From NCBI GenBank assembly GCA_024704765.1, contig JAKMXF010000089.1, forward strand, positions 1 through 28,536: a stretch of 28,536 nucleotides of DNA, in the 5' to 3' direction. The DNA comes from Oopsacas minuta. Its lineage: Eukaryota > Animalia > Porifera. Of the stretch, positions 1 to 28,536 are shown in pieces. Every line of letters starts with the position of its first letter. The first letter of the stretch is position 1. Position numbers and translations under genes: made by a program. Under the pieces are notes generated by a model that saw only the letters and a list, made by a program, of their open reading frames with translations, made no database searches and was not told the DNA's origin.

Positions 1-493
1 TGAATTGTCCTTCACCACTACCTCCAGTATCTATACTCACTACTGGTTTCACTTTACCTTTATAATCTACAACTGGTAGACATGAGTAACTTGAATTAAC
101 AACACTAATCTTACCAAATCCATTAATCATATCTAATAGTGTATTATCAAATTCAAATGAAATATGTTTGGGTTTCCATTCAGATTCTATTTCTTTCTGT
201 TTTTGTTCTATGATTTTGTTCATTTCAGTTTGAGTTCCTTTCATAGTGGTTGATTCGATATTTTCTCCAATAAACTTTTGAGTTTTTGTAATTTCGTATA
301 TACATTGTTTATGTTTATCATTTTCCAGTTTGTATTTGTTGTGTATTTCTTCTAATTCTATCAAAAGTTCCTTTTTCCGATTACTCAAATAACTTATCAA
401 TTCATTGAAATGAGTTTCAATTTCAGTTCTGATTTGAGTTACTTTAAACTCAAAACTAACTTCTTCCACTGATGACGTAGATGTAGTAGCCAT
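1..493 (-). CDS. 5' part of a coiled-coil + NHL-repeat protein, tandem paralog of 2991-4220; continues beyond the window start
   Basis: ATG at 493 (cat 491-493). The frame is open to the window edge: MATTSTSSVEEVSFEFKVTQIRTEIETHFNELISYLSNRKKELL...KPVVSIDTGGSGEGQF. It is colinear without indels with 3728-4220. Confidence 0.9.
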   Translation of the reverse strand, partial: MATTSTSSVEEVSFEFKVTQIRTEIETHFNELISYLSNRKKELLIELEEIHNKYKLENDKHKQCIYEITKTQKFIGENIESTTMKGTQTEMNKIIEQKQKEIESEWKPKHISFEFDNTLLDMINGFGKISVVNSSYSCLPVVDYKGKVKPVVSIDTGGSGEGQF

Positions 494-604
494 TATACAA
501 TAGTAAGCTAAATCTAGGAAAAATATCTAAGTTAGAAATACCAAATTCCCGAAATACGTACATGAATTCCTGGAAAAAAAGGTACAATAACATATGACGT
601 AGCC

Positions 605-1123
605 CAGTAATTCTCAGCGGGGTCCACTTGGCCCCCCTGGGGAGGAATTAGCGAAGATTATGTTTAAGGATTATCCACCAGGTCTAATGGGTCACTGACC
701 ACTCTAAACCGATCCACCTAGTCAAATAATTTTGAATTTACCAGGTTAAGAATTCGGGTAAATATTTATATTATGATATCTAACCAAATATTATTGATTA
801 AACACATCCAAACATAGAAGTATACATAGAATATTGATAGGCGTTGAATCTTTATGAATAATAATAATACTTGTTTGGTAACATTATCACTGTTCAGGTA
901 ATGTATAAGTGTTGATGTCAACATCATATTTTATGGATTATTATACGTTGTTCTATTCAAAATGCCAAAAGGTTCAATTATTGTTTGTTTGGTAGACTAA
1001 CTGAAAATTACTCTTAACTATTACAAAAATTAAGAAATAATGATGATTCAAAGATTGGGAGGTTATGGAATATCCTGGGGGTCGCTAAGGGAGGAATGCG
1101 ATGTCAGACATTGAGAAACACTG
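605..1123. mobile_element. Non-autonomous hAT (Buster/Charlie-like) MITE
   Basis: Ends are CAGTAATTCTCA (605) and TTGAGAAACACTG (1111-1123, reverse complement CAGTGTTTCTCAA). Perfect 8-bp TSD ACGTAGCC at 597-604 and 1124-1131. A single ACGTAGCC lies at the homologous site upstream of the paralog (4324-4331). Confidence 0.9.
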
Positions 1124-1245
1124 ACGTAGCCCAAGCCCACTCAGTGAAAAATCTAGTGTTAGGTGAATACGGAATACCTGGTTCACCTGTATGGATAATA
1201 AGATAAACATATTCTGAGAGCATAAAAGTAGATAATTATGCAGAG

Positions 1246-1561
1246 CAGGCTTGGACCGGCTCTTGATTTCCTGACCCGGTGACCCGGTTTTTCAAAACAT
1301 CAATTTTCTATATTACATATCTATATACGTACATAAGAGTATATTTGTATATAAGTATACAGTAGTAATGATACCAACAAGTTTAGGAAAATACTAATGA
1401 TTCTTGAAAATGAAACGTCTAAATAATATTGACTGAATCTTTATGATTTTACGAAACGATATAATTTAATTATCTATAAGGATGTAAACCGGGTCAAGTC
1501 AAAATCAGTGACCCGGTTCAGACCCGAAATTCATTGAAAATAGTGACCCGGTCCAAACCTG
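1246..1561. mobile_element. hAT-type MITE with GACCCGG subterminal repeats
   Basis: TIR CAGGCTTGGACCGG / CCGGTCCAAACCTG (13/14 match). Flanks ATGCAGAG (1238-1245) and ATACAGAG (1562-1569) form a 7/8 TSD. Several GACCCGG/CCGGGTC motifs lie near both ends. Confidence 0.85.
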
Positions 1562-2990
1562 ATACAGAGTATTAAGTGGTCCTTACTTTTGGAGCGCGAT
1601 CTCGCTCCGCGCTTCCGCACTAAAAAGCAGCATAATTCCCACCTCCGCTCCTTACTCAAAAAAGGAGCATACTCCGGCTCCAGGTCTAGGAAAAATGGAG
1701 CAGCTCTTATTAATTCTTTCAGATTTACATTGGATTTGTATTCTAAGTAATCAGGATTGAATTTAACCATTTTACATTCGGGAAATTGCTAGATGCGTAA
1801 TGTCAAACCATTCCAATAAATTGTGAATTATGCAAAGGTGTAGGGAATTTAATATAACTTAGAATTTGGGTGAATTTATCAAACAGGTATAAGAAGGAAA
1901 TAAGTATTACCATGGCAAGTGAATTGAGTTATGGTTGCTTAGGGAATAATGGAATATTGTATAGCATCAATTTGTTTACAATCTGTATTGTTAATGGCAA
2001 GTGTCGCAAAGTGGCAAAGATGTACAAAACAACAGTCTACATAGCTGTGTATACAAATACTATATTATACCAATTTGCCAACTAAAAGATATGTAATATT
2101 TAGATTAGAGCAATGGTGTGTTAGAATATTAAATAATTCATTACTTTTACAAAATTAATATTATAATGTATAGATTGTTATCAAGAATAGTTTATGATTA
2201 TGATAAACACATTTGGTAATTTAAACGTATCAACATGCAACATTAATATAATGAAATAAAAGCTGATTCAAGAGATAAATCAAATCCAACAGATAAACAA
2301 GCAAAAAGTTGCCGAAAACGTGACAATTTGTAGAAGTGTAGAAGTATAGAACTAACGAGTAGAATTTAAGGATAAATCAAGACTAGCAGAAATTCATCTC
2401 AACCATAACGGATAAACAGAAAGAGACAAAGTTGTACATGATCTGGCAATCTTCAAACTGTAGCGGCTCTTGGTTTTGGAAAAGAGTTCGAACAAAATCG
2501 GACAAATACCACATTAATAACTAATAAAGTTGCAGGTGCTGCGCTACTGAGGGTATCCTGGGTGTCCGGACACCCACTACCACGAAAGAGTTTTGCATTG
2601 CACTCTATAGCAAGGCCGCAAGGGTTGTTTAGATACCCAATGTCAATTACCATGAATATCCACTAGCTCAAATAGATGGCGCGGGGCATGCCTGGTGTGA
2701 TGAAGGATGATATAGTTTCAGATGTTTTGATATAAATATAACACATAGCATTGACAGTAGGCGAAATTGAATACGTTAGACTGTGAGAAGATTAAACTAC
2801 CTAATAAATACACACAAATTGACTCGAATAATTAGAGAGGTGAAATACACAAATTAATACAATTCGCAAACAAATACAATTAACTGTTATCCCAAAAAGA
2901 TCAAACAAATATAATAAATCATTTATGAAGAAATATATAAATATGTAATAATTATACTTAATGGATAAAATAGTAAGAATAGCATACTAA

Positions 2991-4220
2991 CTAAAATATT
3001 AGGAGACGATTATCACGATGATTAACAACTACAATACTTCCATCTGAGTCCAGATAAACTCCAATAGGTCCTGATAATGAATCAGTGAGTTTATGAAGTA
3101 ATTGTCCTGTATTATCAAATATAATAACAATATTACTGCTGTAATTCGAAATAATGAAATTATCAGCTCCAGCTATCTTGAATGAATACGGATGATTCAA
3201 ATGTTTGCTAATAGAATTACATACAGTGTTCTGTACTTGATTAAGATTATAGTTGAAAGAGTAGAGAAATGGATTTTGATGAGACAATACAAATATAGTA
3301 TCTTTAGTCAGTTGTATGTCTACTGGAGATTTGACTATACCAATTCCAAACTGATATTTGTAAGAATAATCTTGTGAGAATATTTGTATTCTGTTGTTAG
3401 AGCAATCACATACATAAATATCTCCATTATCTACATTGATAACAATACCACGAGGAGTGTTGAATTGTCCTTCTCCACTACCTCGAGTACCTATTTGTTT
3501 GATAAAATTTCCTTTCAAATCAAATAGCAACAAACAATCTGCTCCATCCTGGCTAACAAATACTCTCTCTTTATCAATAGTAATACAGGCAGGAGACTTC
3601 ATCTTATCAGCACCAAATAGAAACAAGAATTTACCATCTTTACTGAATACCTGTACTCTCTTGTTTCTTGTATCTGCTACATAGATGTTATCTGTTCTGT
3701 AATCAATTGCAACTCCCCATGGAGTACTGAATTGTCCTTCTTCACTACCTCCAGTACCTACACTCACTACTGGCTTCACTTTACCTTTATAATCTACAAC
3801 TGGTAGACATGAGTAACTTGAATTAACAACACTAATCTTACCAAATCCATTAATCATATCTAATAGTGTATTATCAAATTCAAATGAAATATGTTTGGGT
3901 TTCCATTCAGATTCTATTTCTTTCTGTTTCTGTTCTAGGATTTTGATCATTTCAGTTTGAGTTTCTGTAAAGATTTGTGATTGAAGATTTTCTCGAATTG
4001 ATTTTGATGATTTTTCTATTTCTAGTATATACTCTTTATGTTTATCATTTTCCAGTTTGTATTTGTTGTGTATTTCTTCTAATTCTATCAAAAGTTCTGT
4101 TTTCCGATTACTCAAATAACTTATCAATTCATTGAAATGAGTTTCAATCTCAGTTCTGATTTGAGTTACTTGAAACTCAAAACTAACTTCTTCCACTGAT
4201 GACGTAGATGTAGTAGCCAT
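2991..4220 (-). CDS. Coiled-coil + NHL-repeat (six-bladed beta-propeller) protein, TRIM-NHL-like but lacking RING and B-box
   Basis: 409-aa uninterrupted ORF. The N-terminal ~110 aa are helical/coiled-coil, followed by NHL repeats (GQFSTPWGVAID...IYVADTRNKRVQVFS; GQFNTPRGIVIN...IYVCDCSNNRIQIFS). No Cys/His zinc-finger pattern at the N-terminus. Confidence 0.92.
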   Translation of the reverse strand: MATTSTSSVEEVSFEFQVTQIRTEIETHFNELISYLSNRKTELLIELEEIHNKYKLENDKHKEYILEIEKSSKSIRENLQSQIFTETQTEMIKILEQKQKEIESEWKPKHISFEFDNTLLDMINGFGKISVVNSSYSCLPVVDYKGKVKPVVSVGTGGSEEGQFSTPWGVAIDYRTDNIYVADTRNKRVQVFSKDGKFLFLFGADKMKSPACITIDKERVFVSQDGADCLLLFDLKGNFIKQIGTRGSGEGQFNTPRGIVINVDNGDIYVCDCSNNRIQIFSQDYSYKYQFGIGIVKSPVDIQLTKDTIFVLSHQNPFLYSFNYNLNQVQNTVCNSISKHLNHPYSFKIAGADNFIISNYSSNIVIIFDNTGQLLHKLTDSLSGPIGVYLDSDGSIVVVNHRDNRLLIF

Positions 4221-4746
4221 TATACAATAGTAAAGCTAAATCTTGGAAAATATCTAAGTTAGAAATACAAAGTTACCTGAAATACGTACATGAATCCCCA
4301 GAAATGGGAACAAACAACATATTACGTAGCCAAAGTACACCCCGATACAATTATACCAATACGTGAATATCTTGATAAACAAACAGAATTTGGAGATCAG
4401 AAAAATCGATCAGCACGTATGCATGGTATTCATTTTACAGAGGGATAGGAGGTTGACATTTGACAACTACTGAAACACGACGTCTATAAATTAGTTGTTA
4501 TGTTAATCCTGAGGATCAGTAGATTTATCAAACTCAAAGCAAAAACAATTTTGTTGGTACAGTCGAACCTCCGAGTTCCGGACCTCCAAGATACGGGCAC
4601 CTCCCTCAACCGGGCACCCTTATTTTATATTAGTCCAAAAGAATTTCACCATTTCATATAATTCTCCTCATACTAAGGTTGACTTCAGTTACTTTATTTC
4701 ATATTGGATTACGTTTGTATACAGTATATAAACTAAATAACAGAAT

Positions 4747-5318
4747 CAGAGCTGCAAATGAGTCACATGAAGTGGCCCATGACCCATGTGACCCATCGAA
4801 GTAGTGAGCCATGACCCATTGACCCATGGGTCATAACCCATTTATTCTTTTCTGACCCATTATGTATTTTATTATTAGGAGCAAGTATAATGTAAGTATT
4901 TAGTCTAACACAATAATTCAATCAAGTTGTTTTTATATTATTCCAACACAACAGAGACAGCTTCGATAGTTTCTGGCAACATTGCATTCCGTTGAGATGT
5001 TACGATATGCCAAGCATTAAAGGCACTAAAGTGTCTCTCGCTTTCGGATGAGGATGCCTGAATTACCAATAGTCTCATGGCAATTATTGATAATAATGGA
5101 AACCTAAGTTCATTCTGCTTCCACCAATCAAGGAGATTAAACTCTCACTTGTAGTATTCCAAACATTCAGTATAATGACCACCTCTATTAACTCTATTTA
5201 GAAGGTTTTCTAATTGACAAATAACTCTTTTAAGCCTACATTGTATATAAATAAAATTTTGATGGGTCATGACCAATTAACGCATGACCCATGGGTCAGT
5301 GACCCATTTGCAGCTCTG
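4747..5318 (-). mobile_element. Internally deleted hAT element nested in the pogo-like MITE
   Basis: TIR CAGAGCTGCAAATG(A/G)GTCAC (19/20). Perfect 8-bp TSD AACAGAAT (4739-4746, 5319-5326). TGACCCA subterminal repeats at both ends. Carries a transposase C-terminal remnant. Confidence 0.92.
4938..5144 (-). pseudogene. hAT transposase C-terminal dimerization domain remnant
   Basis: Manual translation gives EFNLLDWWKQNELRFPLLSIIAMRLLVIQASSSESERHFSAFNAWHIVTSQRNAMLPETIEAVSVVLE*. This matches the hAT dimerization motif (WW..N...FP.L..IA..LL..P.SS..SER.FS). An in-frame TGA precedes it. Confidence 0.85.
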
Positions 5319-5606
5319 AACAGAATTCGAATACCTAAGGGAACTCATATGTACATTATGGGTTGTAACTACCATAGAGTTAATGATATTTCCGAGATCC
5401 GGACACCCTCCGGTCCCACACTTCCCGGATCTCGGAGGTTCTACTGTATACGTATTACCGATTGAAGTATACAAAACAACTGTATGTATAGCTATTCATT
5501 AATACTACTGTATAAGGTATACCATTCAAGAACTATAGATTAGAGAAATTGTCTACAAAACTATTGAGTATTCAATATTAATCAAAATAGAGACCAAGCT
5601 CTAGAT

Positions 5607-5848
5607 CAGTGTTTCTCAAAATTTATATAACTCAGAGACACTAAATTCTTAATTGAAGGGTACCTGTGATTCAAGTTTCAAACCTCTATCATGTATATTA
5701 GCTGAGCAGTGGTTAATAATGTGATTTTTCAAAATACAAAAAGGTGATAATAACGTCAGAATTTCGTCATAGGTGTGAATTTTCGTCCAAGATTCGAAAT
5801 TGTCCGAGCCAGGGCCAAAATACCCCAGTAGACCAAAAATCAGCCCTG
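5607..5848. mobile_element. Two unmatched hAT-like ends (truncated relics)
   Basis: CAGTGTTTCTCAA at 5607 has the same TIR as the 605-1123 element and is preceded by CTCTAGAT. AAAAATCAGCCCTG ends at 5848. Neither end has a partner or a matching TSD. Confidence 0.4.
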
Positions 5849-5922
5849 GTGTCCTGTTGTTTATTTGTTTGTTTGTTTGTGTGTCCGTTGTTAAGCTGTA
5901 AATAAATAATAGCTTTTAATGT

Positions 5923-5991
5923 TACAGGAGAATAGAAACACAAAATGCAAATTTACTAAACTTTCGACAATTTATAGTCTCTTCAGCTGTA
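5923..5991 (-). ncRNA. Candidate type I hammerhead ribozyme
   Basis: Minus strand reads UACAG-CUGAAGA-GAC(uauaaauu)GUC-GAAAG-...-CUC-CUGUA. Present: stem I UACAG/CUGUA, core CUGAnGA, stem II GAC/GUC, GAAA, and a CUC cleavage triplet whose C pairs with G15.2. Stem III is weak beyond 2 bp. Confidence 0.6.
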
Positions 5992-6983
5992 CGTGTCGTG
6001 GTTTTAAGTTATGAGTAGGCGCCTAGTTGTGGCATTACTGAATCTTTACTGTTCTTTACTGTGTGTGTATACATTGTGCGTGTACTGTAGATCTGTGTTG
6101 TGAATAGTATTGTAGGATAGCTTCTGTTTCTGTAATGTATATTTCTGTATAGATTTGATGTTATAATATATCCTTGTATATAGTTTGCTTGTTGTAGATA
6201 TAATGTATATATTCTTGTAGGTTTATGACTCAGCTGATTCTTACAATGAGTGAGGTCTTACTTGTGATACTTCTGATGGCTAATTCGTGTTGGTGTAGAT
6301 GGAAGGAATTTGTTCTCTAGATGTTGAAGGTTAAAGGAGGTGTCTTCGGTTAATGGTGGTAAAGTTATGAAATGATTTGTGAGAAGTTCTTGGTAGTCAA
6401 GTATGTGTTAGTTGTGAACCAGTTATTGTTTTTTATTGTTTGTAGAAAGTGTGTAAAGTATGTCCGTGTGATGATCTTATGTTACAAAATGGGGTTTAAG
6501 GGGTGGCGTTAAAAAGTAAGATATTGATAGAAATTAAGGAGATGATTATAGAACAAGAGACGAGATAGGAGTTTTATTTATTAGTTAGAAACGGGTACCA
6601 TTGGGAGGGTATTTGGTTCGCTTACTTATGGCTCTAGAAGTTCTTTTCGGATAAATTATCGTTGTATTTTGACGGAGGGTTTTGTTTTACCGTGCTTGTG
6701 TATGCCGGTTATATGTTTTTGTCAGTTATGGTGTGTATTTTGTTTATCTTTGTTGGTTGTGTGTGTTTGTTCTTTGTGTTCTATTTGTTTGTTTGTTTGT
6801 TGTATTGTGTGTTCTATTTGTTTTTCGTGGAAGTTGTGTATTCTTGTTTTGTCGTGTATTGTGTAGTTCTGGTCCATCTTTTGTAATCGCTTCCACCATT
6901 CACTTTCCTTTTTATCCTGGCTTTTACAGGATGTCTGATAGTTGCTGGGTTATGCGGCCAAGACTTGCCATTTCACGAAGACT

Positions 6984-7679
6984 TTAATTTGGGAGTGTAG
7001 AGTACCTTAGTGTTGATGAGTTCATGTTAGCTATGTTTATTAGCAGATGTTTACTGTTAGGTTCGCCGTTTGTGTCTTTCCCGTGATGGAGTAGATACAG
7101 TATCCGTACTCGGTTACCAGGGATCACTGGGGTGGATAGATTGCTCGGGATGAGGATCTCGTAAGCGTTGCAGACTTTGCATCCATAATTTGAGCAGTGC
7201 ATCCAGTTTTGTACTGATCTTGATTTTGGTGGCTGAAAGCAGAGTGGTACTTTTAGAGGTGCGAGGGGTAAGTTGTGGATCAGGTGATACTCTGCTAGTT
7301 TGAGTGGTCTTAGCTGGTTACGTGTAGGTCGTGTTTCACTACATCCGTATTTGAGGATGGGTTTGAACTCGAAAGGCCCGCGATCAGATTTTCGACGGAA
7401 GTAGCATATGTTTAGGATCTTAGTTCTTACCTCTTTAGCACTGTGTCCCAGTCGAATTAGTGAAGGGAGGTATTTTCTCAGCAGGTGATCTAACCCATCG
7501 GAGGGATCTGTTGCAATTTTAGAATCTCTGAATGAGCTCCTCTGGTATGTGTTTTTAAACATCTTGCGAGATGGGTGATAGGAGTGTGGGTGTAAGAGGA
7601 CCGGCTGTCGATATTTCTGTGTAACAGGGAGAAACCTTTGTTGGTTCGTGTCGTATTTACAATCCTGGATCTCATTTGG
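6984..7679 (-). pseudogene. PLE ORF fragment: RT C-terminal/thumb region, Cys-rich linker and degenerate GIY-YIG-like tail
   Basis: The frame is open 39 codons upstream of the listed Met. ...RFLPVTQKYRQPVLLHPHSYHPSRKMFKNTYQRSSFR...LIRLGHS resembles the PLE Y.KPT..YLH..S.HP...NGYP region. HCSNYGCKVC resembles the PLE linker zinc motif. The RT core is absent. Confidence 0.55.
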
Positions 7680-7965
7680 TTAATTTATTCAAAATCAACA
7701 AATAAAATACAAATGATTTCATATGTAAATATAATTGTTGATGAAATAAACACGTTAAATGCACTGTTGTACTAAAGCTGGAATTGCGAAATTTACACAC
7801 ACACTAATAAGGTTGTTCTGAGGACGACTAACCGAGTCCTACAACAGTAATTTCATTTTGGTCACCAATGACCATTCTCTACATGTTTTACTCAAAGCTT
7901 GCACTACAGAAGAACTCGGATAAGACCGTACCTCTTCGGAAAACAAAATTAGTACGTACAGTAGA

Positions 7966-8463
7966 TGCCGGATATAAGAACACCGGATATAAGAACACCG
8001 GATATAAGAACACCGGATATAAGAACACCGGATATAAGAATACCGGATATAAGAACACCGGATATAAGAACACCGGATATAAGAATACCGGATATAAGAA
8101 CACCGGATATAAGAACACCGGATATAAGAACACCGGATATAAGAACACCGGATATAAGAATACCGGATGTAAGAACACCGGATATAAGAACACCGGATAT
8201 AAGAACACCGGATATAAGAACACCGGTTATAAGAACACCGGATATAAGAACACCGGATATAAGAACACCGGATATAAGAACACCGGTTATAAGAACACCG
8301 GATATAAGAACACCGGATATAAGAACACCGGATATAAGAACACCGGATATAAGAACACCGGATATAAGAACACCGGATATAAGAACACCGGATATAAGAA
8401 CACCGGATATAAGAACACCGGATATAAGAACACCGGTTATAAGAACATGCCGGCTATAAGAAC
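7966..8463. repeat. 15-bp minisatellite (CACCGGATATAAGAA) x ~33
   Basis: Direct reading: 32 near-perfect units at 7966-8445 plus one degenerate unit. Variants TACCGG at 8041, 8086 and 8161; CACCGGTTAT at 8221, 8281 and 8431. Confidence 0.98.
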
Positions 8464-8573
8464 CACAACTTGAATTACGGAATCTTTTGTATTCTACTCC
8501 ATGGAATTTTTACCGGTTATAGGAACATTCTATGCAAGTTATAAGATCATAATAGAAAACGGTTACTATATAC

Positions 8574-8870
8574 CCAGGTGTAGAGGGGGAGAGGCGCTCC
8601 CTCACTTTAACTAGATTGTTATTTTATTATAATATAGGTAAATTAAGTTTTCCACAGATGCCCTTCTTTCGTACTCTAGTCAAATTCGCTTAATGGGGTA
8701 ACATCTGCACCGAAGAAGGACAACATTATTTGGAAGTATTTTAAGTTTATCTTACTTATAATGTGCATTACATGTTTCGTTGATAGAAAATAACTTTATT
8801 TTACCAATTTTTGCGTAATATATTCTTTTATAAGCGCTCCCCCACTAGAAATTTGAGCACTACACCCCTG
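8574..8870. mobile_element. hAT-type MITE nested in the 7959-9133 element
   Basis: TSD CTATATAC at 8566-8573 and 8871-8878 (extendable to 9 bp). Left end (C)CAGGTGTAG; right end CTACACCCCTG. Confidence 0.75.
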
Positions 8871-9376
8871 CTATATACCCCTACGTATAGAAATTATGCC
8901 GGTTATAAGAGCACTCTTAGTGTAGTACTAAAATTGATTCTTATTACCAGTATGTTTGTAAAATCCGGCATAAATTATACAGTAGACATGCAAATACTTT
9001 TCTTTAATATGGTTTCTACATTCAAATGTGTTTAAATGAAGGGTCTAATAACCGGCATCTACTATATACTACATACCGGTTATAAGAACATTATGTCAGT
9101 TCCCGACGATGTTCTTATAATCGGCATTCACTGTATTAACCGAGTTTACTGTCATTGCATTTGGTGACTATTTTCAATAGAAATTTGTCAGGTATATTCG
9201 ATTAAATTCTACCCATCAGAACAAATGTAATAAAATTGCTAGCATTCTTGCATAAACAAATAAGATTATAATGATAATAAAACTGACACCAGAAATATCG
9301 TTAACAATAAAAGGTTCCAAACTGTAAAAATAAATAATTGGAGGAAGTAAGTCATATAGTGCAGAGCAAAAATTGA

Positions 9377-10597
9377 TTATTTGAACCAAGACGTCTTCTT
9401 CATCTCCCCAATACATTCTCTGAGATCAGTCACTAATATGTCTATCAATCCTTCAGTCACATGGGGACATATGATTATGTGACATATCTTCCCAAGATGA
9501 CCATCATCATAACATGCTAAACAGTACTTTTTGATAATGAGTGTAGGTAGAGTTGGAGTGCATATTGTCAATGAAGCTGGATTGACAAATGTTTCTATGT
9601 CTAATGACTGAAATTGTTTGACAGCATATTTCACAATCTTCTGACAATGATTATATTCTTCTTGCCAATCGAATTGCAAAAAACGAATTATCCAGCTGAT
9701 TGCATTCAATCCATTACGAGTACTTGTAATACCAATATCGTTAATACTGAGGTATTCTCTGAATCCTTGCTCACTGTATGTACAGCTAGTCCGTTGGTAG
9801 ATTGCGAATAGTCCACAAATATCAGCACCATACCATTTCCAACCACTGATAGCAATTGAGTTGAATTCTATGCCAATTTGATATTGTGGATTATGGTTAT
9901 CCAGATGCCAAAATCCTCCATGAAATGCAGCATCTAGATGCACGAATATTTTATCTCGTGTTACTCCCATGCTATAAAGTGAAATTAATATGGAACATAC
10001 GTCATCACAGGCTCCTTTCATTGTTGTGCCCAGGGTAGCTACCACAAGAATAGAAGGGATATCTCCAGCAGCAGAGTCCTGCTGATCTATCACATTACGA
10101 ACATTTGGTTCTATTTGCTTACAGTTTATTTCTCCGTTGCGCAGAGTTGGTATTTGTAGTATCGCAGAGAATTGACCTTTAGTGAGTTCGATTGCTTTTG
10201 AAATAGAAAAGTGTGACTCGTTAGAATAAATTAGAATTGGTTTGTATGGATACAATTCCTTTAGACCGAAATGGACCCCTGCAATGTTACCTTCTGTTCC
10301 ACCTGTTGTAATGTATGCCCATGTGTTCTCTTCCTTACCTCCCCATGGGGCTATCAACCTGAGAATTATGTCACTCTCCACTTCTACACTAGATATCCAT
10401 GGAACTTCTTTGATGTTCAAACTACTTCCTGAATTTGTAATAAATGGTTGAATTTTTGAGATTTCTAGTTTTGCTTCAATGTTGAGTTGTTGATCTTTGA
10501 AGTTGCCTGGATATCCCAATTGATATATTACCGGTGGTAAAGTTTGATACTTTTTCTTTAATTCCGCTACATAATTTTGTGCACGCAATGAATCCAT
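9377..10597 (-). CDS. Group II PLP-dependent amino-acid decarboxylase, bacterial histidine / plant serine decarboxylase type
   Basis: 406-aa uninterrupted ORF. Motifs LGYPGN, WAYITTGGTEGN, SHFSISKA, TLGTTMKGACDD, HLDAA, SIAISGWK (PLP lysine), EYL...TSTRNG, LAC and CHIIICPHVT are colinear with the HdcA/SDC family. Confidence 0.9.
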   Translation of the reverse strand: MDSLRAQNYVAELKKKYQTLPPVIYQLGYPGNFKDQQLNIEAKLEISKIQPFITNSGSSLNIKEVPWISSVEVESDIILRLIAPWGGKEENTWAYITTGGTEGNIAGVHFGLKELYPYKPILIYSNESHFSISKAIELTKGQFSAILQIPTLRNGEINCKQIEPNVRNVIDQQDSAAGDIPSILVVATLGTTMKGACDDVCSILISLYSMGVTRDKIFVHLDAAFHGGFWHLDNHNPQYQIGIEFNSIAISGWKWYGADICGLFAIYQRTSCTYSEQGFREYLSINDIGITSTRNGLNAISWIIRFLQFDWQEEYNHCQKIVKYAVKQFQSLDIETFVNPASLTICTPTLPTLIIKKYCLACYDDGHLGKICHIIICPHVTEGLIDILVTDLRECIGEMKKTSWFK

Positions 10598-11160
10598 TTG
10601 TCTAGGTTGATGGTTGAGGATTAATTATGTTAGTTACATGTGTAGATATAATTGTTACACCCACTTAATACTTAATACGAACACGGTTATGACGTAACTC
10701 CGGTTAAGCAGTACGAATTAGTACACTTTATTAGTCCCCTTTACTGCATTTTCAATATAAATTAGTTGGGATAATACGTAGTCCGGTTAAGGAGCACGAA
10801 TTTTGGCACTCCCCTGGTGTACATATTAACGAGACTCTATTGTATTCTTTAATGATGAAATAATACTTCCTGTGCTTGGAGTCCTTATTACCGATGCAAG
10901 AGTTTCAGTTCCCTTCAGTTATGATACTTTCTTGGTTAGGTATTATCTTTCCTGAAAGGGTATTATGATATTGTTAAATTTATGTTAGAACGTCATGGCT
11001 TTGGAACGAGTCACTGCCTGGTCAGGCTTGGGGTGGAAGGGTCAATCCGGTCACCAAGATTTGATTCGTTTGCTAAATCTTTATCTTTTCTATAGTTGTA
11101 AATACGTAATCTTCTATTATTCACTTTAATAATGAAATTTGTATCAACATGATTCATTAT

Positions 11161-12490
11161 ATGATTAATTACTTTCACACCTTTCTTCAAATATTTCAAA
11201 TGATGCTAGAACATTTTTCAACGGGTAGCTATGGGTAATTGAGTATGGTGATTCCAATTTTTTCAAACCTGTATCTAGGATTCTAGATGGTTATCATCAG
11301 GGACACCGCCATGGGGGGAAAGGGGGACAATGCCCCTGACAAAATCTTGTGCCCCCGGGGCAATAATCAAAAATTCGGGATATAGTTTGTATTGATCTAC
11401 CGACATAAGTAATATTTTCGAGTGTTTTACCCTGAGCAGTATTTACCCAGGCTTTTTTGGCGTATCGGACCGTTATCTTCAGTTTTGAAGGCGTATCGGC
11501 CGTATTATCAAGGATTATCGTACGATTTCCGGTCGATGCCGACATTGATTAAATTTGTTAACTTCTCGTTGTTTGTTTAAAGATTCACTATTTATACCTA
11601 AAATATAGCTATGGCTAGGTGAAAATTCCTCCGAGACACATGACCACATAAACCGATACGCCTTAACATATTCCTGGGGGAGAACCCTGAAATGTATCCA
11701 TCTTATTCATATACCCAAAGCACAAAGCCAATCTGAAAATAATCGAACCAAATGTGTATTACTTCAGAAATAGTTTCAAGATTCAAACCTACGTGGCATT
11801 ACAAAAGGTGATTAATGAGGTAGCAATTATAGCTTATTGTCTAAGGGCTACGCCCTGATACTACTGGAAGACCTACAGTACCCCAGACCCCCAGCTGCAG
11901 TGGCGTCGTGCATATGTGACTGAGGGGCTCCCAAATATTCTCCGAGATCATTACCCCAAGGGACCAGAAACAATAACTATTTGGGGCAATTGCTGCCAAA
12001 CGTTATTTCTTTCAATTGTTGCGCTCCTGGACCTTACTGATAGTTTACAGCGCCCATAGGCTTTGAAATCTGGGGGGGGGGGCACAAATTGAATCTGCTG
12101 GGCAACATCTAGAACTTGTTGAAAACCAGATTGAATTTGTACCCCCTAGATATCAAAGCCACACACCGCTATAGCGCAGTGGATGCTTATACCCTACTAA
12201 AAATTTATAGGTCCGCCACTGGCATGTTCTTGCTAAACCCGTGAAAACACCTTGCCCATCTTCCTGCCCCCTGGTAATTTCTTTGCTCCCTATGTGAAAA
12301 GTACTGGGACGTCCCTGGTTATCATATGATTAATCATATTCTCATATCTTTTTGCATATTCGTATTTCAAATGATGCTAGAGATTGTGTTTCAAATTCTA
12401 GTCAGTGGCAATCGAGTATGTAGATTTCAAATTTGACATTTAAATCTATATTTACAATATATTTCATATGATTCATATTTTCACACCTTT
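11161..12490. repeat. Degenerate ~140-bp tandem repeat (2-3 units) split by a hAT insertion
   Basis: ATGATT(A/C)AT units start at 11161, 12326 and 12468. An exact 19-mer TATTTCAAATGATGCTAGA occurs at 11192 and 12363. Periods are 137 and 142 bp after removing 11298-12325. Confidence 0.6.
11298..12317. mobile_element. Non-autonomous hAT element with internal MITE fragments
   Basis: Ends are CAGGGAC and GTCCCTG. Perfect 8-bp TSD GTTATCAT at 11290-11297 and 12318-12325. Confidence 0.85.
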
Positions 12491-12923
12491 TAGCATAGAA
12501 CTGTTTGTATGCCAGACACACACAAACCATGGAAATATAGTATCTATGCTAGTTTCACATATTACTAAATGTATATAAATTGCTAATTATGTTTGATTTT
12601 CTGGTACTTTGATAGAAAAAATTATATTGTTAACAATATATTGCAGTTGCGGATCCAGGAATTGCTGGTGGGTGGAGAATTATCAAGCTGGGGGTCTGTA
12701 GGGCGCTGTAAAAACCATAGCCTACAAGCCATATTTGCCACAATATTATTTGCCTTTCTACTGTCAGAATCTTGAAATATTTTCTCTTAACTACGAAATA
12801 CTCATATATGTTGTATACATCTGAAAAGTAGTCAGCTGAATATGGTGAAATACCACAAAAATTGCAAAATTGTTTTATTACATTTTTCCGTAGTATCCAA
12901 ACTAGGAAAAAACATACTGAAAG

Positions 12924-13182
12924 CAGGGCTGGGTTGCTTAATCGAATAAAGGGTGTGGTGGAAAACCTTTCCAAAATTACTGGTTGACCGTTTAACCGCT
13001 GCAATTAGCCAATAATACAATCAATGATGTTTATTCGAGTACGGATATTTTCGTATCTGTTAAAATCTTAGGAACGCTAAATAAATTGTCGGAAATGAGA
13101 CTGTCCAGTTAACCGAATGTATTTTATCCTAGCAGTTAACTGAATATAGCAGCGGTTAACCGGCTAACCGAATCCAGCCCTG
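12924..13182. mobile_element. hAT-type MITE with AACCG subterminal repeats
   Basis: TIR CAGGGCTGG/CCAGCCCTG. CTGAAAG lies on both flanks (7 bp matching). TAACCG motifs are clustered inside. Confidence 0.75.
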
Positions 13183-13643
13183 CTGAAAGTTTACCAAAAT
13201 GGAATCACTAGAAGTTCAAAAATTTAGAGTACAAAATCTGTTGTCCAATAGAAATCGCCGGAGGCCAGCGCATTTGATTGCTTTCAGATCAATTCTTCAT
13301 ATTCGTGTCTAGCTTCAAATTTCTAGCAGTTTGGTATATATATTGACAATATTTGGAGGGATTTTTCCCTAGCAACGTAAAATTCCTCAAATTATGTTCG
13401 AACCACATCGAGTAACCCATTGTTTGATGCCGCTTGGCTAGCTGAGTCTATCTAGTTATGCAGATATCGACCCTCTAAATGAATTTCCACGCGATTTACA
13501 AGACCGACCTCCTCGGTCCCTCAGTTTTATTGATATTCTTACACATTTATCCTGAATGCACGATGTTATCATCTGTTATATTAATAAAAAGTAGCTATAA
13601 ATTGATTCACTTACCGTATAGTGTAGATCTTTGTAACTGTTCA

Positions 13644-14241
13644 CAGGCCTACGAGAGGGTGGGGCAGGCGGGCACTGCACCGGGCCATAACCCGAAGGTA
13701 CCTTAAATTAGAGGCTAAAATTTGTCATACAAGTCATTGAATCTAATTGCAAATTTAACTCAAATTGATAGTATCAATACTTTCTTACCACAATATGATA
13801 GAACTATTAGTGTTGAATGTAATTGTAAAGGCCAGAAAGTAAATCCATTATTACTGAAATTGTGTCTCAGAATTTTTCGCTATTCCAACAAGTGTGGCAT
13901 CTGCTGAAAGATCTTTCAGCAAACTCAAGTTAATCAAGAATTACCTGAGGAGTACGATGTCACTAGATCGATTGATTAGTTTGGCTAGAGTGAGTATTGA
14001 TTCTGAACTAGCTAGAGAGATCGATTTTAGTGATGTAATAAAGCCTTTGCTCGTAAGAAAGCAAGAATGGCATTATTATATTAAACGTCTAGTTGGTATT
14101 TGTTATATACTTAATTCAACTCTAATAACCATCACTTTCAATCGTTCCCTTCTATTATTTACCAAAATTTTTATAATTTGTATAGAGGGGGCTCATCGAT
14201 ACGAACTGCCCTCGAAGATTTGGATTCTATCGGCGGGCCTG
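13644..14241 (+). mobile_element. Internally deleted hAT element (ZMYM1-like transposase group)
   Basis: Ends are CAGGCC and GGCCTG. Flanks ACTGTTCA (13636-13643) and ACTGTTTA (14242-14249) form a 7/8 TSD. Contains a transposase remnant. Confidence 0.8.
13850..14070 (+). pseudogene. hAT (ZMYM1-like) transposase C-terminal remnant
   Basis: LLKLCLRIF, then a frameshift into AIPTSVASAERSFSKLKLIKNYLRSTMSLDRLISLARVSIDSELAREIDFSDVI. This is the characteristic C-terminus of this hAT group. Confidence 0.85.
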
Positions 14242-14259
14242 ACTGTTTATATATCAATC

Positions 14260-15026
14260 CAGTATATTGACATGATCTTCCAATTCCACTATGATTCCTT
14301 AACAAATTTGTAATACTTAAGAGTTTTTATGCAATGAAGGGCAACAAGATAATGGAAGATTCCACGATTTTATAGTTGCAATGTCAAATGAATTCAGGAA
14401 AAGGTTCGGGCAGTTTTCTTCTATTGATAAAATACTTGATTTGTTATCAAATCCATTAACTACCGATTTGCAAAGAGAGTGGAGAGACCAATTTTTCTTT
14501 CCAACAGTATATGTTTGTACTATTCAGTTAGAGATGTGTGATCTACAAGCTGAACGACTTGATATTAACGATGTTTTAACGTTCTGGCCAAGATCATGTA
14601 CTTATCAGAAATACCCTGCACTATTCGATTAAGGTATAAGGTTGTTGATAATGTTTGGATCCGCATACATATGTGAATCACTATTTTCAAATCTCAATTA
14701 TATTAAAAATAAGCACTGAAACAGACTCAATCAAGAACATATGGAAACCTTTTGAGGGTGGCTACTACATCAATTCAAGTTGACTTTGATGATATTCTGA
14801 AAGATAAAAAATCTTTCAAACATCACACTGATATATTACATTAGTTATTATTCTAAGTAAGTAGTTATTGACTTTATGTACTTTTTAGCATTGGATTCAT
14901 AGTAGGAAATTGAGTATATTGCAGTTTCATAGAAGTGATTAATTCAGGGAAATTAATATGTTGTGGACCGCTGATCCTTTTAAAACAAATATATGGACCT
15001 TGACTGAAATCCTTTGGGCATCTATG
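14260..15026 (+). mobile_element. 3' part of a Buster/GTF2IRD2-like hAT element with a decayed transposase
   Basis: Translation gives MSNEFRKRFGQF...IQLEMCDLQ...FW...KYPALFD*GIRLLIMFGSAYICESLFSNLNYIKNKH*NRLN... ending QTSH* at 14831. The right end TTTGGGCATCTATG (to 15026) is followed by CCCTAAAT. Left end not found. Confidence 0.8.
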
Positions 15027-15142
15027 CCCTAAATCGTGGGGGATAGTGAAAATGTCGGTAGCACAATGTAAATATCCGCTTGTTTCGCCTGATCATTCAA
15101 TTAAATTGACCGTTTTAATTTCCCCATGCTAATATATATATA

Positions 15143-16056
15143 CAGTCAGGGGACAAAAGTATTCGACCACACAAATATATTGTCATAAATTGTATACTCT
15201 TTCTCGCTCCTATATATTGTGTAGTCTATATTCGTAGCTGCTATCTAGTAATTTCCATAGAATAACGTATGTTTTCCAAGAATTTCAAAAAAATATTTTC
15301 GATTTACACTTTTTGAAGGTGTTAATTATTCATAATTATTAGATAATTATTGATAATCAAAATATGTGGGAAATCAAAGCCTATTAAGAATCTATAATTT
15401 CTGACTTGATATTTGAATTCTACGTAGGCGAGTTACCCCAGATTGAAATTTCCAATCGATTGAACAATTTTTACCAGAGCTATAGATGAATTTCAATTTA
15501 TGTCATTTTTGCCATCTTTTGCCCAAGGTGGCACAAGTGGCCGCTACCAAGAGGTTATTTTGGAATTCAAGGGTTAGCATAGTCATGTCATTCGAAAATA
15601 TTACTATGACTTATTCCTCCTAACCCTAGTTGATTTCCTTGTAGTGGCGCTTTTCCTGCCACCTGTGCTACTTTGTTGAAAAAGTGGCACAGGTGGGACA
15701 AATTGAACGTCTTCTAGAACTTTGGTAAAATTGTTCATTCCGATTGGAAATTTCAATCTGGGGTAACTCGCCTATGTAGAATTCAAATATCAAGTCAGAA
15801 ATTATAGATTCTTAATAGGCTTTGATTTCCCACATATTTTGATTATCAATAATTATCTAATAATTATGAATAATTAACACCTTCAAAAAGTGTAAATCGA
15901 AAATATCTTCTTGAAATTCTTGAAAAACATGTCTTATTCTCTACAAATTACTAGATAGCAGCTACGAATATAGACTACACAATATATTGGAGCGGGAAAG
16001 AGTATACAATATATGACAATATATTTGTGTGGTCGAATACTTTTGTCCCCTGCCTG
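15143..16056. mobile_element. Foldback-type Tc1/mariner non-autonomous element with very long inverted repeats
   Basis: Termini CAGTCAGGGGACAAAAGTATTCGACCACAC / GTGTGGTCGAATACTTTTGTCCCCTGCCTG, with TA on both sides. About 15143-15500 is the reverse complement of about 15700-16056, with long perfect tracts. Confidence 0.92.
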
Positions 16057-16171
16057 TATGATATATATGATATATATGATATATATATATGATATATATG
16101 ATATATATATATATGATATATATGATATATATATATATGATATATATGATATATATATATGATATATATGA
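16057..16171. repeat. Compound (AT)nG microsatellite
   Basis: Units (AT)n-G of lengths 9,9,13,9,15,9,15,9,13,9 lie directly after the foldback element's TA. Confidence 0.95.
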
Positions 16172-18422
16172 TACATATTATTTCTAGTTTGACAAAAACA
16201 AGCTAAATTGTGTTAATATCTCTGGTAACCACCATAATCGTTATAATCCAAACTAATTAATAGAAGGCGAATCGTATCAAACTTTATATATTAATTTAGT
16301 CTAAAATTTGATGACCTCCTCTTTTGATGCATAAAAAAATTGATGAACTACTTGGAGGGAATTACAGCATCTATGGTGTCTACTGCACTTTGATTACTAT
16401 TATCTAAAGTCCGAACTGCCCTCAATTACAATAATGGAATAATTACTGGTTGGGACAGATTAATAATAACAAGCGGGCGCGGGCTACACTTGCTAGGTCG
16501 CTTAACAATGCGAATTCATTACTTAAGTGTATAAACCACTACCTTGGACAATATCAAGTTATATCAAGACTAGAATTAATATCTACGCCAGTGTTTCCCT
16601 GGGGGCGGTCATGCAGCAAGTGGGCGCTGGGGATGGTAGGTTTTAGAAAGCTAAACAAAGATCTAACCTCACGTCATAACAGCAATACCTATTCCTAAAT
16701 AAGAATTAACAGTAGGTAACCATACTTCAAGGATCAAAGCCAATAAATGTGATAACTATACTATTGAATTGGTGATTATTTAGAACAACCTATTCATCGA
16801 GTCGTTCTTCGAGAATATTTGGCCGCAAAACTTCTTAGTCGCCGGCCAGGCAATAACAATGTAATTCAACACTCTTCAATTACAAATACTTTTCAATTAT
16901 TAATTGTAAACAGCTGCGCAATAAAATAATTATACAGACCGATATTCTCGGTAACTTGTGTTTCTATGCATCACTATAAAGCGAAATAGGAGTTACTGTA
17001 CTATGAAAGCATAAATACATTATAGCAACATTACAAGGGGCAATTACAATTCATTTTGAGGTGAACATTGTCGAAATAAGTTGCAATAAAAACAGTTAAA
17101 ATTTCACAATGCATTTTTATCCCTACTTTGCTCTGTGCCAAGTAGAAATTATATTCCAACTCTTTTAACAGAATCTGATCGAAGTAGGAATATTCCCTTT
17201 GTTGCGGAACATAATCAGAATGTTTAAATCCGTAAATATGTTGATGAAAATATATTTTGTTAGGATATTACAAAAATAGGATTCAAATGTTGGAATGTGT
17301 CATACTCCTATTTCTGAAATTACCCTACAATTATCGTCGCTCCAATGTCTTTTAACCAAGGCTGCTAATCCAATCCATCGAGACAATCATTGATTGTCGA
17401 TAGCTACGTTTAGTATCGATTCGATTGTCGCCCAAATTTATCGATACTTTTCATCAATAAATAAGGCCGATTTTCCCTATAAACGGGTCAAGTGCGACTT
17501 TTATTGCTGAATTTAACTGGGCTCATTGCTAAAATGAATTTTCAAAAACTAGGATCCTATCTGGATTTAATTTGAATTTAATTCATCAAATTATGGTACC
17601 ACCCCCATTATTATTCTAACGCCAAAAGTCAAAAATTGCTATGACTTGTAGTTTCAAATTTGTTAATTAGGTAGTGTTTCCACAAAAAGCGAGTCATTAA
17701 ACGCGTTAGAATATCTAGCTGCGATAAAATGAAGGATATATGAAAAGAGTAATACATGCATCTGCGACAGAGTCCCCACTCCATCCCTAAAATGAGCACT
17801 TTAACTCCTACTTATTGCTAATCTATTCGAAAATTCCTGGTTGAATAAAAAATAAAAAACCGTCCATTCAAATTCACCCATTAACAGTGTTTCCATAGGA
17901 TTTTTGTACTACTTGGTTAAATTAGGGAAGTCATTTTCCACAAGAAGTGAGAGCCAAGCTCTCTCACTCTTTGAAAAGAGGCCTGACATGGCCTGAGCCT
18001 ATCTTTCTACTATGGCAACGCAGCAGAATGCGGCCTAAAAAGGCCCAAAATGACTGATTCATGACACGTCAATATTCAAAATTATTCTACTATAACTCCT
18101 AACGAAAAGGAACATGAAAAATTTACCACTTCGTTTTAACCAATTCCTGGAACCAAATCGAGATTTTAGCACCTATTTGACACATTTTCCGGGCAGTATT
18201 CGGTTAATGCTCTACACTGTGAAACAATTAACTTTATCAATTGCAGAGATTGCTCAAATGAGATTGTATAACCAGATTATGTAAAACAACCAGTAATACA
18301 TACATACAATAAGTAATACTAATATCATAATAATAATAATAATAACAATAACAATAGCTATAATGTACAAACTAGAAGGAAATAATCATGTTTAGGAGAG
18401 TAAAATAATTCTCAAGTTATGT

Positions 18423-19502
18423 TTACACAGTTGTATCTTCTGGCACCTTAACCTGACCTCTCAGCTGTGCCTGCAGGAGTTCCATCTGACGCTTCATCTC
18501 TACCAATTCCTGGTCCTTCTGGAGCAACAGCTGATCCTTCGCCTTCTGCACGAGATGAGTGGTGGTAGCTAACTCAGCGAACCCGAAAGAATTTCCAGTA
18601 GATACTTCTGAGCTGGGTCCTGATACTACAGTCTCCTGCAATTTCCGCTTCCGATAATTCTCATAGTGTATCTCCTGTGTCGCATCCTTGAGATCTTGCA
18701 TGTGAGTTCGTATCAGCATATTTCGCAATAACGGAAAGTCTGAGTGGTCTCCATTCTCAACTTCTACAATCCCCCAGGGGTACAGCCTGCCGCGAACCTT
18801 CTTCCCATTTACATCGAAAATAGTCCGCGAGCCAATTATTCCAAGTGGTATTGCAGCACGAACTTTCTGTACTTCATCATTGTCCTCCTCATCTTCTATG
18901 TCTCCGGTGTAGATCTTGATTCCATTCTCTCGAATTTCTCGAAGTACACGAATCTTCTTGGCTCGTAGCTCAGATTCAGTCAAGGTGTCAGCTTTAGCGA
19001 TAACTGGGATAATATTTACAGATTCGTGCAGCTCTCGCATGAATTCAATATCCAGAGGTTTCAGTCCGTGAGCACTGGGGTTCAGGAAATAAAGACACGC
19101 GTGTACACGGTTATCAACAATATTCTTCCTATTCAAGCCAGATTCATCCTCCAGATATTTAGAGTACTTCTCATTGATATATTGAATAATCTGCTCCCAA
19201 CAGTTTCTATTGTCAACAGCATCTCCAAACCCAGGCGTGTCAACGATAGTGAGTCTTAGTTTCACTCCTTTCTCTTCAAACTCAAAAGTGACTTTATTGA
19301 TCTCTACTGTCTGTTTGATGGATTCGAAAGCTGGCTTTGCCCGATCAGGGCGTATTTCATTTAGGAAGAGAGTATGGATTAAAGTGGACTTACCCAGCCC
19401 AGATTCCCCAACCACCATAATAGTAAAATCGAAACCTCGACGAAATTGTTTTTTATGGACAATCAATGGCAGTCCACCGAATCCTATGCCACCTTCAGAC
19501 AT
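18423..19502 (-). CDS. Septin, SEPT2 group (SEPT1/2/4/5-like)
   Basis: Polybasic HKKQFRRGFDF, G1 GESGLGKST, G3 DTPG, G4 AKAD, septin unique element GRLYPWGIVEVEN..H.DF..LR.ML and a C-terminal coiled coil. The start is moved to ATG 19502 (MSEGG) because the listed start at 19532 is a TTG. Confidence 0.95.
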   Translation of the reverse strand: MSEGGIGFGGLPLIVHKKQFRRGFDFTIMVVGESGLGKSTLIHTLFLNEIRPDRAKPAFESIKQTVEINKVTFEFEEKGVKLRLTIVDTPGFGDAVDNRNCWEQIIQYINEKYSKYLEDESGLNRKNIVDNRVHACLYFLNPSAHGLKPLDIEFMRELHESVNIIPVIAKADTLTESELRAKKIRVLREIRENGIKIYTGDIEDEEDNDEVQKVRAAIPLGIIGSRTIFDVNGKKVRGRLYPWGIVEVENGDHSDFPLLRNMLIRTHMQDLKDATQEIHYENYRKRKLQETVVSGPSSEVSTGNSFGFAELATTTHLVQKAKDQLLLQKDQELVEMKRQMELLQAQLRGQVKVPEDTTV

Positions 19503-19760
19503 TGTTAGTACAAGAAAATTAAAAGAGAACAATTAGAAGCTAGAGTTTAGAAAAGAACAGTAGGTATTCATTAACAAGGTTAATATAACATATATAACTG
19601 CATACTCCACAGAACAGTGAATGCAATTGATACCACGCATGGAGAGATTCATTTATTGTAACCATGTGGTATTGCTTGCAATATCAAAAAATATAATCCA
19701 TGAATTATGATACAAACTGTAGTATGTAGCAGAGAGGGTTAGGGGTATTCGTAGACCAGT

Positions 19761-19870
19761 CAACTCGTACCAACTCTACTAATGTTTAAGTCAACTCGTA
19801 CTAATACCAACTCGTACCATTTTCAAGTCAACTCGTACAAGTTTCTAACTTGTATCAACTTATCAACTCC
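19761..19870. repeat. Cluster of CAACTCGTAC motifs, probably the subterminal region of a DNA transposon
   Basis: Perfect copies at 19761, 19792, 19808 and 19829, plus degenerate CAACT copies. No matching opposite end found. Confidence 0.6.
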
Positions 19871-22101
19871 GAAGTAAATGTCTCTCACCATTGTGTTAAA
19901 ATTTTAGCATAAACATAGTTTTTTTCAATTAGATTTATTTCACAAAAGACTACAGTCAAAACCGGTTTTCTCTTACATCGTTATATTCTTCGTTTATTTT
20001 TTATGCTCAAGATAGTTAAGAATGTGGGATTTACATTTTTCTTACTTTATTTCAGTGCAAAGAAATAGTAAGAAAAAGTCTAGCCGACATACTGGTAGTG
20101 CAGCTCAGGGTTATGTATTTTTGTTCTTTCAGGGGGGGCAGGCCCCCTGACCCACAGTGTAAATGCCGCAATGCACAGGACCCGACTGACTTTGGGCTCC
20201 TGGATCTAATAATTATTTCAGCATGTTCCATATCATTCGTCCCCCAATGTACTTCATGTTAAATCCTCAAAGCATATGGATTAAATTCCGAATAATTATC
20301 CTACAATTATTAACCCTGTCTAACTTTGGAAACAAATCTCTAGCATGGTTTTGAATACATGCAAAATGGTGTGAAAATATGAATAATCATAAGATAAATC
20401 TGTGAATTTGTAACTTTCAGACTCTCAAAATCTCAAAATCGGACTCTGCGCACCCAATTATACCCCACAACATGTTGAAACCTAATCTCCTTATAGGAGC
20501 TGTACTATAAACAGTTTCTAAATATTTATTTCTGATGGATAATATCAGATTTCATTTCAAAATCCAAAAATTGTCTTAAAATAGACTTACTTTCTGCTGC
20601 AAATAAAAATGATCTTCAATTTTAGTATTGCATATGAAAATTGGCAGCATTCTATGGACACTTACCCAATTTTAACGATCTGATGCTCTCCTTCAGAGAA
20701 AACATCATGTAACCGAGATAACTAAAGTTTGAATTAATGTCTGATGATAAAATACTGATATAACTAGGGAAAATATCTTGCAGTATATTCTTTGGAAGTA
20801 TTCCAGTAATTTTCCATAAAAACTTGGTGATTCGTATAGTTCGAGTATTATTTATTAAAGAGGGAAATTCAGGCCTATTATGCCGTGTTAATAAAAAACA
20901 AAAACGCCCGAACTATTCTCCATACAATAACCTTCTAAGCTGTTAATTCTAATATTGGAATGAGTGTCAGTTATTTTGCCTGTAAATGATTCTTTCAGTA
21001 AATCCATTAGTAATTATTGGATTTACTGAAAGAAAGTGCCAACTAAGACAAAATTCTATTCTTTATTTGTAAACCTTAGATTAAGCTATCTAAGCCAAAT
21101 CATTTACAACTCATTTGTACTTAAATTCCGGTTATAACTTGCTTGAGTGCACATCCTATTTTGCCTTTCAATTCACTTGTTCTGGGGACCCGAGCACCCT
21201 ACCCCAGCATGTTTGTCACTCCTGTCTATGACTGTGGATATAGTAATAATTCAGTGGAAGATTATGCCTTCATTATCACTTTATACTTAAAATATCCAAA
21301 ACCACTACGTACGTATATCAAATATCTTCTATATCATAATAAGTAAATAATGTAAACAAACTGTTCAAAATGATAACAAAAGAAATAAAAATAATTATTT
21401 ACAAGACAAAATTACTTAACTCAATTAAAGTTTGATAGCTATGTATTAATTTTCAGCTGATTAAAGCCAATTAATAATGTACATACAATGTAAAACCAAC
21501 ACAATGAGATTCCATATGACATTTGTATTATGTTCGTACGGATCAACATAATTAAATTATAATAGCTTGAGAGAGCGTGATAACGATTATCTAACGGCTT
21601 CCAGAGAGTTGGCTTTTATCGTCATTTGTAGTTCTGCCTATTAGTATAAGATTGCAAACAAATTCAATCTAAATGGAGTTATCATAATGTCCACCTACTG
21701 GGGACTGAACTGATACAAACGTACTCATAAAAAAGATGATGTAGTGTAATTGTAATTCGAGTCGAATCAAATTATAATTACCTAGTTAGACTGATTGATA
21801 ATTGAGAGAATTCCTAGCTGTTTAGTCAGAAATATACTAGAAGTATCTTGATTCAGAACTCCACCCAAAACACCACTTCTTTTCTGCCAAGGATTACAAT
21901 TCAACCTGTTAGTGAATAGAAAAGATTTATTACTACCAAACTGAACGTGGTGATGTGGTGGTAGAATAATCAATTTGAGTTTATCATATGGACGTTAATT
22001 TAACCATGGATATAAAACTAAAATGTATTGTCTCAATTTAGTATTTTGAAGATACTCAGCAGCGTAGTATAGTATCATTTATCTAACATACAATGATTTT
22101 A

Positions 22102-22480
22102 CAGTAGATGCCGGTTATAAGTACAATTGAATATACTGTTCTTATATCCGGCATGTCGTCAACAGAGGATATCGCTTATAAGGACACACTTGGGAATAGC
22201 AAAATATGTTCTCATAACCGATGTATTCGTATAACCAGCATAAGCAATACATTAATAATATATGAGAACCCATTTTTCCAGAAGATGGCTACATGTATAT
22301 TTTGTTCCAAACGGAAATTCTTATTAATCTTATATCCGGGATATTAGGGATATATGGCAACCGTTTTCCAATATAATGTTCTTATAACCGGCATGGATTG
22401 TTAAAAATTCAATGGAGTAGAATACAAAAATTCGGTAAATCGAGTTTAGGCCCTTATAACGGGGCTCTTATCTGCCGTAC
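22102..22480. mobile_element. Inverted second copy of the 7959-9133 MITE family, lacking the minisatellite and the nested hAT
   Basis: TA + CAGTAGATGCCGGTTATAAG at 22102. 22350-22445 is a reverse-complement homolog of 8470-8570 (TTTTGTATTCTACTCCAT, AAAACGGTT). The distal end is degenerate and approximate. Confidence 0.7.
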
Positions 22481-22772
22481 TACTAAAGTAATGCTTGAGC
22501 TGTACAAAATTCTATACACATACAGTGGAACAAAGCAATACATAGCGGTTACATAAGAATTTCCAACCATTGAAATCAACCTATGTATTGCGGCTACCTA
22601 TCGAGAACAGTTAGATTCAGACAGGTCTATTCTTAGTAGCTTATTAACTGGTTTCACAGTATACATATTTCATTAGTCCCACATTTCATATGTTAAGGAT
22701 ATTTACCCAATAAACATTGCAATATAATAGTGAATATCTCATTATACAAATATTTGTTACAAAAGTAGAGTC

Positions 22773-25700
22773 TTACCAGTTAGAAGTATTAGAATTATCC
22801 ATAGCTTCGTTACTATGTAAACCTCTCAATTCTAGTGCAAGTTGCTTCTCTAGTTCAATTAATGGTTTTTGAGTTGAAATTATTTCTTTCTCTTTCTTAA
22901 AATGTTCGAGTAAATGCGGGTGAATCAGAACGGTTTCTTCCCAGAGAGTCTGTAGTTCCTTCAAAGATTCTTCTCTCTGTTCTATTAACTTAAGTGCTCT
23001 AGATTTAATTGATTCTAAACTATCCTCTACATTAACCAAACTCTCAGAATCTAGCAAAACAGGAGTTGTATGAATATCAGCTGACACAGGGAATTGGAAT
23101 GTCTGCTTGTCTCCTAAATAGAAACTCCCAAAATTTATGCATTCAGATACGTAGTATTTCCATGCTGCTTTATTGTTGCCAATCTGACAGAGAGTATAGG
23201 GATTGCCTACCACAATAATATGGTCTTTAGCACGTCCTAAAATAGTGTTAAGCAGCTTGGGGTCTTCTAACAACGCAACTGCGTGAGGATCTGCAGCCTT
23301 ATACTCACTCTCAGACAACGTACGGACAGTATTTATTATCAACACACGGTACTCTTTGCCCTGAATTGCTTCAAAAGTTAATACTTCAACTCCATACACT
23401 TTCTCTCTCCTCAGGTAGTCACGGATTAGCCATACCTGTCCGAGATAAAGGGAGAGAACTCCTATTTCTTTACTCTCAAAGCTCTTACTCAGCTCTTTCA
23501 CGATGTGAACAATCTCCTCAGCCTCGGAGGTATTCATGTAGGATGGAAAATTTGCGATTTTACTCTCATTGCCTATAACACCGTGGAATGCCAATGGCTT
23601 CAACTCGTTGTGAGGGATCGACTGCTTTGCACGCATAGGAATTAGAGATTGGTCGTAATAGAGTTTTGACAATAAATTCACAATAGCTGGGGCAGAACGG
23701 TAGTTCTCTTTAAGCAGTATCATGGAGTTGTTCTGGTATACAGGGAGATTGGAGAGTCGCCCCAATAAGGACAGCTCTAGACCGAATCTCTGAGCTATAG
23801 GCGAGCTGAGTTTTGGCGTCACTTGGTATTCATCTCCAGCTATAATTATCTTAGTGAAATGCCCAGCGAGGGAAACAGGGATATTCAGCTCAGGCTCTGA
23901 AATGAGTGCTGCTTCATCTACGATAATGTGAGTGAAGAATTCTTTTGGTAAATTCATTCTCATGAGAAAAGGACATGTGAATACAGTTGTGACTATGATA
24001 CGACAGAATGAAAGGTCTTTCTCGTCAGGAACACTTCCATGATCATCTTTAATAATAGCGTACTGTCTAGCAATGTCATTAAAATGGCTAGTGACACGTC
24101 TTATAGGTGTGAAGAATCGAAATAATTGTTTCAGTCCGGAAGGATGAGCTGTATCTAACCTATTGTTATGTAAAAGAGATAGAGCATGTATGTCTTCTAT
24201 GTATTTGTTAGCAGGAAAGTTGTTTTTGCAGCAAATAAGAATGCGCATTGATCTCTGCTGGCTTCCTAGGATATAGGCTAAATTAGCTAATGTCCAGCTT
24301 TTGCCACATCCAAACGGACCAGAAATAACCGTAGGAATATTCTGGAAAGAGCTGTCTAACGCAGAGGTAATAGCATGTCGTTGTGTAGCAGAAAGATCAG
24401 ATTTTCTCCAGTAGCTTGAGTAATCAGGGTGTAGCTGTGAAGGTGCAGTTTTGTTCCTGACACTAGGAAACACAGTACGAGGGTCAATGAGCTGTAATGC
24501 TTGGTGCATCGTTGAAAAATGAAAATCAATAGAACTCTCCTTGAAGCGTACATCTGCTACTCCACCATACTGCTCACACACAGCTACCATCTCATCTGAC
24601 ACTACAATCCAAATGTAGTCATGTCCTAACTCTACACTGGGACAGTAGTATACAAAATTATGAAGCGCTTTAGGTTTAATAAGAGCGATGTTAGGTGGTC
24701 TTAAGAAATGGAAACCTTCGAACAAAGAACCACACATTTCTAGTTTCAGAAAACTATATCCTTTTCCAGCAAATTCAGTCCCTCCTCTCCCTTTGTCGTA
24801 TTTATCAAATTGATTACAAACTATTTTCCTATTAATTGGTTGGTCTTTGAGATCATAATCAAGGAATATTCTTCTGCATTCATATTCTTCCAAATAGAGC
24901 AACATCTCGAATATACGTTTATAGTTCTTATAGGTTAATTCCTCTTTAAGAACATTCAGGTGTTTCTCATTCTTTATCATCTCGTCGAGATTAACAGGTA
25001 TTTTAGACGTGAATACTTCATTATTAAAATCTCTGTCTAGATATGGAGAATCTATATATTTTACTTGATAGTCTTTATCCCATAACAGAGATTCTCTTTG
25101 CTTCGAAGGAATAAAACTTTTGAATTTAGCTTGCACGTCTTGGGGAGCTTGTATATCATGACATTCTCTGTGAACTAGTACAGCCAATCTTTTCACGATT
25201 TGTAACCGTGAAAAATCGAATATTATCCTAGCATTATACTCACCTAACTCTACTTTAAACTGGACTGGAATTCTCACAGAGCAGTGCTTGTTGATAGCTT
25301 TTTTAAGTTTCAATACAGTACCTCTCCGTTCTGGTGGTGTGTCCACAAGCTCGAACCCACCAGTTTGTCTATCTTGGTATTTGGCTTGGTAAAGACGGAA
25401 TTTTCTATCAAAATCTGTAGTGAGAATCACACCCAATAGCATTTCAACATCTTCTGACAAAGTTGTAACAAGAAAAGTCCACTCGAATATTTTTGGGCTT
25501 TTGTCCAGTTCAATTTGTATTTGAAGCGGTTGATTAATTGGATTAATAATGATACTATTAGGCGAAGATTCGTTGGAATTAGAAAATTTTAAAACATTTT
25601 CAAAATAGAGATCAATATCATTCTCTCCTGGCACACTAGCATTCGGATTGTACAAACTAACACCACGTCCCCTACTAGGCATGTTTTGCATATTATATGG

Positions 25701-26165
25701 CATTCTTGTGTTGCTTTGTAGTTGTTGAGGAGGTCTGTGTATAGGATATTTATAGTATCCAGGGGCAATATGTATATTCTGCTGTATTGTACTGTTTAGA
25801 TCAGTAGTGACAGGAATTTGGGAGAGGTAATGTGTATCTGGATTATGGCTCTGTAACATTGAGTTTTCATGAGTTGCAATTCCTTCCCATATTTCTAATT
25901 CTAGTCTATTATGTGCATATGGACAAGAGCTAAGTTTACACGATTTGTAGTTACCGCAAGCCTTAAGGATGGAGTGCTGAGTCTTCATACGAATACGAAC
26001 ATAATCGTGACTATCTGGGTCTAAAGCTACTGTAGCAGGTTTCCAAGGTCTTCTACACTTACTGCAGTATTCTATCCTATCTCTTTCAATTGTTGTATCA
26101 CTTTTAGATATTGCCTTCATATCTGTAAAACAATTCTCACAAACTATCAATGGGATAACTTCCAT
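22773..26165 (-). CDS. HELZ/HELZ2-like C3H zinc finger, UPF1-like superfamily 1 RNA helicase
   Basis: 1130-aa uninterrupted ORF. N-terminal CxxC..CxxC and C-x5-C-x4-C-x3-H finger (CGNYKSCKLSSCPYAH..ELEIW). Helicase motifs: I GPFGCGKS, II DEAA, III GDEYQVTP, NYRS, V IQGKE, VI LNTILGRAK. Confidence 0.88.
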   Translation of the reverse strand: MEVIPLIVCENCFTDMKAISKSDTTIERDRIEYCSKCRRPWKPATVALDPDSHDYVRIRMKTQHSILKACGNYKSCKLSSCPYAHNRLELEIWEGIATHENSMLQSHNPDTHYLSQIPVTTDLNSTIQQNIHIAPGYYKYPIHRPPQQLQSNTRMPYNMQNMPSRGRGVSLYNPNASVPGENDIDLYFENVLKFSNSNESSPNSIIINPINQPLQIQIELDKSPKIFEWTFLVTTLSEDVEMLLGVILTTDFDRKFRLYQAKYQDRQTGGFELVDTPPERRGTVLKLKKAINKHCSVRIPVQFKVELGEYNARIIFDFSRLQIVKRLAVLVHRECHDIQAPQDVQAKFKSFIPSKQRESLLWDKDYQVKYIDSPYLDRDFNNEVFTSKIPVNLDEMIKNEKHLNVLKEELTYKNYKRIFEMLLYLEEYECRRIFLDYDLKDQPINRKIVCNQFDKYDKGRGGTEFAGKGYSFLKLEMCGSLFEGFHFLRPPNIALIKPKALHNFVYYCPSVELGHDYIWIVVSDEMVAVCEQYGGVADVRFKESSIDFHFSTMHQALQLIDPRTVFPSVRNKTAPSQLHPDYSSYWRKSDLSATQRHAITSALDSSFQNIPTVISGPFGCGKSWTLANLAYILGSQQRSMRILICCKNNFPANKYIEDIHALSLLHNNRLDTAHPSGLKQLFRFFTPIRRVTSHFNDIARQYAIIKDDHGSVPDEKDLSFCRIIVTTVFTCPFLMRMNLPKEFFTHIIVDEAALISEPELNIPVSLAGHFTKIIIAGDEYQVTPKLSSPIAQRFGLELSLLGRLSNLPVYQNNSMILLKENYRSAPAIVNLLSKLYYDQSLIPMRAKQSIPHNELKPLAFHGVIGNESKIANFPSYMNTSEAEEIVHIVKELSKSFESKEIGVLSLYLGQVWLIRDYLRREKVYGVEVLTFEAIQGKEYRVLIINTVRTLSESEYKAADPHAVALLEDPKLLNTILGRAKDHIIVVGNPYTLCQIGNNKAAWKYYVSECINFGSFYLGDKQTFQFPVSADIHTTPVLLDSESLVNVEDSLESIKSRALKLIEQREESLKELQTLWEETVLIHPHLLEHFKKEKEIISTQKPLIELEKQLALELRGLHSNEAMDNSNTSNW

Positions 26166-26211
26166 AACTATTCTAATATCTAATGGAATACAATATTATC
26201 AAACAAATATA

Positions 26212-26683
26212 GAGTGCAAACTATATAAGCGGGATGTATATAAATGGGGAACCTCTATAAGCAGGGAACCTCTATAAGCAGGCCAATTTAGTTTGATTCC
26301 ATAGAAACGAACCTCTATAAGCGGGAATTGAGAAATGGGAGATACCTTTAGATGAATATTACCTTTCAAAGTTCAAATTTACCTTTAAAAGTTTCCAAAT
26401 TAAGTATTTTTAGACTATATTTGCTCAAAAACAAGTATTTATAGCTATGATAATTGAAATCTTTGAATTTCTCATAAAATAATTTCTAGAAATTGTATAC
26501 TCAACCGATTTCTCCCTAGATACTATAAAAATCAATAATTATTTAATATGCCCTCGTGAGAGAAGTGGCTATACAAATAACTCGAAAAACTCTGGTTAAA
26601 GGACATTAGCATTTGAAATAATAAATGTGGGGGATATCAGAAGATTGGCGGTCCTGACCTCTCCACTCATAGAGGTTCTACCG
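26212..26683. mobile_element. pogo/Tigger-like MITE with GAACCTCTATAAGC repeats
   Basis: Right end ATAGAGGTTCTACCG + TA (26684-26685). The degenerate left end GAGTGCAAACTATATAAGCGG follows TA (26210-26211). Internal GAACCTCTATAAGC occurs three times. Confidence 0.7.
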
Positions 26684-28536
26684 TATATCTAATCAAGTGA
26701 ATTTCACAAGGAAATTTTGTAAATACTTCTCTGCATATAATTCTATTACAAATGCCAAAGTAATGAGACCATCAAGAGTAAATGCTATTATCGTCGGTTG
26801 TGGTGTCAAAAATAAGGTGTGAGGAAGCGAATGTAAATAATATATTTTTGCAAAATGTTGGTAGTATACGAAATCCTCTATTAATGATAATGAACAATCT
26901 TTTCCTGTGAACAGAAATTTTGGTCCTCCTGGAAAATTCGATCGGGGGAGGCGTATTCCACCAAATTCTATGCCACTAATTTTGGGCATTAGACGATCTC
27001 CAATTAAAGAATCTAGATCCAGTTCCTTTGTTTGTCCACTTTGTATTATAATGATAGGGGAAGATTATCTGCGTATAATTATAGAGAGTAACAAATCCTT
27101 CTGTTGACGATATAGGAAAGTAAACAATTACATTAGGGCAATCGAGTGTGCTGATTCCGATTTCACACTCTCATATTAATCATATGTAAATGTATTTGTT
27201 GTTTTTATGAATATAAAGTAAACAAATGGTTGAAATATGTATTTATTGATTCAATTTTGTAATTTTATACTTTGCTAAATTAGAGGTATGAAGTGCGTTT
27301 CGAATCCCACGCGAACACAAAGTGTTCGCAAGCTGCGCAGCGCGAGCAAGCGGCACAATTCGTCTTATAGATTTTGTGACAATTCATCAAATATGTATCT
27401 GAACTTCTTCAAAAACATATAAAGAGACACTGATATAATACAGGGGCTAGCTTTCTACGCTTATCTATGAAAAATCTGTCTAGATAACACTTAAAGCTAG
27501 TTACGAGACAGTAGAGCATGGAATATTGTCTCTAGATAGGTCACGAATTTTTTACCGGGAACAATTTTAACCGACCAAAATTGATCCTGGGCCACTTTAG
27601 CCTGACAGTCATCACAGATTGTAATGTATATTATTGCGTGTATGAGTCATAATCATTCAGATACCCTGAATGAACTAAATATCGAATATTTACCAAGAGA
27701 AAGGCAAAGAGAATTGAAATATGCAAGTTATGTGCGGAAATATCAATTTATAGTTTTAGCCAGCCTTATATACTTAAAAGAATATTACTGAATCTTGAAT
27801 TTACCTATATTCGTGATTATAGTTTAATGCATCATCTCCTCACTTTTTCGAACGGATTTACACCACTGGTTGGAAATATATATAAATGCCAGATTATTTA
27901 CAATCCGAGAAATACAAAGATAGAACAACTGATAAGTACGAGAAACAGGTTTTGACTCAGCGCTATTATTATAATCTTCCTTTTGGATTGTGGATCATTG
28001 TGGATTACATTGAATTTAATAAAAGTATAGAAATATAGATTGAATTGAGAGTTTCGAGTAAGTAACTACTTGCGCTGGTTAGTCAGTCTTAATTAAGAAT
28101 ATAGCACTATTACTGGTAGATATCTGGATGGACCTGGATCTTCTCAGAATCATGATCCTACTTTTTCAAATTGATCGACGATCCTCTTCCGGTCCTCAAA
28201 GAGGATCTAGACCCGGATTGTACGATCTTTGATCGAATGTTCCTAATGCCCTAGCCACTATACATAGGATAATATTCCATGGAATTTCGATCATAGATAC
28301 ATAGGCCCCAACCTATACTCTCCATATGCTGGTCATCACACCGTTTTACTGTTTATTAGAAAATAAAGACAATACAGGGTGTTAAGAAATTGATGTCCCA
28401 TTTTATACCATGCATATTTCAATAATGCGAACTAGAAAGGTGTGCTATTTACTTTCCTATGTAATCTCCATTTAATTTTAAACATTTATTAATGCGAGAG
28501 GGCATCCCTGCTATGAGTTTCTCTAGTGTCTCCGGT

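Follow-up and report, generated by a model that had tools for sequence, protein, structure and literature searches.

An integrated group II amino-acid decarboxylase gene of probable microbial origin in the glass sponge Oopsacas minuta

INTRODUCTION

The described enzymes closest to the decarboxylase reported here are HdcA, the histidine decarboxylase (HDC) of Gram-negative bacteria, and the plant serine and alanine decarboxylases (SDC and AlaDC). HdcA is represented by the family model NF002748, the structures 7eru and 7erv and the Vibrio anguillarum pJM1 HDC; the plant enzymes are represented by AtSerDC (8jg7) and CsAlaDC (8jij and 8jik). In the plant enzymes the residue that follows a GYP motif, Tyr111 in AtSerDC and Phe106 in AlaDC, sets the specificity for Ser or Ala; replacement of this Tyr (Y111A, Y111L, Y111V or Y111W) abolishes Ser decarboxylation, and His308 of CsAlaDC hydrogen-bonds the PLP phosphate (PMC11407765). 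In plant relatives aldehyde-synthase activity has been linked with a Tyr-to-Phe change at the catalytic-loop position (PMC4177580). Animals have decarboxylases of the AADC family (DDC, HDC and TDC) and GAD, and a study of monoamine evolution covers the AADC-type enzymes.

Genes of bacterial origin have been described in sponges. They follow the pattern of the gene described below, in that bacterial-type metabolic enzymes are encoded by genes that are intronless, ameliorated in composition, common to related sponges and sometimes expanded. The catalogue of horizontally transferred genes in Amphimedon contains no group II amino-acid decarboxylase, only phosphatidylserine decarboxylases (PMC4784904). 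Conventional components of monoamine synthesis are not reported in the Oopsacas genome paper, which mentions neither a decarboxylase nor horizontal transfer. No earlier description of a sponge enzyme of this kind was found in the literature.

RESULTS

An intact decarboxylase gene in the sponge genome

The DNA analysed here, referred to as the window, is a stretch of 28,536 nt that makes up positions 1 to 28,536 of contig JAKMXF010000089.1 in assembly GCA_024704765.1. The contig was identified by an exact sequence match as that of the glass sponge Oopsacas minuta, the species to which the WGS project JAKMXF belongs (PMC10280926). The decarboxylase gene, its neighbours and the repeats in its flanks are as follows.

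9377 to 10597, minus strand: decarboxylase gene, with an ATG start, 406 codons, no internal stop and no introns
18423 to 19532, minus strand: septin gene (PF00735 at 2e-116), the syntenic neighbour of the decarboxylase
2991 to 4220, minus strand: NHL-repeat gene (PF01436), the second neighbour in common with assembly ERZ25072740 (L089)
7863 to 8540: 15-nt minisatellite in the flank of the decarboxylase
13894 to 14313: weak hAT dimerisation remnant (E 3e-4, slightly below the Pfam cutoff)
15140 to 16059: foldback inverted repeat of 402 nt in the flank of the decarboxylase

An earlier note on this DNA had described an intronless 406-aa ORF on the same contig as a septin, and both parts of that description were confirmed. 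The same note had the gene embedded among transposons. The flanks do contain the minisatellite, the foldback repeat, TA microsatellites and the sub-threshold hAT remnant, but no intact transposon was found in them within the 28.5-kb window. An ORF at 7868 to 8473 that resembled a pentapeptide repeat proved to be a mere translation of the 15-nt minisatellite.

The composition of the decarboxylase gene is that of its surroundings. Its GC content is 0.37 (GC3 0.31) compared with 0.35 for the window, and its codon usage correlates with that of the NHL gene (0.75) and of the helicase gene (0.59) in the same window. Animal genes are found on both of its flanks. The gene is physically integrated in the host genome and is neither a contaminant nor a recent arrival. 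Its lack of introns had been read as a sign of transfer, a reading that does not hold: because glass sponge genomes are intron-poor, the intronless state carries no weight as evidence. O. minuta has a mean of 1.59 introns per gene, single-exon genes are numerous in Aphrocallistes, and the septin, NHL and helicase genes of the window are each one uninterrupted ORF.

Related genes in other sponge-like assemblies

Using a word-index search, we found about 15 related proteins with 45–68% identity on contigs of up to 1.1 Mb. They come from at least six assemblies besides that of Oopsacas: ERZ25072730, ERZ25072740, ERZ20067936, ERZ25069837, the ERZ234895xx group and ERZ26869290. The copies in these sponge-like assemblies often stand in tandem arrays, compared with a single copy in Oopsacas. 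Animal genes flank them, among them those for thioredoxin, FAM177, a giant WD40 protein, CCDC148 and a Tudor protein; further flanking genes encode an EGF/7tm_2 adhesion GPCR, SNAPC3, a TPR/MLP1 nucleoporin and an LRR-gelsolin protein.

The most informative comparison is with ERZ25072740, in which four tandem decarboxylases lie about 9 kb from a septin gene, with an NHL-like gene between them. This septin is 89% identical to the septin of the window, and a tblastx comparison matched positions 16087 to 16488 of L089 with positions 3018 to 3419 of the window, which fall in the NHL gene. Conservation of the NHL-decarboxylase-septin neighbourhood indicates that the decarboxylase was already at this locus in the common ancestor. 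Judged by septin identity and synteny, the assemblies that carry the relatives would themselves be from glass sponges. At least two paralog lineages, represented by P0003 and P0015, are present within ERZ25072740. P0005, which is among the four tandem copies, no longer has the region that surrounds the PLP lysine.

Between Oopsacas and its relatives dN/dS was 0.12–0.15 (about 0.14), values that are rough because dS, at about 1.5–1.8, is near saturation. Young tandem copies gave a dN/dS of 0.28–0.58. These ratios point to purifying selection overall, with relaxed or diversifying selection after duplication, and the Oopsacas gene itself is intact and appears to be kept by selection. The decarboxylase is an old, fixed and expanded gene family and was not recently acquired. 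Among animals, the family appears to be restricted to glass-sponge-like assemblies.

We considered whether the gene might be an artefact, a contaminant (bacterial or algal DNA that was mis-assembled) or a decaying pseudogene. Such an origin would be in keeping with a contig of only 28.5 kb, an intronless ORF and the lack of a canonical AATAAA within 277 nt downstream of the ORF. It conflicts with an intact reading frame that retains all core catalytic residues, with the host-like composition and the animal genes on either side, with the recurrence of the same gene neighbourhood in an independent assembly, with the low dN/dS and with the presence of copies on Mb-scale contigs that have animal flanks. 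We regard this explanation as effectively refuted.

Enzyme family and predicted fold

The window protein is a group II PLP decarboxylase of fold type I, as identified by Pfam PF00282 (41.4 bits versus a cutoff of 27, E 1e-10). Its top NCBIfam model is NF002748, histidine decarboxylase, which matches residues 26–401 with an E-value of 1e-59. Since the score of 202 bits is below the curated cutoff of 305, the protein is not a member of this HDC equivalog. In a sequence comparison with the PDB the top matches were Photobacterium HDC 7erv (1e-33) and the plant AlaDC and SDC structures 8jij (5e-33) and 8jg7 (6e-28), while DDC and GAD chains of animal type reached only about 1e-4 over about 140 residues. 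An AlphaFold model was built from the family alignment (pLDDT 78.5, pTM 0.81). When this model was compared by Foldseek with 8jg7, 8jij and 7erv, a TM of 0.72 and an E-value of 1e-24 were obtained, which suggests that the protein adopts the three-domain fold of the HDC/SDC type.

The motifs listed in the earlier note were essentially right. GYPGN, WAYITTGGTEGN and GTTMKGACDD are present as given there. In EYL...D..I..TRNG the usual S of the family is replaced by T, and there is an insertion in the LAC...H...PHVT tail. The assignment of the protein to the HdcA/plant-SDC type, and not to animal HDC, DDC or GAD, is supported by its sequence and by the predicted fold, and this part of the earlier interpretation stands.

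Within this type the protein is distinct from each of the characterised enzymes. HdcA has the same fold, is of the same length class and matches over the full length. It shares with the window protein the stacking His, the Asp, the PLP Lys, the catalytic-loop Tyr, GYPxN and GGTEGN. However, the two are only 24–29% identical and belong to separate subfamilies. At the position equivalent to 253 HDC has His, and the Vibrio HDC has Glu after GYP, compared with W253 and Gly31 in the window protein; W255 and QFDW of the window protein are both missing from HDC. The plant SDC and AlaDC, which are the top structural matches, have the same PLP-binding residues and catalytic Tyr, but they carry Tyr111 or Phe106 in the place of Gly31 and an N-terminal extension that the window protein lacks. 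Animal AADC-family enzymes and GAD have PF00282 and the PLP chemistry in common with it, but they are about 480–650 aa long and belong to a different subfamily. The subfamily of the sponge decarboxylase is one without a characterised member.

Phylogeny and origin of the gene

A profile of the clade was compared with 1.84 billion representative proteins. This yielded 2709 relatives, the best 150 of which were analysed. Among these 150 the sponge representatives are followed by three proteins, P0017, P0028 and P0029, and then by short contigs and microalgae, namely Picocystis, the diatoms Cyclotella and Stephanocyclus, and Prasinoderma. Two of the three proteins are confirmed as bacterial by their genomic context. 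P0028, a hypothetical protein, belongs to a Bdellovibrionales MAG, and its contig, which is 4.6 kb long and dense, also has glyoxalase-like and GNAT genes. In each of three independent samples P0029 immediately follows a prokaryotic COX2-COX1-COX3-COX4_pro-SCO1-SURF1 operon. P0017 is from a 1.3-kb Logan contig of run DRR267105. It is probably bacterial as well, since its top match is P0028 (41% identity, 298 bits, compared with 35% and 207 bits for the sponge proteins) and all of its other matches are bacterial HDC-like proteins. Support for the sponge clade, and for its grouping with these three proteins, was as follows.

FastTree, 150 rows: sponge clade 100; sponge clade with P0017, P0028 and P0029 98
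IQ-TREE with LG+C20, careful, 44 rows: sponge clade 100/100; sponge clade with P0017, P0028 and P0029 98/97
IQ-TREE, quick and resampled, 46 rows: sponge clade 100; sponge clade with P0017, P0028 and P0029 93

The sister of this sponge-plus-bacteria clade is an algal group made up of Cyclotella, Prasinoderma and four short contigs. Sponge proteins, the bacterial trio, the algal group and some long branches together form a subfamily with a support of 98–100, from which canonical HDCs and plant SDCs are excluded. It carries a signature consisting of GG[FY]W, K-W-[YFWH]-G after the PLP lysine, and Q[FL]DW. Annotated HDCs of Methylocystis and Altericista are on the opposite side of the tree from this W255 subfamily, and the grass SDC clade, outside of which the window protein falls, is on the other major branch. 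Nesting within bacterial, algal or viral HDC/SDC clades had been proposed as support for a transfer. The protein does nest with bacterial sequences in all three trees, but it does so outside the canonical HDC and SDC clades.

A narrower signature, GGFW/KWYG/QFDW, had been taken as exclusive to the sponge-plus-bacteria clade and was dropped when GGFW/KWFG/QFDW was found in the diatom protein. Among GTDB species representatives the 23 best hits are 29–31% identical and none of the 23 carries the subfamily signature, so that no donor lineage can be named. An Oligoflexia hit (L058) falls outside the subfamily in the IQ-TREE C20 tree. A plasmid vector was also considered and set aside, the plasmid scan having returned only canonical siderophore-type HDCs with an identity of 29% or less.

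The algal members raise the alternative that the gene is foreign but has a eukaryotic or viral source. It would then have come from a microalga, such as diatom or prasinophyte-like prey, or through a large DNA virus of algae, with the two bacterial proteins as separate offshoots of the subfamily. Sponges filter-feed on microalgal cells, and a donor of this kind would fit both the position of the algae as sister to the sponge-plus-bacteria clade and the signature of the diatom protein. For a virus one could cite P0042, a deep member of the subfamily. Its contig of 89.8 kb is made up of ORFans apart from a C962R-type primase and an SNF2 helicase, which adjoin the decarboxylase, and this context looks virus-like; but P0042 is weakly placed on a very long branch (1.67), and an IMG/VR scan gave no viral relative. 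For an alga, the difficulty is that the bacterial trio adjoins the sponge clade in every tree. When sponges and algae were constrained to group together with the bacteria outside, the tree was 15.4 lnL units worse. The AU test gave p 0.053, by which such a tree is disfavoured but only borderline rejected. The stem of the sponge clade is long (0.74), which makes long-branch effects possible. We consider an algal or viral donor rather unlikely.

Vertical inheritance would require an ancient eukaryotic gene that survived in a few algae and, of all opisthokonts, in glass sponges alone. The subfamily does include eukaryotic members, the algae; the gene is old in sponges, as the paralog lineages of ERZ25072740 attest, and its composition is fully host-like. 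Independent losses would nevertheless be needed in fungi, in choanoflagellates, in the other sponge classes and in all other animals, and neither the exhaustive search (best 150 of 2709) nor the word searches gave any sequence from these lineages. Orthologues widespread in animals would have spoken against a transfer, and none from other animals was present among the named hits, among the 30 labelled representatives of the best 150 or in the Atlas clusters. In addition, the nearest neighbours of the sponge proteins are bacterial, and the mixture of bacteria, distant algae and a virus-like contig in one subfamily is the pattern expected of a mobile gene. Vertical descent is in our judgement very unlikely.

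We conclude that a foreign origin is well supported, with a bacterium as the favoured donor. Of the explanations considered, foreign origin remains the best whichever supported topology is taken, because a grouping of sponges with algae would not amount to vertical descent either. The earlier proposal of an acquired enzyme is supported: a protein of the HdcA-SDC type is encoded within an animal genome, bacteria and, after them, algae provide its closest relatives, and the searches gave it in no further animal lineage, so that horizontal acquisition explains the data best. We infer the direction of transfer and the donor, and believe that this is probably a domesticated foreign gene of microbial origin, for which a bacterium is the most probable donor and a microalga or algal virus a less probable one.

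Active-site residues

Three positions of the active site are referred to below.

10505 to 10507, minus strand: codon of G31, the residue after GYP (Tyr in plant SDC, Phe in AlaDC)
9836 to 9841, minus strand: codons of W253 and K254; K254 is the PLP Schiff-base lysine, and W253 is in the place of the canonical His (S-x-H-K)
9752 to 9754, minus strand: codon of Y282, the catalytic-loop Tyr, which corresponds by alignment to Y336 of CsAlaDC and Y341 of AtSerDC

In the family alignment H129, T192, D222, A224, K254, Y282, D287 and R294 are conserved, and K254, D222, H129 and Y282 align with their counterparts in CsAlaDC, AtSerDC and HDC. The PLP lysine and the catalytic Tyr are 28 residues apart in the window protein versus 27 in 8jij, and the EYL motif is common to both. 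Because all core residues of group II decarboxylases are present, a functional enzyme with a primary amine as its product is to be expected, and we infer from the sequence that the Oopsacas protein would be catalytically active.

The His of the S-x-H-K motif of group II decarboxylases is replaced by W253 in the window protein. While the PLP lysine is invariant, position 253 may be W, Y, N, H or L; this variation is confined to the sponge clade, and nearly all outgroups have H. With Trp in place of the His that hydrogen-bonds the PLP phosphate in CsAlaDC, the activity of the window protein is to be regarded as putative. Plant-type SDC has a C-terminal Cys/His zinc finger. The tail of the window protein is rich in Cys and His (C359, C362, H367, C372, H373, C377 and H379), not all of which are conserved in the clade.

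The residue after GYP is G, S, A, L, E, C, M or I across the sponge paralogs and G in Oopsacas. Elsewhere it is Tyr in the grass SDC P0075 and its relatives and Glu in the annotated Vibrio anguillarum HDC. With Gly31 at the position of the SDC Tyr, and with the protein outside the grass SDC clade, the route from serine to ethanolamine suggested in the earlier note finds no support. The substrate is probably not serine, and histidine is not indicated either. Variation of the residue after GYP among the sponge paralogs suggests that their use of substrates has diversified, and that it would serve amine or specialised metabolism and not the supply of ethanolamine. The catalytic Tyr also varies: it is replaced by V, C or I in the paralogs P0002, P0003, P0012, P0015 and P0027 and is kept in the Oopsacas copy. 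Taken at the level of these residues, the sponge decarboxylases look like a family that is diversifying in specificity.

DISCUSSION

The history that we favour would begin with a foreign decarboxylase gene becoming fixed next to a septin gene in an ancestor of these sponges. The acquired gene would then have taken on the composition of its host and been duplicated, giving rise to the tandem arrays of related species, with one copy kept in Oopsacas. The Oopsacas protein would most likely be a cytosolic homodimeric decarboxylase. In the mechanism that we propose, K254 would carry PLP as an internal aldimine, with D222 anchoring the pyridine ring and H129 stacking on it. The substrate amino acid would form an external aldimine and lose CO2, and Y282, on a mobile loop, would protonate the resulting carbanion so that a primary amine is released.

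Glass sponges conduct electrical signals through their syncytium. It is conceivable, but in our estimate unlikely, that this foreign, expanded decarboxylase family gives them a separate way to make biogenic amines, for example histamine or trace amines. As part of the same reading, aldehydes and specialised metabolites derived from amines may instead be the products of the paralogs without the catalytic Tyr, in one species in a genomic array with FAD oxidases that are likewise of bacterial type.

Sponges are known to have acquired bacterial enzymes by transfer, so the type of event is a familiar one; this enzyme family and the variation of its active site are new. The locus provides a well-documented case of an old transfer into early-branching animals, in which the gene is integrated in a conserved neighbourhood, appears to be under purifying selection and has been expanded. 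Three positions that in group II decarboxylases are as a rule invariant or determine specificity vary naturally among the sponge proteins, namely the His before the PLP Lys, the catalytic-loop Tyr and the residue that follows GYP, and this variation should be useful to enzymologists. The usual animal monoamine enzymes are reportedly absent in glass sponges, and an alternative amine-forming family in these animals therefore merits biochemical interest.

Inverted and tandem decarboxylase copies in sponge-like assemblies

Inverted duplications of the decarboxylase were seen repeatedly, in separate assemblies (ERZ26869290 and ERZ25072740). In each pair the two genes lie in opposite orientation with a few kb between them. 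One tandem array, near a septin gene, contains a damaged copy, P0005.

L094 2189-5759 (ENA ERZ26869290): inverted decarboxylase pair, 405 and 405 aa
L003 10001-18247 (ERZ25072740): inverted decarboxylase pair, 397 and 397 aa
L089 13172-14440 (ENA ERZ25072740): P0005, fourth tandem decarboxylase copy, 422 aa

In P0005 the segment carrying the PLP lysine has been exchanged, exactly there, for low-complexity sequence. Because this replacement covers the PLP-lysine segment, P0005 is probably a dead copy; the array is intact apart from it.

Relatives P0017 and P0042

The bacterial-like near neighbour of the sponge clade, P0017, and the deep subfamily member P0042 were examined in their contigs.

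L004 1-1288 (Logan DRR267105_134711): contig bearing P0017
L096 1-13485 (JGI 3300034168 Ga0335061_0000020, 89.8 kb), also L097: contig carrying P0042

An identical 28 nt is found at both ends of L004, so that the contig's end joins up with its start to give a unit of 1260 nt, which could be circular or tandem. This unit consists of a single 407-aa ORF and only ∼36 nt of spacer. The top protein match of the ORF (P0017) is from a Bdellovibrionales MAG, at 41%. P0042 belongs to the same decarboxylase subfamily on a deep, long branch, and its catalytic Tyr is replaced by Val. It is adjoined by a primase of the AEP_C962R type as well as an SNF2/DEAD helicase, amid ORFans (GC 0.36-0.39), surroundings that look like those of a putative large eukaryotic DNA virus.

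Repeats and a helicase gene in the window

7863-8540: 15-nt minisatellite, ∼45 units
15140-16059: inverted repeat, 402-nt arms, 90% complementary, 116 nt between arms
16039-16200: TA/GATATATAT microsatellite, after the inverted repeat
22773-26165 (-): uninterrupted 1130-aa ORF

The minisatellite accounts for the strong GC skew at 6-8 kb; a 201-aa ‘pentapeptide repeat’ ORF (7868-8473) is its translation and was rejected as spurious. The inverted repeat is a candidate foldback or MITE-like element. The C-terminal half of the 1130-aa ORF contains AAA_11/AAA_12 domains (UPF1-like superfamily 1 helicase), while its N-terminal ∼600 residues had no Pfam match.

An array of decarboxylases and FAD oxidases

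L002 5448-17404 (ENA ERZ20067936 ptg000050l): four decarboxylase paralogs interspersed with two BBE-like FAD oxidases

This array is bordered by CCDC148 and Tudor genes. Among solved structures, the oxidases match N-acetyl-D-hexosamine oxidase best (7zzk, 2e-83). Since the decarboxylases are interleaved with the oxidases, two foreign-type enzyme families share a single tandem array; this may reflect a functional cluster, or it may be due to chance.
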